A stretch of 36,173 nt of DNA, taken from the IMG/VR virus record IMGVR_UViG_2565956709_000006; one strand, given 5' to 3'. This DNA is from a virus (lineage: Duplodnaviria; Heunggongvirae; Uroviricota; Caudoviricetes). The notes beneath the pieces were generated by a model. The model worked only from the letters and a program-made list of their open reading frames with translations, did no database searches and was not told the DNA's origin. Shown here piece by piece: positions 1 to 36,173 of this stretch (the stretch's first letter is position 1; the number at the start of each line of letters is the position of its first letter). The translations under genes were made by a program, and so were the position numbers.

Positions 1-216
1 GGCTGGCCGCTGTATGAATCCCGCCTGAAGGGAAAGCTGCACGTAATCAGCAAGCGTTACACTCAGCGCATTGAGCGACATAACCTGAATCTGAGACAAC
101 ATCTGGCAAGGCTGGGACGGAAGTCACTGTCGTTCTCAAAATCGGTGGAGCTGCATGACAAAGTCATCGGGCATTATCTGAACATAAAACACTATCAGTA
201 AGTTGGAGTCATTACC
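1..216 (+). mobile_element. insB: IS1 right end (partial): 3' part of insB plus terminal inverted repeat
   Basis: Frame 1 from nt 1 translates to [66 protein letters not shown] with stop at 199..201, recognised as the C-terminus of IS1 InsB. The element ends ...GTTGGAGTCATTACC at 216, the IS1 terminal inverted repeat. The left part of the element lies outside the window. Confidence 0.85.
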
Positions 217-239
217 GTTCCAACATATGGAAGATAAGA

Positions 240-1430
240 ATGATATTTACACGATTGAGATTTATCAATTTGTACGCTTTTGAGGATGCAGAGCTTAACC
301 TGTCCTATCCAAGGAAACCTGTAAACATGCCTCTTGATGGGGAGTTTTTGGCTGGACGGCCTAAATTTTACTATAAAAAAGTCTGTATCATAACGGGGGG
401 AAATGCTTCAGGCAAGACGTCACTAGGGCGAATTCTTTGTGGAATTCAGGTGTTTCTAAGAACCAAAGAGTTGCGGAGTAATCTGCGAGTGAATAATAAA
501 AATAATGATGCTTCGTTTGAAGTAGACTTTGCTACGGAGGAACATTTTCATCATCGTTTGTATGTACGCTTTGCTACCAGTGAAGGCGGAGCGCACATAA
601 TCAAAGAAATTAAATATGGTTTTGTTCAAATAGCATTAAATGATTCTTGCTATAAAACCACAGAAAAACTGAATCAACTCTTTTCTGGAAGGGCCCCAGG
701 AGATACAGAATATTTTTTTCAGGAACTAGCTACTGATAGCGAACCAGTTGTATTGGAGTTTTTCAAGCAACTTAAGTTTTTTGGTGGATGGTACTATTTG
801 TTGTCTGAAACTAAAGAAAGTACCACTGCAATTTCAGGAATGAATAAAAATATTCTTGAAAGGATAATTCGCACTTTCGATTCAAGTATTATAGGAGTTA
901 CCGAGATGCTGGAGTCTGAAAGTGACGGGGATGAAAATAAATCATCTGCGGTTTATCTGATTAAATTTAAAAACTCTGATTCTCTTGTCGTTACCAGTAA
1001 AGGTGAAATAATTAACTCAGACCGTCTTTCTCGAGGAACATACGAGGCAGTGACGGTAGCGCATTTTATAAGCGCTATTATCTCTGATTGTGAAAGACTA
1101 GGTAAGCAATCTCTAATACCATCAATGACTTATTTTCTTGACGAGAAATTGGCTTATACACATTCAGAGTTAGAGCGTATGATTGTGGCGCTGATTATAT
1201 CTAATTTGAAAGAAAATACTCAGTTTTTCTATACAACGCATAACATGGATATTTTTGAGTTGGATCTGCCTGTTCACTCGTTCATTTTTATTAAAAAAAC
1301 GAAAGACTATTCGGAGTTTGTTGAAGCAAATTCAGTTGTTAAAAAAAATGACCGTAGCATGCGAAACGCTGTTGAGAGAGATGTCTTTGGTGTCTTACCT
1401 GACACATCATTAGTATCGGAGCTACTCTGA
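240..1430 (+). CDS. P-loop ATPase, ABC/SMC-like (OLD/AAA_15/AAA_21-type); candidate defence ATPase
   Basis: 396-aa ORF. Walker A GGNASGKTS at aa 53-61 (nt 396..422). N-terminal F-x-x-L-x-x-x-N-x-x-F-x-D pattern typical of RecF/SMC-like ABC ATPases. Signature-like LSRGTYE, Walker B-like TYFLDE, and H-loop-like TTHN near the C-terminus. About 38 percent GC, well below the phage structural genes. The stop overlaps the start of the next ORF (ATGA). Confidence 0.75.
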   Translation: MIFTRLRFINLYAFEDAELNLSYPRKPVNMPLDGEFLAGRPKFYYKKVCIITGGNASGKTSLGRILCGIQVFLRTKELRSNLRVNNKNNDASFEVDFATEEHFHHRLYVRFATSEGGAHIIKEIKYGFVQIALNDSCYKTTEKLNQLFSGRAPGDTEYFFQELATDSEPVVLEFFKQLKFFGGWYYLLSETKESTTAISGMNKNILERIIRTFDSSIIGVTEMLESESDGDENKSSAVYLIKFKNSDSLVVTSKGEIINSDRLSRGTYEAVTVAHFISAIISDCERLGKQSLIPSMTYFLDEKLAYTHSELERMIVALIISNLKENTQFFYTTHNMDIFELDLPVHSFIFIKKTKDYSEFVEANSVVKKNDRSMRNAVERDVFGVLPDTSLVSELL

Positions 1431-1963
1431 TGGCGGGGTTGTCTAAAATAAGAATAATTTTTGTCGAAGGTGAAACAGAAAACTCTCTTTTTCAGAAGAT
1501 GAAACAACAGAGAGTTATTGATGCCAAATCAATTGTAAAAAGAAACTTTTGGCAAGAGAGCATAAGAAATTATGCGATTACTATTCCGAAGGGAAGTGAT
1601 ATACTAATTGTCTTTGATAGTGATGAAGTGGAGCAATCTGCAAGATTCATTGAAAATGTAAAGTTCCTTAAAAACAGAGGGCATAAAGTTTATCTTTTGC
1701 AGCAGAAAAGAAATTTTGAGGAGGAGTTGGCCTGGTGTTGCGGAATTCCTGTAAAAAAACTAATTGCTGGGTTCTGTGCAAAAAAAACATCGGGTATAAA
1801 TGATTTCAAGAGAGATTTTATTGCTTGTAACAATCAACTTTCAAAGTTACTGAAAATGGGCATGCAGGAAACTAAGTGGTTTACAAGAGATTTACATACT
1901 GTATTGGAGCCTGTTGCAAGTTTTAAGTCATCTTTTTCTAAACATTTCAGGTTAACAAGATGA
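1430..1963 (+). CDS. small TOPRIM-like protein (OLD-TOPRIM / DUF4276 / RloB-like), probable nuclease partner of the ATPase
   Basis: 177-aa ORF translationally coupled to the upstream ATPase (TGATG overlap). N-terminal RIIFVEGETE (aa 8-17) and ILIVFDSDE (aa 59-67) match the conserved glutamate and DxD acidic motifs of TOPRIM domains. AT-rich. Family assignment is from motif recognition only. Confidence 0.6.
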   Translation: MAGLSKIRIIFVEGETENSLFQKMKQQRVIDAKSIVKRNFWQESIRNYAITIPKGSDILIVFDSDEVEQSARFIENVKFLKNRGHKVYLLQQKRNFEEELAWCCGIPVKKLIAGFCAKKTSGINDFKRDFIACNNQLSKLLKMGMQETKWFTRDLHTVLEPVASFKSSFSKHFRLTR

Positions 1964-2098
1964 TTTATTTTCTTTTTTGTTCAGTTGATTGTTTTTGTTT
2001 GTAAAATGTCTTGATTTTTTGCCAATAAACTGTTTCAATCCAGCTACGCTTCGCAAAGCTATACCGCGAGGCGAATAGCAGACATGGACACCTGAAAG

Positions 2099-2122
2099 AA
2101 CCCGCTTTATGCGGGTTTTTTT
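2099..2122 (+). terminator. Rho-independent terminator downstream of the ATPase/TOPRIM pair
   Basis: Hairpin CCCGC-TTTAT-GCGGG (2101..2115) followed by a run of 7 T. Confidence 0.6.
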
Positions 2123-2245
2123 ATGCCTGAAAAACGGCACAGAACATTAAACGCGCTGGTAGTTGTGAATACTGGTCTTTCAGCTTGCTGGCTTTTTCGA
2201 CAAGAGGTATTGGTATGTCACGTTAACCGGAAAAGGGAAAAAGGC

Positions 2246-2443
2246 ATGCTAAAACAGCAGGATATGACCGAAACCGCCAGAGTGGTGTTTAATGAATTAA
2301 GCGTCACCGAACCGGCGACCGTCGGGGAAATTGCGCAGAATACTTACCTTTCACGCGAACGCTGCCAGTTAATACTGACTCAGCTTGTTATGGCGGGTCT
2401 GGCAGATTATCAGTTCGGTTGTTACAGACGCCTTCCGCAGTGA
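2246..2443 (+). CDS. small hypothetical protein, possible HTH/winged-helix DNA-binding protein
   Basis: 65-aa ORF (internal start of track ORF 2123..2443) preceded by a purine-rich RBS (GGAAAAGGGAAAAAGGC). The segment ATVGEIAQNTYLSRERCQLILTQL resembles a helix-turn-helix. The track start at 2123 sits inside the terminator T-run and lacks an RBS. Confidence 0.35.
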   Translation: MLKQQDMTETARVVFNELSVTEPATVGEIAQNTYLSRERCQLILTQLVMAGLADYQFGCYRRLPQ

Positions 2444-2593
2444 AGGCTTTTTAATTTGTGGTAATGGGCGGCTGGTGGGTGTTAGCGGCACCTGCCAGCC
2501 ATCTGCTCATGCGTTGGGGTCACAAGCAAACCTCAGGCCCATCTGCTTTGCGCAAAAGCGGTATGAGCCTATCAGAGAAGTGCTTATTGATCT

Positions 2594-3643
2594 ATGGCTA
2601 ATACTGTAAAAATATCCAGTTGTGAGTTAATCAACGCTGATTGCCTGGAATTTATCCAGACCTTACCGGAAAACTCTGTCGATCTTATAGTCACAGACCC
2701 GCCATACTTTAAAGTGAAACCCGAGGGCTGGGATAACCAGTGGAAGGGCGACGATGATTACCTGAAGTGGCTGGACCAGTGTCTGGCGCAGTTCTGGCGG
2801 GTGCTGAAACCTGTCGGAAGTCTTTACCTGTTCTGTGGTCATCGCCTGGCATCTGATATCGAAATCATGATGCGTGAACGCTTCAGTGTGCTGAACCATA
2901 TTATCTGGGCGAAGCCGTCCGGACGCTGGAACGGATGCAACAAGGAAAGCCTGCGGGCGTATTTCCCCGCCACAGAGCGCATTCTGTTCGCGGAACATTA
3001 TCAGGGGCCGTATCGTCCGAAAGATGCCGGGTATGCGGCGAAGGGCAGTGCACTGAAACAGCATGTGATGGCCCCGCTGATTTCTTACTTTCGTGATGCG
3101 CGCGCGGCCCTGGGGATAACGGCAAAACAGATTGCAGATGCCACAGGAAAGAAAAACATGGTGTCGCACTGGTTCAGTGCCAGTCAGTGGCAGCTACCGA
3201 ACGAAAGCGATTATCTGAAATTACAGTCGCTGTTTGCCCGGGTGGCAGAAGAGAAACATCAGCGCGGTGAACTGGAAAAGCCCCACCACCAGCTGGTGGA
3301 TACGTATACGTCACTGAACCGGCAGTATGTGGAGCTGCAGAGTGAATATAAGCATCTGCGGCGGTATTTTGGTGTGACGGCGCAGGTGCCGTACACGGAT
3401 GTGTGGACACATAAACCGGTGCAGTTCTATCCCGGGAAACATCCGTGCGAAAAACCGGCAGAAATGCTGCAGCAGATAATCAGCGCAAGCAGTCGTCCGG
3501 GAGACCTGGTTGCAGATTTTTTTATGGGCTCAGGTTCAACGGTAAAAGCTGCACTGGCGCTCGGGCGTCGTGCGATTGGCGTTGAACTGGAGACCGGACG
3601 TTTTGAGCAGACAGTCAGGGAAGTTCAGGATTTAATCGTTTGA
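2594..3643 (+). CDS. DNA methyltransferase (N6-adenine type, beta-class), orphan, no cognate restriction gene
   Basis: 349-aa ORF. DPPY catalytic motif near the N-terminus (VTDPPYF) and FxGSGST AdoMet-binding motif near the C-terminus (ADFFMGSGSTV); motif IV before motif I is the beta-class order. No adjacent endonuclease ORF. Confidence 0.85.
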   Translation: MANTVKISSCELINADCLEFIQTLPENSVDLIVTDPPYFKVKPEGWDNQWKGDDDYLKWLDQCLAQFWRVLKPVGSLYLFCGHRLASDIEIMMRERFSVLNHIIWAKPSGRWNGCNKESLRAYFPATERILFAEHYQGPYRPKDAGYAAKGSALKQHVMAPLISYFRDARAALGITAKQIADATGKKNMVSHWFSASQWQLPNESDYLKLQSLFARVAEEKHQRGELEKPHHQLVDTYTSLNRQYVELQSEYKHLRRYFGVTAQVPYTDVWTHKPVQFYPGKHPCEKPAEMLQQIISASSRPGDLVADFFMGSGSTVKAALALGRRAIGVELETGRFEQTVREVQDLIV

Positions 3644-3692
3644 AACGGATGAGATTGCAGAATTAATTACGCACCATTATTATTCTGCTCCC

Positions 3693-3768
3693 GGCCCTTT
3701 AGCTCAGTGGTGAGAGCGAGCGACTCATAATCGCCAGGTCGCTGGTTCAAATCCAGCAAGGGCCACCA
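3693..3768 (+). tRNA. tRNA with anticodon CAU (tRNA-Ile2-like, lysidine type, or Met)
   Basis: Hand-folded cloverleaf: acceptor GGCCCTT/AAGGGCC, D-arm GCTC..GAGC, anticodon loop CTCATAA (anticodon CAT), T-arm GCTGG-TTCAAAT-CCAGC, 3' CCA. Closely resembles E. coli ileX-type tRNA. One A-C mismatch at the top of the anticodon stem. Confidence 0.85.
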
Positions 3769-3775
3769 TCACATA

Positions 3776-3852
3776 CCGCCATTAGCTCATCAGGAAAGAG
3801 CGCCAGCCTTCGAAGCTGGTTGCGCGGGGTTCAAGTCCCCGATGGCGGTCCA
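3776..3852 (+). tRNA. tRNA-Arg (anticodon UCG)
   Basis: Hand-folded cloverleaf: acceptor CCGCCAT/ATGGCGG, anticodon stem CCAGC/GCTGG with loop CTTCGAA (anticodon TCG), T-arm CGGGG-TTCAAGT-CCCCG, 3' CCA. Confidence 0.8.
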
Positions 3853-3865
3853 TTATCTGCATCAT

Positions 3866-3942
3866 GCGTTGTTAGCTCAGCCGGACAGAGCAATTGCCTT
3901 CTAAGCAATCGGTCACTGGTTCGAATCCAGTACAACGCGCCA
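3866..3942 (+). tRNA. tRNA-Arg (anticodon UCU, reads rare AGA)
   Basis: Hand-folded cloverleaf: acceptor GCGTTGT/ACAACGC, anticodon stem ATTGC/GCAAT with loop CTTCTAA (anticodon TCT), T-arm ACTGG-TTCGAAT-CCAGT, 3' CCA. Confidence 0.8.
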
Positions 3943-4179
3943 CACTTATTTTCCCTGGCTCGCTTTTGTGGGCCTTTTTTTTAAATGTCTCACAATTTAG
4001 GCGGTTGACTGTTGTCTGGTTTGCGGGGAGTTTGTTAAAAGAAACTGGCATGGTGAATCCCCCTGTGCGGAGGGGCAATCAGCGAGTAGGTATATGGGAT
4101 AATCGCGGATTCAGGTGCTGGTACTGAATTCACCGGGAGGCACCCGGCACCATGCAATGGCACATAGCGCCACTCTCCA

Positions 4180-4210
4180 GCCCCTCTCCGGAGGGGCTGT
4201 TTATATTGAT
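4180..4210 (+). terminator. Rho-independent terminator in the tRNA to nanS-p intergenic region
   Basis: Perfect 7-bp stem GCCCCTC/GAGGGGC with 4-nt loop (4180..4197) followed by a T-rich tract TGTTTATATTGATTTT. Confidence 0.55.
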
Positions 4211-4233
4211 TTTGTCAGATGTGAGTAAACTGC

Positions 4234-4569
4234 TTATGGACTTTGTTGTTTTAGCCCATAAGGACATATTTGCAGAGTGCAACGGTTATTAAAGCATTCA
4301 TTCAATACGTTATCTGTATTTGTAGGGCATTCCTGGCTGTTTTTGATTAAATTCCAGAATGTTTTATTGAATGGTACTACGTTGTAAATGGTTACAGGTA
4401 GCACTTTGTTATTGAGCATGATGCCTGTGTGAGTCAGTGTAAATATACTTTCAGGAGGTAAGAAAGCATCCGATTGATACCAGATTATTAATTTTATTTT
4501 ACTCCATATGACTGAAAAAGATATTCCGCATGATGGCTGGATAACTGTATCAATCACAATCCACTTCAT
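4234..4569 (-). CDS. hypothetical protein (AT-rich candidate ORF in the stx-equivalent slot)
   Basis: 111-codon open frame in an AT-rich region where stop codons are frequent by chance. Plausible RBS (AGGAAA about 6 nt upstream of the ATG) on the minus strand. No recognisable motifs. Confidence 0.3.
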
Positions 4570-4829
4570 TTAGTTTCCTTGTTTATGCCTTGCTGGTGAT
4601 GTTCTGAAAAGTATAAATGATATTTTTGATTGTAAACCATAGAGCAGAATTATTTTTCTGATGTTGTTTATTGTTTATTTAAATGCAGGGTGGTTTATAT
4701 CTCGTCTTGTAGTTTATCCATGCATATCTGCTTGATGATGAGGTTTTTATTTAAGGTATGGTTTTGTGTTTTTTCTGTATTACATGTCAGGTATTTTAAA
4801 GAATCATTTTTCAGATGGTGGAAAGAACC

Positions 4830-6683
4830 ATGGCATTTAAACACTATGATGTTGTCAGGGCGGCGTCGCCGTCAGATCTTGCGGAAAAGCTGACACATAA
4901 ACTGAAAGAGGGCTGGCAGCCGTTTGGTAGTCCGGTGGCCATAACCCCTTATACCCTGATGCAGGCGATTGCAGCAGAAGGTGATGTGGTCGTCAGTGGT
5001 GCAACTGAGCCGGAGTGGTACTACGTCATCGTACTGGCCGGGCAATCCAATGCCATGGCTTACGGTGAAGGGCTTCCGCTTCCGGATTCTTACGATGCGC
5101 CCCACCCACGCATTAAGCAACTGGCCCGTCGCAACACAGTGACTCCCGGTGGTAAAGCATGCGCATTTAACGACATCATTCCGGCAGACCACTGCCTGCA
5201 TGATGTTCAGGATATGAGCGCACTGAATCATCCGAAGGCAGACCTGAGCAAAGGGCAGTACGGCTGTGTCGGCCAGGGCTTACATATTGCCAAAAAACTG
5301 CTTCCGTATATCCCGAATAACGCGGGGATCCTGCTGGTACCATGCTGTCGTGGTGGTTCGGCATTCACCCAGGGCGCGGAGGGGACATTCAGTGCGGACA
5401 CGGGGGCCAGCCAGGATTCGGCACGCTGGGGTGTGGGTAAACCGTTATATCAGGACCTGATCGCACGCACCAAAGCGGCATTACAGAAGAACCCGAAAAA
5501 TGTGTTGCTGGCGGTGTGCTGGATGCAGGGCGAATTTGACATGAGCGCTGCCACCTACGCACAGCAACCGGACCTGTTCACGGCCATGCTGAAGCAGTTC
5601 CGTACTGACCTTTCCGGATTTAACGCGCAGTGCCATGGCGGCAGTGCTGCAGTTGTACCGTGGATTTGTGGCGACACGACGTATTACTGGAAAAACACAT
5701 ACGGCACACAGTATGACTCCGTCTACGGCGCATACAAAAACAGGGAGAGCGACAACGTTTTCTTTGTGCCGTTCATGACCGACGGTAACGGCAACAACAC
5801 GCCCACCAACTTACCGGCAGAAGACCCGGATATTGCTGATGCAGGTTATTACGGCGCGCAATCCCGTAGTAATGGTAATTGGGTATCGTCAAACCGCCCG
5901 ACACATTTCAGTTCATGGGCGCGCAGGAGCATTATTCCGGATCGTATGGCAACCGCTATTCTGAACGCAGCCGGGCGCACCTCAGCCTTCATCAGTGGTA
6001 AGGCACCGGAAATCAAACCCTCGCCCGGCGTCGACACGCCATCGGGGCCGTCTGAAGATGCATCCGTACGCACAATCTCCCTGTTGCCGACAGCCGGAGA
6101 GGCTGCTGCGCAGGGCTGGACCATTAAGGACGGCGGAATTCAGTTGTCGGGTGGTGTATTTAAGATCACCAAGCAGAGCAATAAAACTTGGTCCCTGATG
6201 CATCCGGTGGATGACGCAGTCTCCCTGCTGACACGGGGTGGCAGACTGAGCTGTAAGTTTCGACTGTCAGGCGCACTGACCAACAACCAGTTCGGTCTGG
6301 GAATTTATCTGTATACCGATGTAGCGTTACCTGACGTCGTGGCGATGACCGGGACTGGTAACCCGTTCCTGATGTCGTTCTTCACCCAGACCACAGACGG
6401 CAAACTGAATCTGATGCATCACAGGAAAGCAGGAAACACAAAGTTGGGCGAGTTCGGGAATTACAGTAACGACTGGCAGACGCTGGAGCTGGTGTTCACC
6501 GCCGGCAGTGCCACGGTTACTCCGAAACTGAATGGAGTGGCTGGCCCGGCATTCCAGGTCATAAAAGACAGTCTGACACTGGGGCTGAATGCGCTGACGC
6601 TGACGGATATTACCAAAAATGCAGCGTATGGCGTTGAGATAGAAAGTCTGGTGCTGGAGATAAATGCACCAGCATCATCATAA
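4830..6683 (+). CDS. nanS-p: NanS-p-type sialate O-acetylesterase (SGNH/SASA hydrolase with N-terminal DUF1737-like domain)
   Basis: Long ORF (track start 4815; the ATG at 4830 has the better RBS, GGTGGA). N-terminus AFKHYDVV..., SASA/SGNH esterase motif VLAGQSNAMAYGE. Same position (after the tRNA cluster, before the holin) as the esterase gene of Stx-converting phages. Assigned from recalled homology. Confidence 0.7.
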   Translation: MAFKHYDVVRAASPSDLAEKLTHKLKEGWQPFGSPVAITPYTLMQAIAAEGDVVVSGATEPEWYYVIVLAGQSNAMAYGEGLPLPDSYDAPHPRIKQLARRNTVTPGGKACAFNDIIPADHCLHDVQDMSALNHPKADLSKGQYGCVGQGLHIAKKLLPYIPNNAGILLVPCCRGGSAFTQGAEGTFSADTGASQDSARWGVGKPLYQDLIARTKAALQKNPKNVLLAVCWMQGEFDMSAATYAQQPDLFTAMLKQFRTDLSGFNAQCHGGSAAVVPWICGDTTYYWKNTYGTQYDSVYGAYKNRESDNVFFVPFMTDGNGNNTPTNLPAEDPDIADAGYYGAQSRSNGNWVSSNRPTHFSSWARRSIIPDRMATAILNAAGRTSAFISGKAPEIKPSPGVDTPSGPSEDASVRTISLLPTAGEAAAQGWTIKDGGIQLSGGVFKITKQSNKTWSLMHPVDDAVSLLTRGGRLSCKFRLSGALTNNQFGLGIYLYTDVALPDVVAMTGTGNPFLMSFFTQTTDGKLNLMHHRKAGNTKLGEFGNYSNDWQTLELVFTAGSATVTPKLNGVAGPAFQVIKDSLTLGLNALTLTDITKNAAYGVEIESLVLEINAPASS

Positions 6684-6769
6684 AAAGTGAGCCAGTCAAA
6701 TGGAAGGTATCGTTAAACTCACCGGTAGTGTCAGTGGGTCGTCTGAGATGCCTGCATGAGTTATCAGAG

Positions 6770-6798
6770 CCATCAGTACTTAACTGGTGGCTTTTTTT
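6770..6798 (+). terminator. Rho-independent terminator between nanS-p and the holin gene
   Basis: 8-bp stem (CCATCAGT/ACTGGTGG with one G-T wobble) followed by CTTTTTTT. Confidence 0.5.
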
Positions 6799-6833
6799 AT
6801 TGTTGTCAGCTTCCGGATAACGGGAGACGGGGT

Positions 6834-7049
6834 ATGTACCAGATGGAAAAAATCACAACAGGTGTGTCATACACCACGTCAGCGGTGGGAACGGGCTACT
6901 GGTTCCTGCAGTTGCTGGACAGGGTTTCCCCGTCTCAGTGGGCGGCAATAGGCGTGCTGGGGAGTCTGCTGTTTGGGCTGCTGACATATCTGACTAACCT
7001 GTATTTCAAAATCAGAGAGGACCGTCGTAAGGCTGCACGGGGAGAGTAA
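6834..7049 (+). CDS. S: holin (class I lambdoid S-type, dual-start motif)
   Basis: Internal start of track ORF 6756..7049 at MYQMEKITT (two Met three codons apart, typical holin/antiholin dual start) with RBS GGGAGACGGGG. Two hydrophobic segments and a charged C-terminus [11 protein letters not shown]. About 71 aa. Confidence 0.8.
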
Positions 7050-7053
7050 TTCA

Positions 7054-7398
7054 ATGACTCAAAACTATGAACTGATTGTGAAAGGGATCCGCAATTTTGA
7101 GAATAAAGTTACGGTAACTTTAGCGTTACGGGACAAAAAACGCTTTGACGGTGAAATTTTTGACCTGGACATCTCGCTGGACCGTGTTGAAGGTGCCGCG
7201 CTGGAGTTTTATGAGGCAGCAGCCAGAAGGAGCATCAGACAGGTCTTCCTGGATGTTGCTGCCGGGTTATGTGAAGGGGATGAGCAGTCGCCGGAAAAGC
7301 GCCCCGTAATTTTAGAGGCGCAGGATGTGTTGATAACCTACAGAGGAAAACTACCGGGAATAATTACGGGTTCTCTGAAGAGTCCGCCGAAATGGTAA
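7054..7398 (+). CDS. hypothetical protein located between holin and endolysin
   Basis: 114-aa ORF starting 5 nt after the holin stop. No catalytic motifs recognised. Small unknown ORFs occupy this position in some E. coli cryptic prophages, but identity is unconfirmed. Confidence 0.5.
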   Translation: MTQNYELIVKGIRNFENKVTVTLALRDKKRFDGEIFDLDISLDRVEGAALEFYEAAARRSIRQVFLDVAAGLCEGDEQSPEKRPVILEAQDVLITYRGKLPGIITGSLKSPPKW

Positions 7399-7636
7399 TT
7401 TTACCAGCATATTTTTCATCCAGTAATACAGCAAGCCGCCTGAAAGAGTCTTGTTGTTCCTGAGACCATTTGGGATTGCATGATTCAAACTGGATTGATG
7501 CCAGCGTTGATTGCATCTGTTCCCTTGGAATTGAGAATGCCAGATATGAGAAGGCGACGGTAAGGGTATTCACGTCTTCCCGAAGCCTGGAAATGCTGTC
7601 GAGCAACTCCTGTAGAGAAATGGTGTTATTGTCCAT
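7364..7636 (-). CDS. hypothetical protein, convergent with and 3'-overlapping the preceding ORF
   Basis: 90-aa minus-strand ORF with a well-spaced RBS (GAGGAT, 5 nt, ATG). Its 3' end overlaps 7054..7398 by 35 nt. Protein-like composition, no recognised domain. Confidence 0.45.
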   Translation of the reverse strand: MDNNTISLQELLDSISRLREDVNTLTVAFSYLAFSIPREQMQSTLASIQFESCNPKWSQEQQDSFRRLAVLLDEKYAGKITISADSSENP

Positions 7637-7741
7637 AAATAATCCTCATGATTGTATTGACCTGTTAGCAGCCTGAGGCAACAGGCTGGAACTGATAAAC
7701 ATATCCAGGGCTCAGAAACCGATAAATCCTGATAAATATCC

Positions 7742-8275
7742 ATGAACGCAAAAATCAGATACGGCCTGTCGGCTGCCGTTCTGGCGCTGATTGCCGCTGG
7801 TGCGCCTGCGCCTGACATTCTCGACCAGTTTCTGGATGAAAAGGAAGGTAACCACACCACGGCATACCGTGATGGCGCGGGTATCTGGACCATCTGCCGC
7901 GGTGCCATCCTGGTGGATGGCAAACCTGTCGTTCCGGGCATGAAGTTGTCGAAGGAAAAATGCGACCGGGTTAACGCCATTGAGCGTGATAAGGCGCTGG
8001 CATGGGTGGAGAAAAACATCAAAGTGCCATTGAGCGAACCCCAGAAAGCGGGGATCGCGTCATTCTGTCCGTACAACATTGGTCCCGGTAAGTGTTTCCC
8101 GTCGACGTTTTATAAACGAATTAATGCAGGTGATCGCAGGGGAGCGTGTGAGGCGATTCGCTGGTGGATTAAGGACGGTGGCAGAGACTGCCGTATTCGT
8201 TCAAACAACTGCTACGGTCAGGTATCCCGTCGTGACCAGGAGAGCGCGCTGGCGTGCTGGGGTATCGACAGATAA
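7742..8275 (+). CDS. R: endolysin, lysozyme-like with N-terminal SAR signal-anchor-release domain
   Basis: 177-aa ORF. N-terminal hydrophobic Ala/Gly-rich segment LSAAVLALIAAGAPA typical of SAR endolysins, followed by a lysozyme-like domain with the catalytic region TAYRDGAGIWTICRG. Lies in the lysis cassette. Confidence 0.8.
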   Translation: MNAKIRYGLSAAVLALIAAGAPAPDILDQFLDEKEGNHTTAYRDGAGIWTICRGAILVDGKPVVPGMKLSKEKCDRVNAIERDKALAWVEKNIKVPLSEPQKAGIASFCPYNIGPGKCFPSTFYKRINAGDRRGACEAIRWWIKDGGRDCRIRSNNCYGQVSRRDQESALACWGIDR

Positions 8276-8365
8276 GCAGAATATTTTGCTGAAAAATGCG
8301 GTTTGCTTACACGGACGGATAACACGAAATCCTGCGAACTGACAAAAACTAAGTGAATAAAAGTA

Positions 8366-8399
8366 AAAACCCCGTTTGTTGGCTGCAAGCGGGGTTTTG
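8366..8399 (+). terminator. Rho-independent terminator-like hairpin between R and Rz
   Basis: AAAACCCCG ... CGGGGTTTT: 5-bp GC stem flanked by an A-run and a T-run; could act in either direction. Confidence 0.5.
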
Positions 8400-8473
8400 T
8401 GTTTCCTGACTCTGGAAAAGTCAAAGGAGAAAGTGTGTTTGATTTTAGCAAACTGATTCGGGAGATTCGAGTG

Positions 8474-8572
8474 ATGGCTGAAAAATTATCCACCTGGAAG
8501 TTCATTCTTATCTGGCTGGTGTTTGTGATTATGGCCTCCGGTTATTTCATCGGTCAGATACGCTGGTGGTGA
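8474..8572 (+). CDS. small hydrophobic peptide (32 aa), candidate membrane protein
   Basis: ATG at 8474 (in-frame GTG at 8471 and 8435, RBS-like AAAGGAGA at 8424..8431). Encodes MAEKLSTWKFILIWLVFVIMASGYFIGQIRWW with one predicted TM helix. Its stop lies 1 nt before the Rz start. Too short for the ORF track. Confidence 0.3.
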   Translation: MAEKLSTWKFILIWLVFVIMASGYFIGQIRWW

Positions 8573-8573
8573 A

Positions 8574-9041
8574 ATGAACCGCGTACTGTGCGTGGTCATC
8601 ATTGCCCTGCTGGTGGCCTGTGGTGCGCTTAGTCTGGGGCTGAATCATTACCGTGATAACGCCATAACCTACAAAGAGCAGCGCGATAAAAAAGTCAGTG
8701 AGCTGGAGCAGGCAAATGCAACCATTACTGATATGCAGCAGCGCCAGCGTGATGTTGCTGCACTTGATGCCAGATACTCGAGGGAATTAGCCGATGCGAG
8801 AGCTGAAAATGAAACTCTGCGCGCTGACGTTGCCGCTGGTCGTAAGCGCCTGCGGATCAACGCCACCTGCCCCGGTACCGTGCGTGAAGCCCCCACCACC
8901 TCCGGCGTGGATAATGCAACCGGCCCCCGACTGGCAGACACCGCTGAACGGGATTATTTCACTCTCAGAGAGCGGTTGATGCTGATGCAGAAGCAGCTGG
9001 AAGTGGCGCAGGAATATATCCGCACTCAGTGCCTGAAATAA
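8574..9041 (+). CDS. Rz: i-spanin Rz
   Basis: 155-aa ORF with N-terminal TM anchor (VLCVVIIALLVACGAL), coiled-coil-rich periplasmic domain, and the embedded Rz1 ORF in the +1 frame. Confidence 0.85.
   Translation: MNRVLCVVIIALLVACGALSLGLNHYRDNAITYKEQRDKKVSELEQANATITDMQQRQRDVAALDARYSRELADARAENETLRADVAAGRKRLRINATCPGTVREAPTTSGVDNATGPRLADTAERDYFTLRERLMLMQKQLEVAQEYIRTQCLK
8794..8979 (+). CDS. Rz1: o-spanin Rz1 (lipoprotein embedded in Rz)
   Basis: 61-aa ORF wholly inside Rz in another frame. Lipobox LVVSAC and proline-rich CVKPPPPPAWIMQPAPDWQTPLNGIIS, almost identical to lambda Rz1. Confidence 0.85.
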   Translation: MRELKMKLCALTLPLVVSACGSTPPAPVPCVKPPPPPAWIMQPAPDWQTPLNGIISLSESG

Positions 9042-9294
9042 GTTTTGCTGATGCGCGGTATTGTCGCCGTATCCCCGCATTAACAGAGACCGCAGCCCGA
9101 CCGGGAGACTCCTCTGCGCGAGTGTGCGGGGATAATCAAAAACGATACACACCGGGGTTTACCGCGTTAACGGAGCGCGGCGTTGTCCCCTCATAGTCGC
9201 CTGTCCGGTGCGATGGTGGAAGAAACTGGACTACATTGAAAATGATAACCATTATCATTTTTGCGGGTCCTTTCCGGCGATCCGGGCCGTTACG

Positions 9295-9306
9295 GGGCGG
9301 CGACCT
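9295..9306 (+). other. cos: cosN cohesive-end sequence (GGGCGGCGACCT) of a lambda-type cos site
   Basis: ...CCGTTACG|GGGCGGCGACCTCGCGGTTTTTCACTATTTATGAAAATTTTTC matches the lambda genome ends; the 12-nt sequence is identical to the lambda cohesive end. cosB-like elements and a palindrome (9406..9453) follow, upstream of Nu1. Confidence 0.85.
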
Positions 9307-9482
9307 CGCGGTTTTTCACTATTTATGAAAATTTTTCAGGGAAAATCGTGTCGGTACTTCTCGAATATAACTTTTTGTTTTTTTTTATATTGCATCCGTA
9401 AAGGTCCGACATGAAAGTGTCCGAAAATGCCTTTTTCTGGCGTTTTCATGTCGGGCCTTGTATTTGATAATGGGTTGTTTTC

Positions 9483-10031
9483 ATGAAGGTTAATAAAAAG
9501 AGGCTTGCCGAAATTTTCAACGTGGACCCGCGGACGATTGAACGCTGGCAGTCTCAGGGACTCCCTTGCGCCTCCAAAGGTAGTAAGGGCATTGAATCTG
9601 TATTTGATACTGCCATGGCAATTCAGTGGTATGCGCAGAGGGAAACTGATATCGAAAACGAAAAGCTCCGCAAAGAACTGGACGATTTGCGTGCGGCAGC
9701 GGAGTCAGATTTACAACCCGGCACCATTGACTATGAACGCTACCGGCTCACAAAAGCGCAGGCAGATGCGCAGGAACTGAAAAATGCCCGTGAAGACGGA
9801 GTAGTGCTGGAAACTGAACTGTTTACCTTCATTCTGCAACGTGTGGCACAGGAGATTTCGGGGATACTTGTGCGTGTGCCGTTGACATTACAGCGTAAAT
9901 ATCCGGACATTTCACCATCACACCTTGATGTGGTGAAAACTGAAATCGCGAAAGCCTCCAATGTTTCAGCTAAGGCCGGTGAAAACGTGGGCGGGTGGAT
10001 CGATGATTTCAGACGCGCAGAAGGCAGCTAA
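9483..10031 (+). CDS. nu1: terminase small subunit
   Basis: 182-aa ORF. Strong similarity to lambda Nu1 (N-terminal winged HTH, ...ENEKLR...[29 protein letters not shown]...). Directly downstream of cos. Confidence 0.9.
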
Positions 10032-11931
10032 TGCAGCCGGTGCGATAGCAACAGGGCTTTTATCTCTCATTATTCCTGTTCCACTGACGACAGTTCAGTG
10101 GGCCAATAAACATTATTACCTTCCTAAAGAGTCGTCTTATACCCCGGGGCGGTGGGAAACACTGCCGTTTCAGGTTGGCATCATGAACTGTATGGGCAAC
10201 GATTTGATTCGCACTGTTAACCTGATTAAATCTGCCCGTGTTGGTTATACAAAGATGTTGCTGGGAGTGGAGGCTTATTTTATTGAGCATAAATCACGCA
10301 ACAGCCTTCTTTTTCAGCCCACGGACTCAGCTGCTGAAGATTTTATGAAATCTCATGTTGAGCCAACGATAAGGGAGGTTCCTGCGTTGCTGGAGCTGGC
10401 TCCATGGTTCGGAAGAAAACACCGCGATAATACGCTCACCCTGAAGCGTTTTTCCTCCGGTGTGGGTTTCTGGTGTCTGGGGGGAGCGGCAGCAAAAAAC
10501 TACCGTGAAAAATCCGTGGATGTGGTCTGTTATGACGAGCTTTCCTCGTTCGAACCGGATGTTGAAAAAGAGGGTTCGCCAACCCTGCTGGGGGATAAAC
10601 GTATTGAGGGCTCTGTATGGCCCAAATCCATTCGCGGCTCGACTCCTAAAATCAAAGGCTCCTGCCAGATCGAAAAAGCCGCTAACGAGTCGGCACACTT
10701 CATGCGTTTTTATGTGCCCTGTCCGCACTGTGGGGAGGAGCAGTATCTGAAATTTGGCGATGAGTCCACGCCTTTTGGGCTTAAATGGGAGAAGGACAGC
10801 CCCGAAAGCGTTTTCTACCTCTGTGAGCATCATGGCTGCGTGATCCATCAGTCTGAACTGGACCAGAGTAACGGGCGGTGGATCTGTGAAAACACGGGCA
10901 TGTGGACCCGTGACGGCCTGACGTTTTTCAGCGCTGCGGGTAATGAAATTCCGCCGCCGCGCTCCATCACTTTCCATATCTGGACGGCGTACAGTCCGTT
11001 CACCACCTGGGTACAGATTGTCTATGACTGGCTGGATGCACTGAAAGATCCCAACGGCCTGAAAACCTTTGTGAACACCACGCTGGGCGAGACCTGGGAA
11101 GAGGCTGTGGGCGAAAAAATCGATCACCAGGTACTGATGGATAAGGTTGTGCGTTACACGGCGGCGGTGCCTGCCCGGGTGGTTTATCTGACGGCGGGCA
11201 TTGACTCGCAGCGAAACCGTTTTGAGATGTATGTCTGGGGATGGGCTCCGGGAGAGGAAGCCTTTCTGGTGGATAAAATCATCATTATGGGGCGTCCCGA
11301 TGAGGAAGAGACGCTGTTACGTGTGGATGCGGCGATCAACAAAAAATACCGCCATGCAGACGGAACCGAAATGACTATTTCCCGTGTCTGCTGGGACATC
11401 GGGGGGATCGATGGCGAAATCGTTTATCAGAGGTCAAAAAAACACGGTGTTTTCCGGGTGCTGCCGGTAAAAGGCGCATCTGTCTATGGCAAGCCGGTGA
11501 TCACCATGCCAAAAACCCGCAATCAGCGGGGCGTGTATCTGTGTGAAGTGGGGACGGACACCGCAAAAGAAATTCTCTATGCCCGTATGAAAGCCGATCC
11601 CACGCCTGTGGATGAAGCCACGTCGTATGCCATCCGTTTTCCTGATGATCCGGAGATTTTTTCGCAGACAGAGGCGCAGCAACTGGTCGCGGAAGAGCTT
11701 GTGGAGAAGTGGGAAAAAGGAAAGATGCGTCTGCTGTGGGATAACAAAAAGCGGCGTAACGAAGCGCTGGACTGCCTGGTGTATGCCTACGCGGCATTAC
11801 GTGTGTCCGTGCAACGCTGGCAGCTTGATCTGGCTGTACTGGCAAAATCCCGGGAAGAAGAGACGACCCGGCCAACCCTTAAAGAACTGGCAGCGAAGCT
11901 GTCCGGAGGAGTGAATGGTTACAGTCGCTGA
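10003..11931 (+). CDS. A: terminase large subunit
   Basis: Collinear with lambda gpA ([25 protein letters not shown], Walker-type region, C-terminal nuclease). Start placed at ATG 10003 (MISDAQ...), overlapping Nu1 by 29 nt as in lambda; the track ORF begins at 9961. Confidence 0.9.
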
Positions 11932-12121
11932 ACTGCAGGCGCTGCGTCAGGCGCGCCTTGATTTATTAACCGGTAAACGGGTGGTGTCTGTCCAGAAAGA
12001 TGGTCGCAGAATTGAATATACGGCGGCTTCTCTGGATGAGCTTAACCGGGCGATCAATGATGCGGAGTCGGTACTGGGGACAACCCGGCGTCGCCGTCGT
12101 CCGCTGGGAGTGAGGTTATGA
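11915..12121 (+). CDS. W: head-tail connector protein
   Basis: 68-aa ORF similar to lambda gpW (LLTGKRVVSVQKDGRRIEYTAASL). Confidence 0.85.
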   Translation: MVTVAELQALRQARLDLLTGKRVVSVQKDGRRIEYTAASLDELNRAINDAESVLGTTRRRRRPLGVRL

Positions 12122-13710
12122 AACGAACGCCTGTCCTGATTGATGTGAACGGCGTTCCGCTTCGTGAGAGTCTCAGCTACAACGGGGGCGGTGCAGGATT
12201 TGGCGGGCAAATGGCTGAGTGGTTGCCACCGGCGCAGAGTGCCGATGCGGCCCTGCTACCCGCGTTGCGTCTGGGGAATGCCCGGGCAGATGATCTGGTG
12301 CGCAATAACGGAATAGCGGCTAATGCGGTGGCTCTGCATAAGGATCACATTGTCGGGCATATGTTTCTGATCAGCTACCGTCCGAACTGGCGCTGGCTGG
12401 GGATGCGGGAGACCGCAGCAAAAAGCTTTGTCGATGAGGTGGAGGCGGCCTGGTCGGAATACGCCGAAGGGATGTTTGGCGAGATCGACGTGGAAGGAAA
12501 ACGCACGTTCACGGAATTTATCCGTGAAGGTGTGGGCGTTCATGCGTTTAACGGCGAAATCTTTGTGCAGCCGGTCTGGGATACGGAAACCACGCAGTTA
12601 TTCCGTACGCGTTTTAAAGCCGTGAGTCCGAAACGGGTGGACACGCCTGGACACGGTATGGGGAACCGTTTTCTGCGGGCCGGTGTGGAGGTCGATCGAT
12701 ATGGCCGTGCCGTCGCGTACCATATTTGTGAGGACGATTTTCCGTTCTCTGGTAGTGGACGATGGGAACGGATCCCGCGTGAACTTCCCACCGGGCGTCC
12801 GGCCATGCTGCATATTTTCGAGCCGGTGGAGGACGGGCAGACCCGTGGGGCTAATCAGTTTTACAGCGTCATGGAACGGCTGAAGATGCTCGATTCCCTG
12901 CAGGCAACACAGCTTCAGTCGGCCATAGTGAAGGCGATGTATGCAGCGACGATTGAAAGTGAACTTGATACCGAAAAGGCCTTTGAATATATCGCCGGTG
13001 CGCCGCAGGGGCAGAAGGATAATCCGCTTATTAATATTCTGGATAAGTTCTCCACCTGGTATGACACGAATAGCGTGACGCTGGGCGGTGTCAAAATTCC
13101 GCACCTTTTCCCCGGTGATGATCTGAAACTTCAGACCGCGCAGGATTCAGACAATGGATTTTCGGCGCTTGAACAGGCGCTGCTGCGGTATATCGCCGCC
13201 GGTCTTGGCGTTTCCTACGAACAGTTGTCCCGTGATTACTCGAAGGTCAGTTATTCAAGTGCCCGCGCATCCGCCAATGAGTCGTGGCGCTATTTTATGG
13301 GGCGGCGAAAATTTATTGCGTCCCGGCTGGCCACGCAGATGTTTTCCTGCTGGCTGGAAGAGGCACTTCTTCGGGGGATTATTCGTCCGCCACGGGCACG
13401 TTTTGATTTTTATCAGGCGCGATCAGCCTGGTCACGGGCTGAGTGGATTGGAGCCGGAAGAATGGCCATTGACGGGCTCAAGGAGGTTCAGGAATCAGTG
13501 ATGCGCATTGAGGCCGGACTGAGCACGTATGAGAAAGAGCTGGCGCTGATGGGCGAGGATTATCAGGACATTTTCCGCCAGCAGGTCAGGGAATCTGCAG
13601 AGCGGGAAAAAGCCGGACTCTCACGTCCGGTGTGGATAGCGCAGGCGTATCAGCAGCAGATAGCGGAGAGTCGCAGGCCGGAAGAGGAGACAACACCACG
13701 TGAGACGTAA
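12118..13710 (+). CDS. B: portal protein
   Basis: 530-aa ORF in the lambda gene order after W; size and sequence match lambda gpB. Confidence 0.9.
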   Translation: MKRTPVLIDVNGVPLRESLSYNGGGAGFGGQMAEWLPPAQSADAALLPALRLGNARADDLVRNNGIAANAVALHKDHIVGHMFLISYRPNWRWLGMRETAAKSFVDEVEAAWSEYAEGMFGEIDVEGKRTFTEFIREGVGVHAFNGEIFVQPVWDTETTQLFRTRFKAVSPKRVDTPGHGMGNRFLRAGVEVDRYGRAVAYHICEDDFPFSGSGRWERIPRELPTGRPAMLHIFEPVEDGQTRGANQFYSVMERLKMLDSLQATQLQSAIVKAMYAATIESELDTEKAFEYIAGAPQGQKDNPLINILDKFSTWYDTNSVTLGGVKIPHLFPGDDLKLQTAQDSDNGFSALEQALLRYIAAGLGVSYEQLSRDYSKVSYSSARASANESWRYFMGRRKFIASRLATQMFSCWLEEALLRGIIRPPRARFDFYQARSAWSRAEWIGAGRMAIDGLKEVQESVMRIEAGLSTYEKELALMGEDYQDIFRQQVRESAEREKAGLSRPVWIAQAYQQQIAESRRPEEETTPRET

Positions 13711-15205
13711 TCTTTCACACATTATTGCCGCAGCATTCAATGAACCGCTGCTTCTGGAGCCCGCCTATGCGCGGGTTTTCTTTTGCGCGCTCGGGCGCGA
13801 GATGGGGGCAGCAAGTCTTTCGGTACCACAACAGCAGGTACAGCTTGATGCTCCCGGAATGCTGGCTGAAACGGACGAGTACATGGCCGGAGGTAAACGA
13901 CCGGCCCGTGTTTACCGGGTGGTGAACGGTATTGCGGTACTGCCGGTGAGCGGCACGCTGGTGCACCGGCTGGGGGGGATGCGGCCATTTTCCGGAATGA
14001 CTGGCTATGACGGCATTGTCGCCTGTCTTCAGCAGGCAATGGCAGATAGCCAGGTGCGGGGCATACTGCTGGACATTGACAGTCCGGGCGGGCAGGCCGC
14101 CGGCGCGTTTGACTGCGCTGACATGATTTACCGCCTCCGGCAGCAGAAGCCGGTCTGGGCACTGTGTAATGACACGGCCTGTTCTGCGGCCATGCTGCTG
14201 GCGTCGGCCTGCTCCCGACGGCTGGTTACCCAGACATCCCGTATCGGTTCCATTGGCGTGATGATGAGCCATGTCAGCTATGCCGGTCATCTGGCGCAGG
14301 CCGGTGTGGATATCACGCTGATTTACTCAGGGGCGCACAAGGTGGATGGCAATCAGTTTGAAGCGTTGCCGGCAGAGGTTCGCCAGGACATGCAGCAGCG
14401 GATTGATGCGGCGCGCCGGATGTTTGCCGAAAAAGTGGCGATGTTTACCGGTCTGTCTGTTGATGCAGTCACGGGAACAGAGGCCGCTGTTTTTGAAGGT
14501 CAGTCCGGCATTGAGGCCGGGCTGGCGGATGAATTAATCAATGCGTCGGATGCCATCAGTGTGATGGCCACGGCGCTGAACAGTAATGTCAGAGGAGGCA
14601 CTATGCCGCAATTAACTGCAACGGAAGCCGCCGTGCAGGAGAACCAGCGAGTGATGGGGATCCTGACATGCCAGGAAGCGAAAGGACGTGAACAGCTTGC
14701 CACGATGCTGGCAGGGCAACAGGGCATGAGCGTTGAACAGGCCCGGGCGATTCTGGCCGCGGCGGCACCGCAGCAGCCGGTGGCATCCGCGCAGAGTGAA
14801 GCCGATCGCATTATGGCGTGTGAAGAAGCGAACGGTCGTGAACAACTGGCGGCAACGCTGGCGGCGATGCCGGAGATGACGGTGGAAAAAGCCCGCCCGA
14901 TCCTGGCGGCTGCACCACTGGCGGATGCCGGGCCCTCGCTTCGTGATCAGATCATGGCCCTGGATGAGGCAAAAGGGGCAGAAGCGCAGGCTGAAAAACT
15001 GGCGGCCTGCCCGGGAATGACCGTGGAGAACGCCCGGGCTGTGCTGGCTGCGGGATCAGGTAAGGCCGAACCGGTCTCTGCATCCACAACAGCCCTGTTT
15101 GAACATTTCATGGCGAATCATTCACCGGCAGCGGTGCGGGGTGGCGTGTCACAGACGTCAGCAGACGGTGATGCGGACGTGAAAATGCTCATGGCCATGC
15201 CATGA
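13700..15205 (+). CDS. C: head maturation protease / scaffold (S49 ClpP-like, Nu3-type C-terminus)
   Basis: 501-aa ORF with GTG start. Similar to lambda gpC (NEPLLLEPAYARVFFCAL, S49 protease core ...CSAAMLLASA...). The C-terminal region carries three tandem repeats of an approximately 40-aa module. Confidence 0.85.
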   Translation: MRRNLSHIIAAAFNEPLLLEPAYARVFFCALGREMGAASLSVPQQQVQLDAPGMLAETDEYMAGGKRPARVYRVVNGIAVLPVSGTLVHRLGGMRPFSGMTGYDGIVACLQQAMADSQVRGILLDIDSPGGQAAGAFDCADMIYRLRQQKPVWALCNDTACSAAMLLASACSRRLVTQTSRIGSIGVMMSHVSYAGHLAQAGVDITLIYSGAHKVDGNQFEALPAEVRQDMQQRIDAARRMFAEKVAMFTGLSVDAVTGTEAAVFEGQSGIEAGLADELINASDAISVMATALNSNVRGGTMPQLTATEAAVQENQRVMGILTCQEAKGREQLATMLAGQQGMSVEQARAILAAAAPQQPVASAQSEADRIMACEEANGREQLAATLAAMPEMTVEKARPILAAAPLADAGPSLRDQIMALDEAKGAEAQAEKLAACPGMTVENARAVLAAGSGKAEPVSASTTALFEHFMANHSPAAVRGGVSQTSADGDADVKMLMAMP

Positions 15206-15241
15206 AGTCAGTGCTGACCATCAATATGAGGTTTTAACAAA

Positions 15242-15589
15242 ATGGTGACGAAAACCATCACTGAACAGCGTGCGGAAGTACGTATTTTTGCCGGTAATGA
15301 TCCGGCTCATACCGCCACAGGCAGCAGCGGGATTTCTTCTGCAACACCGGCTCTGACGCCCCTGATGCTGGATGAAGCCACCGGGAAACTGGTGGTCTGG
15401 GATGGACAGAAAGCCGGTAGTGCGGTTGGCATACTGGTACTGCCGCTTGAAGGCACAGAGACGGTGCTGACCTATTACAAGTCGGGGACCTTTGCGACGG
15501 AGGCAATCCGCTGGCCTGACAGTGTGGATGAACACAAAAAGGCAAATGCCTTTGCCGGCACAGCCCTGAGTCACGCGGCTCTGCCGTAA
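15242..15589 (+). CDS. D: head decoration protein
   Basis: 115-aa ORF similar to lambda gpD (DPAHTAT...TPLMLD...KLVVWDG...GILV...YKSGTF...AFAGTA). Confidence 0.9.
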   Translation: MVTKTITEQRAEVRIFAGNDPAHTATGSSGISSATPALTPLMLDEATGKLVVWDGQKAGSAVGILVLPLEGTETVLTYYKSGTFATEAIRWPDSVDEHKKANAFAGTALSHAALP

Positions 15590-15646
15590 CACGTTATCAG
15601 GCCACCATGGTGACCTGACTGATTTCTGAATGAAAGGAACTGATTT

Positions 15647-16675
15647 ATGGGATTGTTTACGACCCGCCAGTTACTCGGTTATACCGAACAAAAAGTGAAA
15701 TTCCGTGCGCTGTTTCTGGAGCTGTTTTTCCGCCGTACGGTGAATTTCCACACCGAAGAGGTGATGCTGGACAAAATTACCGGAAAAACGCCGGTGGCGG
15801 CCTATGTCTCCCCGATCGTTGAAGGAAAAGTGCTTCGCCATCGCGGTGGTGAAACCCGCGTGTTACGTCCGGGCTACGTCAAGCCGAAACACGAATTTAA
15901 TTACCAGCAGGCGGTTGAGCGCCTTCCTGGTGAAGATCCGGCTCAGCTGAACGACCCGGCCTACCGTCGTCTGCGTATCATTACCGATAACCTCAAACAG
16001 GAAGAGCACGCCATTGTCCAGGTGGAAGAAATGCAGGCGGTGAATGCCGTGCTGTATGGCAAATACACCATGGAAGGGGATCAGTTTGATACTGTCGAGG
16101 TGGATTTCGGGCGCTCTGAAGGAAATAACATTGAGCAGGCTGACGGTAAAAAATGGTCTGAGCAGGACCGTGATACGTTTGATCCGACGCATGATATTGA
16201 CCTCTACTGCGATCAGGCCAGCGGCCTTGTGAATATCGCCATTATGGACGGTACGGTCTGGCGTCTGCTGAATGGCTTTAAGCTGTTCCGCGAAAAACTG
16301 GATACCCGTCGCGGCTCAAATTCACAACTCGAAACGGCAGTGAAAGATCTGGGCGCAGTGGTGTCCTTCAAGGGGTATTACGGCGATCTGGCCATTGTGG
16401 TGGCGAAAACGTCTTATGTGGCAGAGGACGGTACCGAAAAACGTTATCTGCCGGAGGGCATGCTGGTGTTGGGGAATACGGCGGCAGAGGGGATTCGTTG
16501 CTATGGTGCCATTAAGGATGCACAGGCGTTGTCTGAAGGAGTGGTGGCTTCTTCCCGTTACCCGAAACACTGGCTGACCGTGGGCGATCCGTCCTGTGAA
16601 TTCACCATGACGCAGTCCGCTCCGCTGATGGTGCTGCCGGATCCGGATGAGTTTGTGGTGGTACAGGTGAAATAA
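15647..16675 (+). CDS. E: major capsid protein
   Basis: 342-aa ORF strongly similar to lambda gpE (PGYVKPKHE, DPAYRR, QVEEMQAV, KLDTRRGSNS, MTQSAPLM, PDPDEFV). RBS AAAGGAAC. Confidence 0.95.
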   Translation: MGLFTTRQLLGYTEQKVKFRALFLELFFRRTVNFHTEEVMLDKITGKTPVAAYVSPIVEGKVLRHRGGETRVLRPGYVKPKHEFNYQQAVERLPGEDPAQLNDPAYRRLRIITDNLKQEEHAIVQVEEMQAVNAVLYGKYTMEGDQFDTVEVDFGRSEGNNIEQADGKKWSEQDRDTFDPTHDIDLYCDQASGLVNIAIMDGTVWRLLNGFKLFREKLDTRRGSNSQLETAVKDLGAVVSFKGYYGDLAIVVAKTSYVAEDGTEKRYLPEGMLVLGNTAAEGIRCYGAIKDAQALSEGVVASSRYPKHWLTVGDPSCEFTMTQSAPLMVLPDPDEFVVVQVK

Positions 16676-16683
16676 TCCGTGAG

Positions 16684-16712
16684 CGGGGGCGAAATGCCCC
16701 CGTGTCTTTTTT
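16684..16712 (+). terminator. hairpin plus T-run immediately after the major capsid gene (probable partial terminator)
   Basis: Perfect 6-bp GC stem CGGGGG/CCCCCG with 7-nt loop followed by TGTCTTTTTT. Confidence 0.5.
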
Positions 16713-16726
16713 CACAGGAGGCTGAG

Positions 16727-17110
16727 ATGGCAACAAAAGAAGAAAATCTGAATCGTCTTCGTCAACTGGCTGACCTGCTGGGGCGCGAGGCGGATATGTC
16801 GGGGAGTGCTGCGGATATTGCTCAACGTGTGTCTGAGTGGGAAGAGGAGCTTGCTGTTTCCCCGGAGGGCATTATGCACTCTGATGAGAGCGGGGCTGAT
16901 CAAAATCACACAGACGATGGTGAGCAGTTGAACAACACGGATGCTCCGGATGATGTTAAAGCCGTCCGGGTACGGAAGTGCCTGCAAGTAATGGGGTATT
17001 GCCCGGAGACAGGTCGTCCCGTTGAGCTGGCGTTACGGGGTATGCGTGTTCTGGTGCCATCATCACTGGCAACGGCCATGATACAGCACGGAACGGCTGA
17101 ATATGCGTGA
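16727..17110 (+). CDS. FI: DNA packaging / head completion protein FI
   Basis: Internal ATG of track ORF 16679..17110 with strong RBS AGGAGG. Position and acidic composition consistent with lambda FI. Confidence 0.7.
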   Translation: MATKEENLNRLRQLADLLGREADMSGSAADIAQRVSEWEEELAVSPEGIMHSDESGADQNHTDDGEQLNNTDAPDDVKAVRVRKCLQVMGYCPETGRPVELALRGMRVLVPSSLATAMIQHGTAEYA

Positions 17111-17456
17111 TTTTCAGAATGCCTTTGATGCTGCCCTCGCCGGGGTAGACAGTACGATCGTTGAAGTGATGGGGCTCTGTGCGCAGTTCACCTCGGGGGC
17201 ACAGTGTGGCAGCGAAGTTCAGGGGGTTTTTGATGATCCGGAGTCGCTGGGGTTTGCCGGTGGCGGGGTCCGTATTGAAGGAAGCAGCCCGTCATTATTT
17301 GTGCGGACGGATACGGTTCGTGCCGTGCGGCGTGGTGACACGCTGACCATTAATGGTGAGATATTCTGGGTGGATCGTGTTTCTCCGGATGACGGGGGCA
17401 GCTGTTATCTCTGGCTCAACCGTGGTCAACCACCCGCAGTTAACCGGCGACGATAA
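17103..17456 (+). CDS. FII: head-tail joining protein FII
   Basis: 117-aa ORF, same length as and highly similar to lambda FII (GVFDDPE, GSSPSLFVRTD, RRGDTLTI, FWVDRVSPDDGGSC, LWL, PPAVNRRR). Confidence 0.9.
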   Translation: MRDFQNAFDAALAGVDSTIVEVMGLCAQFTSGAQCGSEVQGVFDDPESLGFAGGGVRIEGSSPSLFVRTDTVRAVRRGDTLTINGEIFWVDRVSPDDGGSCYLWLNRGQPPAVNRRR

Positions 17457-17471
17457 ACGCAGGGTGAAATT

Positions 17472-18005
17472 ATGGCGATAAAAGGGCTTGATCAGGCGAT
17501 TGACAATCTGAGCCGGGTTCGTAAAAACGCCATTCCGGCGGCTTCAGCAATGGCCATTAACCGCGTGGCCACAACGGCGATTAATCAGTCTTCATCACAG
17601 GTTGCCCGGGAGACAAAGATTCGCCGGAAACTGGTTAAGGAACGGTCCAGACTGAAACGGGCGACGGTCAGAAATCCGAATGCCAGAATTATCGTTAACC
17701 GCGGTGATCTCCCTGTGATTAAGCTGGGGATCAGGATGCTGGGGCGTCGCCCGAACAGCATACTTAAAGCCGGTCAGCATCGGTATCAGCGGGCATTTAT
17801 TCAGCGATTAAAAAATGGTCGCTGGCATGTCATGCAGCGTGTGGCCGGGAAAAACCGTTACCCCATTGATGTGGTGAAAATCCCGATGGCGGCCCCACTG
17901 AAACAGGCATTTGATGAGAATGTTGACCGTATCCGGCGTGAACGCCTGCCTAAAGAACTGGCATACGCGCTGAAACAACAACTGAGGATTGCAATAAAAC
18001 GATGA
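17472..18005 (+). CDS. Z: tail completion protein Z
   Basis: 177-aa ORF in lambda gene order; basic protein similar to gpZ. Confidence 0.8.
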   Translation: MAIKGLDQAIDNLSRVRKNAIPAASAMAINRVATTAINQSSSQVARETKIRRKLVKERSRLKRATVRNPNARIIVNRGDLPVIKLGIRMLGRRPNSILKAGQHRYQRAFIQRLKNGRWHVMQRVAGKNRYPIDVVKIPMAAPLKQAFDENVDRIRRERLPKELAYALKQQLRIAIKR

Positions 18006-18397
18006 AACACACTGACATTCGTGCCGCAGTGCTGGATGCACTCGAGCAGCATGAACACGGGGCGACGCTGTTTGATGGTCGCCCCGTTGTTTTTGACGAA
18101 GAGGATTTTCCTGCGATCGCGGTTTATCTGACGGATGCAGAGTATACCGGTGAAGAGCTGGATGCAGATACCTGGCGGGCCACGCTGCATATTGAGGTGT
18201 TTTTACCGGCACAGGTACCGGATTCAGAGCTTGATCAGTGGATGGAAAGCCGGATTTACCCGGCGATGACCGCGATCCCGGCACTGGCAGGACTGATTAC
18301 CACGATGGTTACGCAGGGCTATGAGTATCGTCGTGATGACGATATGGCGTTATGGAGTTCTGCAGATCTGACTTATTCCATTACATACGAGATGTGA
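18002..18397 (+). CDS. U: tail terminator protein U
   Basis: 131-aa ORF (same length as lambda gpU) overlapping the Z stop (ATGA). Confidence 0.85.
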
Positions 18398-18404
18398 GGA
18401 CGAT

Positions 18405-19157
18405 ATGGCAACACCAAATCCCCTTGAGCCGGTAAAAGGTGCCGGTACCACTCTGTGGGTTTACAACGGCAAGGGTGATGCTTATGCAAACCCGTTGTCA
18501 GACGATGACTGGCAGCGACTGGCTAAGGTGAAGGATCTGACGCCGGGCGAGATGACGGCAGAATCCTACGATGATAACTACCTGGATGATGAAGACGCGG
18601 ACTGGACCGCGACCGGGCAGGGGCAGAAATCTGCAGGTGATACCAGTTTTACGCTGGCCTGGAAACCGGGAGAGGAAGGCCAGAAAGGGCTTATAGGCTG
18701 GTTTGAAAGCGGCGATGTCCGGGCCTATAAAATCCGTTTTCCGAATGGCACGGTGGATGTGTTTCGTGGCTGGGTCAGCAGTATCGGTAAGGCCGTGACG
18801 GCGAAAGAAGTGATCACCCGCACGGTGAAAGTCACTAACGTGGGTAAACCTTCTGTAGCGGAAGAACGCAGCAAAATTACGCCGGTCAGTGCGATTAAGG
18901 TGACGCCGACATCCGGTACGGTGGCAAAAGGGAAAACAACCACCCTGACGGTTTCTTTTGAGCCGGAAAGTGCAACCGACAAGACGTTCAGAGCGGTTTC
19001 CGCCGATCCGTCGAAAGCCACCATTAGTGTGAAAGATATGACAATTACGGTAAACGGCGTGGCGACAGGTAAGGTGCAGATCCCTGTGGTGAGCGGAAAT
19101 GGTCAGTTCGCCGCAGTGGCTGAAGTCACCGTTACTGAAGCGGGCGCTGCAGGGTAA
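18405..19157 (+). CDS. V: major tail tube protein V (with C-terminal Ig-like domain)
   Basis: 250-aa ORF in lambda order; N-terminal tube domain and C-terminal Big_2-like segment ([26 protein letters not shown]). Confidence 0.85.
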
Positions 19158-19170
19158 ACGGAGGTAATAC

Positions 19171-19602
19171 ATGTTTCTGAAAACAGAACAATTTGAATAT
19201 AACGGTGTGTCTGTCACGCTTTCCGAATTGTCTGCGCTGCAGCGTATCGAGCATCTTGCCCTCCTGAAACGGCGTGCAGAACAGGCAGAATCCTGCGGCA
19301 ACCTGCAGGTAAGCGTGGAAGATCTCGTCAGAACCGGCGCGTTTCTGGTGGCGATGTCCCTGTGGCATAACCATCCACAGAAAACGCAGTCACCGTCAAT
19401 GAATGAGGCCGTGATGAAGATAGAGCAGGAAGTGCTCACCACCTGGCCTGCCGATGCCATTGCCCGGGCGGAAGACGTGGTGTTGTGCCTGTCCGGGATG
19501 ATCGAAGCTGTTCGTCCGGATACTGATATTACTGAAGTGGCGAAAAATAACACGCTGACTGATGATGATTTTTCTGCGGGAAAGTCTTCGACGGCGAGCT
19601 GA
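19171..19602 (+). CDS. G: tail assembly chaperone G
   Basis: 143-aa ORF with RBS GGAGGT. Ends shortly after a GGGAAAG slippery heptamer. Confidence 0.85.
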   Translation: MFLKTEQFEYNGVSVTLSELSALQRIEHLALLKRRAEQAESCGNLQVSVEDLVRTGAFLVAMSLWHNHPQKTQSPSMNEAVMKIEQEVLTTWPADAIARAEDVVLCLSGMIEAVRPDTDITEVAKNNTLTDDDFSAGKSSTAS

Positions 19603-20042
19603 ACTTTGCCCTCAGACTGGCGCGTGAGATGGGGAGACCCGACTGGCGCGCCATGCTTGCCGGGATGACATCCACCGAATATGCCGACTGGCACCGTTTT
19701 TACCGCACGCATTATTTTCAGGATACCCAGCTGGATATGCATTTTTCCGGGCTGACGTACGCTGTACTCAGCCTGTTTTTTTGCGATCCGGATATGCATC
19801 CCTCTGATTTCAGTCTGCTTGTCCCCCGGCATGAGGAAGAGCAGGTGGAGAGGCCGGATGAGGACAAAATGCTGATGCAGAAAGCGGCAGGACTTGCCGG
19901 AGGCGTCCGGTTCGGTGGGGACGGAGGGCGCGATATTTTATCGTCTGCGGATGTGGCGGATGTCATGGTGGATGATGCCGCATTAATGATGGCTTCAGCG
20001 GGGATTCCGGGAGGTGTGAGATATGTCCCAGCCGGTTGGTGA
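19171..20042 (+). CDS. T: tail assembly chaperone G-T fusion produced by -1 programmed ribosomal frameshift
   Basis: Slippery heptamer G GGA AAG at 19578..19584, identical to the lambda G/T frameshift site. The -1 frame continues as the T ORF (track ORF 19629..20042) to a stop overlapping the H start. Confidence 0.75.
19578..19584 (+). other. programmed -1 frameshift slippery site (GGGAAAG)
   Basis: Heptamer at the end of G with the T reading frame open in the -1 frame downstream. Confidence 0.75.
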
Positions 20043-22596
20043 TCTTGTTATTGACCTGAGTCTGGATGCTGTCCGTTTCGATGAGCAGATGAGCCGGGTA
20101 AGGCGTCATTTTTCAGGTCTGGATACCGACGCCAGAAAAACCGCCAGTGCTGTTGAACAGGGCCTGAGCCGCCAGGCGCTGGCTGCACAAAAAGCCGGGA
20201 TTTCCGTCGGGCAGTATAAAGCGGCCATGCGAACCCTGCCCGCACAGTTTACGGATATCGCCACGCAGCTTGCCGGTGGTCAGAATCCCTGGTTGATCCT
20301 GCTGCAACAGGGCGGTCAGGTGAAGGACTCCTTCGGCGGGATGATCCCCATGTTCAGGGGGCTTGCCGGTGCGATCACCCTGCCGATGGTCGGGGTCACC
20401 TCGCTGGCGGTGGCGACAGGTGCGCTGGCGTACGCCTGGTACCAGGGCGACGCCACGCTTTCAGAATTTAATAAAACGCTGGTCCTTTCCGGCAATCAGG
20501 CCGGACTGACTGCCGATCGTATGCTGACGCTCTCAAGAGCCGGGCAGGCAGCAGGGCTGACGTTTAACCAGGCGAGAGAGTCACTGGCAGCCCTGGTGAA
20601 TGCCGGTGTGCGTGGTGGTGAACAGTTTGATGCCATCAACCAGAGTGTCGCGCGTTTTGCGTCTGCATCCGGTGTGGAGGTGGATAAAGTCGCTGAAGCC
20701 TTCGGGAAGCTGACCACTGACCCGACGTCGGGACTGATGGCGATGGCGCGCCAGTTCCGTAACGTGACGGCAGAGCAGATTGCGTATGTTGCACAGCTGC
20801 AGCGTTCCGGAGACGAGGCCGGGGCATTGCAGGCGGCGAACGATATCGCCACGAAAGGCTTTGATGAGCAGACCCGTCGCCTGAAAGAAAACATGGGAAC
20901 ACTGGAGACCTGGGCGGATAAAACAGGGAAGGCATTCAAATCGATGTGGGATGCCATTCTGGATATCGGTCGTCCGGAATCCTCAGCGGATATGCTCGCC
21001 AGTGCGCAGAAGGCATTTGATGAGGCGGATAAAAAATGGCAGTGGTACCAGAGCCGGAGCCAGCGCCGGGGAAAGACCTCCTCTTTTCGTGCGAACCTTC
21101 AGGGGGCATGGGATGACCGGGAAAATGCCCGTCTGGGTCTGGCAGCGGCCACGCTGCAGTCGGATATGGAAAAAGCCGGTGAACTGGCGGCAAGGGACAG
21201 GGCTGAGCGTGAGTCGTCACAGCTGAAGTATACCGGAGAGGCGCAGAAGGCGTATGAGCGCCTGCAGACGCCGCTGGATAAATATACCGCCCGTCAGAAA
21301 GAGCTGAATAAGGCCCTGAAAGACGGAAAAATCCTGCAGGCGGATTACAACACGCTGATGGCGTCGGCAAAAAAGGATTATGAATCGACGCTGAAAAAGC
21401 CGTCAGGTGTGAAGGTGTCTGCCGGTGAGCGCCAGGAAGACCGGGCGCATGCAGCCCTGCTGGCGCTTGAAACCGAGCTCAGGACGCTGGAAAAACACAG
21501 CGGTGTGAATGAGAAAATCAGCCAGCAGCGCCGGGATTTATGGGAAGCGGAAAGTCAGTATGTGGTCCTGAAAGAGGCCGCCACGAAACGGCAGTTATCT
21601 GAGCAGGAAAAATCCCTGCTGGCTCATGAGAAAGAGACGCTGGAGTACAAACGCCAGCTGGCTGAGCTGGGAGACAAGATTGAACACCAGAAGCGGCTGA
21701 ATGAGCTGGCACAGCAGGCGGCGCGGTTTGAACAGCAGCAAAGCGCGAAGCAGGCGGCAATCAGCGCAAAAGCCCGCGGCCTCACCGACCGTCAGGCGCA
21801 GCGGGAGTCGGAAGAGCAGCGCCTTCGTGAGGTGTACGGTGATAATCCGGCTGCGCTGGCGAAGGCCACATCGGCACTGAAGAACACCTGGTCTGCGGAG
21901 GAGCAGCTTCGTGGAAGCTGGATGGCCGGGATGAAGTCCGGCTGGGGAGAGTGGGCGGAAAGTGCGACGGACAGTTTTTCGCAGGTTAAAAGTGTGGCCA
22001 CGCAGACCTTTGACGGTATTGCACAGAATATGGCAGCGATGCTGACCGGCAGCGAACAGAACTGGCGTGGTTTCACCCGTTCTGTGCTGTCCATGCTGAC
22101 AGAGATTTTTCTGAAGCAGGCGATGGTGGGGATAGTCGGGAGTATCGGCAGCGCCATTGGCGGGGCTGTTGGTGGCGGCGCATCCGCGTCAGGCGGTACA
22201 GCCATTCAGGCTGCGGCGGCGAACTTCCATTTCGCGACCGGGGGATTTACGGGGACGGGGGGTAAATATGAACCTGCGGGGATTGTTCATCGCGGGGAGT
22301 TTGTCTTCACGAAGGAGGCGACCAGCCGGATTGGTGTCGGCAATCTGTACCGCCTGATGCGGGGCTATGCGGAAGGTGGTTATGTCGGCGGTGCCGGAAG
22401 TCCGGCGCAGATGCGGCGGGCGGAAGGCATTAATTTTAATCAGAACAATCACGTGGTGATTCAGAACGACGGCCCCAACGGGCGGGCAGGGCCGCAGCTG
22501 ATGAAAGCGGTGTATGAGATGGCCCGCAAGGGGGCACAGGATGAACTCCGGCTGCAGTTGCGTGATGGCGGTATGTTATCAGGGAGCGGTGGATGA
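20023..22596 (+). CDS. H: tail tape measure protein
   Basis: 857-aa ORF (lambda gpH is about 853 aa), coiled-coil-rich with a glycine-rich C-terminal region. RBS GGGAGGTG. Confidence 0.9.
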   Translation: MSQPVGDLVIDLSLDAVRFDEQMSRVRRHFSGLDTDARKTASAVEQGLSRQALAAQKAGISVGQYKAAMRTLPAQFTDIATQLAGGQNPWLILLQQGGQVKDSFGGMIPMFRGLAGAITLPMVGVTSLAVATGALAYAWYQGDATLSEFNKTLVLSGNQAGLTADRMLTLSRAGQAAGLTFNQARESLAALVNAGVRGGEQFDAINQSVARFASASGVEVDKVAEAFGKLTTDPTSGLMAMARQFRNVTAEQIAYVAQLQRSGDEAGALQAANDIATKGFDEQTRRLKENMGTLETWADKTGKAFKSMWDAILDIGRPESSADMLASAQKAFDEADKKWQWYQSRSQRRGKTSSFRANLQGAWDDRENARLGLAAATLQSDMEKAGELAARDRAERESSQLKYTGEAQKAYERLQTPLDKYTARQKELNKALKDGKILQADYNTLMASAKKDYESTLKKPSGVKVSAGERQEDRAHAALLALETELRTLEKHSGVNEKISQQRRDLWEAESQYVVLKEAATKRQLSEQEKSLLAHEKETLEYKRQLAELGDKIEHQKRLNELAQQAARFEQQQSAKQAAISAKARGLTDRQAQRESEEQRLREVYGDNPAALAKATSALKNTWSAEEQLRGSWMAGMKSGWGEWAESATDSFSQVKSVATQTFDGIAQNMAAMLTGSEQNWRGFTRSVLSMLTEIFLKQAMVGIVGSIGSAIGGAVGGGASASGGTAIQAAAANFHFATGGFTGTGGKYEPAGIVHRGEFVFTKEATSRIGVGNLYRLMRGYAEGGYVGGAGSPAQMRRAEGINFNQNNHVVIQNDGPNGRAGPQLMKAVYEMARKGAQDELRLQLRDGGMLSGSGG

Positions 22597-22922
22597 AAAC
22601 CTTTCGCTGGAAAGTGAAGCCGGATATGGAGGTGAACTCGCAGCCATCGGTGCGTGAAGTGCGTTTTGGTGACGGGTACTCACAGCGTATGGCGGCAGGG
22701 CTGAATGCTGACCTGAAAACATACAGGGTGACGCTTTCCGTGACCCGGGAGGAGGCCCGGCATCTGGAAGCGTTCCTGGCAGAGCACGGTGGCTGGAAGG
22801 CATTTTTGTGGAAGCCACCCTATGCATACCGGCAGATAAAGGTGACCTGTGCCGGGTGGTCTGCGCGGGTCGGGATGTTGCGCGTTGAGTTCAGCGCGGA
22901 GTTTAAGCAGGTGGTGAACTGA
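22593..22922 (+). CDS. M: tail tip protein M
   Basis: 109-aa ORF, same length as lambda gpM, overlapping the H stop. Confidence 0.85.
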   Translation: MKTFRWKVKPDMEVNSQPSVREVRFGDGYSQRMAAGLNADLKTYRVTLSVTREEARHLEAFLAEHGGWKAFLWKPPYAYRQIKVTCAGWSARVGMLRVEFSAEFKQVVN

Positions 22923-23620
22923 TGCAGGATATTCGCGAAGAAAGTCTGAACGAGTCGGTTAAGTCAGAGCAGTCACCGCGGGTGGTACTCTGGGAAATCG
23001 ACCTGACGGTACAGGGTGGTGAGCGGTATTTTTTCTGTAATGAGCTGAATGAAAAAGGGGAGCCGGTCACCTGGCAGGGGCGTAAGTATGAGGCGTACCC
23101 GATTGATGGCAGCGGCTTTGAAATGAACGGGAAAGGCAGCAGTGCCAGACCGTCGCTGACGGTGTCCAATCTGTTCGGCCTTGTCACCGGGATGGCGGAA
23201 GACCTGCAGAGTCTGGTGGGGGCCACGGTGGTCCGCCGCCGGGTGTATGCCCGTTTTCTGGATGCGGTGAATTTTGTGGCGGGCAATCCGGAAGCGGACC
23301 CGGAGCAGGAGCTGAGCGACCGCTGGGTGGTGGAGCAGATGTCGCAGCTGACAGCCATGACGGCCTCGTTTGTGCTGGCCACACCGACCGAGACGGACGG
23401 AGCGCAGTTTCCCGGTCGTATCATGCTGGCGAACACCTGTATGTGGACCTACCGCTCTGATGAGTGTGGTTACACGGGCGGGGCTGTGGCGGATGAGTTC
23501 GATAAACCCACCACGGATATCCGTAAGGACAGATGCAGCAAGTGCATGCGCGGGTGTGAACTGCGCAGGAATGTCGGCAATTTTGGCGGTTTCCTTTCCA
23601 TTAATAAACTTTCGCAGTAA
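22922..23620 (+). CDS. L: tail tip protein L
   Basis: 232-aa ORF (lambda gpL is 232 aa) with a C-terminal cysteine cluster (CSKCMRGCE). Confidence 0.85.
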   Translation: MQDIREESLNESVKSEQSPRVVLWEIDLTVQGGERYFFCNELNEKGEPVTWQGRKYEAYPIDGSGFEMNGKGSSARPSLTVSNLFGLVTGMAEDLQSLVGATVVRRRVYARFLDAVNFVAGNPEADPEQELSDRWVVEQMSQLTAMTASFVLATPTETDGAQFPGRIMLANTCMWTYRSDECGYTGGAVADEFDKPTTDIRKDRCSKCMRGCELRRNVGNFGGFLSINKLSQ

Positions 23621-23630
23621 ATCCCGGTTT

Positions 23631-24374
23631 ATGACACAGACTGAATCAGCGATTCTGGCGCATGCCCGGCGGTGTGCGCCTGCGGAGTCGTGCGGCTTCG
23701 TGATAAGCACGCCGGAGGGGGAGCGGTATATCCCTTGTGTGAATATTTCCGCAGAGCCGGAGGCGTATTTTCGTATCGCACCGGAAGACTGGCTGCGGGC
23801 AGAGATACAGGGGGAGATTGTGGCACTGGTCCACAGTCATCCCGGTGAGCTGCCCTGGCTGAGCGAGGCTGACCGGCGGCTGCAGATAAAAAGCGCACTG
23901 CCCTGGTGGCTGGTCTGCCGGGGGGAAATTCATAAATTCTGCTGTGTGCCACATCTGACAGGACGGCGCTTTGAGCACGGGGTGACGGACTGTTACACGC
24001 TGTTCCGGGATGCATACCATCTGGCGGGAATTGATATGCCGGATTTTCATCGCGAGGATGACTGGTGGCGCAACGGCCAGAACCTGTACCTGGACAATAT
24101 GGCAGTCACCGGCTTTTACCGGGTGCCCCTGTCCTCTGCACAGCCGGGCGATATCCTGCTGTGCTGCTTCGGCGCATCGGTGGCTAATCATGCCGCCATT
24201 TACTGCGGCAACGGTGAACTGCTTCACCATATTCCTGAACAACTGAGTAAACGGGAGAGGTATTCCGAAAAATGGCAACGACGAACGCATTCTGTCTGGC
24301 GTCACCGCCACTGGCACACATCTGCCTTCACGGGGATTTACAACGATTTGGCCGCCGCCTCAGCCTGTATGTGA
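23631..24374 (+). CDS. K: tail tip assembly protein K (MPN/JAMM plus NlpC/P60-like)
   Basis: Start at ATG 23631 (MTQTESAILAHARR), 11 nt after L. HSHPGELPWLSEADRR matches the MPN/JAMM motif. Overlaps I by 103 nt, as in lambda. Start uncertain; the track ORF begins upstream at 23370 inside L. Confidence 0.75.
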   Translation: MTQTESAILAHARRCAPAESCGFVISTPEGERYIPCVNISAEPEAYFRIAPEDWLRAEIQGEIVALVHSHPGELPWLSEADRRLQIKSALPWWLVCRGEIHKFCCVPHLTGRRFEHGVTDCYTLFRDAYHLAGIDMPDFHREDDWWRNGQNLYLDNMAVTGFYRVPLSSAQPGDILLCCFGASVANHAAIYCGNGELLHHIPEQLSKRERYSEKWQRRTHSVWRHRHWHTSAFTGIYNDLAAASACM

Positions 24375-24952
24375 ACACGGCAGCGGAAGCCATTCGCGCC
24401 CTGTCGATGCAGATGCCGGGCTTTCGCCTTCAGATGAACGAAGGCTGGTACCAGATACGTATTGCCGGTGAAGACACGGCACCGGAGGTGGTGTACGCCC
24501 GCCTTCACGAACAGCTGGGTGAGGGAACGGTCATCCACATTGTGCCGCGACTGGCCGGGGCCGGAAAGGGTGGACTGCAGATTGTGTTGGGGGCGGCAGC
24601 CATCGTGGGCTCTTTCTTCACTGCCGGGGCATCAATGGCGTTATGGGGTTCAGCCCTGGCAGCCGGTGGTTTTTCTGCCACCACGATGCTGTTTTCACTT
24701 GGAGCCAGCATGATTCTGGGCGGTGTGGCCCAGATGCTGGCCCCGAAGGCAAAAACACCGGATTACCGCGCAACGGATAACGGCAGACAGAACACGTACT
24801 TTTCCTCGCTGGATAACATGATTGCCCAGGGGAACTCGATGCCGGTGCCTTACGGGGAAATGCTGGTTGGCTCCCGCCGTATATCCCAGGACATCAGCAC
24901 CCGTGATGAAGGCGGGGGCGGAAAGGTCGTGGTTATCGGGCGACAGGGATAA
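24272..24952 (+). CDS. I: tail tip assembly protein I
   Basis: 226-aa ORF very similar to lambda gpI (CLHGDLQRFGRR, GWYQIRIAG, IHIVPR, glycine-rich hydrophobic middle, NTYFSSLDNMIAQGN, PYGEM). Confidence 0.9.
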   Translation: MATTNAFCLASPPLAHICLHGDLQRFGRRLSLYVNTAAEAIRALSMQMPGFRLQMNEGWYQIRIAGEDTAPEVVYARLHEQLGEGTVIHIVPRLAGAGKGGLQIVLGAAAIVGSFFTAGASMALWGSALAAGGFSATTMLFSLGASMILGGVAQMLAPKAKTPDYRATDNGRQNTYFSSLDNMIAQGNSMPVPYGEMLVGSRRISQDISTRDEGGGGKVVVIGRQG

Positions 24953-24955
24953 AAC

Positions 24956-24990
24956 ATAAAAAAATCCCGCAGTGATCGCGGAGCTGCGGG
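24956..24990 (-). terminator. Rho-independent terminator oriented for the minus strand, in the I-J intergenic region
   Basis: 7-bp stem CCCGCAG/CTGCGGG (24966..24990) preceded on the plus strand by a run of A's, i.e. followed by a T-run on the minus strand. Confidence 0.5.
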
Positions 24991-25000
24991 GACAGACAAA

Positions 25001-25126
25001 TGAAGATCAATGTGAAGGAGTTGTTTTTGTTACTCGGGCAAAAAAACACTAACGCAGTGAAATTATACGCGCCACAGTCAGTGTGTGAAAATGTGAAGAT
25101 ATTCAGAAATTTTATTCCGTCATGAC
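25001..25126 (+). CDS. small hypothetical ORF (41 aa) in the I-J intergenic insert
   Basis: ATG at 25001 preceded by GGGGA (7-nt spacing). Encodes MKINVKELFLLLGQKNTNAVKLYAPQSVCENVKIFRNFIPS. The stop is immediately followed by a terminator hairpin. Not in the ORF track (under 60 aa). Confidence 0.25.
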
Positions 25127-25127
25127 G

Positions 25128-25157
25128 CAGGCACCCGGTGAGGTGCCTGTTGTTTTT
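25128..25157 (+). terminator. Rho-independent terminator just upstream of J
   Basis: 8-bp stem CAGGCACC/GGTGCCTG with 6-nt loop followed by TTGTTTTTGTG. Confidence 0.55.
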
Positions 25158-25192
25158 GTGAGTGAACAATTATCACGGTAAGAGGTGATGTA

Positions 25193-28100
25193 ATGGGCAA
25201 AGGTGGCGGCAAGGCGCACACACCGCGTGAGGCGAAAGACAATCTCAAATCCACGCAGATGATGAGCGTGATTGATGCGATTGGTGAGGGGCCGATAGAT
25301 GGCCCGGTGAAAGGCCTGCAGAGTATTCTGGTGAACAAAACCCCGCTGACGGACACGGACGGTAATCCCGTGATACACGGTGTGACCGCGGTCTGGCGTG
25401 CCGGGGAGCAGGAGCAGACACCACCGGAAGGCTTTGAGTCCTCCGGCTCTGAAACTGTACTGGGTGTCGAAGTGACCAGGGCAAAACCGGTAACACGCAC
25501 CATTACGTCAGCGAACATTGACCGCCTGCGGGTGACCTTCGGGGTGCAGTCACTGGTGGAGACCACGTCAAAGGGTGACCGTAATCCGTCCTCTGTCCGT
25601 CTGCTGATTCAGTTACAGCGTAACGGTAACTGGGTGACAGAAAAGGATGTCACCATTAACGGCAAGACCACCTCACAGTTCCTGGCCTCGGTGATTCTGG
25701 ATAATCTGCCTCCCCGCCCCTTTAACATCCGGATGGTCAGGGAGACGGCGGACAGCACCACGGACCAGCTGCAGAACAGAACGCTGTGGTCGTCATACAC
25801 CGAAATCATCGATGTGAAACAGTGCTACCCGAACACGGCCATTGTGGGGATGCAGGTGGATGCGGAGCAGTTTGGTGGTCAGCAGATGACGGTGAACTAC
25901 CATATCCGCGGTCGCATCATCCAGGTGCCGTCAAACTATGACCCGGAAAAACGCACGTACAGTGGTATCTGGGACGGCAGTCTGAAACCGGCATACAGCA
26001 ACAATCCGGCTTGGTGTCTGTGGGACATGCTGACTCACCCGCGCTACGGCATGGGAAAACGTCTGGGGGCGGCGGATGTGGACAAGTGGGCGCTGTATGC
26101 CATCGGGCAGTACTGCGACCAGATGGTGCCGGATGGCTTCGGGGGCACCGAGCCGCGGATGACCTTCAATGCGTACCTGGCACAACAGCGTAAGGCGTGG
26201 GATGTTCTCAGTGATTTCTGCTCGGCGATGCGCTGTATGCCGGTATGGAACGGCCAGATGCTGACGTTTGTTCAGGACCGCCTGTCGGATGTGGTGTGGC
26301 CGTACACCAACAGCGATGTGGTGGTGGATGATAACGGCGTGGGGTTCCGCTACAGCTTCAGTGCCCTGAAGGACCGGCACACGGCGGTGGAGGTGAATTA
26401 CACCGACCCGCAGAACGGCTGGCAGACCTCCACGGAGCTGGTGGAAGACCCGGAAGCCATACTGCGCTACGGGCGCAATCTGCTGAAGATGGACGCGTTC
26501 GGCTGTACCAGCCGCGGTCAGGCCCACCGTGCCGGACTGTGGGTGATAAAGACCGAACTGCTGGAAACGCAGACGGTGGATTTCACGCTCGGGTCTCAGG
26601 GGCTGCGGCACACACCCGGTGACATTATTGAAATCTGTGATAATGACTATGCCGGGACCCTGACCGGCGGACGTGTCCTGTCCATTGATGCTGCCACCCG
26701 CACCCTGACGCTGGACCGTGAGGTTACCCTGCCGGAGACCGGTGCCGCCACGGTGAACCTGATTAACGGCAGCGGTAAGCCGGTGAGTGTGGACATCACC
26801 GAACACCCCGCGCCGGACCGGATACAGGTCAGTACCCTGCCTGATGGTGTGGAGACATACGGGGTGTGGGGACTCTCCCTGCCGTCACTGCGCCGTCGCC
26901 TGTTCCGCTGTGTCTCCATCCGGGAAAACACGGACGGCACCTTTGCCATCACGGCGGTGCAGCACGTACCGGAAAAAGAAGCCATCGTGGATAACGGTGC
27001 CCGCTTTGAGCCGCAGTCAGGTTCCCTGAACAGCGTCATCCCACCGGCAGTGCAGCACCTGACGGTGGAGGTGAGCGCAGCTGACGGCCAGTATCTGGCG
27101 CAGGCGAAATGGGACACGCCGCGGGTGGTGAAGGGTGTGCGCTTCAGTCTGCGCCTGACCAGTGGTAAGGGAACGGATGCCAGACTGGTGACCACCGCCA
27201 TCACCGCAGACACGGAGCACCGTTTCAGCGGCCTGCCGCTCGGGGAATACACCCTGACGGTGCGGGCGATAAACAGCTATGGCCAGCAGGGTGAACCTGC
27301 CACCACCACCTTCCGGATTACCGCACCGGCAGCACCGTCGCGGATTGAGCTGACGCCGGGCTATTTTCAGATAACCGCAACGCCACATCTTGCCGTTTAT
27401 GACCCGACGGTACAGTTTGAGTTCTGGTTCTCGGAAAAGCGGATTGCGGATATCAGGCAGGTTGAAACCGCAGCCCGCTATCTTGGCTCGGCGCTGTACT
27501 GGATAGCTGCCAGTATCAATATCAAACCGGGCCATGATTATTATTTTTATATCCGCAGTGTGAATACTGTTGGCAAATCGGCATTCGTGGAGGCTGTCGG
27601 TCGGGCGAGCGATGATGCGGAAGGTTACCTGGATTTTTTCAAAGGAGAAATCGGGAAAACACATCTGGCCCAGGAGCTGTGGACGCAGATTGATAACGGT
27701 CAGCTTGCGCCGGACCTGGCTGAAATCAGGACGTCCATTACGAATGTCAGCAATGAAATCACGCAGACCGTCAATAAAAAACTGGAAAATCAGAGTGCGG
27801 CAATCCAGCAGATACAGAAAGTTCAGGTTGATACAAATAATAACCTGAACAGCATGTGGGCCGTGAAACTGCAGCAGATGCAGGACGGACGCCTTTATAT
27901 TGCGGGTATCGGTGCCGGTATTGAGAATACGCCAGCAGGAATGCAGAGTCAGGTGCTGCTGGCGGCAGACAGGATTGCGATGATTAATCCTGCGAATGGC
28001 AACACAAAGCCGATGTTTGTTGGTCAGGGCGATCAGATATTTATGAATGAAGTGTTCCTGAAATATCTGACGGCTCCCACCATTACCAGCGGCGGTAATC

Positions 28101-28666
28101 CTCCGGCATTTTCCCTGACACCGGACGGGCGGCTGACGGCGAAAAATGCCGATATCAGCGGTAACGTGAATGCGAACTCCGGGACGCTCAACAACGTCAC
28201 GATTAACGAGAACTGTCGGGTTCTGGGAAAATTGTCCGCGAACCAGATTGAAGGCGATCTCGTTAAAACAGTGGGCAAAGCTTTCCCCCGGGACTCCCGT
28301 GCACCGGAGCGGTGGCCATCAGGAACCATTACCGTCAGGGTTTATGACGATCAGCCGTTTGACCGGCAGATTGTTATTCCGGCGGTGGCATTCAGCGGCG
28401 CTAAACATGAGAAAGAGCATACTGATATTTACTCCTCATGCCGTCTGATAGTGCGGAAAAACGGTGCTGAAATTTATAACCGTACCGCGCTGGATAATAC
28501 GCTGATTTACAGTGGTGTTATTGATATGCCTGCCGGTCACGGTCACATGACACTGGAGTTTTCGGTGTCAGCATGGCTGGTAAATAACTGGTATCCCACA
28601 GCAAGTATCAGCGATTTGCTGGTTGTGGTGATGAAGAAAGCCACTGCAGGCATCACGATTAGCTGA
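25193..28666 (+). CDS. J: central tail fibre / host specificity protein J
   Basis: 1157-aa ORF collinear with lambda gpJ from [18 protein letters not shown] through the fibronectin-like repeats to the C-terminal receptor-binding domain. RBS AAGAGGTGATG. Confidence 0.95.
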
Positions 28667-28685
28667 ATTTTATAACCCAGATACG

Positions 28686-28709
28686 GGCGCCAGAAATGGC
28701 GCCTTTTTT
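28686..28709 (+). terminator. Rho-independent terminator after J
   Basis: GGCGCC-AGAAAT-GGCGCC hairpin followed by TTTTTT. Confidence 0.7.
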
Positions 28710-28733
28710 ATTGCAGAAAAGCGAGAGGTAATT

Positions 28734-29333
28734 ATGCGTAAATTATGTGCTGTTATTTTGTCCGCAGTAGTCTGGCAGGTCGCCGCTGCTACGCCAGCGA
28801 GTGCAGCAGAACATCAGTCCACGCTGAGCGCGGGGTATCTCCATGCCTCGACGAACGTTCCCGGTAGTGATGATCTGAACGGGATTAACGTGAAATACCG
28901 TTATGAGTTTACGGACACGCTGGGGCTGGTGACGTCATTCAGTTATGCCAATGCCAAAGATGAGCAAAAAACGCATTACAGCGATACCCGCTGGCATGAA
29001 GATTCCGTGCGTAACCGCTGGTTCAGCGTGATGGCGGGGCCGTCTGTGCGCGTGAATGAATGGTTCAGCGCGTATGCGATGGCGGGTGTGGCTTACAGCC
29101 GTGTGTCGACTTTCTCCGGGGATTATCTCCGCGTAACTGACAACAAGGGGAAAACGCACGATGTGCTGACCGGAAGTGATGACGGTCGCCACAGCAACAC
29201 GTCTCTGGCGTGGGGGGCTGGCGTGCAGTTTAACCCGACCGAATCCGTGACCATTGACCTTGCTTATGAAGGTTCCGGTAGTGGCGACTGGCGAACGGAT
29301 GCATTTATTGTTGGTATCGGATACCGTTTCTGA
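28734..29333 (+). CDS. lom: Lom/Ail-family outer membrane beta-barrel protein (moron)
   Basis: 199-aa ORF with signal peptide (MRKLCAVILSAVVWQVAAATPASA), alternating beta-strand pattern and C-terminal ...GIGYRF. Flanked by terminators on both sides, as in lambda. Confidence 0.9.
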   Translation: MRKLCAVILSAVVWQVAAATPASAAEHQSTLSAGYLHASTNVPGSDDLNGINVKYRYEFTDTLGLVTSFSYANAKDEQKTHYSDTRWHEDSVRNRWFSVMAGPSVRVNEWFSAYAMAGVAYSRVSTFSGDYLRVTDNKGKTHDVLTGSDDGRHSNTSLAWGAGVQFNPTESVTIDLAYEGSGSGDWRTDAFIVGIGYRF

Positions 29334-29438
29334 CAACAGACGCCGATTTATCTTCTGTAAATATTGTTATGATACGCAGGTTCATCCACCTTATGGGGTG
29401 AACTGCGTTTGAGGAAACGTAAAGTTACACTGTCCTGA

Positions 29439-29470
29439 AGCCCGTGGCGTCACTGCTGCGGGCTTTTTTT
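29439..29470 (+). terminator. Rho-independent terminator after lom
   Basis: AGCCCG ... CGGGCT stem followed by TTTTTTT. Confidence 0.55.
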
Positions 29471-29484
29471 ATTGGTGGAAAAGT

Positions 29485-32391
29485 ATGACAGTAAAAATTT
29501 CTGGCGTGCTTAAAGATGGCACAGGAAAACCAGTACAGAACTGCACCATTGTGCTGAAGGCCAGACGAACCAGCAGCACGGTGGTGGTGAACACGGTGGC
29601 CTCTGAAAATCCGGATGAAGCCGGACGTTACAGCATGGATGTTGAGCATGGTCAGTACAGCGTCACCCTGCTGGTTGAAGGTTTTCCGCCTTCACATGCC
29701 GGGACCATTACCGTCTATGAAGGTTCCAGACCAGGTACGCTGAATGATTTTCTCGGTGCCATGACGGAGGATGATGTCCGACCGGAGGCACTGCGCCGCT
29801 TTGAGCAGATGGTGGAAGAGGTGTCACGTAACGCCTCCGCGGTTGCACAGAATACGGCAGCCGCGAAAAAATCAGCCAGCGATGCCAGTGCATCAGCCAG
29901 CGAGGCGGCAACTCATGCAACCGATGCTGCAGCCTCAGCACGTGCCGCCAGCACGTCAGCCGGACAGGCCGCGTCGTCGGCTCAGTCAGCGTCTTCCAGC
30001 GCAGGAACGGCATCGACAAAGGCCCGTGAAGCAGCAAAAAGTGCTGCTGCTGCAGAGTCATCAAAAAGCGCGGCAGCTACCAGCGCCAGTGCCGCGAAAA
30101 CGTCAGAAACGAATGCCGCAGCATCACAAAAATCGGCAGCCACTTCTGCATCCACAGCGACCACGAAGGCGTCAGAAGCTGCCACCTCGGCACGGGGTGC
30201 GGCGGCCTCAAAAGAGGCAGCGAAATCATCAGAAACGAACGCATCATCAAGCGCCAGTAGTGCCGCTTCCTCGGCAACGGCGGCAGGCAATTCCGCGAAG
30301 GCGGCAAAGACGTCTGAGACAAACGCCAGGTCTTCTGAAACGGCAGCGGGACAGAGCGCCTCGGCTGCGGCAGGCTCAAAAACAGCGGCTGCGTCGTCTG
30401 CCAGTGCCGCGTCAACAAGTGCCGGGCAGGCCTCAGCCAGTGCCACCGCCGCCGGAAAATCGGCAGAAAGCGCCGCATCATCCGCTTCAACAGCCACAAC
30501 GAAGGCTGGCAAAGCCACTGAGCAAGCCACTGCAGCAGCGAGGTCTGCTTCTGCAGCAAAAACCTCTGAAACAAATGCAAAGACTTCAGCAGACAATGCT
30601 GCTTCCTCTAAGGCGGCAGCCGCATCGTCAGCCAGTTCAGCGGCGTCATCGGCATCATCTGCGTCTGCTTCAAAAGATGAGGCGACCAGACAAGCGTCAG
30701 CAGCGAAAGGTAGTGCCACGACAGCAACAATGAAAGCATCAGAGGCAGCTGGTAGTGTGACGGCGGCAGCTCAGAGCAAAAGTACGGCGGAATCCGCGGC
30801 AACGCGCGCCGAGACAGCAGCAAAACGGGCAGAGGATATTGCATCCGCCGTGGCGCTGGAGGATGCGAGCACGACGAAAAAGGGGATAGTACAGCTCAGC
30901 AGTGCGACCAACAGCACTTCCGAGTCACTGGCGGCAACGCCAAAAGCGGTTAAGGCGGTAATGGGTGAAACGAACAAGAAAGCGCCCTTAAATAGTCCTG
31001 CACTGACCGGAACGCCAACAACACCAACTGCGCGACAGGGAACGAATAATACCCAAATCGCAAGCACGGCTTATGTTATGGCTGCGATCGCTGCCCTCGT
31101 GGACTCGTCGCCTGACGCACTGAATACGCTGAACGAGCTGGCTGCGGCGTTGGGCAACGACCCGAATTTTGCGACCACCATGACTAACGCGCTTGCGGGT
31201 AAGCAACCGAAAGATGCCACCCTGACGGCGCTGGCCGGGCTTGCTACTGCGGCAGACAGGTTTCCGTATTTTACGGGGAATGATGTTGCCAGTCTGGCAA
31301 CCCTGACAAAAGTTGGGCGGGATATTCTTGCGAAATCGACCGTTGCCGCCGTTATCGAATACCTCGGTTTACAGGAAACGGTAAACAAGGCTGGTAACGC
31401 CGTTCAGCGTTCCGGCGATAAAATGACCGGAGAACTGAAAATTGGCACGGTGAATGCGCTGCGAATTTTCAATGATGCCTTCGGTCTTATTTTCCGTCGT
31501 TCAGAAGATTTTCTTCATTTCATTCCGACGGCTGAAGGACAAGGCGAAAACGGTGATATAGGCCCATTAAGGCCATTCGCTATAAATCTGAGAACAGGTG
31601 CTATATCTGTCAGCCACGGGGCCAAAATTGATGGTGGGCTGGCGCTTGGTACAGATAACGCACTGGGCGGTAATTCCATTACTCTCGGAGATAACGACAC
31701 TGGTATTAAACAGGGCGGCGACGGTGTCCTTTTATTCTATTCAAATGGACAACTGGCATTTGGACTTCAACCCGCATCTGCTGATTTTTATAAGCGGGTT
31801 GCATATATTCATCAGGGAATAATTCCTGATGGAAGTGGCGCATTTGCAGACCAGTTGAATAATGCCACCGCGCCTTTTGTTCAGACGCAGTTTGCCTGGA
31901 ATCCCACTCCTGGTGGTCATTACGTGCCGATAGTTAAGGGCTTGTCCATTCGCAATGGACAGGGCTATCCCGGCGCGGTCAGCTTTGGGTATTTACTGAC
32001 AGAACAGTATGGATTTCCGGTTCCATGTATTCATATGCGTGGCGATGGCGGTAATGATGCTTTATGGCAGTTTAACCCGAACGATAAATCCTTTATTTCA
32101 CCGGGTGCTCTTATTGCGGGTGGCGTCCGTTATAACACCGATGGAAATATATTTGGTGGGTGCTGGGGTTCAAACTTAAATGATTACCTGAATAGTTCTT
32201 TTATCAGAAATGTGCGTCTGGGAGGCAGACGTTCTGACACATTATATCGCGGAGGACTTTGCGAACCAGGTAATGGTCATGTGACAACAGGATTGCAAAT
32301 TATTGGTGAGGTTGATGGAGATGACTGGATGGTGTCACGACCACTACAAAAATACATTTCTGGTAACTGGTATAACGTTGAACAGGCATAG
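29485..32391 (+). CDS. stf: side tail fibre protein (constant N-terminal part, Ala/Ser-rich repetitive shaft, variable C-terminal tip)
   Basis: 968-aa ORF. Conserved prophage Stf N-terminal domain (MTVKISGVLKDGTGKPVQNCTIVLKA...), then about 330 aa of low-complexity Ala/Ser/Thr-rich repeats (recurring KTSETNA units). The C-terminal third begins at a gix-like recombination site and shares the motif ALGGNSI.LGDNDTG.KQ with the silent alternative tip on the opposite strand. Confidence 0.9.
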   Translation: MTVKISGVLKDGTGKPVQNCTIVLKARRTSSTVVVNTVASENPDEAGRYSMDVEHGQYSVTLLVEGFPPSHAGTITVYEGSRPGTLNDFLGAMTEDDVRPEALRRFEQMVEEVSRNASAVAQNTAAAKKSASDASASASEAATHATDAAASARAASTSAGQAASSAQSASSSAGTASTKAREAAKSAAAAESSKSAAATSASAAKTSETNAAASQKSAATSASTATTKASEAATSARGAAASKEAAKSSETNASSSASSAASSATAAGNSAKAAKTSETNARSSETAAGQSASAAAGSKTAAASSASAASTSAGQASASATAAGKSAESAASSASTATTKAGKATEQATAAARSASAAKTSETNAKTSADNAASSKAAAASSASSAASSASSASASKDEATRQASAAKGSATTATMKASEAAGSVTAAAQSKSTAESAATRAETAAKRAEDIASAVALEDASTTKKGIVQLSSATNSTSESLAATPKAVKAVMGETNKKAPLNSPALTGTPTTPTARQGTNNTQIASTAYVMAAIAALVDSSPDALNTLNELAAALGNDPNFATTMTNALAGKQPKDATLTALAGLATAADRFPYFTGNDVASLATLTKVGRDILAKSTVAAVIEYLGLQETVNKAGNAVQRSGDKMTGELKIGTVNALRIFNDAFGLIFRRSEDFLHFIPTAEGQGENGDIGPLRPFAINLRTGAISVSHGAKIDGGLALGTDNALGGNSITLGDNDTGIKQGGDGVLLFYSNGQLAFGLQPASADFYKRVAYIHQGIIPDGSGAFADQLNNATAPFVQTQFAWNPTPGGHYVPIVKGLSIRNGQGYPGAVSFGYLLTEQYGFPVPCIHMRGDGGNDALWQFNPNDKSFISPGALIAGGVRYNTDGNIFGGCWGSNLNDYLNSSFIRNVRLGGRRSDTLYRGGLCEPGNGHVTTGLQIIGEVDGDDWMVSRPLQKYISGNWYNVEQA
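31352..31377. repeat. left crossover site (gix/pix-like 26-bp inverted repeat) inside stf
   Basis: TTATCGAATACCTCGGTTTACAGGAA. Matches the reverse complement of 34433..34458 at 22 of 26 positions and resembles the known gix/pix consensus (TTCCTGTAAACCGAGGTTTTGGATAA). Confidence 0.8.
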
Positions 32392-32406
32392 CCATCAGGA
32401 GAATAT

Positions 32407-32934
32407 ATGCAACATCTGAAAAATATTACCGCCGGAAACCCCAAAACCATTGAGCAGTATCAGCTTACGAAAAAAGCTGGCGTTATCTGGCTATATACAG
32501 AAGACGGTAAAAACTGGTATGACGAATTAAAAAACTTTCAGGATGATACTTTAAAAATAGCTTATGACCAGAAGGGGATTATTCGTTGTATTGAGAAAGA
32601 CGTATCAACACTTAACCCTGACGGGTTAAGTGTTGTTGAGTTACCGAATATAACAGCCAACCGTCGCGCCGATATCTCGGGAAACTGGAAGTTTCTGGAT
32701 GGTAAAGTAGTAAAGCGGGAATATACAAAACAGGAACTGCAACAGCAGGCAGAGTTACAAAAAGCCGCTTTGCTTTCCGAAGCGGAGTCTGTGATTCAAC
32801 CGCTGGAACGTGCTGTCAGACTGAATATGGCAACTGATGAGGAACGCACACGACTGGAATCATGGGAACGCTACAGCGTTATGGTCAGCCGTGTGGATAC
32901 TGCAAAGCCTGAATGGCCACAGAAACCAGAATAA
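32407..32934 (+). CDS. tfa: tail fibre assembly protein (expressed copy)
   Basis: 175-aa ORF with RBS AGGAGAATAT, directly after stf. Tfa-family N-terminus ([38 protein letters not shown]). Paralogous to the convergent minus-strand copy. Confidence 0.9.
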
Positions 32935-32944
32935 CAACAAATTA

Positions 32945-32965
32945 AGGCCCGTACGGGCCTTTTCT
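32945..32965. terminator. bidirectional terminator between the convergent tfa genes
   Basis: Palindrome GGCCCG-TA-CGGGCC flanked by A/T runs. Confidence 0.6.
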
Positions 32966-33498
32966 TATTCTGGTGGTTCCGGGAATGTTACAGGAAGAAC
33001 CGAGGTATCAGTTGTCTCAACCTGTTGCACGTATCGCATCCAGTTCATCAGTTGCTGTCTGTCTGAATCAGTGATAATCCCCAAAGTAAGCTGTGTTTGC
33101 CAGAACTGCGTTTTTTCTCTGGCCTGCTGTAATAATATTTTTTTCTGGTTTTCCGTCTGTAGGCGCAACTCTTCTTCGGTATATACACGTTTAATGACTG
33201 CGCCATCTTTAAACATCCATTTACCTGAGTCGTCAGCACGCCGGTTGGCGGTAATATCAGGAATCTCAACGACGCTATAACCTTCAGGGTTAAGTGTGGA
33301 GGCATCTTTGGTTATGGCAACAATAATATTATTTTCATCGTAAACAATCTTTATGGTGTCTGGCTGAAAGTTTTTCACTTCCTCATACCAGTTTTTTTCG
33401 TCCTCAGAGTAAAGCCAGATAACTCCGTGTTTCTTTGTTAACTCATACTGTTCCAGTGTTTTAGCATTACCCGCTTTTATGTTCTTTAAGTGCATCAT
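32965..33498 (-). CDS. tfa: tail fibre assembly protein, alternative (silent-orientation) copy
   Basis: 177-aa minus-strand ORF ([38 protein letters not shown]...) paralogous to tfa; inverted orientation inside the invertible segment. Confidence 0.85.
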
Positions 33499-33499
33499 A

Positions 33500-34432
33500 T
33501 TAAACGCTCGCTACATTATACCAGGTGCCATTTATATACTTTTGAACGGGTCTGTAATAAACGCCCGCTATATTATCGGCAGAGTTAGACCCTGTATCCT
33601 GAACATTAATACCAGACAATACATGACCTGAAGGGCACCGGAAATACCATGTTTGCCAGTTGTTCACTCCATAATATTGCTGTGAACCAAGTCGAACATC
33701 TTTCACATAACGGGAATCAAAGTTACCGTAATCCGAGGGGTTAACACGCCCTGTAATATTTATGGTTTTATTACTTTGAATGCTTCCGGAGACAAAGCGC
33801 ATAACATGGACGTTATTAGCATAAACATCCAGATTACCATCGCCATTTTGTTTAAAGCCCGTGTCATTATCACCCAATACAATCGAATTACCGCCAAGAG
33901 CACTGGATGTTCCGATACCCAGTGTACCATTCAGTTGACCACCAGATAACGGCAGTGCACCAACATCTCCTGCTGAAGGTTTTCTGGTGGTGGTGTAAAA
34001 TTCGGACCAGTCGGCTTCAAAACCATAACCATCACGGGCTGAACGATAAAAAACACCGCCATTTTTATAATTAATCCGAAACTGAGCTGCAGGACAACTT
34101 CCTTCTCCCATATAAAAATGAATAATTAACGTTGATGCACCACTAATAGTTGCGTTATAGGCTCCGCTACTCCAGTTCCATCCAACTGCTTTATCATTCG
34201 CAACGGTGCTTCCTGTTTTCCCTAAGGCAAACGCACCAACATGACTTGCTTTTAATGTGATATCGGAGGAACCATCAAAAGCCACATTGCTTATTTTCCT
34301 GGCAGTTTTTAATTTTGCAGCTGTAGAAGCATTGCCGGATAGTTCACCAGAAAGGCCACCGCTGAATGTTTGTCGATTAGTCCAGGTATTCGCTGTACTG
34401 AGTAACGGTATTTTCTCCCCGCTTGTGCCGAG
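33500..34432 (-). CDS. alternative side tail fibre C-terminal segment (promoterless silent cassette; fuses to the stf constant part after inversion)
   Basis: Minus-strand frame open from the right crossover site (manual translation from 34450 downward: [17 protein letters not shown]...AFDGSSD...) to the stop at 33500. In-frame with stf across the crossover core (CTC GGT TTA). Shares [22 protein letters not shown] with the expressed tip. The track lists only the part from an internal GTG (33500..34285). Confidence 0.75.
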
Positions 34433-34458
34433 TTCTCGTAAACCGAGGTTTTAGATAA
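34433..34458. repeat. right crossover site (gix/pix-like 26-bp inverted repeat)
   Basis: TTCTCGTAAACCGAGGTTTTAGATAA, inverted partner of 31352..31377, located just upstream of the pin gene as in Mu G / P1 C / e14 invertible segments. Confidence 0.8.
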
Positions 34459-34512
34459 TGGCGGTTTCTGGCCTGTATGGCATGATTTGTGCTTTTGGAC
34501 GGGAGATTCAGC

Positions 34513-34745
34513 GTGCTGATTGGCTATGTAAGGGTATCAACAAATGACCAGAATACAGATCTGCAACGAAACGCTCTTGTTTGTGCAGGATATGAACAAA
34601 TATTTGAAGATAAATTAAGCGGAACAAGGACAGGCCGACCTGGATTAAAACGTGCTTTAAAGCGCCTTCAAAAAGGTGACGCACTGGTTGTCTGAAAACT
34701 GGACTGACTGGTTCACTGTATGCGGCATCTTGTCGTGCTGGTGGT
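34513..34745 (+). pseudogene. pin: pin-type serine DNA invertase, inactivated (nonsense mutations and 3' truncation)
   Basis: GTG start. The first 59 codons encode VLIGYVRVSTNDQNTDLQRNALVCAGYEQIFEDKLSGTRTGRPGLKRALKRLQKGDALVV (catalytic Ser in YVRVST). Then TGA where the family has Trp, a second in-frame TGA four codons later, and after about codon 76 the sequence runs into a tfa 3' fragment. The resolvase catalytic core and C-terminal HTH are missing. Confidence 0.8.
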
Positions 34746-34746
34746 G

Positions 34747-34887
34747 GAAGCCTGGAAAAAGTATCGGGTGTTGCTGAACCGTGTTGATACATCAACTGCA
34801 CCTGATATTGAGTGGCCTACGAACCCTGTCAGGGAGTAATCATTGGGATTATGCCGCAGCACGTCTTAAGCAAGAACGTGCTGCGGT
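34747..34887 (+). repeat. direct repeat copy A: tfa 3' end fragment plus hairpin
   Basis: Encodes ...[30 protein letters not shown]-stop, followed by an 11-bp-stem hairpin (CCGCAGCACGT ... ACGTGCTGCGG). About 88 percent identical to 35796..35938, including an identical 39-nt core CGTGTTGATACATCAACTGCACCTGATATTGAGTGGCCT. Confidence 0.8.
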
Positions 34888-34893
34888 TGGATG

Positions 34894-35562
34894 CTATTTT
34901 TTCCCTGAAGCGGAAAACATTACTACAGTACCTTGAACCTTGGTTTTAACATTCTCGAAATGCTCTGAGAGTATATGTGTTAAGCCTTCTTCGGAATCTT
35001 TTGTGTTTGAAAAGATGCCTTTCTGATTGTAAATGCGCATCAGTTTTTGACCGAAGCTATTGTGCACAACTCCATCGCCAAGAATTGTGGCTCCGTATAG
35101 AGTTCCATCGTCAGTTAAGGCCTGCGCCGCATTGCGTATTACACAGCTTTTTGTAGATATATTTCCAGGCAGGCAGTGAAGAAGGTAAAACATGGAAATG
35201 GAATCAAATTGACCATGTAACGCCGCGGGATAAGGTTCAAAAACATCATGGCTAATTTTATGTTTAATTTTTGATTCCCCAGCCCTTGTAGATGCCGCGT
35301 TCAGGCTAGCTTCGTTCAAATCCATTAAAGATATCAGACTACTCTCAGGTACGTGAGTAAGGTAAAACCCAGTTCCAACACCAATATCCAGATGGTTGTT
35401 ACCTACATGTTCCAGAAAGTGTGGAAGAAGGTGTTCCTTTGTAGGACATCCCCATGCAAGCCGATTTGATACTCCCAAAACCCACCAGTCATAAAGCTTT
35501 AGGGTAAGTGGTGTGTAAATTTTAGCCCCATCATCTGTGTTTTTTTTCATTGATTTCACCAT
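34894..35562 (-). CDS. class I SAM-dependent methyltransferase (small-molecule/protein/RNA type, not a DNA MTase by motifs)
   Basis: 222-aa minus-strand ORF (alternative start at 35550 has the better RBS). Motif I LDIGVGTGFY, acidic post-I residue (LMDLNE), motif II FDSISMFYLLHCLP, motif III LTDDGTLYGATIL. AT-rich relative to the phage structural genes. Bracketed by direct repeats. Confidence 0.7.
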   Translation of the reverse strand: MVKSMKKNTDDGAKIYTPLTLKLYDWWVLGVSNRLAWGCPTKEHLLPHFLEHVGNNHLDIGVGTGFYLTHVPESSLISLMDLNEASLNAASTRAGESKIKHKISHDVFEPYPAALHGQFDSISMFYLLHCLPGNISTKSCVIRNAAQALTDDGTLYGATILGDGVVHNSFGQKLMRIYNQKGIFSNTKDSEEGLTHILSEHFENVKTKVQGTVVMFSASGKK

Positions 35563-35618
35563 GTTATAGTTTTATTTGTGAATTAAATCAATTATGGCGA
35601 TGAATTACAAGGGGTTAA

Positions 35619-35888
35619 ATGCTGCCGCAGCATAGCGATATTGAAATAGCCTGGTATGCTTCGATACAGCAGGAGCCGAATGGCTGGAAGACCGTCACCA
35701 CACAGTTCTACATCCAGGAATTCAGTGAGTATATTGCGCCACTGCAGGATGCTGTAGATCTGGAAATCGCAACGGAGGAAGAAAGATCGTTGCTGGAGGC
35801 ATGGAATAAATATCGGGTATTGTTGAATCGTGTTGATACATCAACTGCACCTGATATTGAGTGGCCTGCAAATCCTGTCAGGGAGTAA
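35619..35888 (+). CDS. tail fibre assembly protein C-terminal-domain remnant (truncated tfa-like ORF)
   Basis: 89-aa ORF with RBS AAGGGG. The C-terminus ...[37 protein letters not shown] aligns with the Tfa C-terminal region. Lacks the Tfa N-terminal half. Confidence 0.5.
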
Positions 35889-35938
35889 TCATTGGGATTA
35901 TGCCGCAGACACGTCGTATGCAGGAACGTGCTGCGGTT
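35796..35938 (+). repeat. direct repeat copy B: tfa 3' end fragment plus hairpin
   Basis: See copy A. Together the two copies bracket the SAM methyltransferase gene. Confidence 0.8.
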
Positions 35939-36002
35939 AGTTTGTGAGCTTTCGATAGTGGTTGTTATTTTTGCCCTTATTTGTTCCGGAGGCCATGGTT
36001 CA

Positions 36003-36173
36003 ATGGTCCGTCTGCCCCCTGTGGTGATGTCAGCAAAATCAGCCACTGCGCGAACCACAATAGCCCGGGAAGATGCTGAAGATCACCAGGTAAAGCTATC
36101 AGCGCAGAAACTGGAAGAACTGCTCGCATCAATGGTTAAGGATGAGGTTGATCGCAATGATGGGATTTATTGA
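36003..36173 (+). CDS. small hypothetical protein (56 aa) at the window edge
   Basis: Internal ATG of track ORF 35892..36173 with RBS GGAGG 10 nt upstream. Encodes MVRLPPVVMSAKSATARTTIAREDAEDHQVKLSAQKLEELLASMVKDEVDRNDGIY. The upstream part of the track ORF overlaps the repeat hairpin and is unlikely to be coding. Confidence 0.35.
   Translation: MVRLPPVVMSAKSATARTTIAREDAEDHQVKLSAQKLEELLASMVKDEVDRNDGIY

Follow-up and report, generated by a model that had tools for sequence, protein, structure and literature searches.

A candidate abortive-infection module of the ABC ATPase and TOPRIM class in a phiP27-like prophage

The window, a stretch of 36,173 nucleotides, comes from a lambda-like prophage in which two adjacent genes, ORF1 (positions 240 to 1430) and ORF2 (1430 to 1963), form a compact cassette. 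We consider it probable, at about 60%, that this pair is a phage-borne abortive-infection module of the OLD-like ABC ATPase plus TOPRIM class, whose closest defined relative is the lactococcal AbiL system. A candidate defence role of the OLD/PARIS/AbiL type had already been proposed in a preliminary description of this DNA, and the match of ORF1 to AbiLi, the OLD-type residues of ORF2 and the location of the module in phage hotspots argue in its favor. All features described below lie on the + strand.

Organization and boundaries of the cassette

The stop codon of ORF1 and the start codon of ORF2 overlap by 4 nt in the sequence ATGA (1427-1430), and the coordinates, strand and lengths of the two genes (396 and 177 aa) agree with those reported before. 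The GC content of positions 240-1963 is 36.1%, compared to 53.0% for positions 2003-36173 of the window. The cassette is therefore AT-rich and foreign in composition as previously described, although the earlier figure of about 38 percent was slightly high. On the right side, the foreign AT-rich segment ends with a T-rich tail (1964-2002) defined by the homology boundary. Homology with prophages that have an empty site restarts at window position 2003 with AAAATGTCTTGA (2003-2014), a recombination scar that marks the right boundary of the module. These 12 nt are the last of the DUF1133 gene in the empty-slot prophages (L087 3001-3012 aligned with L001 7787-7798, equivalent to window 2003-2014). 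A strong hairpin with a trailing U run, similar to a terminator, lies at 2093-2122 (-20.3 kcal/mol, z -6.3), 130 nt past the ORF2 stop and within the backbone common to the empty-site prophages (L087), and none of 200 shuffled sequences folds equally well. No RNA element was returned by an Rfam search of window positions 1-2600.

The module is located between the DUF1133 gene and the methylase, tRNA and lysis genes of a phiP27-like prophage, just downstream of RusA/NinG-like recombination genes. Its direct neighbors are IS1 or DUF1133 on the 5' side, and a 66-aa ORF and a DNA methyltransferase on the 3' side. In phiP27/Stx-type lambdoid prophages, the DUF1133 gene takes the position of the late antiterminator. 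One strain has nothing in the equivalent slot, and another has a kinase/phosphatase pair there. In Klebsiella, relatives of the module fill the P2 interval between portal and gpA, which in P2 itself contains old and tin. Another E. coli allele adjoins a prophage integrase, and in Oligella the module has other AAA_15 genes and an IS as neighbors. The slots that the module occupies are known to be variable in phages, and the old/tin hotspot of P2 is one of them.

The adjacency to IS1 noted in the preliminary description was confirmed by the sequence and by transposase annotations: the right end of the element, composed of the 3' end of insB and the terminal inverted repeat ...GGAGTCATTACC, occupies window positions 1-216 and stops 23 bp before the ATG of ORF1. 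The intervening 23 nt (217-239) are what is left of the native leader and contain GGAAG, similar to a Shine-Dalgarno sequence, at 229-233. Since the same cassette is found free of IS1 in 7 complete E. coli genomes (L001 and L002 among them) and in 6 near-identical viral contigs (L095-L099 and L116), IS1 is a later secondary insertion outside the cassette. The IS1-free copies also exclude that IS1 was the vehicle of the cassette in a composite transposon, and so do the boundaries, which correspond to a swap of the DUF1133 3' end and to the 12-nt scar. Among the cassette copies that we compared, the IS1 insertion is unique to the window.

In the window copy, IS1 separates the cassette from a native promoter-like element, TTGACG-17-AATACT (L001 5964-5992). 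The insertion point is around 8 bp 3' of the native -10-like hexamer, and the + strand of positions 1-240 shows no promoter-like site above chance expectation. Cut off from this element, the window copy would need transcription out of or through IS1 for its expression, and may therefore be silent. We regard as rather unlikely that the window cassette is a silent remnant, with intact genes in a cassette, and possibly in a late region, that IS1 has uncoupled from promoters, perhaps together with a deletion next to it of the kind seen in STEC388, where an IS1 in the corresponding position abuts a truncated early region. Both ORFs are indeed intact and show 100% DNA identity to those of three further complete genomes, insB is co-directional so that read-through transcription is possible, and the left end of IS1 falls outside the window. 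Moreover, such silencing bears on the state of the window copy and not on the identity of the module.

Sequence and predicted structure of the two proteins

The motifs and predicted fold of ORF1 identify it as an ABC ATPase of the Rad50/PtuA/OLD type, in agreement with its earlier assignment as an ABC/OLD-like P-loop ATPase. By far the best match among defense families is the PADLOC AbiLi model PDLC02335 (E 4.3e-25, 86 bits), which aligns residues 3-390 with profile positions 50-288 of 326, followed by mad3 (E 2e-11); a second AbiLi model, PDLC02336, matches at E 2.4e-5. The AbiLi profile also detects all of ten distant members of the ORF1 family, with E-values from 1e-19 to 1e-30. In Pfam, AAA_15 (1.2e-6, 28.8 bits) and AAA_21 (19.2 bits) are below their detection thresholds of 32 and 27 bits, respectively. 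The motifs quoted in the preliminary description, GGNASGKTS (with K59), LSRGTYE, YFLDE and TTHN, are all present. The corresponding Walker A (G53-T60, nt 396-419), signature (R262-T267, nt 1023-1040), Walker B (D301-E302, nt 1140-1145) and H-loop (H334, nt 1239-1241) contain the columns G58, K59, T60, R262, S264, G266, T267, D301, E302 and H334, which are invariant across 39 relatives. Since the motifs of ORF1, like those of ORF2, coincide with invariant columns of the family alignments, they are not due to chance. The AF2 model of ORF1 (pLDDT 86.5) has an ABC fold devoid of a coiled-coil insert, and a Foldseek search with this model retrieved Rad50, PtuA, the SMC head and Ts OLD with E-values between 1e-10 and 1e-7.

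ORF2 belongs to a family of stand-alone proteins of around 170 aa with no Pfam domain, and appears to be a compact OLD-type TOPRIM-like protein and a putative nuclease effector. Both motifs quoted before, IIFVEGETE and ILIVFDSDE, were found. When 58 partners were compared, E13, G14, E17, D63, D65 and E99 were retained in all of them and E97 in 57, while N95 and K127 were conserved in more than 85%. The metal ligands of Bp OLD are E400/E404, D455/D457, T506-x-E508 and K562 (PMC6755086). At the sequence level, the acidic residues E13 (nt 1466-1468), E17 (nt 1478-1480), D63 (nt 1616-1618), D65 (nt 1622-1624), E97 and E99 (within N95-E99, nt 1712-1726) reproduce, in order, this OLD two-metal site; K127 lies at nt 1808-1810. 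The AF2 model (pLDDT 89) shows a b1-a-b2-a-b3-a-b4 arrangement followed by a helical tail, with the Glu after b1 and the DxD after b3, positions that are consistent with the roles of these residues in Bp OLD.

Profile comparisons of ORF2 gave weaker signals. In Pfam, RloB (PF13707) reached 16.2 bits (cut-off 31.5) and OLD-like_TOPRIM 14.6 bits (cut-off 23.2), and DUF4435 (PF14491) was found neither in ORF2 at E <= 1 nor in 40 relatives at E <= 0.1. AbiLii, the best PADLOC match of ORF2 (E 1.7e-3), covers only profile positions 31-53 of 170 (23 positions). The same profile matches 22 of 40 ORF2-family members (best 1.5e-5) and the family consensus at 1.6e-5 over positions 28-103, while OLD-like_TOPRIM matches 10 of the 40 members (best 2e-4), mad4 matches the consensus at 2.8e-3 and HEC-01B matches a few members. 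The alternative of a DUF4276-like partner, also raised in the preliminary description, was discarded, as a single match (E 0.04) was obtained among 40 members. Aligning the family with residues 394-548 of P2 Old using hhalign places VEGKTE and DCD in register with a probability of only 3%, and the comparison with the single P2 Old sequence returns E 0.013 and 9e-4. In structure-based searches, TOPRIM did not stand out among the folds retrieved. The proposal of a mini TOPRIM protein holds for the ordered acidic motif and the beta-alpha topology, whereas every curated profile threshold is missed.

Conservation of the pair and possible function

The pair is kept as a tightly joined operon in around 60 loci, which represent several phyla, and also in 37 viral contigs. 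The ORF2-like gene (B) lies directly 3' of the ORF1-like gene (A) in around 65 of 77 genome loci and in 37 of 39 viral loci. Gene order is the same in 60 out of 60 loci, all with a junction between -20 and +20 nt, and the two genes overlap in 31 of them. A and B co-diverge, as their pairwise identities correlate with r 0.85, a value reached by none of 2000 Mantel permutations. Both genes are under purifying selection (pN 0.18 and 0.21, pS 0.83 and 0.93, respectively, versus the Erwinia ortholog). The best 150 representatives of the ORF2 family, which comprises around 620 clusters at 50% identity, are all stand-alone proteins (146 of around 145-212 aa and four of 85-127 aa), which supports the suggestion that the pair is a genuinely split two-component variant. 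The distribution in E. coli is sporadic, with the two alleles detectable in 7 and 9 out of 5426 genomes. Relatives are annotated merely as "hypothetical protein" or "ATP-binding protein", and PHROGs reports two families of unknown function. Searches of PDB sequences with profiles of both families gave nothing meaningful, an NCBIfam search gave nothing useful, and literature searches identified no paper describing the pair.

PARIS, P2 Old and the NetFlax AAA/TOPRIM toxin-antitoxin pairs offer precedents for a mechanism, and the sequester-and-release cycle of PARIS is the template for the one that we infer, from the complex between A and B to its trigger, the substrate that is cut and protection of the host. 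The ABC ATPase ORF1, which is compact and lacks a long coiled coil, would oligomerize and keep ORF2 inactive. A signal from the infecting phage, such as one of its proteins or nucleic acid of abnormal structure, would shift the ATP-dependent state of ORF1, and ORF2, a putative two-metal TOPRIM nuclease of around 20 kDa, would be released or activated. It would then cleave nucleic acid, so that translation or replication would halt ahead of progeny formation. The analogy with AriB and P2 Old makes the anticodon loops of tRNAs the most likely target, and DNA a less likely one.

The same two genes could instead be a toxin-antitoxin or addiction pair that stabilizes a mobile element or the slot, with ORF2 as TOPRIM toxin and ORF1 as AAA-type antitoxin. 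Pairs of this type are known, as the NetFlax study validated TOPRIM_OLD toxins that are neutralized by AAA proteins (PMC10440598). The tight translational coupling of the two genes is in line with such a role, and so is their decay: around ten loci have an intact A and a broken or missing B and the reverse is rare inside contigs, which fits a B that is toxic in the absence of A, although the loci are few and some of them are on MAG contigs. However, the module lies in slots that otherwise hold known defense genes, which points to defense, and the two roles are not exclusive, as PARIS has been described both ways. We therefore consider an addiction function on its own improbable. Far less probable still is a phage DNA-metabolism unit acting in prophage recombination or replication like RecF/RecR or SbcCD. 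RecR is a small TOPRIM protein that partners the ABC ATPase RecF, and hence provides a precedent; ORF1 weakly resembles RecF (E 0.014) and SMC_N (8e-4), and the module immediately follows the RusA/NinG-like recombination genes. Yet AbiLi is by far the best match of ORF1, and ORF2 has the full set of OLD-type two-metal ligands and lacks a helix-hairpin-helix or zinc finger. The module is also foreign in composition and sporadic in distribution, and close prophages either lack it or carry unrelated cargo in the slot, which indicates that it is dispensable for phage growth.

A bolder reading, which we consider less likely than not, is that the pair represents a distinct clade of split OLD-like systems, as yet unnamed, that differs from AbiL in what triggers it and in what it cuts. 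This clade, invisible to Pfam and below PADLOC-type thresholds, would have the smallest known OLD-type two-metal TOPRIM nuclease effector (around 175 aa) and an ATPase with no coiled-coil or dimerization insert. If functional, the pair would represent a compact and widespread ABC ATPase plus TOPRIM module that is at present unannotated, and a defense family could be recognized in the prophages of Enterobacteriaceae, Moraxellaceae, Neisseriaceae, Lachnospiraceae and other groups. The post-DUF1133 interval would be a swap slot for defense cargo, and ORF2 a minimal OLD-type nuclease of around 20 kDa for studying how ABC ATPases gate TOPRIM effectors. Even so, the overall picture of OLD-like immunity would stay unchanged.

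Comparison with known defense systems

Several systems share part of this architecture. PtuA of Septu and of retrons Ec78, Eco7 and Ec83 is among the solved structures closest to ORF1, but its partner is an HNH nuclease; membership in Septu was rejected, as ORF2 has no HNH match and the PtuA profiles match ORF1 only marginally (1.5e-3). Gabija, composed of the fused OLD protein GajA and the adjacent UvrD-like helicase GajB, was discarded because no helicase adjoins the cassette, and IbfA/HEC-04 because it is a fused protein of 518 aa. MADS mad3/mad4 and the PADLOC HEC-01A/B are also ATPase and TOPRIM components, with weak matches throughout, and MADS is a multi-gene system whose remaining genes are absent at this locus.

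Class 1 OLD proteins such as P2 Old, an abortive tRNase, also combine an ABC ATPase with a TOPRIM domain bearing the E-x3-E, DxD, x-E and K pattern. The OLD TOPRIM Glu, DxD, second-metal ligands and Lys are all found in ORF2, by motif only. The combined length of the two ORFs is near that of P2 Old (573 and 586 aa), as noted previously. However, P2 Old is a single polypeptide and the similarity is very low, and the TOPRIM and helical region of ORF2 is much more compact. Class 1 membership was rejected, since ATPase and TOPRIM are on separate ORFs and the best 150 family representatives are stand-alone. PARIS is, like our pair, a split ABC ATPase and TOPRIM system found in phage and satellite hotspots, in which AriA sequesters AriB, a tRNase, and frees it upon sensing a phage protein. 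The AriA profiles match ORF1 weakly (1e-7 to 2e-5 in PADLOC), and AriB (35 kDa) is about twice the size of ORF2 (177 aa, around 20 kDa). We did not assign the pair to PARIS, given that ORF2 lacks DUF4435 and that AAA_15 (28.8 bits) and AAA_21 (19.2 bits) score below threshold in ORF1.

AbiL, from the Lactococcus lactis plasmid pND861, is classed with the ABC ATPase plus TOPRIM systems and likewise consists of adjacent co-directional genes, AbiLi and AbiLii, encoding an ATPase followed by a TOPRIM/RloB-type protein. The best PADLOC matches of ORF1 and ORF2 are AbiLi and AbiLii, respectively, in a comparison with profiles; the match of ORF2 to AbiLii/RloB, although the best available, is remote and well short of a usable threshold. 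ORF1 is shorter than the AbiLi superposed in a review (396 and 453 aa), and tblastn of PLSDB with ORF1 or a Firmicutes relative found no lactococcal plasmid, the sole hits being a plasmid of Acinetobacter and two ATPases from cyanobacteria. Both AbiL and the ORF1/ORF2 pair are carried by mobile elements, and the latter is a divergent member of a known and well-populated class.

Boundaries and setting of the swapped cassette

The window carries two intact ORFs on the + strand, ORF1 (240-1430, 396 aa), which encodes an ABC-type ATPase, and ORF2 (1430-1963, 177 aa), which encodes a small TOPRIM-like partner, joined through an ATGA overlap. All motifs quoted in the preliminary description were recovered in their translations. 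The GC content is 35.7% in segment 217-2002 and 36.1% in the ORFs, compared to 53.0% in the remainder of the window.

DNA corresponding to window 217-2600 recurs at 99.4-100% identity in 7 out of 5,426 complete E. coli genomes. IS1 is absent beside the cassette in all seven, and likewise in six near-identical IMG/VR contigs. The host element in these genomes is a phiP27-like lambdoid prophage with the gene order DUF968, RusA, DUF1133, ORF1, ORF2, a 66-aa ORF, a DNA methyltransferase, three tRNAs and lysis genes, where the DUF1133 gene would occupy the position of the late antiterminator, to judge from gene order. In strain 97-3250, which shares this backbone, the slot is empty. When the two versions are aligned, approximately 1.9 kb (5881-7786 of L001, an E. 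coli locus with the same cassette) lie in place of 39 bp of the empty site, and the swapped segment comprises the final 54 nt of the DUF1133 gene, a spacer of 89 nt and both ORFs. At its right edge, the scar AAAATGTCTTGA (window 2003-2014) exactly reproduces the final 12 nt, stop codon included, of the empty-site DUF1133 gene. By this sequence identity, AAAATGTCTTGA is a remnant of the 3' end of the other DUF1133 allele, and the module would have entered by recombination there. The replaced 3' end and the 12-nt remnant thus define the cassette as a recombinationally swapped module. Since these are its boundaries, we rejected the possibility that it is IS1 cargo.

In strain STEC388, the slot corresponding to window 217-2002 (L086 5227-6731) carries a Ser/Thr kinase and PP2C phosphatase pair, with IS1 approximately 25 bp upstream of the pair and abutting a truncated early region. 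Together with the empty slot of 97-3250, this pair indicates that the interval after the DUF1133 gene behaves as a hotspot for cargo swaps.

The right end of IS1 (window 1-216) closes with its inverted repeat 23 bp before the start of ORF1; the left end lies beyond the window, and the insertion may have come with an adjacent deletion. The spacer of the native loci contains a promoter-like element, TTGACG-17-AATACT, which by count is no better than chance expectation, and the insertion lies around 8 bp downstream of it. As IS1 now stands between the cassette and the DNA that precedes it in native loci, expression of the window copy is uncertain. A strong terminator-like hairpin flanked by A and U runs (window 2093-2122; -20.3 kcal/mol, z -6.3), missed by a simple terminator scan, belongs to the shared backbone and is common to empty-site prophages.

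Three tRNA genes, with anticodons CAT (tRNA-Ile by the annotation of relatives), TCG (Arg) and TCT (Arg), follow the cassette at a distance of 1.7 kb (window 3693-3942). The OLD-type TOPRIM effectors AriB, from PARIS, and P2 Old cleave tRNA and can be countered by tRNAs of phage origin; the three tRNAs here occur also in prophages devoid of the cassette, and thus show no link to it. Beyond them, at 4019-4208 and 4234-4569 (- strand), an STnc100 sRNA match (132 bits) and then an IraM-like anti-adapter gene (from the annotation of relatives) are located in an AT-rich patch (GC 0.39-0.43). A second AT-rich stretch (31500-36173, GC 0.41-0.45), located at the prophage's tail-fibre end and containing several - strand ORFs, may be further accessory cargo.

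Inheritance of the pair across genomes

Scanning one genome per species returned 77 loci with ORF1 relatives, distributed over Gamma- and Betaproteobacteria, Firmicutes, Fusobacteria and Treponema. In around 65 of them the next gene downstream is an ORF2 relative; the others have decayed or run into the end of a contig. The junction between the two genes ranges from -20 to +20 nt in each of the 60 loci where it could be measured, with overlap in 31. The pairwise identities of ORF1 and ORF2 are correlated (r = 0.85, reached by none of 2,000 Mantel permutations), which, at the level of sequence, shows joint inheritance of both proteins and not mutual binding. Compared to the Erwinia ortholog, pN is 0.18 and 0.21, and pS is saturated (0.83 and 0.93). 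In around ten loci (L015, L029, L049, L055, L059, L060, L065, L069, L070 and L077) the ATPase is intact and the small gene is frameshifted, truncated or missing, while the reverse is rare inside contigs. Within this small sample, such asymmetric decay is the pattern expected if the small protein were toxic when unguarded.

Relatives recur in mobile elements. Another allele in E. coli, with 58% and 53% identity (9 out of 5,426 genomes), is located near the pot operon, at the end of a lambdoid prophage that is closest to the integrase. Klebsiella relatives (41-45% identity) are found in P2-like prophages, in the interval from the portal gene to gpA that contains old and tin in P2. In Oligella urethralis (L006 1-3819), the DNA immediately upstream contains an IS (rve) transposase and two further ATPase genes of the AAA_15 type, both followed by a small partner gene; the arrangement resembles a group of similar two-gene systems. 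Within IMG/VR, an ATPase relative occurs in 39 contigs, and the partner accompanies it in 37. The module is rare in deposited elements (2 out of 50,697 phages and 1 out of 72,556 plasmids).

Relationships of the two proteins

ORF1 matches AAA_15, SMC_N and AAA_21 of Pfam, all below threshold. Its best PADLOC match is AbiLi, a component of lactococcal AbiL (4.3e-25), fourteen orders of magnitude past the next, followed by mad3 (2e-11), PDC-M12A (5.8e-8), AriA of PARIS (1e-7) and PtuA (1.5e-3). The same AbiLi profile span is matched, at 1e-19 to 1e-30, by all ten distant relatives tested, drawn from Firmicutes, Fusobacteria, Treponema and Proteobacteria. An alignment of 39 relatives, the most distant at 35% identity, is invariant at precisely the ABC motifs (G58-K59-T60, R262/S264/G266/T267, D301-E302 and H334). 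The AF2 model (pLDDT 86.5) matches Rad50, SMC heads, PtuA (Septu, retrons) and Thermus OLD (E 1e-10 to 1e-7, TM 0.35-0.47); approximately residues 150-260, from the N-terminal lobe to the signature motif, form a mixed alpha/beta insert with no long coiled coil.

ORF2 belongs to a uniform family: a word-indexed search gave 108 clusters, and 620 representatives out of 1.84 billion matched at E <= 1e-3. The best 150 are all stand-alone proteins, nearly all of around 145-212 aa (four of 85-127 aa), and none has a precomputed Pfam domain or name. ORF2 itself reaches no Pfam threshold (RloB, 16.2 bits versus 31.5; OLD-like_TOPRIM, 14.6 versus 23.2), and its sole PADLOC match is AbiLii, the other AbiL component, over a short stretch (1.7e-3). 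When 40 members were scanned, only TOPRIM-type models recurred, all weakly: AbiLii in 22, OLD-like_TOPRIM in 10 (best 2e-4) and RloB in 4, with single matches to ATPase-Toprim, GajA, Toprim_2 and DUF4276. The family consensus matches AbiLii (1.6e-5), mad4 (2.8e-3) and OLD-like_TOPRIM across the whole model (E 0.046, positions 6-66 of 67); hhalign places the family on P2 Old 394-548 with VEGKTE and DCD in register, at a probability of only 3%. All 58 partners, which span several phyla, share E13, G14, E17, D63, D65 and E99; E97 is found in 57 of them, and N39, N76, N95 and K127 are each conserved in more than 85%. The AF2 model (pLDDT 89) has the order b1(8-12)-a-b2-a-b3(57-63)-a-b4(86-92) followed by helices, with E13, the DxD and N95-E99 directly after b1, b3 and b4, respectively. 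This acidic layout is that of the two-metal site of Burkholderia OLD, composed of E400, E404, D455, D457, K562 and, where the helical domain starts, T506-x-E508 (PMC6755086). Motif and topology, with no confirmation from fold search, make a putative OLD-type TOPRIM nuclease a well-supported assignment. A quarter of ORF2 is matched at 100% identity by a 103-aa E. coli 'transposase' (P0019, from the homologue search), which suggests an IS-disrupted copy in another genome.

Proposed mechanism and known systems

By analogy, the best-supported reading is that the module is an abortive-infection system, in which the ORF1 ATPase would act as sensor and guard and the ORF2 TOPRIM protein as effector. 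For this family we infer an ORF1-ORF2 complex, its trigger and its substrate. In PARIS, AriA frees AriB, a tRNA-Lys nuclease, upon Ocr binding. According to a recent preprint, P2 Old follows the same principle, as an abortive tRNase gated by its own ATPase tetramer. AAA-neutralised TOPRIM toxins have been validated as toxin-antitoxin pairs (PMC10440598).

We found no description of the ORF1/ORF2 pair in the literature searched; it is a reasonable experimental candidate that would not surprise a specialist. We rejected assignment of the pair to PARIS, class 1 OLD, Gabija or Septu, whose defining features it lacks. ORF2 fails the second-component profile of AbiL, which sets the pair apart from AbiL proper. 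The two AbiL components are the best defence-database matches of ORF1 and ORF2 and share their architecture, and we therefore place the pair in the OLD-like ABC plus TOPRIM class, as a divergent, AbiL-like representative.

What the first reader, a model, noticed from the sequence alone, without database searches (positions are those of the whole stretch)
7054..7636. Convergent, 3'-overlapping pair of unknown genes inserted between holin and endolysin
In the canonical lambdoid lysis cassette S is followed directly by R. Here a 114-aa plus-strand ORF and a 90-aa minus-strand ORF sit between them, converging and overlapping by 35 nt at their 3' ends. The minus-strand ORF has a well-spaced RBS and is transcribed against the late operon. 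Neither has recognisable catalytic motifs. An antisense-oriented gene inside the lysis cassette could modulate lysis timing or be a lysogeny-expressed moron.
Basis: partly seen in the sequence, partly recalled or inferred. Interest (0 to 1): 0.5.

Follow-up and report, generated by a model that had tools for sequence, protein, structure and literature searches.

The report
Antisense moron cassette beside ydfR
Both ORFs are real genes: the forward one is YdfR, the usual filler of this type of prophage lysis cassette, and the reverse one is the cargo of a small mobile 'moron' cassette of the kind first described in phage HK022. What the reverse-strand protein does is still unknown.

Summary
A 114-aa + ORF (7054-7398) and a 90-aa - ORF (7364-7636) converge with a 35-nt overlap, between an S21-type holin and the endolysin R.

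The + ORF is YdfR/DUF1327. It is the normal occupant of this position and matches DNA in 4304 of 5426 complete E. coli genomes. K-12 YdfR was recently reported to bind RNase E.

The - ORF (phrog_2411) is a real gene. It stays open in all diverged homologues, with dN/dS 0.2-0.4. It lies on a ~320-bp indel that starts at the ydfR stop, and is present in 1117 of 5426 genomes.

Relatives of the - ORF sit antisense in other late-operon positions: tail genes, after Rz, and before a different holin. Those relatives, and unrelated fillers of the same ydfR-R slot, share a conserved upstream leader. The leader has a -10-like box CCTGGWTATGTT and a hairpin supported by covariation, and it is absent from Rfam. 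It precedes at least 16 unrelated small cargo ORFs. One is the HK022 gene 22/23 moron.

The window carries a truncated leader that my covariance model does not score.

Verdict: a new member of a known kind, an antisense moron. There is no evidence for a role in lysis timing, and the protein's function is unresolved.

The parts
6834..7049 (+). S21-type class II holin (71 aa), the upstream neighbour
   Evidence: PF04971 E 9e-33; phrog_9876/phrog_20 holin
7054..7398 (+). ydfR, YdfR/DUF1327 family late gene (114 aa). It has an N-terminal beta3-alpha domain (codons 1-72) and a low-confidence C-terminal tail ending ...PGIITGSLKSPPKW
   Evidence: PF07041 E 7.3e-43; phrog_406 E 4e-68; AF2 model E5-14, E18-27, E33-43, H50-72, with the tail at pLDDT below 50; the start lies 4 nt after the holin stop, so it is transcribed with the late operon
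7364..7636 (-). orf90, the cargo gene of the moron cassette. It encodes an acidic (pI 4.5) 10-kDa protein predicted to form four helices. Family phrog_2411
   Evidence: phrog_2411 E 1e-58 over 90 of 90 positions; dN/dS 0.20-0.41 with an open frame in all variants; 62 homologues; AF2 H8-18, H22-35, H38-52, H59-77, pLDDT 67.5
7364..7398 (.). 35-nt convergent 3' overlap. The last codons of orf90 (DSSENP) are read antisense to the conserved YdfR tail (GSLKSPPKW)
   Evidence: The same 35-nt overlap is annotated in L001-L003, L007, L008 and L011
7643..7647 (-). Shine-Dalgarno GAGGA of orf90, 6 nt before the ATG
   Evidence: Read from the sequence; conserved in 8 of 8 loci
7664..7688 (-). Leader remnant: a 7-bp hairpin CAGCCUG/CAGGCUG (7669-7688) overlapping GGCUGCUAAC (7664-7673). 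This corresponds to the P1 arms UCAGCC/GGCUGA of the full leader. The inner hairpin P2 is missing here
   Evidence: The hairpin is not significant on its own (z -1.5), shows no covariation among E. coli variants and is not scored by model R1 (3.7 bits)
7698..7710 (-). Box CCCTGGATATGTT, with TATGTT as a -10-like hexamer at 7698-7703. It is the presumed promoter of the cassette and the only copy in the window
   Evidence: Exact matches lie at -73 in all E. coli orf90 loci and at -92 to -98 in L102, L021 and L009. The box is also upstream of unrelated cargo ORFs. The consensus scan found no promoter here because no hexamer with at least 4 of 6 matches to -35 is present
7391..7707 (.). Approximate extent of the indel (cassette) relative to phages that have ydfR but no orf90
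   Evidence: Alignment with vB_EcoS-733R4 (L004): homology breaks at ydfR codons 112-113 and resumes at gaaaccgataaatcc upstream of R
7742..8275 (+). Endolysin R (177 aa, lysozyme with a hydrophobic N-terminus), the downstream neighbour
   Evidence: PF00959 E 5.5e-24; phrog_7 endolysin

Best explanation
The locus holds two independent things. (1) ydfR is an ordinary late gene of S21-type lysis cassettes, co-transcribed with S and R. (2) The 3' end of ydfR is a recombination hot spot that carries interchangeable antisense 'moron' cassettes. In this window the cassette (about 7391-7710, minus strand) consists of a promoter-like box (CCCTGGATATGTT, -10 = TATGTT), a roughly 55-60-nt leader with one hairpin, a strong SD and orf90. 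orf90 encodes a small acidic four-helix cytoplasmic protein of family phrog_2411.

Inferred mechanism: the cassette is its own transcription unit and is read against the late operon, so orf90 can be made in the lysogen while the late genes are silent. No terminator separates the converging genes, so the orf90 transcript should run antisense into ydfR and S. After induction, Q-modified late transcription should run through the cassette, occlude its promoter and cover its mRNA with antisense RNA. That would switch orf90 off during lytic growth. The protein has no enzyme-like features and most likely acts by binding another protein, as an accessory function such as exclusion, defence or host modulation. 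It is unlikely to be a lysis factor.

Shown: gene reality, indel status, family membership, the shared leader and its hairpin in relatives, and the antisense placement in many contexts. Inferred: promoter activity, expression in lysogeny, transcriptional interference, and the protein's role.
For: YdfR identity. YdfR ubiquity: 101 phage records and 4304 of 5426 E. coli genomes with a match.

orf90 is a real gene.

Indel with defined breakpoints. The cassette is present in 1117 of 5426 genomes. Its GC is 0.45, against 0.53-0.55 for S and R.

The same slot holds unrelated antisense ORFs: orf86 in 311 genomes, plus orf104, orf98 and a 210-233-aa ORF. hhalign finds no relation between orf90 and orf86. 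Those fillers all carry the same upstream box and hairpin.

phrog_2411 homologues sit antisense in other late-operon sites: between gpM and gpL, after Rz, and before a different holin in Citrobacter.

Leader: hairpin P2 is 96-98% paired. Compensatory changes occur in 6 of 8 pairs (9 sequences) and 5 of 8 pairs (24 sequences), with 0 of 500 shuffles reaching the observed score. It has many G-U pairs, which fit only the cargo strand. Model R1 recovers independent leaders at E 3e-17 to 3e-4.

At least 16 unrelated cargo families follow the leader. In 63 of 68 contexts the next long ORF downstream is on the opposite strand, and 58 of 78 have a convergent ORF abutting or overlapping the cargo stop.

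In HK022 the leader precedes gp23, which is annotated 'moron gene product' and converges on moron gp22 between tail genes I and J. The moron definition and the precedent of expression in lysogeny come from PMC3594210. PMC7067206 states that genes antisense to lytic genes are typical accessory loci.
Against: There are no expression data, so the promoter is an inference. The consensus scan found no sigma-70 site upstream of orf90 and no conserved -35 was seen.

The window's own leader lacks hairpin P2 and model R1 does not recognise it (3.7 bits, E 0.9 in 601 nt). Its homology to the full leader rests on three things: the exact 13-nt box, the flanking UCCAGCC/GGCUGCUAAC, and the fact that the nearest non-E. 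coli orthologues (L021, L009, L010) carry the full leader.

No terminator-like site was found for the cassette, so one defining moron feature is missing.

The structure model is of only moderate confidence (pLDDT 67.5) and fold searches gave only generic helical hits. The 'binds a protein' role is therefore a guess.

The cargo ORFs were picked by a heuristic: the longest ATG ORF with an SD-like site.
Confidence: 0.65

Rival explanations
1. YdfR and Orf90 form a functional two-protein module. In this reading the conserved C-terminal tail of the late protein YdfR (...ITGSLKxPPxW) binds and neutralises Orf90 at induction, or Orf90 neutralises leaky YdfR in the lysogen. The convergent overlap would keep the two genes linked.
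For: The pairing persists across Escherichia and Citrobacter although the N-terminal part of the partner changes completely. Examples are the 238-aa, 63-aa and 61-aa partners that end KITGSLRVPMKL, KITGSLRAPIKL and RIIGSLITPPEL. In the tail, Gly-Ser-Leu codons differ synonymously between loci, and dN/dS for codons 78-113 is 0.55. AF2 predicts the tail to be unstructured on its own, as expected for a binding peptide. Distant homologues also converge on a short operon-strand ORF with 7-20 nt of overlap.
Against: Each gene occurs without the other. ydfR with an intact tail but no orf90 is found in BP-4795 and 733R4, which are deposited as phage genomes. orf90 is intact next to a ydfR remnant carrying stops in L012-L014. 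The same YdfR tail is followed by unrelated cargo genes. ydfR and orf90 alleles recombine freely (L095, L003). An HMM of the tails does not significantly detect the partner ORFs of distant cassettes (best E 0.13).
Confidence: 0.15
2. The main functional product is the antisense RNA rather than the protein. A transcript from the cassette promoter would run into ydfR and S and silence leaky or incoming lysis-gene mRNA, as the STnc6030 asRNA of prophage BTP1 excludes superinfecting phage. In this reading the ORF is secondary.
For: The leader is better conserved than the cargo and is shared by unrelated ORFs. There is no terminator between the converging genes. Precedent: PMC7067206.
Against: The orf90 frame is kept open, with a strong SD, across 24-100% identity. 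dN/dS is about 0.3. Cargo ORFs of 65-210 aa are open in every cluster. The cassette occurs at sites with quite different antisense targets, such as tail genes. A shared RNA target is therefore unlikely.
Confidence: 0.1
3. One reading: the antisense gene modulates lysis timing, for example as an antiholin-like or endolysin-regulating factor.
For: Only its position between S and R.
Against: Homologues lie in tail operons, after Rz, before unrelated holins and even on chromosomes between dinI and bssS. The protein has no predicted membrane segment or signal peptide (sequence inspection; AF2 model). Phages lacking the cassette have the same S, ydfR and R. The gene points against the late transcript that makes the lysis proteins.
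Confidence: 0.05
4. orf90 is a spurious ORF on the antisense strand of a variable spacer.
For: There is no Pfam or NCBIfam family. No consensus promoter was found. The antisense frame that shares wobble positions gives a similar dN/dS.
Against: There are zero stops in all variants and in distant homologues, whereas every other frame has stops in most variants. 20 cluster representatives were found among 1.84 billion proteins, with a conserved motif. The SD is conserved. The PHROG family matches over its full length.
Confidence: 0.03

Closest known systems
HK022 genes 22/23, 'moron gene products' between tail genes I and J (moron concept: Juhala et al. 2000, as summarised in PMC3594210)
   Same: A sequence matching the full form of the leader (BLAST E 1e-10) lies directly upstream of gp23. 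gp23 is antisense to the late operon. It converges on and overlaps a short operon-strand ORF, gp22, by 81 nt. The pair is an insertion between conserved late genes.
   Different: The cargo protein is unrelated to Orf90. The site is the tail operon, not the lysis cassette. The window's leader is a truncated version without hairpin P2. The function of HK022 gp22/gp23 is also unknown as far as I could find.
HK97 gp15 moron (superinfection exclusion; Cumby et al. 2012, via PMC3594210)
   Same: A small accessory protein encoded by an insertion inside a late operon. It is expressed from the prophage and benefits the lysogen. This is the functional class I consider most likely for Orf90.
   Different: gp15 is an inner-membrane protein of the YebO family, whereas Orf90 is predicted to be soluble and helical. 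No sequence relation exists. I did not examine gp15's orientation or leader.
YdfR of the E. coli K-12 Qin prophage (P76160)
   Same: Same Pfam family (DUF1327) and same position between holin and lysozyme. K-12 YdfR binds the catalytic half of RNase E through its first 72 residues and co-purifies with RNA (PMC13232886). The window protein shares that N-terminal domain.
   Different: K-12 YdfR is 103 aa with a helical C-terminus. The window protein is 114 aa with the ...ITGSLKSPPKW tail. RNase E binding was not tested for this variant.
Lambda bor (my own knowledge) and other accessory genes encoded antisense to prophage lytic genes (PMC7067206)
   Same: A small gene next to the lysis genes that points against the late operon. 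It is expected to be expressed in the lysogen (for the general rule).
   Different: Bor is a lipoprotein located after Rz, whereas Orf90 is cytoplasmic and lies between ydfR and R. There is no sequence relation.
STnc6030 antisense RNA of Salmonella prophage BTP1 (PMC7067206)
   Same: A transcript made in the lysogen, antisense to late genes and able to act on incoming phage mRNA. This is a possible side activity of the orf90 transcript, which has no terminator before ydfR.
   Different: STnc6030 is non-coding, whereas the cassette here carries a conserved ORF with an SD.

Membership tests
Moron (Juhala et al. 2000, as defined in PMC3594210) | Extra DNA relative to otherwise collinear related phages | tested here: met
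   A ~320-bp indel relative to vB_EcoS-733R4 and BP-4795, with breakpoints at the ydfR stop and about 35 nt before R
Moron (Juhala et al. 2000, as defined in PMC3594210) | Own promoter | tested here: inconclusive
   The conserved box CCCTGGATATGTT (-10-like TATGTT) sits at the same distance in many cassettes. No consensus sigma-70 site was found by the scan and no conserved -35 was seen. No transcript data are available
Moron (Juhala et al. 2000, as defined in PMC3594210) | Own terminator | tested here: not met
   No terminator-like hairpin lies on the minus strand between orf90 and S. The genes overlap by 35 nt
Moron (Juhala et al. 2000, as defined in PMC3594210) | Base composition differs from neighbours | tested here: met
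   GC is 0.45 for the non-overlapping part of orf90, against 0.53 (S), 0.55 (R) and 0.52 (window). The difference is modest
Moron (Juhala et al. 2000, as defined in PMC3594210) | Expressed from the repressed prophage | not testable with these tools
   Needs strand-specific RNA-seq or proteomics of a lysogen
YdfR / DUF1327 (PF07041) | Profile match above Pfam's gathering score | tested here: met
   145.2 bits against a cut-off of 25, E 7.3e-43, profile positions 1-91 of 93
YdfR / DUF1327 (PF07041) | Binding to the RNase E N-terminal half (a property reported for K-12 YdfR) | not testable with these tools
   Reported in PMC13232886. Only the shared N-terminal domain was shown here
phrog_2411 (orf90 family) | Full-length profile match | tested here: met
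   E 1.1e-58, positions 1-90 of 90. Distant homologues also match at E 1e-10 to 1e-19
   Exact copy at 7698-7710, at -73 from the ATG
   The window has only a 7-bp hairpin made from the P1-like arms. R1 scores it at 3.7 bits, E 0.93. The full form is present in the orthologous Citrobacter loci
Toxin-antitoxin or known defence system | Match to a known toxin, antitoxin or defence protein profile | tested here: not met
   No PADLOC hit for either protein or for the alternative slot fillers. No Pfam or NCBIfam hit for orf90
Toxin-antitoxin or known defence system | Obligate co-occurrence of the two genes | tested here: not met
   ydfR occurs without orf90, and orf90 occurs with a degraded ydfR
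Known RNA families (Rfam 15) | Match of the region or of the leader to any covariance model | tested here: not met
   No hit at E up to 1 over 7054-7741 or over the leaders of 12 related loci

The most novel reading that the evidence does not exclude
The shared leader (box, 5'-terminal UCAGCC, covarying hairpin P2, and the GGCUGAUUA loop of P3 that can pair with the 5' end) may define a previously undescribed, Enterobacteriaceae-wide system of mobile gene cassettes in temperate phages. In this reading it is a portable promoter plus a structured, possibly pseudoknotted 5' UTR. It would put dozens of unrelated small proteins under one common control: on in lysogeny and shut off by convergent late transcription, or controlled by an RNA-binding factor. 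The cargo would be a reservoir of exclusion, defence or anti-defence proteins. Orf90 and the YdfR tail would be one such cargo and partner pair.
Probability: 0.2. Interest if true: 0.7.

Novelty: new member of a known kind. Interest (0 to 1): 0.4.

Why it matters
The pair of ORFs is less unusual than it first looks, because one of the two is the standard YdfR filler.

The minus-strand gene is carried by about a fifth of complete E. coli genomes, including B-strain laboratory hosts. It belongs to a cassette family with a conserved, structured leader that is absent from Rfam. That leader sits in front of many unrelated small ORFs at antisense positions in the late operons of lambdoid phages, including HK022, ES18 and SPN3UB.

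If the leader is a common regulatory handle, it gives a simple sequence tag for finding lysogeny-expressed accessory genes in enterobacterial prophages. It would also make their regulation testable with one reporter construct.

The work also marks the 3' end of ydfR (after ...ITGSLKxPP) as a hot spot for cassette exchange. In addition, it links a gene with a recent biochemical lead (YdfR binding to RNase E) to a polymorphic neighbourhood.

Tried and rejected

2. Sequence profiles against the PDB found nothing below E 0.5.

4. I tested whether the alternative slot filler orf86 is a distant homologue of orf90. hhalign gave a probability of 0.3%, so this was rejected. The annotator's 'DUF1823' label for orf86 is below threshold (E 0.023).

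5. I tested whether the partner ORFs of distant cassettes share the YdfR tail. The best E was 0.13, so this is not established.

6. The 5'-UTR hairpin showed no covariation among the E. coli orf90 variants.

7. The 14-mer GATGGCTGATTAAC was too unspecific as a probe. Only 3 of 120 hits had a phrog_2411 ORF.

8. An integron attC-like reading of the hairpin was considered and dropped, because the core-site consensus does not fit on inspection.

9. A sigma-54 reading of the box was likewise dropped, because there is no GG-N10-GC.

10. Literature searches for ybl58, the WP accessions, DUF1327 and HK022 gp23/srb gave nothing on function.

Full report
**Observation**

The window contains ORF 7054-7398 (+, 114 aa) and ORF 7364-7636 (-, 90 aa). 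They converge and share 35 nt. The minus ORF has GAGGA 6 nt before its ATG. The neighbours are an S21-type class II holin (6834-7049), a lysozyme R (7742-8275) and Rz (8574-9041). The description is accurate.

**The plus ORF**

It is a YdfR/DUF1327 protein (PF07041, E 7e-43; phrog_406). It starts 4 nt after the holin stop, so it belongs to the late transcript.

YdfR is not an unusual insertion.
- It lies between holin and lysozyme in 101 phage records.
- It holds the same position in B-strain Rac, BP-4795 and mEp460.
- DNA of this ydfR type matches in 4304 of 5426 complete E. coli genomes, 2174 of them over at least 80% of its length.

The only functional data I found are for K-12 YdfR. It binds the catalytic half of RNase E through its first 72 residues and co-purifies with RNA (PMC13232886).

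The family is modular. A conserved core ends in ...PG(I/R)ITGSLKxPP. After that motif, variants stop at 114-116 aa or continue into unrelated extensions of 161-268 aa.

**The minus ORF is a gene**

- It matches phrog_2411 over its full length (E 1e-58), and annotators call it 'hypothetical protein'.
- Among five variants at 81-89% DNA identity, its frame has no stop. Pairwise dN/dS is 0.20-0.41 and changes concentrate at third positions.
- The antisense frame that shares wobble positions shows a similar ratio but has stops in 4 of 5 variants. The open frame is therefore the deciding criterion.
- The family is small. There are 62 clusters at 90% identity and 20 representatives among 1.84 billion proteins. 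Members go down to 24% identity and keep a common motif.
- The protein is acidic (pI 4.5) and is predicted to form four helices with a disordered tail (pLDDT 67.5).

**It is an insertion at a hot spot**

Phage vB_EcoS-733R4 and BP-4795 have S, ydfR (with the same tail) and R, but no orf90. Homology to the window breaks at ydfR codons 112-113 and resumes about 35 nt before R. The cassette is present in 1117 of 5426 genomes, in two allele groups at over 99% and about 86% identity. It is present in only 3 of 50,697 phage records.

The same slot holds other antisense ORFs:
- an 86-aa ORF with a 53-nt overlap, in 311 genomes;
- a 104-aa ORF in Stx2 phage 86;
- a 98-aa ORF in phage Evi;
- a 210-233-aa ORF in Stx1_499.

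orf86 and orf90 are unrelated by profile comparison. ydfR and orf90 alleles recombine independently.

**The cassette occurs elsewhere**

phrog_2411 homologues lie on the strand opposite to the surrounding late genes in several other places:
- between the gpM-like and gpL-like tail genes;
- between Rz and the terminase region;
- in Citrobacter, upstream of an unrelated holin/endolysin/Rz set and next to genes I read as HicAB-like from their sequence.

A few homologues are chromosomal, for example between dinI and bssS.

In the phage contexts the gene converges on a short ORF of the operon strand, with 7-20 nt of overlap. In Escherichia, Citrobacter and the unassigned contig L010, these partner ORFs share the YdfR-type tail (KITGSLRAPIKL and similar) despite different N-termini. 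Synonymous codon differences show that the constraint acts on the protein. For more distant cassettes the partner similarity is not significant (E 0.13).

The partnership is not obligate. orf90 persists next to a ydfR remnant carrying stops in L012-L014.

**A shared leader**

The 75-100 nt upstream of phrog_2411 genes are better conserved than the proteins. In order, the elements are:
- a box CCTGGWTATGTT;
- UUCAGCC;
- an 8-bp hairpin, P2;
- a second hairpin, P3, whose loop GGCUGAUUA is complementary to UCAGCC (P1);
- the SD and the ATG.

The same leader precedes the unrelated slot fillers orf86, orf104, orf98 and the 210-233-aa ORF.

A pattern scan of IMG/VR, stopped at its 120-locus limit, returned 44 distinct leaders in front of at least 16 unrelated cargo ORF clusters of 65-210 aa.

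P2 is well supported:
- In 9 sequences, 95.8% of cells are paired and 6 of 8 pairs show compensatory changes.
- In 24 sequences, 97.9% of cells are paired and 5 of 8 pairs show compensatory changes.
- 0 of 500 shuffles reach the observed covariation score, and slid controls collapse.
- There are many G-U pairs, which would be mismatches on the other strand.

P1 is invariant and therefore uninformative. P3 is weaker, at 86% paired. No Rfam family matches.

A covariance model built from the IMG/VR leaders finds independent copies in Evi, Stx2-86, the Citrobacter loci and others (E 3e-17 to 3e-4).

The leader also occurs in named phages. In HK022 it lies directly upstream of gp23, annotated 'moron gene product'. 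gp23 is antisense to tail genes I and J and overlaps moron gp22 by 81 nt. SPN3UB shows the same arrangement next to the tape-measure gene.

Across 78 distinct contexts the next long ORF downstream is on the opposite strand in 63 of 68 cases. In 58 contexts a convergent ORF ends within 60 nt of the cargo stop, and 36 of those overlap it.

**The window's version**

The window keeps the box exactly (7698-7710, the only copy in the window). It also keeps a 7-bp hairpin built from the P1-like arms (7669-7688) and GGCUGCUAAC (7664-7673). It lacks P2, and the model does not score it (3.7 bits).

All E. coli orf90 alleles have this short form. The closest non-E. coli orthologues have the full form. 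I read the short form as a deletion derivative, which is an inference.

**Interpretation**

The pair is a standard late gene (ydfR) plus an antisense moron of the HK022 22/23 type. The convergent overlap is a general property of these cassettes, not a special feature of this lysis cassette.

The covarying hairpin on the cargo strand argues that relatives are transcribed from upstream of the hairpin. That is consistent with TATGTT acting as the -10. However, no -35 is conserved and the consensus scan was negative. Expression in lysogeny follows from the moron paradigm (PMC3594210; PMC7067206) and is not shown here.

With no terminator between the genes, mutual transcriptional and antisense interference with the late operon is expected.

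What Orf90 does remains open. I favour an accessory protein-binding role such as exclusion, defence or host modulation. I give low weight to a lysis-timing role, because the family is not tied to lysis genes. The YdfR-tail/Orf90 partnership is an attractive but unproven alternative.

**Novelty**

The kind (moron) has been known since 2000, and both genes are already annotated as hypothetical or YdfR. Three results appear to be undescribed, within the limits of the literature I could search:
- the assignment of orf90 to a leader-defined cassette family;
- the structured leader itself, which is not in Rfam;
- the identification of the ydfR 3' end as an exchange hot spot.

Noticed in passing
window 8276-8573: The R-Rz gap holds a strong terminator-like hairpin (8366-8398, 14 pairs followed by a T run). 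After it comes a 57-aa + ORF (8399-8572) that matches phrog_6632 (E 1e-29) and has a hydrophobic C-terminal half. This is another variable filler inside the lysis cassette.
   Followed up: no
window 7693-7708 and 7729-7742: There is an imperfect direct repeat: ctgataaacatatcca and ctgataaatatcca. One copy contains the cassette's box and the other overlaps the start codon of R. It could be a short-homology anchor for cassette exchange or a trace of the insertion.
   Followed up: no
window 6766-6794: A terminator-like hairpin (12 pairs, T run) lies on the late strand, 40 nt before the holin start. The late transcript must read through it.
   Followed up: no
window 4815-6683: A 622-aa protein with DUF1737, a SASA sialate O-acetylesterase domain and DUF6645. 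This is the esterase type annotated as YjhS family upstream of the lysis genes in Stx phages. No stx gene was looked for in the window.
   Followed up: no
L113 3001-3279 and L114 (relatives of P0077): A distant phrog_2411 homologue (28% identity) is a chromosomal gene between dinI and bssS. It has the same orientation as dinI and no phage genes nearby. Another homologue (P0072, L105) lies next to a heavy-metal P-type ATPase.
   Followed up: partly
L003 (phiSTEC1575-Stx2k) 1285-3303: In this phage, S21-type holin, ydfR and orf90 are followed by a second, unrelated lysis set (two holins and an M15 peptidase) instead of R. The phage therefore carries two holin types.
   Followed up: no
L012-L014 (Logan contigs): Here orf90 is intact but ydfR is reduced to a remnant of about 175 bp carrying stop codons. 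A ParDE-like toxin-antitoxin pair sits right after the lysozyme.
   Followed up: partly
P0125, P0190, P0138 (YdfR homologues): Several YdfR variants have unusual architectures. One has an internal duplication of the N-domain (196 aa). One carries a C-terminal extension with a PF06147 hit (200 aa). One runs on into an Rz1-like sequence (133 aa). This suggests frequent rearrangement at this gene, or assembly or frameshift artefacts.
   Followed up: no
L019 641-827 (phage Evi) and L021 8123-8239: Phage Evi has a strong Rfam match to the sRNA STnc100 (119.9 bits) upstream of its lysis genes. The Citrobacter locus has a weak match to the same family.
   Followed up: no
window 13397-13446 (-): A weak hit of the leader model R1 (15.2 bits, E 0.06) inside the head-gene region. 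It is probably a chance match.
   Followed up: no

Follow-up and report, generated by a model that had tools for sequence, protein, structure and literature searches.

A Mu G-segment-type inversion cassette beside a truncated invertase gene on the stf locus of an Escherichia coli lambdoid prophage

Introduction

The side tail-fibre (stf) locus of a tailed-phage sequence raises two related questions. In the 36,173-nucleotide stretch of DNA analysed here, referred to throughout as the window, a pair of inverted repeats brackets two opposed fibre tips, each with its own chaperone gene, and the recombinase gene next to them is broken. Does this segment invert and, if it does, which enzyme turns it over?

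Switches of this class have been textbook material since the 1980s, the standard examples being the G segment of Mu, the C segment of P1 and the P segment of e14. The locus itself is also already known, having been described in the E. coli ST131 strain EC958 in 2014 (PMC4134206), and it carries little weight as a discovery.

Results

The 26-bp inverted repeats proposed in the initial annotation were recovered exactly. The left copy, TTATCGAATACCTCGGTTTACAGGAA (31352-31377), and the reverse complement of 34433-34458, TTATCTAAAACCTCGGTTTACGAGAA, are identical at 22 of 26 positions, and a repeat finder extends them to arms of 32 nt (31346-31377 and 34433-34464) that are 84% complementary. Within these arms the longest perfect match is 12 bp, ACCTCGGTTTAC. 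The Mu gix site agrees with the left site at 24 of 26 positions and with the right site at 23 of 26, and the central TC dinucleotide is common to all three. The e14 pix site (the single site found in e14, with up to seven mismatches allowed) agrees with the window sites at 19 of 26 positions and has a TT core. The resemblance to both gix and pix that had been suggested is thus upheld for gix and given up for pix.

A gix-like pattern with no more than three mismatches matches just these two sites of the 36-kb window, which are inverted relative to each other, and gave no match in 100 dinucleotide-preserving shuffles, the chance expectation being none. Extra or quasi crossover sites were absent from the window, both for the gix pattern at up to three mismatches and for the site sequence at up to seven. 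Some sequence is common to fibre tips and to tfa genes, for example a 40-nt inverted repeat (73%) at the 3' ends of the two tips, and the crossover repeats, with no role in recombination, might accordingly be a chance match or a by-product of the head-to-head arrangement of homologous fibre genes. This reading is barely credible: it is refuted by the shuffles, by the match to gix and by the exact predicted isomer in 139 natural genomes (see below).

Multiple-inversion systems have more than two crossover sites and several invertible sub-segments, and shufflons in addition use a tyrosine recombinase and 19-bp sfx sites. A system of the R64 shufflon/Rci or p15B Min kind was rejected, as only two gix-like sites are present even at seven mismatches. 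A shufflon with a tyrosine recombinase and sfx sites was likewise rejected, since the adjoining remnant comes from a serine (Resolvase-type) recombinase.

The constant 5' part of the fibre gene lies outside the segment, which contains two opposed 3' parts, each accompanied by a tfa gene and both in frame (Table 1). In the window orientation the open reading frame at 29485-32391 encodes an Stf protein of 968 aa, of which residues 1-134 are spanned by Pfam phage_tail_N (E=5e-70), and nucleotides 30901-31372 share 93% identity with the fibre gene of EC958 prophage Phi1, in its constant part. The silent tip lacks a start codon at its 5' end and, as a protein, is about 81% identical to the C-termini of P2-like gpH. 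Open reading frames and Pfam matches together agree with the arrangement first read from the DNA, namely a tip and tfa on the plus strand and tfa' and a start-less silent tip on the minus strand, all between the sites. A sigma-70 scan, uninformative at 6 sites against 8.8 expected, placed none upstream of the silent tip. In PGAP annotation the expressed tip is left unannotated in the window orientation.

Table 1. Features of the stf inversion locus (window coordinates)
Feature	Position	Strand	Remarks
stf constant part (Sc)	29485..31363	+	start codon to crossover core; expressed in both orientations
Left 26-bp crossover site, gix-like	31352..31377	.	TTATCGAATACC TC GGTTTACAGGAA; central TC at 31364-31365
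Variable fibre tip (Sv), expressed in window orientation	31366..32391	+	continuous with stf; stop 32389-32391
tfa (U-like chaperone), partner of expressed tip	32407..32934	+	175-aa ORF; Pfam Caudo_TAP E=9e-35
GC-rich hairpin AAGGCCCGTACGGGCCTT	32944..32961	.	between convergent tfa genes; putative terminator, pattern match, both strands
tfa' (U'-like chaperone), silent in window orientation	32965..33498	-	177-aa ORF; Pfam Caudo_TAP E=6e-32
Silent alternative fibre tip (S'v)	33500..34444	-	Pfam gp37_C; frame open from crossover core to stop
Right 26-bp crossover site	34433..34458	.	reverse complement = TTATCTAAAACC TC GGTTTACGAGAA; plus-strand core GA at 34445-34446
gin-like serine invertase remnant	34513..34746	+	start GTG 34513; homology stops near 34746
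Putative Fis-bound recombinational enhancer (sis) stretch	34534..34597	.	colinear with enhancer-bearing part of gin and hin
tfa 3' end fused to invertase remnant	34742..34839	+	direct repeat with 35791-35908

Inversion of 31364-34446 in silico gave one continuous Stf of 941 aa across the junction. Re-translation thereby bears out the proposal that the silent tip is in frame with the stf constant region across the crossover core, and the same CDS of 2826 nt (941 codons) is annotated in genomes that carry the inverted isomer.

The occurrence of both orientations was surveyed in 5,426 complete E. coli genomes, using the window orientation and a synthetic inverted sequence as queries. The window orientation gave a single full-length match in 233 genomes. 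The exactly predicted inverted form, on whose existence the initial annotation had staked its reading, is present in 139, at identities of up to 100.0%. The same truncated invertase lies downstream in genomes of both orientations. Near-clonal ST131 isolates moreover show opposite orientations at the same coordinate, as in U15A and U12A (at 1484603), strain ST131 and strain 2019_APHA (at 23694), and 2017_APHA and EcPF18 (at 23532). In WS3294A the first 16,461 bp repeat the last 16,461 bp, with indels only and 0 mismatches outside the segment and with the segment inverted; this duplication is an untrimmed end overlap from a culture holding both forms. WS3294A is 100% identical to the window over 30900-35000 and just 84-99% identical in other parts, and has an IS66-family insertion between the terminase subunit genes. 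Both orientations have also been seen in PacBio reads of a single culture for prophage Phi4 of EC958 (Forde et al. 2014, PMC4134206), and a second ST131 study describes reversible inversion in a lambdoid prophage without an invertase. The switch flips in nature.

Three inverted isomers (JJ1886, MLI121 and the start copy of WS3294A) were read base by base. All three retain the outer half-sites, as judged by polymorphic positions 6 and 9, and have exchanged the inner ones, as judged by positions 22 and 23; the crossover accordingly falls inside the 26-bp site, between its positions 9 and 22. This interval would also fit a homologous exchange inside the repeat, that is, RecA-dependent recombination between the 32-nt inverted repeats with no site-specific invertase. 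The arms, however, match perfectly over 12 bp at most, as given above, which is well short of what efficient RecA recombination requires. The near-perfect gix sites with matched cores, the differences in orientation among near-identical isolates and within one culture, and the figure of about 50% of reads at the sister Phi1 locus (PMC4134206) also speak against a RecA-dependent exchange, which is very improbable here.

The recombinase remnant was compared with gin, pinE and the Phi1 invertase by DNA alignment and codon by codon. Its codons 1-60 (the first 180 nt) are 96.7% identical to Mu gin at the nucleotide level, and pinE is 70% identical over the same length. TGA stop codons stand at 34693 (Trp61) and 34705 (codon 65), nucleotides 34723-34746 are pinE-like, and homology is absent past about codon 78. 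About 115 C-terminal residues, the DNA-binding domain included, are gone, and the Pfam Resolvase match is confined to profile positions 2-69 of 145. What adjoins the segment is only a remnant, not an intact serine invertase gene. PGAP labels it in EC958 'recombinase family protein, incomplete', and the Phi4 invertase has been called 'severely truncated' (Forde 2014, PMC4134206). The tfa 3' end to which it is fused, labelled 'tail fiber assembly protein, missing N-terminus' by PGAP, belongs to a direct repeat (34742-34859 and 35791-35908) of 91% identity, or 90/101 by alignment, and this fusion marks a deletion or recombination that took away the rest of the invertase gene. Since the cassette's own invertase is dead, inversion must be catalysed in trans, and the cassette is non-autonomous.

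The enhancer of such systems lies inside the invertase gene (Kahmann 1985; Johnson & Simon 1985; as cited in PMC3798978). Nucleotides 34513-34692 align with Mu gin with no indels, and each 30-nt block is at least 97% identical except for one at 90%. The retained 5' gin segment, judged by this colinearity, may be a cis enhancer that still serves the cassette; the exact positions of the Fis sites within 34534-34597 presumably follow those of the hin enhancer.

The dead invertase, with its two stops and the C-terminal 115 or so residues gone, could also belong to a frozen relic, a cassette that is structurally intact but no longer inverts in this genome. An intact, close, full-length gin-like invertase is present in only 641 of the 5,426 E. 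coli genomes, and the strain may be without a compatible one. However, both orientations are common with the same dead invertase, in near-clonal isolates and in a single culture among others, and E. coli prophages often encode more distant invertases of the Pin family, which are known to cross-complement Gin. A frozen relic is therefore unlikely, and the reading of an active cassette served in trans is kept below.

With regard to the source of the enzyme, an intact gin-like invertase co-occurs with the locus, in either orientation, in strains 4/1-1, 4/4, AR_0055 and AR_0058. Phi1 of EC958, which is P2-like, encodes an intact invertase of 199 aa, WP_000905061.1, and has crossover sites nearly identical to those of the window. 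Together with the literature, the co-occurrence in these four strains suggests that the trans enzyme is probably the invertase of a P2-like prophage, Phi1 being the best candidate in ST131. Dependence on an enzyme in trans was proposed already by Forde et al. 2014 (PMC4134206).

Among known systems, Phi4 of EC958 has the same locus, at 99.7% identity over 30900-35000 (Forde et al. 2014, PLoS One 9:e104400, PMC4134206), in the same ompW/trp chromosomal neighbourhood and with the invertase truncated alike. Both of its 26-bp sites are identical to those of the window (Phi4_5prime to the left and Phi4_3prime to the right; Table 3, PMC4134206), and its segment is given there as 3106 bp, against 3107 bp counted for the window span with both sites included. 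The insertion sequence ISEc12 splits the upstream lom gene in EC958, and the window has an intact lom; elsewhere the two differ by only a few SNPs. The prophage may be defective.

The G segment of Mu shows the same order (Sc / gix / Sv-U / U'-S'v / gix / invertase), and the 8 nt beyond the left site are shared as well. Unlike in Mu S, the constant part in the window is that of a lambdoid Stf (PF08400 N-terminus and an Ala/Ser-rich shaft); the tips show only patchy nucleotide similarity (72-79%) to Mu S and S', and the invertase is a pseudogene, unlike Mu gin. The Muvirus Yersinia phage vB_YpM_3 (MT374852) is 97% identical in nucleotide sequence to window positions 31345-33554, a stretch that holds the left site, the expressed tip, tfa and most of tfa'. 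Its fibre has 100% protein identity to the expressed tip and its gene order is the same, but its own invertase is intact, its silent tip is another one and its fibre N-terminus is of the Mu type. On the other side of the segment, Phi1 is 96% identical in nucleotide sequence to positions 33179-34703 (tfa', the silent tip, the right site and the 5' end of the invertase gene). It differs in its intact invertase, its segment of 2773 bp and its P2-type fibre, and is a separate element, proposed above as the enzyme donor. The e14 P segment with PinE and pix and the P1 C segment with Cin and cix are switches of the same kind with enzymes of the same family, although e14, with its single pix site at up to seven mismatches, is a poorer comparator than Mu.

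Discussion

Every structural claim behind the proposed exchange of a fibre tip together with its chaperone was reproduced. The locus is very probably an inversion cassette of the Mu G-segment type on the stf gene of an E. coli lambdoid prophage near ompW/trp, with the invertase supplied in trans. On this model, a serine invertase of the Gin/Pin family would bind both 26-bp gix-like sites and, with the Fis-bound enhancer, would carry out strand exchange at the central TC, flipping the segment of roughly 3.1 kb. With the segment as in the window, tip 1 completes the constant Stf N-terminus and tfa is the chaperone expressed with it; once the segment has turned over, tip 2 takes that place, again in frame (941 aa), and tfa' is expressed instead. 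The invertase gene of the cassette itself is a pseudogene, and the enzyme must come from another prophage.

By analogy with Mu and P1, the switch may alter adsorption or host range. In lambdoid phages J is the primary receptor-binding protein and Stf is an accessory side fibre, so the phenotypic effect of a tip swap may be smaller.

A further proposal is that the cassette lost its invertase but kept the first ~230 nt of the gene for the sake of the Fis enhancer, with an unrelated P2-like prophage controlling the switch through its invertase. We regard this as possible but somewhat doubtful. Its only new element is the selective retention of the enhancer-bearing remnant, the trans dependence having been put forward in 2014.

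For genome analysis, the segment is a real source of artefacts of assembly and annotation, as seen in the 16-kb overlap of WS3294A and in the unannotated expressed tip, and isolate-to-isolate differences in its orientation should not be taken for phylogenetic signal. The locus is also a convenient natural reporter of trans-acting invertase activity between co-resident prophages. If the retention proposal is true, the fibre phase of one prophage would be set by another prophage in the same cell.

Crossover sites and gene layout

The initial annotation had placed here an invertible tail-fibre cassette bounded by two inverted 26-mers of gix/pix type, matching at 22 of 26 positions. Both positions and the count were reproduced: the left site and the reverse complement of the right site differ at site positions 6, 9, 22 and 23, and share the central dinucleotide TC (GA on the plus strand at the right site). 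A repeat finder returned arms of 32 nt each (31346-31377 and 34433-34464) that are 84% complementary. A gix-like pattern allowing up to three mismatches matched the window at these two sites only, in opposite orientations, and was absent from 100/100 dinucleotide-preserving shuffles of the window. Identity to Mu gix is 24/26 and 23/26 for the two sites, which are of gix rather than pix type.

Features of the tail-fibre region (window positions)
Feature	Position	Strand	Remarks
Tail-tip gene J	25193-28666		upstream of the sites
lom, intact	28734-29333		Ail/Lom family, 199 aa; upstream of the sites
stf	29485-32391	plus	968-aa ORF; prophage tail-fibre N-terminal domain PF08400, E=5e-70
Left site	31352-31377		TTATCGAATACCTCGGTTTACAGGAA; central TC at 31364-31365
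tfa	32407-32934	plus	after stf; Caudo_TAP
GC-rich hairpin	32944-32961		both strands fit a terminator pattern (pattern match)
tfa'	32965-33498	minus	Caudo_TAP
Silent fibre tip	33500-34444	minus	gp37_C; frame open to the right site; without its own start codon
Right site	34433-34458		reverse complement TTATCTAAAACCTCGGTTTACGAGAA; central GA at 34445-34446 on the plus strand
gin-like remnant	34513 (GTG start)		downstream of the right site

ORF and Pfam analyses confirmed the proposed layout, with the stf tip and tfa on the plus strand and tfa' and a second tip on the minus strand. The left site lies within stf, whose expressed tip comprises the 341 codons past the core. The silent tip had also been described as open to the crossover and in frame with the stf constant part; in silico inversion of 31364-34446 gave a single 941-aa ORF reading through the junction, and frame continuity therefore holds.

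Where the segment is oriented as in the window, the PGAP entry for stf is reduced to a pseudogene 'missing C-terminus' (29485-30981) and the expressed tip has no annotation (window 30982-32391; L001:6083-7507 in the locus of strain EC958), despite the continuous 968-aa ORF. Where it is inverted, PGAP reports the 941-aa fibre as intact and labels the other tip a 'hypothetical protein'. Over a long stretch (29860-30800) the Stf shaft is of low complexity, rich in Ala, Ser and Thr, and contains a 33-nt repeat family in six copies; this gives rise to a number of long but spurious ORFs in alternative frames and on the other strand (e.g. 29771-30733, 29982-30719).

Both orientations occur in E. coli genomes

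Window positions 30900-35000, in native form and as a synthetic copy with 31364-34446 inverted, were searched against all complete RefSeq E. coli genomes. The match threshold was 80%. On one strand the wrong isomer can match no more than 75% of a query, so that the native and inverted counts cannot overlap. Over its full length the native query matched 233 genomes, once in each, and the inverted query 139, with identity in the latter of up to 100.0% (MLI121); the same invertase remnant, tfa fragment and downstream methyltransferase are present in all of these matches. Among near-clonal ST131 strains, opposite orientations were found at one coordinate in U15A and U12A (both 1484603), strain ST131 and strain 2019_APHA (both 23694) and 2017_APHA and EcPF18 (both 23532), and at the same chromosomal locus in EC958 and JJ1886. 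The predicted inverted isomer therefore exists and the segment is invertible as claimed, which confirms the observation and supports its interpretation as an invertible tail-fibre segment.

In the inverted copies of JJ1886, MLI121 and the start of the WS3294A record the outer half-sites are kept (positions 6 and 9) and the inner ones swapped (22 and 23), which puts the crossover in the interval from position 9 to position 22 of the site, as predicted for exchange at the central dinucleotide.

In the WS3294A chromosome record (NZ_CP035819.1), the terminal 16,461 bp are also present at the beginning (start locus, L003:1-16461; end locus, L004:24692-41165). Outside the segment the copies differ by 13 indels and 0 mismatches, and the 3.1-kb segment is inverted between them. 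The duplication is an untrimmed circularisation overlap, an assembly artefact that doubles part of the prophage in a 'complete' record; its oppositely oriented segments show that both forms were present in the reads of one culture. The overlap runs from the tail genes to the methyltransferase, and the tape-measure and tail genes are frameshifted in the start copy.

An invertible fibre segment at this locus is already known. Forde et al. (2014; PMC4134206) described the same locus as prophage Phi4 of EC958, and their Table 3 lists exactly both cassette sites (1484784..1484809 and c1487865..1487890), with an invertible segment of 3106 bp and an imperfect inverted repeat of 36 bp; by alignment to EC958, these coordinates map to window 31352 and 34458. 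The same authors found the opposite orientation as a separate PacBio contig, called the Phi4 invertase 'severely truncated' and proposed that the invertase of Phi1, a second EC958 prophage, acts in trans. A later ST131 study likewise reported that fibre inversion in a lambdoid prophage without an invertase is reversible.

The lom gene is intact in the window vs split in EC958 by an ISEc12 (IS21-family) insertion (L001:1249-4434), and the window is thus a less decayed copy of the Phi4-type prophage. Three tRNA genes (Met-CAT, Arg-TCG, Arg-TCT) cluster at 3693-3942 in the late-regulatory region, downstream of a DNA methyltransferase-sized ORF (2594-3643); the equivalent position in WS3294A holds tRNA-Ile and tRNA-Arg.

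The adjacent invertase gene is dead

Codons 1-60 of the remnant are 96.7% identical in nucleotide sequence to Mu gin and 95% to the intact Phi1 invertase. TGA stops follow at 34693 (codon 61, which encodes Trp in Gin and PinE) and at 34705 (codon 65). The remnant is a mosaic, gin-like (97%) through codon 60, with 34723-34746 matching e14 pinE at 83% vs gin at 47%. Invertase homology stops near 34746, and the sequence continues as a tfa 3' end, a 91% copy of 35791-35908. The Pfam Resolvase match covers profile positions 2-69 of 145 only. The cassette's adjacent invertase gene is dead: a product would have only a minor part of the catalytic domain and neither the oligomerisation helix nor the DNA-binding domain. 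The roles of these missing parts in serine invertases are established.

The tfa 3' ends form two 91% direct repeats (34742-34888 and 35791-35938), each followed by similar hairpin-like sequence. They flank a reverse-oriented gene (34894-35562, minus strand) for a 222-aa class I SAM-dependent methyltransferase; another, N-terminally truncated tfa lies at 35619-35888. The methyltransferase resembles a moron inserted via recombination between tfa ends, and the truncation of the invertase gene looks like a result of that same event.

Module origin and plausible trans supply of invertase

The left 2.2 kb of the cassette, expressed tip included, shows 97% identity with the G-like segment of the Muvirus Yersinia phage vB_YpM_3, in which the gene order is the same and the invertase is intact. 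The silent tip shares ∼ 81% identity with P2-like gpH C-termini. By these sequence matches and the similarity to Mu gix, the cassette is a mosaic: a G segment of Mu/P2 type attached to a lambdoid Stf. By analogy, the tip swap would affect host range, in a lambdoid phage through the accessory side fibres.

The cassette is non-autonomous. In the P2-like Phi1, an intact 199-aa invertase adjoins the prophage's own invertible fibre segment, with crossover sites TTATCGAATACC TC GGTTTACGAGAA and TTATTTAAAACC TC GGTTTACGAGAA. Phi1 is 96% identical to window 33179-34703, and the constant part of its fibre gene 93% identical to 30901-31372. Full-length copies of the Phi1 invertase gene occur in 641 of the 5,426 genomes, including carriers of the cassette in either orientation (4/1-1, 4/4, AR_0055, AR_0058). 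The enzyme, its sites, the similarity and the co-occurrence in carriers together make it plausible that invertase is supplied to the cassette in trans.

The Hin enhancer is located in the part of hin equivalent to that holding the enhancer of gin. The surviving 5' portion of the remnant, a putative enhancer, aligns colinearly with this part of gin, in which Kahmann et al. (1985, as cited in PMC3798978) placed the Fis-dependent enhancer; for Hin, a separate 60-bp recombinational enhancer is attributed in the same source to Johnson & Simon (1985). The remnant may have persisted because it carries this enhancer, which would leave the cassette dependent on the enzyme of another prophage.

Follow-up and report, generated by a model that had tools for sequence, protein, structure and literature searches.

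The window (the whole stretch of DNA that was analyzed, 36,173 nucleotides, to which all coordinates refer unless stated otherwise) carries a side tail-fiber gene whose 3' part lies within an invertible segment, and beyond the segment the remnant of an invertase gene. The fiber gene, stf, was identified as an open reading frame at 29485–32391 on the + strand. As now assembled it encodes a protein of 968 amino acids with a match to the Pfam domain phage_tail_N (E = 5e-70). The constant part of stf ends at the crossover point 31364/31365, and the variable C-terminal part occupies 31365–32391. The 968-aa reading frame is intact in Escherichia coli EC958 as well as in the window. In genomes that have the segment in the window's orientation, the PGAP annotation calls only the first 1497 nt of stf, as a pseudogene that is "partial, missing C-terminus". 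The middle of the gene (29860–30585) is a long low-complexity tract rich in Ala, Ser, and Thr that is built from degenerate 33-nt repeats, and long spurious reading frames cover the same interval in other frames on both strands.

The invertible tail-fiber segment

The segment is bounded by two 26-bp crossover sites that were located by a search for inverted repeats. The left site, TTATCGAATACC-TC-GGTTTACAGGAA, lies within stf at 31352–31377 (+ strand) and is identical to the site that Forde et al. (2014, PLoS One 9:e104400; PMC4134206) list in Table 3 as Phi4_5prime. The right site, TTCTCGTAAACC-GA-GGTTTTAGATAA, is found at 34433–34458 (+ strand) and is the reverse complement of Phi4_3prime from the same paper (PMC4134206). 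Both sites are gix-like and are held within a 32-nt imperfect inverted repeat (31346–31377 and 34433–34464), and their central dinucleotides, TC on the left and GA on the right, are complementary. Exact copies of the 12-nt core ACCTCGGTTTAC were found in the left site and at 34438–34449 and nowhere else; for a scan that allowed one mismatch, 0.06 occurrences are expected by chance. The two sites are in inverted orientation and agree with the published consensus (PMC4134206).

The fiber tip that is now expressed is followed by its cognate tfa chaperone gene at 32407–32934 on the + strand (175 aa; Pfam Caudo_TAP, E = 9e-35). The silent alternative tfa gene, on the – strand at 32965–33498, encodes 177 amino acids (Caudo_TAP, E = 6e-32) and sits on the + strand right behind stf in strain JJ1886, where the segment is flipped. 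A GC-rich hairpin that is terminator-like on both strands was found by a hairpin search between the two convergent tfa genes, at 32944–32961. The silent alternative C-terminal cassette of stf follows at 33500–34445 on the – strand and was recognized by inversion of the segment in silico and by a match to gp37_C.

When 31365–34445 was inverted in silico, an in-frame fiber of 941 amino acids replaced the fiber of 968 amino acids, and thus both cassettes are intact. The annotations of JJ1886 and of the copy of the prophage at the start of the WS3294A record both show an intact 941-aa Stf. The two fiber cassettes and their tfa genes are mirror images of one another and are in frame with the constant part of stf. 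A functional invertase gene usually stands adjacent to the segment in switches of the G, C, and P type; the corresponding gene in the window is a pseudogene.

This locus is prophage Phi4 of the E. coli ST131 strain EC958, already published by Forde et al. (2014; PMC4134206), who described an invertible segment of 3106 bp and a truncated invertase, EC958_1582, without a helix-turn-helix (HTH) domain. The crossover sites of the window map to EC958 coordinates 1484784–1484809 and 1487865–1487890, which are those of Table 3 in that paper. Positions 29109–36173 of the window are 99.3% identical to EC958 1482541–1489605 without a gap. The crossover sites are identical, the same truncated invertase and flanking methyltransferase gene are present in both, and the prophage is found at the same ompW'/trpA end. 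The differences are limited to a few SNPs, an extra TAG within the tfa fragment of EC958, and an ISEc12 element (IS21 family) in the lom gene of EC958 that is absent from the window. Elsewhere in the window, three tRNA genes, Met(CAT), Arg(TCG), and Arg(TCT), are found at 3693–3942 just downstream of a 349-aa reading frame; at a similar position in the WS3294A prophage, a 349-aa DNA methyltransferase is followed by tRNA genes.

The invertase pseudogene and its junction with tfa

The stump of the invertase gene, pin', occupies 34513–34745 on the + strand (codons 1 to 77/78), as delimited by translation, Pfam, a structure-sequence match, and alignment. The translation of 34513–34842 begins VLIGYVRVSTNDQ and retains the catalytic Ser9 within GYVRVST (the Y-V-R-V-S-T motif). 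The reading frame is interrupted in all of the aligned genomes by TGA at codons 61 and 65. The first stop (34693–34695) stands at a position that is Trp in Gin, Pin, and Cin, and the second (34705–34707) at a position that is a conserved Arg elsewhere in the family. Codons 1–60 match the Pfam Resolvase profile (PF00239) with E = 2.9e-15 and cover just positions 2–69 of its 145; positions 2–144 are matched by the intact relatives Phi1 Pin, PinE, and D108 Gin. The domain HTH_7 (PF02796), present in each of these relatives, was not found in the stump by Pfam. With the two stops replaced, residues 2–78 correspond to residues 2–78 of the 193-aa Gin invertase in PDB entry 4m6f (E = 1e-39). The catalytic domain is incomplete, in that the E-helix is gone and homology to Gin stops at residue 78 of 193. 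When the 36-kb window was searched by tblastn with intact Pin as the query, an invertase-like region beyond the stump was not found. PGAP labels the stump "recombinase family protein, incomplete, missing C-terminus". With two nonsense codons, a truncation at about codon 77, and the loss of both the E-helix and the HTH, pin' is a pseudogene.

The two TGA codons and the pin'/tfa' junction are the same in every genome that was aligned. A 521-bp query that runs from the stump across the junction and the tfa fragment into the start of the methyltransferase gene is matched over at least 80% of its length in 426 complete E. coli genomes. These observations rule out chance or a sequencing error as the source of the stops or of the junction. 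Recoding or read-through of TGA is ruled out by the presence of two stops and by the replacement of the C-terminal half of the gene with tfa sequence. An initial sequence-only reading of the window had described a pin-like gene that begins normally with YVRVST and its catalytic serine, meets an in-frame TGA at the Trp of the family and a second TGA four codons later, runs into a 3' fragment of tfa after about codon 76, and has lost the catalytic core and the HTH. That description is upheld throughout, with the junction now placed at codons 77–78, and the concern it raised about sequencing error at the TGA codons is answered by their recurrence across independent genomes. About eight substitutions, relative to both the Phi1 pin gene and e14 pinE, are packed into the 30 nt at 34693–34722. 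This patch includes both nonsense changes (TGG to TGA and CGx to TGA), and the sequence beside it, 34720–34744, is identical to e14 pinE.

At 34742–34745, pin' is joined to the final 32 codons of tfa. The fused 3' end of tfa (34742–34839, + strand) was recognized as a mosaic joint by repeat analysis and by comparison with strain EC24. From 34742 onward the sequence is a direct repeat of 35791–35908 (91% identical) and is 99.7% identical to the 3' end of the full-length tfa gene of EC24. The prophage of EC24 (NZ_CM169477.1) is 100% identical to positions 217–25000 of the window. It has a plain stf gene for a 1025-aa Stf and a full-length tfa gene for a 194-aa Tfa, and it contains neither an invertible cassette nor pin. 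Homology between the window and EC24 is lost past about 30953 and is regained exactly at 34742, and the comparison shows modular replacement of the fiber region with its right boundary at 34742. The microhomology TGGA(A/G)G is common to the pin-like and tfa sequences at the joint, and the final ~40 nt of the stump are closer to e14 pinE than to Phi1 pin. The return of EC24 homology at 34742, the microhomology, and the pinE-like end of the stump together indicate that the stump is where a P2/Mu-type cassette, grafted into a lambdoid tail-fiber region, ends on the right. The foreign DNA, judged against the cassette-less prophage of EC24, extends from about 30953 to 34741 and ends inside pin at the microhomology with tfa. 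We attribute the graft to illegitimate recombination inside pin, with the two nonsense mutations and the substitutions at 34693–34722 added on top of it.

The region beyond the joint lies outside the switch. A gene for a class I SAM-dependent methyltransferase of 222 amino acids, assigned by annotation and Pfam, is found at 34894–35562 on the – strand between two 3' fragments of tfa. The second fragment (35619–35888, + strand) encodes 89 amino acids that match Caudo_TAP at positions 75–130 of 131. The direct repeats 34742–34859 and 35791–35908, which are tfa 3' ends (91% identical), bracket the methyltransferase gene. Matches to this gene with at least 99% identity were found in 3,285 records, and the gene looks like a moron cassette that was inserted or shuffled through recombination between tfa ends. 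The same module of methyltransferase and tfa fragments is found in another lambdoid prophage, at prfC in NZ_AP022287.1. There the module precedes the frameshifted 3' part of an invertase gene, a remnant different from pin', and next to this remnant lies a gene with the annotation TIR-domain anti-phage reverse transcriptase.

Orientation of the segment in E. coli genomes

The orientation of the segment was determined by using queries that represent the right-hand junction both ways, each running from 200 nt of the segment through the crossover site, pin', and its joint with tfa' into the start of the methyltransferase gene. These queries extend to 34900, and a locus with an intact pin gene cannot attain 80% coverage of them. 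Among complete E. coli genomes with the dead allele, 239 were found to have the segment in the window's orientation and 144 to have it flipped. A shorter query (34096–34760) returned counts of 374 and 152, respectively, and was set aside because the value of 374 is inflated by the Phi1 locus, which matches this query with 91% coverage and 96% identity.

Alignment of EC958 (window's orientation), JJ1886 (flipped), AR_0069, and both copies of the locus in WS3294A demonstrated that the first TGA, the second TGA, and the junction are identical in all of them, and that genomes of the present and flipped orientations diverge exactly at the crossover site. EC958 and JJ1886 differ in orientation within ST131 clade C and share two derived SNPs in the fused tfa fragment, at 34759 and 34778, past the junction. 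Since the same two stops, the same junction, and these shared SNPs are found in both orientations, the inversion is later than the death of the gene. The sequence-only reading had concluded that the fiber segment is fixed in its present orientation. With the same dead allele seen both ways, in the numbers given above, the view of a locked switch is contradicted for the lineage as a whole, in which the segment still inverts though its own invertase is dead.

Two assemblies were found to hold both orientations. In WS3294A (NZ_CP035819.1), the ends of the record overlap by ~16–17 kb of prophage, and the segment lies in opposite ways in the two copies. Both termini of the "complete" chromosome record lie within the prophage, and the copy at its start has frameshifts; the duplicated ends look like an untrimmed circularization overlap from a culture of mixed orientation. 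WS3294A is 100% identical to the window over 34096–34900 and 99.6% identical over 29001–35025. An IS66-family element, ISCro1, is found upstream in WS3294A and is apparently absent from the window. For the strain named O25b:H4, the segment is oriented as in the window in the chromosome (CP015085) and is flipped in a second record, CP015087 (NZ_CP015087.1). This second record is 32,764 bp in length, is described as "extrachromosomal", and contains rluB, the trp operon, ompW', and the flipped end of the prophage with many frameshifts. Rather than a plasmid, CP015087 is an alternative contig, and a spurious one, of the CP015085 chromosome.

Coexistence of the two orientations has also been reported at the bench. 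Forde et al. obtained an alternative PacBio contig of 12.7 kb that placed both orientations in one culture of EC958, and they concluded that the inversion occurs in trans, probably by the action of the Phi1 invertase, since the crossover sites of Phi1 are nearly identical; the alternative orientation of Phi1 itself was present in ~50% of the reads (PMC4134206). In a preprint on ST131 wound isolates, PCR and restriction digestion confirmed switching in a lambdoid "BP-4795-like" prophage that is without an invertase, and a P88-like prophage with its own invertase was found to switch as well. The lambdoid prophage of that preprint is only possibly Phi4.

We assign a probability of roughly 85% to the complete model, in which a Gin/Pin-type cassette resides in a lambdoid prophage, has lost its own invertase, and is inverted in trans. 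It has to be weighed against a switch that was frozen in the window's orientation when its invertase died. The invertase is indeed non-functional, another one was not found in the 36-kb window, and the segment would be frozen in a genome without any Din-family invertase. We nevertheless regard a frozen switch as very unlikely for this locus, given that the identical dead allele occurs both ways, including within ST131 clade C, that single assemblies hold both orientations, and that heterogeneity at the locus has been published at the level of reads (PMC4134206). The segment might instead have inverted in the distant past, before the invertase died, with both forms since inherited or moved by homologous recombination and none of the inversion ongoing. 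The two stops and the junction common to both orientations make this history highly improbable, as do the SNPs that EC958 and JJ1886 share, the mixed orientations in single cultures and assemblies, and the PCR-confirmed switching within one isolate in the preprint; in its favor, population counts alone cannot date the flips, and some of the flipped genomes seem to be without a Phi1-type pin gene.

The enzyme need not be a site-specific invertase if RecA-dependent homologous recombination between short inverted repeats turns the segment around. The 32-nt imperfect inverted repeat would be available for such an exchange, as would the two tfa genes, which are inverted copies of one another with ~70% identity. 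The repeat is just 32 nt in length, however, with a match of 84%, and is a poor substrate for RecA. The exchange point falls inside a canonical 26-bp Din crossover site, and the sites fit the consensus for Mu, P1, and e14. The reported proportion of Phi1 reads in the alternative orientation, together with the separate contig for Phi4, implies a rate far above that of RecA events (PMC4134206). We consider recombination by RecA to be the least probable of these explanations.

Inversion in trans and the putative enhancer

The sequence-only reading had allowed for a Gin/Pin/Cin-family invertase elsewhere in the genome that acts in trans, and this is what the evidence indicates: both orientations are found, Forde et al. 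proposed as much, and the Phi1 enzyme is intact. The Phi1 invertase of EC958 (EC958_RS04620, 957668–958267 in that genome) is a protein of 199 amino acids with both the Resolvase and HTH_7 domains of Pfam. The stump is ~96% identical to the 5' end of its gene. The similarity extends further, since 33179–34703 of the window (1525 bp) is 96% identical without a gap to the Phi1 region of EC958; this interval covers part of the silent tfa gene, the silent fiber tip, the right crossover site, and the stump to just beyond the first TGA. Of the listed genomes with the locus, in either orientation, at least 30 contain with 100% identity the 3' half of Phi1 pin, which is missing from the stump.

The flipped genomes 4/0, MLI121, MLI114, and Ec-U5 gave one megablast match only to a query with the 5' end of pin and seem to lack a Phi1-type pin gene. 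These four genomes may have a more divergent invertase, or Phi1 may have been lost after the flip, or the inversion may be a past one. A search in the distant mode with a chimeric query, composed of the 3' half of Phi1 pin and the methyltransferase gene, gave extra matching places in H105, AR_451, and 4/0, with four places in all in 4/0. This query is poor at ranking because many of the genomes that match share a methyltransferase gene with 100% identity.

In the model that we favor, a Din-family serine invertase supplied in trans would bind the 26-bp sites at 31352–31377 and 34433–34458. Its likeliest source would be the co-resident P2-like prophage, called Phi1 in EC958, with its Gin-like invertase of 199 amino acids. 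Together with Fis on the putative enhancer that survives in the stump (34531–34602), the invertase would assemble an invertasome, in which the DNA is cut at the central TC/GA dinucleotide and the 3.1-kb segment is turned around. The rotation would exchange the C-terminus of Stf (fiber of 968 or 941 amino acids) along with the cognate Tfa chaperone. We infer that the Phi1 invertase is probably the working enzyme and that the putative enhancer of the stump is required. Cross-action among Din invertases is well documented, for example, at the P segment of e14 with PinQ and PinR (PMC12529663).

Wild-type Din invertases require a Fis-bound enhancer in cis (PMC3798978). Wild-type Hin is inactive without Fis or the enhancer, which in that system is 65 bp in length and lies ~100 bp from one of the sites (PMC3798978). 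In the GenBank record for P1, the enhancer is annotated at nt 19–90 of cin, and by homology to it the putative recombinational (Fis) enhancer equivalent of the window was assigned to 34531–34602, with candidate 15-bp Fis cores at 34534–34548 and 34583–34597. This stretch starts ~85 bp from the center of the right crossover site and is well upstream of the first TGA. Compared with D108 gin or with the intact pin of Phi1, the first 108 nt of the stump have just two differences. Given this homology, its position, and its near-identity to functional genes, the stump probably still supplies the putative enhancer. Excess conservation of 34531–34602 relative to Phi1 pin was not found, with 2/72 mismatches inside the stretch and 12/196 in the flanks, a difference that is not significant.

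Whether the stump was retained for this purpose is a more tentative matter. The first ~90 bp of pin' may have been kept by selection as the Fis enhancer for an invertase that acts in trans, which would make the prophage dependent on it, and we hold this to be possible but rather doubtful. If it is true, a lambdoid prophage has come to rely for its host-range switch on an invertase that a co-resident P2-like prophage encodes, and the switch would be truly locked only in hosts without any Din-family invertase. Neither the enhancer nor the origin of the truncation is discussed by Forde et al. (2014; PMC4134206). Our additions to the published account are small and consist of the ratio of orientations in the population, the origin of the truncation as a mosaic joint, the enhancer-equivalent stretch that the stump retains, and the two assembly artifacts.

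A dead recombinase gene is not the same as a dead switch. Paralogues encoded by other prophages can act on the cis sites, and it is therefore unsafe to describe a segment as "locked" or "phase-fixed" from a local window. The flipping of the segment yields assembly artifacts in "complete" genomes, in the form of duplicated ends and spurious "extrachromosomal" contigs, and leads PGAP to call an intact 968-aa fiber gene a partial pseudogene. The switching of fiber tips in resident prophages may affect phage host range and, by analogy with recent work on e14, may affect resistance to other phages. The significance of the present findings extends little beyond correct annotation.

The arrangement in the window resembles the G segment of Mu and D108, in which the constant part of the fiber gene, a site, Sv-tfa, tfa'-Sv', a second site, and an invertase gene that reads away from the segment follow one another. 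The stump is 93.6% identical in DNA to the 5' end of D108 gin and 69% identical in protein over the aligned part, and the crossover core of the window is gix-like. In Mu and D108, however, an intact Gin works in cis on the phage that encodes it, whereas the window has a stump in a lambdoid prophage that is not Mu-like. The P segment of e14 in K-12 is similar in that it is a fiber segment served by the invertases of other prophages, with PinQ and PinR acting in addition to PinE (PMC12529663), but e14 retains a functional PinE. Positions 34477–34748 are just ~74% identical to pinE DNA overall, and the last ~25 nt of this interval are identical. In the C segment of P1, the enhancer lies within the coding sequence of cin and the homologous stretch is kept in the stump. 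The P1 gene differs from the stump in that DNA identity is ~70%, cin reads toward the segment, and the enhancer is ~500 bp from cixL.

Follow-up and report, generated by a model that had tools for sequence, protein, structure and literature searches.

A ybcY methyltransferase cassette probably respliced at tfa 3' ends among lambdoid prophages of Escherichia coli

The window, the whole stretch of 36,173 nucleotides of viral DNA analysed here (IMG/VR record IMGVR_UViG_2565956709_000006, Caudoviricetes), carries near its right end a methyltransferase gene between two tfa-derived direct repeats, to the right of an invertible tail-fibre segment. From left to right, the features are as follows.

34433-34464, no strand assigned: right crossover site, gix/pix-like, of the invertible tail-fibre segment, with the inverted counterpart at 31346-31377
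34513-34741, plus strand: pin', a dead serine invertase gene (Pfam Resolvase, E = 4.6e-15)
34742-34839, plus strand: coding part of the left repeat, a tfaD-type tfa stump with the last 32 codons and the stop of a lambda-type tfa
34854-34886, no strand assigned: hairpin L, with perfect 11-bp arms (34854-34864 and 34876-34886), between the convergent tfa stump and ybcY
34894-35550, minus strand: ybcY, a stand-alone class I SAM-dependent methyltransferase of 218 aa as counted from the conserved, probable start M5
35563-35591, minus strand: predicted sigma-70 promoter of ybcY, consensus-like, with -35 TTGATT (35591-35586), a 17-nt spacer and -10 TATAAC (35568-35563)
35619-35888, plus strand: tfaX-like ORF of 89 aa, a chimera (Caudo_TAP, PHROG 2341), which includes the coding part of the right repeat (35791-35888)
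35903-35936, no strand assigned: hairpin R, the second copy, with a 1-nt bulge (arms 35903-35914 and 35926-35936)
35985-36173, plus strand: fragment annotated as a DUF4376-domain pseudogene (by PGAP, in the 99.8%-identical locus of EC958), which continues past the window end

The full minus-strand ORF (34894-35562) encodes 222 aa. For ybcY itself, M5 (35550) is the probable start and leaves a protein of 218 aa: the ATG upstream of it lacks conservation, and the predicted -10 hexamer abuts that ATG. Apart from this probable shift of the start, the reading of the ORF as a class I SAM-dependent methyltransferase in the first-pass annotation is confirmed. The product matches the Pfam families Methyltransf_12, 23, 25 and 11 (Methyltransf_12 with 37.5 bits against a cut-off of 30) and PHROG 2132 over its entire profile (positions 1-218 of 218, E = 4e-157). 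It combines a GxGxG motif I, LDIGVGTGFY, with an acidic residue ending strand 2, and D59-I-G61-V-G63-T-G65 as well as D81 are invariant in 35 homologues. The AlphaFold2 model is a single domain with the seven-stranded alpha/beta fold (pLDDT 90.4). The gene is indeed AT-rich, as had been noted, with 41.1% GC against 52.1% for the whole window. Of 12 loci, 11 have the gene intact, and the most eroded remnant, argU-int'-tfa'-ybcY-ompT, is one of them. The alleles are too alike for an estimate of selection, the one informative pair, with 8 differences, giving a pN/pS of 0.29. No functional study emerged from a literature search on ybcY, tfaX and the RefSeq accessions of the protein.

Pairwise BLAST aligns the two repeats (34742-34888 and 35791-35938) with 133 of 148 positions identical (90%), 1 gap and E = 3e-53, leaving 15 differences. 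The longest identical run is 39 nt (34780-34818, equal to 35829-35867). A repeat search of the window resolves the same homology into a 118-nt segment (34742-34859 and 35791-35908, 91% identity) and a further 29-nt segment (34860-34888 and 35910-35938, 90%), with a 1-nt indel between them. The first-pass coordinates, identity of about 88% and 39-nt core were thus essentially right, and so was the description of each copy as a tfa 3' end plus a long hairpin: both copies encode the tfa C-terminus EAW(K/N)...(T/A)NPVRE*, with stops that end at 34839 and 35888, and both fold. The 30 codons common to the repeats differ by 7 synonymous changes and by 3 more nucleotides in two replacement codons (K/N, T/A). 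This mostly synonymous pattern agrees with an origin from two tfa genes that were functional while selection acted on their divergence.

To the left of the left repeat lie pin' and the invertible segment. The two crossover sites form a 32-nt inverted repeat with 84% complementarity, and the right one, which carries TTCTCGTAAACCGAGGTTTTAGATAA as the only occurrence in the window, resembles gix/cix sites. The pin' gene keeps the N-terminal Resolvase domain, contains two in-frame stop codons and lacks the C-terminal half; PGAP lists it in EC958 as 'recombinase family protein, incomplete'. It is 93-95% identical to phage invertase genes up to about 34703 and reads in frame into the tfa stump, with the junction before EAWKKY. 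The stump is 97% identical to the 3' end of K-12 tfaD, and in the O104:H4 and O145 prophages the same sequence ends an intact 194-aa tfa. The joint of a full-length tfa with the hairpin and ybcY is found in 2608 of 5426 genomes. We read the left repeat as the stump of a once-complete tfa that was cut by a deletion fusing tfa to pin, and not as an insertion scar.

Both hairpins are predicted to be stable, with folding energies of -28.5 kcal/mol for hairpin L (z = -4.95) and -24.1 kcal/mol for hairpin R (z = -2.99). Hairpin L occurs in 5120 of 5426 complete E. coli genomes, the Qin prophage ends with a solitary copy, and the homology of the Citrobacter and Salmonella ybcY loci to the window begins only at 34882/34888. 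Hairpin L is best regarded as an element of the phage backbone that lies outside the ybcY unit. Hairpin R belongs to the right-end backbone of ompW-integrating prophages: in strain SJ7, an identity of 96.9% extends from 35882 to the window end, with other cargo upstream. Beyond the DUF4376 fragment, a domain that Pfam did not confirm on the part inside the window, EC958 continues with Rha and ash genes and then an ompW' fragment adjoining trpA. Hairpin L starts 7 nt beyond the ybcY stop, and as a U-tract is absent on the ybcY strand and poor on the tfa strand, we can only infer a terminator role; the terminator scan flagged the plus strand of hairpin R alone. The Rfam model CssrB also hits hairpin L, but at 32.6 bits it stays far under its gathering score of 76, and the match was dismissed.

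The arrangement is familiar from K-12. The 3' end of tfaD, ybcY and tfaX in the K-12 prophage DLP12 align to window positions 34742-35865 with 97.2% nucleotide identity, and this identity together with the tfa-ybcY-tfaX synteny places the protein in the orthologue group of YbcY (DLP12 b0562) and in PHROG 2132. The locus is the known tfaD'-ybcY-tfaX module of DLP12 (b0561-b0563) and not a new cassette. Gene order, orientation and the divergent promoter hexamers of ybcY and tfaX are the same in both. In contrast to the window, K-12 has ybcY as a pseudogene. Its tfaD is 187 aa long and fused to terminase remnants, whereas the tfa of the window is down to 32 codons fused to pin'. K-12 tfaX stops after 61 aa, with appY-ompT coming next, whereas tfaX in the window keeps the full tfa terminus and the second hairpin, and the right neighbours in its prophage are DUF4376'-Rha-ash-ompW'. 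With presence called at a coverage of at least 80%, ybcY and the 5' part of tfaX form a fixed unit, 97-100% identical, that 3798 of 5426 complete E. coli genomes carry, at up to 6 places per genome. The layout is therefore ordinary, being annotated in DLP12 and present in about 70% of these genomes. The unit also occurs in 15 phage records, and phage PhiR68_2 carries the RAST note 'YbcY'. Its canonical context, in O104:H4 and O145, is lom-stf-tfa (complete)-ybcY-tfaX'. The window is likely to represent the ybcY cassette form of an ompW-integrated prophage of ST131-type E. coli.

Several observations point to autonomy of the ybcY unit. For K-12 ybcY, the hexamers given above are listed as a constitutive promoter of the RpoD holoenzyme from in-vitro SELEX, with the spacer marked HNS (PMC3946193). 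The -10 hexamer is kept in the Citrobacter and Salmonella homologues. By analogy with K-12, we infer that the promoter would be active in the strain of the window and that ybcY is probably silenced by H-NS. Homologues with 56-90% identity stand as single genes in settings that have nothing in common (chromosomes, plasmids with ccdAB, IS elements) in Salmonella, Enterobacter, Yersinia, Aeromonas, Erwinia, Klebsiella and Citrobacter, and the neighbourhoods of nine of them share no conserved neighbour and no operon. An esterase or alpha/beta hydrolase gene lies near ybcY homologues in Enterobacter, Erwinia and several phages, too inconsistently to be used. At a non-phage Citrobacter locus, the DNA homology covers exactly 34882-35705.

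Morons of the lambdoid phages HK97 and HK022 are promoter-gene-terminator units. Similar to these, ybcY is one extra gene with its own predicted promoter, a deviant composition (41% against 52% GC), an orientation against that of the late operon, and a hairpin beside it, and it is present or absent among related phages (427 against 95 genomes, see below). In contrast to them, the hairpin beside ybcY is only a putative terminator, without a U-tract, and part of the phage backbone. The unit of about 34882-35705 looks like a self-contained cargo gene ("moron"), a horizontally acquired AT-rich single-gene unit.

The points at which homology between loci breaks off coincide with the repeats. Mapped by BLAST on about 15 loci out of 6897 ybcY places, the right-hand breaks fall at 35843 (4 loci) and 35865/6 (4 loci), all within the 39-nt core, and the left-hand breaks at 34848/34854 in the hairpin. 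In 427 genomes the pin'::tfa' junction of the window leads into hairpin-ybcY-tfaX; in 95 genomes the next gene after it, reached through a tfa 3' end that is chimeric, is one for a diguanylate cyclase. ET76 is an example of the latter: its junction is 97.1% identical and leads through the chimeric tfa end into a dgc-ybhB flank, which is what succeeds tfaX in strain E2. The first-pass placement of ybcY in a cargo region by the tail-fibre genes is supported. Other cargo at tfa joints comprises, in an O157:H7 strain, katN/yciEFG-like genes and, in strain SJ7, a kinase gene with IS elements. The downstream cargo of other prophages also includes a dgc gene, an alpha/beta hydrolase gene with ompT, and appY. 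Mosaic exchange at conserved tail-fibre and tfa sequences is a known feature of lambdoid prophages, as are 'exchangeable effector' cargo loci downstream of their tail-fibre genes. The joints in short conserved tfa 3' sequences and the varied downstream cargo are common to both; we find no qualitative difference, and the locus is a further example.

We therefore favour, as the probable explanation of the whole locus, an acquired ybcY cargo cassette of lambdoid prophages that is respliced at patches in the tfa 3' core and the hairpin. The repeats would then be homologous tfa 3' ends with their downstream hairpins, derived from two tfa genes of different phage lineages. In phages, the ybcY unit lies directly behind tfa and convergent to it, with the last 177 nt of a second tfa, named tfaX by annotators, on its opposite side. 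The upstream tfa would have been reduced to 32 codons by a deletion, with in-frame fusion to the now-dead pin. The conserved tfa 3' core and the hairpin would act as short homology patches, at which recombination between co-resident or co-infecting lambdoid phages would rejoin the cassette to new left and right neighbours. Such rejoining would explain the presence of the ybcY unit in more than one prophage backbone, several in all, and its spread to about 70% of E. coli genomes.

A stricter form of recombination can be derived from the first-pass annotation, which suggested that the gene was inserted, or can be exchanged, by homologous recombination between tfa 3' ends. Taken literally, RecA-dependent pop-out and pop-in between ybcY's own repeats would be a live presence/absence switch. 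The 39-nt identical core is long enough for RecA, and the pin'::tfa' junction is known both with and without ybcY. Overall the repeats are only 90% identical, however, and not one of 5426 genomes contains the synthetic product of a simple pop-out (left flank, one repeat and the right flank of the window), whereas the occupied form is frequent. The ybcY-less genomes have dgc-ybhB at the lambda att site instead of DUF4376'-ompW', and their tfa terminus is PIIE*. This other right flank and other tfa terminus indicate module swapping between prophages, and we consider the strict switch rather unlikely. What is supported of the earlier proposal is the recombination at tfa 3' ends, with the breaks in core and hairpin and the 427 against 95 genomes; the simple pop-out is not, and the left repeat is the stump of a full-length tfa.

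The layout of tfa, hairpin, insert, second tfa end and second hairpin also resembles a flanking duplication, as if ybcY had entered the 3' part of a single tfa with a long target duplication and the copies had drifted since. We regard this as quite improbable. The excess of synonymous changes is unexpected for a freely drifting dead copy. The right copy lacks the hairpin, or stops elsewhere in the core, in K-12, Kati, ev243 and O157, and the hairpin is found by itself at other prophage ends. Since ybcY adjoins, on its other side, 177 nt from the 3' end of another tfa gene, the repeats are not a duplication made by insertion; resplicing of a cassette between two tfa genes remains our preferred reading.

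With respect to function, YbcY is a soluble Rossmann-fold SAM-dependent methyltransferase. The structural subfamily check suggested by the first-pass annotation returned small-molecule methyltransferases in a flat list of Foldseek matches with TM about 0.6, from which a small-molecule type of substrate is weakly suggested. The best match is the phosphatidylethanolamine (PE) N-methyltransferase 8ys9 (E = 1.5e-11, TM 0.61-0.67). Small-molecule class I SAM methyltransferases (JHAMT, UbiG, Coq5, PmtA, NodS, MM_2633) are 11-21% identical to YbcY, no subfamily of NCBIfam or Pfam reaches its cut-off with the protein, and the invariant motifs of the YbcY family, YDWWVL, LLHCLPG and YNxKGIFSN, have no annotated counterpart. 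A phospholipid N-methyltransferase of PmtA type, or another envelope-modifying enzyme that alters the lysogen surface, would agree with the top match, with the lipophilic substrates of the closest sequence relatives (JHAMT, UbiG) and with the surface genes lom and ompT as neighbours. We judge this reading to be improbable. YbcY reaches 15.7 bits against a cut-off of 390 with the PmtA equivalog NF045882 (NCBIfam), and in structure comparison its similarity to 8ys9 is no greater than that to many other methyltransferases.

The truncated tfa-like ORF at 35619-35888, reported previously, exists on the plus strand and is tfa-derived only in 35712-35888, the last 177 nt of the second tfa. Its codons 1-31 come from the region upstream of ybcY, through which the frame reads and which the non-phage Citrobacter locus shares. 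A functional tfaX, either as an 89-aa short tail-fibre chaperone with its own ribosome-binding site or as the small RNA IS009, could draw on a PHROG 2341 match over the full length, an AAGGGG motif 6 nt upstream of the ATG, and a hit of Rfam IS009 (RF02111) to 35642-35845 with 112.5 bits and E = 2.7e-26. The K-12 SELEX data also include a tfaX-side promoter (PMC3946193). Yet its proposed -10 hexamer overlaps the ATG. Pfam Caudo_TAP (PF02413) is covered only at profile positions 75-131 of 131 (E = 6e-25), and the ORF has neither the full-length domain nor the conservation of a tail fibre assembly protein: its length is 28, 32, 61, 61, 66, 82, 89, 89, 101, 101 and 106 aa in 11 loci, and it is absent in a twelfth. 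The IS009 hit stays below the gathering score of 117, and the model also gives weaker hits on ordinary tfa 3' ends (34717-34796 and 32717-32906); it appears to describe tfa coding sequence. A function of tfaX is thus very unlikely, and to judge from the sequence the ORF is a decaying chimeric remnant and not a conserved gene. In strain YJ4, PGAP annotates an antisense 'DinI family protein, incomplete' inside the 5' part of tfaX, for which Pfam gave no confirmation.

A DNA or RNA methyltransferase serving anti-restriction or epigenetic control is the least credible role for YbcY, as a regex search of the protein finds neither [DNS]PP[YFWH], which covers motif IV (DPPY/NPPY), nor a PC dipeptide (PC(Q)), in line with the first-pass annotation, while a target-recognition domain is absent from the single domain of 218 aa, small-molecule enzymes are the best matches and the sole PADLOC match is insignificant.

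In a tentative proposal that we do not hold to be likely, YbcY would be a domesticated methyltransferase, spread by phages, with a lipophilic small molecule or a membrane lipid as substrate and a benefit to the lysogen. If true, this would account for ybcY staying intact in about 70% of E. coli genomes, the most eroded DLP12 remnants next to ompT among them, and the K-12 pseudogene would conceal the phenotype. YbcY is an orphan methyltransferase that is intact in most E. coli isolates and broken in K-12, so its function was never testable in the standard strain. The genes of the module have had names in K-12 for decades. The locus represents textbook-style lambdoid mosaicism at tail-fibre chaperone genes and no new kind of system. 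Beyond that, it offers a clean natural experiment, in that a single, peculiar pin'::tfa' junction precedes either of two downstream modules. This indicates that the conserved tfa 3' core of about 40 nt works as a recombination joint.

The window can be placed by its sequence as a lambdoid prophage in ompW beside the trp operon, as in ST131 strain EC958 (99.8% identity). Its final 2 kb are occupied by the following features (a dot marks features without a strand).

34433-34464 (.) invertase crossover site
34513-34741 (+) truncated pin invertase gene (pin')
34742-34839 (+) 32-codon 3' fragment of tfa, the tail-fibre chaperone gene
34854-34886 (.) hairpin L
34894-35562 (-) methyltransferase ORF, 222 aa
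35563-35618 (.) 56-nt spacer
35619-35888 (+) 89-aa ORF
35903-35936 (.) hairpin R
up to the window end (+) pseudogene fragment

Positions 34742-35865 are 97.2% identical to the tfaD 3' end-ybcY-tfaX stretch of K-12 DLP12, and the minus-strand methyltransferase can be recognized as YbcY (PHROG 2132). The locus is thus the long-annotated tfaD-ybcY-tfaX module, already known and among the commonest E. coli prophage remnants. At a coverage of at least 80%, ybcY with the 5' part of tfaX (the K-12 name of the right-hand tfa-like ORF) is found in 3798 of 5426 complete E. coli genomes, in up to six copies per genome and at 97-100% identity. A total of 2608 genomes have the full tfa-hairpin-ybcY joint, and the unit is carried by 15 sequenced phages too, among them ev243, 2G7b, Kati, Turner and the PhiR series. 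Prophages of O104:H4 and O145 show the undamaged order, lom-stf-tfa (complete, 194 aa)-ybcY (convergent)-tfaX'. Among the most eroded DLP12 remnants is that of UPEC strain 998 (L015 2870-5854), where argU-int'-tfa'-ybcY-ompT alone is left and ybcY is intact at 218 aa.

Either side of ybcY lie direct repeats (34742-34888 and 35791-35938), whose alignment consists of a 118-nt block (91%) and a 29-nt block (90%) on either side of a 1-nt indel. Overall 133 of 148 positions are identical (E = 3e-53), including a core of 39 identical nt (34780-34818/35829-35867). The first-pass annotation had described these repeats, the AT-rich gene between them (41% GC vs 52% for the window), its motif I (LDIGVGTGFY) and the lack of a DNA-methyltransferase motif, and was right almost to the base; motif IV was not found in the minus-strand ORF. 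Both repeat copies encode a tail-fibre-assembly C-terminus ending in (T/A)NPVRE*. The left one is the 3' end of a formerly complete tfa gene, which a deletion in the window fused in frame to pin. The pin remnant has two in-frame TGA stops and shares its frame with the last 32 tfa codons (34513-34839; the junction reads ...|EAWKKY...). The right repeat is the 3' end of a second tfa gene, reduced to its last 177 nt (35712-35888). The 89-aa ORF (PHROG 2341) matches positions 75-131 of 131 in Pfam Caudo_TAP, and its codons 1-31 are read-through of the ybcY upstream region. It is not conserved: at 11 other loci the tfaX ORF measures 28, 32, 61, 61, 66, 82, 89, 101, 101, 106 and 89 aa, and it is missing from a twelfth, with ybcY intact in 11 of the 12.

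The substitution pattern in the 30 codons shared by the repeats speaks against their origin as a duplication made by insertion: seven differences are synonymous and three nucleotide changes fall within two replacement codons. Selection acting on two tfa genes as they diverged in separate phages would leave such a mostly synonymous pattern. A hit to the E. coli small-RNA prediction 'IS009' (Rfam RF02111) covers the tfaX region (35642-35845) at 112.5 bits, slightly short of the gathering score of 117, and weaker hits fall on other tfa 3' ends (34717-34796, 32717-32906); the family seems to model tfa coding sequence, not an RNA gene. In strain YJ4 (L014 4316-4396, corresponding to window ~35637-35717, minus strand), PGAP calls the N-terminal part of a 'DinI family protein' on the strand opposite the 5' part of tfaX; a Pfam search of the window sequence did not bear this out.

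Exchange of cargo at tfa 3' ends, as had been proposed, is supported as splicing at tfa 3' homology and not supported as simple pop-out between the repeats: a synthetic pop-out product with the window's own flanks matched 0 of 5426 genomes. Splicing is supported by the breakpoints at which the homology of other prophages to the window ends. On the right, these are 35843 (ev243, 2G7b, O157, O145) and 35865/6 (K-12, Kati, PhiR68_2, E2), both within the 39-nt core, and 35645 in the UPEC remnant, where ybcY runs straight into ompT. On the left, they are 34848/34854 in the hairpin (Kati, PhiR68_2, O157) and 34766 (ev243). Strain ET76 shares the window's idiosyncratic pin'::tfa' junction (97.1% identity with 34438-34820), and there it leads into a chimeric tfa end and a dgc-ybhB-bioA flank with no ybcY; this flank is 98.1% identical to the one after tfaX in strain E2. 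The junction has ybcY downstream in 427 genomes; in 95 without ybcY, at the lambda att site (bioA-ybhB), it is followed by a diguanylate-cyclase gene. We conclude that a single left module has been joined to two different right modules by recombination within tfa 3' ends.

The hairpin, CCGCAGCACGT...ACGTGCTGCGG, folds with -28.5 kcal/mol (z = -4.95) for hairpin L and -24.1 kcal/mol (z = -2.99) for hairpin R. It is a dispersed element, found in 5120 of 5426 E. coli genomes at a median of two places; besides 34854-34886 and 35903-35936, copies lie at L026 2501-2544, L017 6661-6717 and L027 3001-3055 (coordinates internal to each comparison locus). It stands without the ybcY unit at the Qin prophage end just before ydfJ', and in strain E2 also near ybhB. 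In strain SJ7 it precedes the same DUF4376'-ompW' right end, with IS1, a protein kinase and a transposase fragment as cargo instead of ybcY. The hairpin is a phage-backbone element that could act as terminator, recombination joint or otherwise. RefSeq annotates a 45-aa 'hypothetical protein' (WP_001309429.1) at 34812-34949 (+), across hairpin L and into the 3' end of ybcY, which lies on the other strand; this annotation is almost certainly spurious.

Other cargo is seen in O157:H7, where a katN/yciEFG-like block lies between tfa and the hairpin. In strain ECP19-2498 (L013 1290-3503), this block comprises a manganese catalase gene, two yciE/yciF-like ferritin-like genes and a yciG-like gene, paralogues of chromosomal stress genes, placed between tfa and the hairpin-ybcY unit. 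Chromosomal yciEFG directly adjoins the ompW attachment site used by the window's prophage type, which suggests that the block was picked up by imprecise excision. Upstream, a 32-nt inverted-repeat pair (31346-31377/34433-34464) bounds 31346-34464 and indicates that pin formerly served an invertible tail-fibre segment. Like the Mu G segment, this is an invertible tail-fibre cassette between inverted crossover sites, carrying the stf C-terminus and tfa on the plus strand and an alternative tfa' and stf' C-terminus on the minus strand. With pin' dead, the switch is frozen in one orientation.

The ybcY gene itself is predicted to be autonomous cargo with its own promoter. A candidate, TTGATT-17-TATAAC on the ybcY strand, lies in the spacer; a genomic SELEX study that mapped constitutive RpoD promoters lists exactly these hexamers for ybcY in K-12 and also marks the K-12 ybcY/tfaX spacer as H-NS-bound (PMC3946193). 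The -10 hexamer abuts the first ATG of the ORF, which is not conserved (ACG in the UPEC remnant, AAG or TAG in Salmonella). M5, preceded by GGTGA, is the start in 35 of 35 aligned homologues, so that YbcY most likely comprises 218 aa. In K-12, the M5 start codon is lost, with a frameshift just after. DNA homology to a non-phage Citrobacter locus covers exactly 34882-35705, which limits the unit to the gene and ~140 nt upstream and leaves hairpin and tfa sequences outside. The protein database holds 2296 homologues at 56-90% identity; each one examined is a lone gene, and their surroundings are unrelated.

Settings of ybcY homologues
Salmonella: beside cybB/hrpA
Salmonella (L032, 87% identity): plasmid-like contig with ccdA/ccdB and kfrA
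Salmonella (L031, 87% identity): flanked by IS elements, IS-rich contig
Citrobacter: near purB
Enterobacter: after livF
Yersinia, Erwinia, Klebsiella: chromosomes
Aeromonas (L021, 57% identity): between transposases

At L021, L031 and L032 the homologue always stands singly, with a long spacer upstream, and the examined loci of Salmonella and Citrobacter (L031, L033, L028) share the conserved -10 TATAAC.

In the AlphaFold2 model of YbcY (pLDDT 90.4), a helical cap at the N-terminus accompanies a canonical Rossmann methyltransferase core. In a profile search against PDB sequences the protein matches JHAMT (7e-6), UbiG (1e-3) and PmtA (0.08); no NCBIfam model comes near its cut-off, and defence-system models give no significant match. 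Invariant motifs peculiar to the family are YDWWVL, LLHCLPG and YNxKGIFSN. The reading we favour is that YbcY methylates a small and possibly lipophilic molecule. The searchable literature yielded no report on ybcY function.
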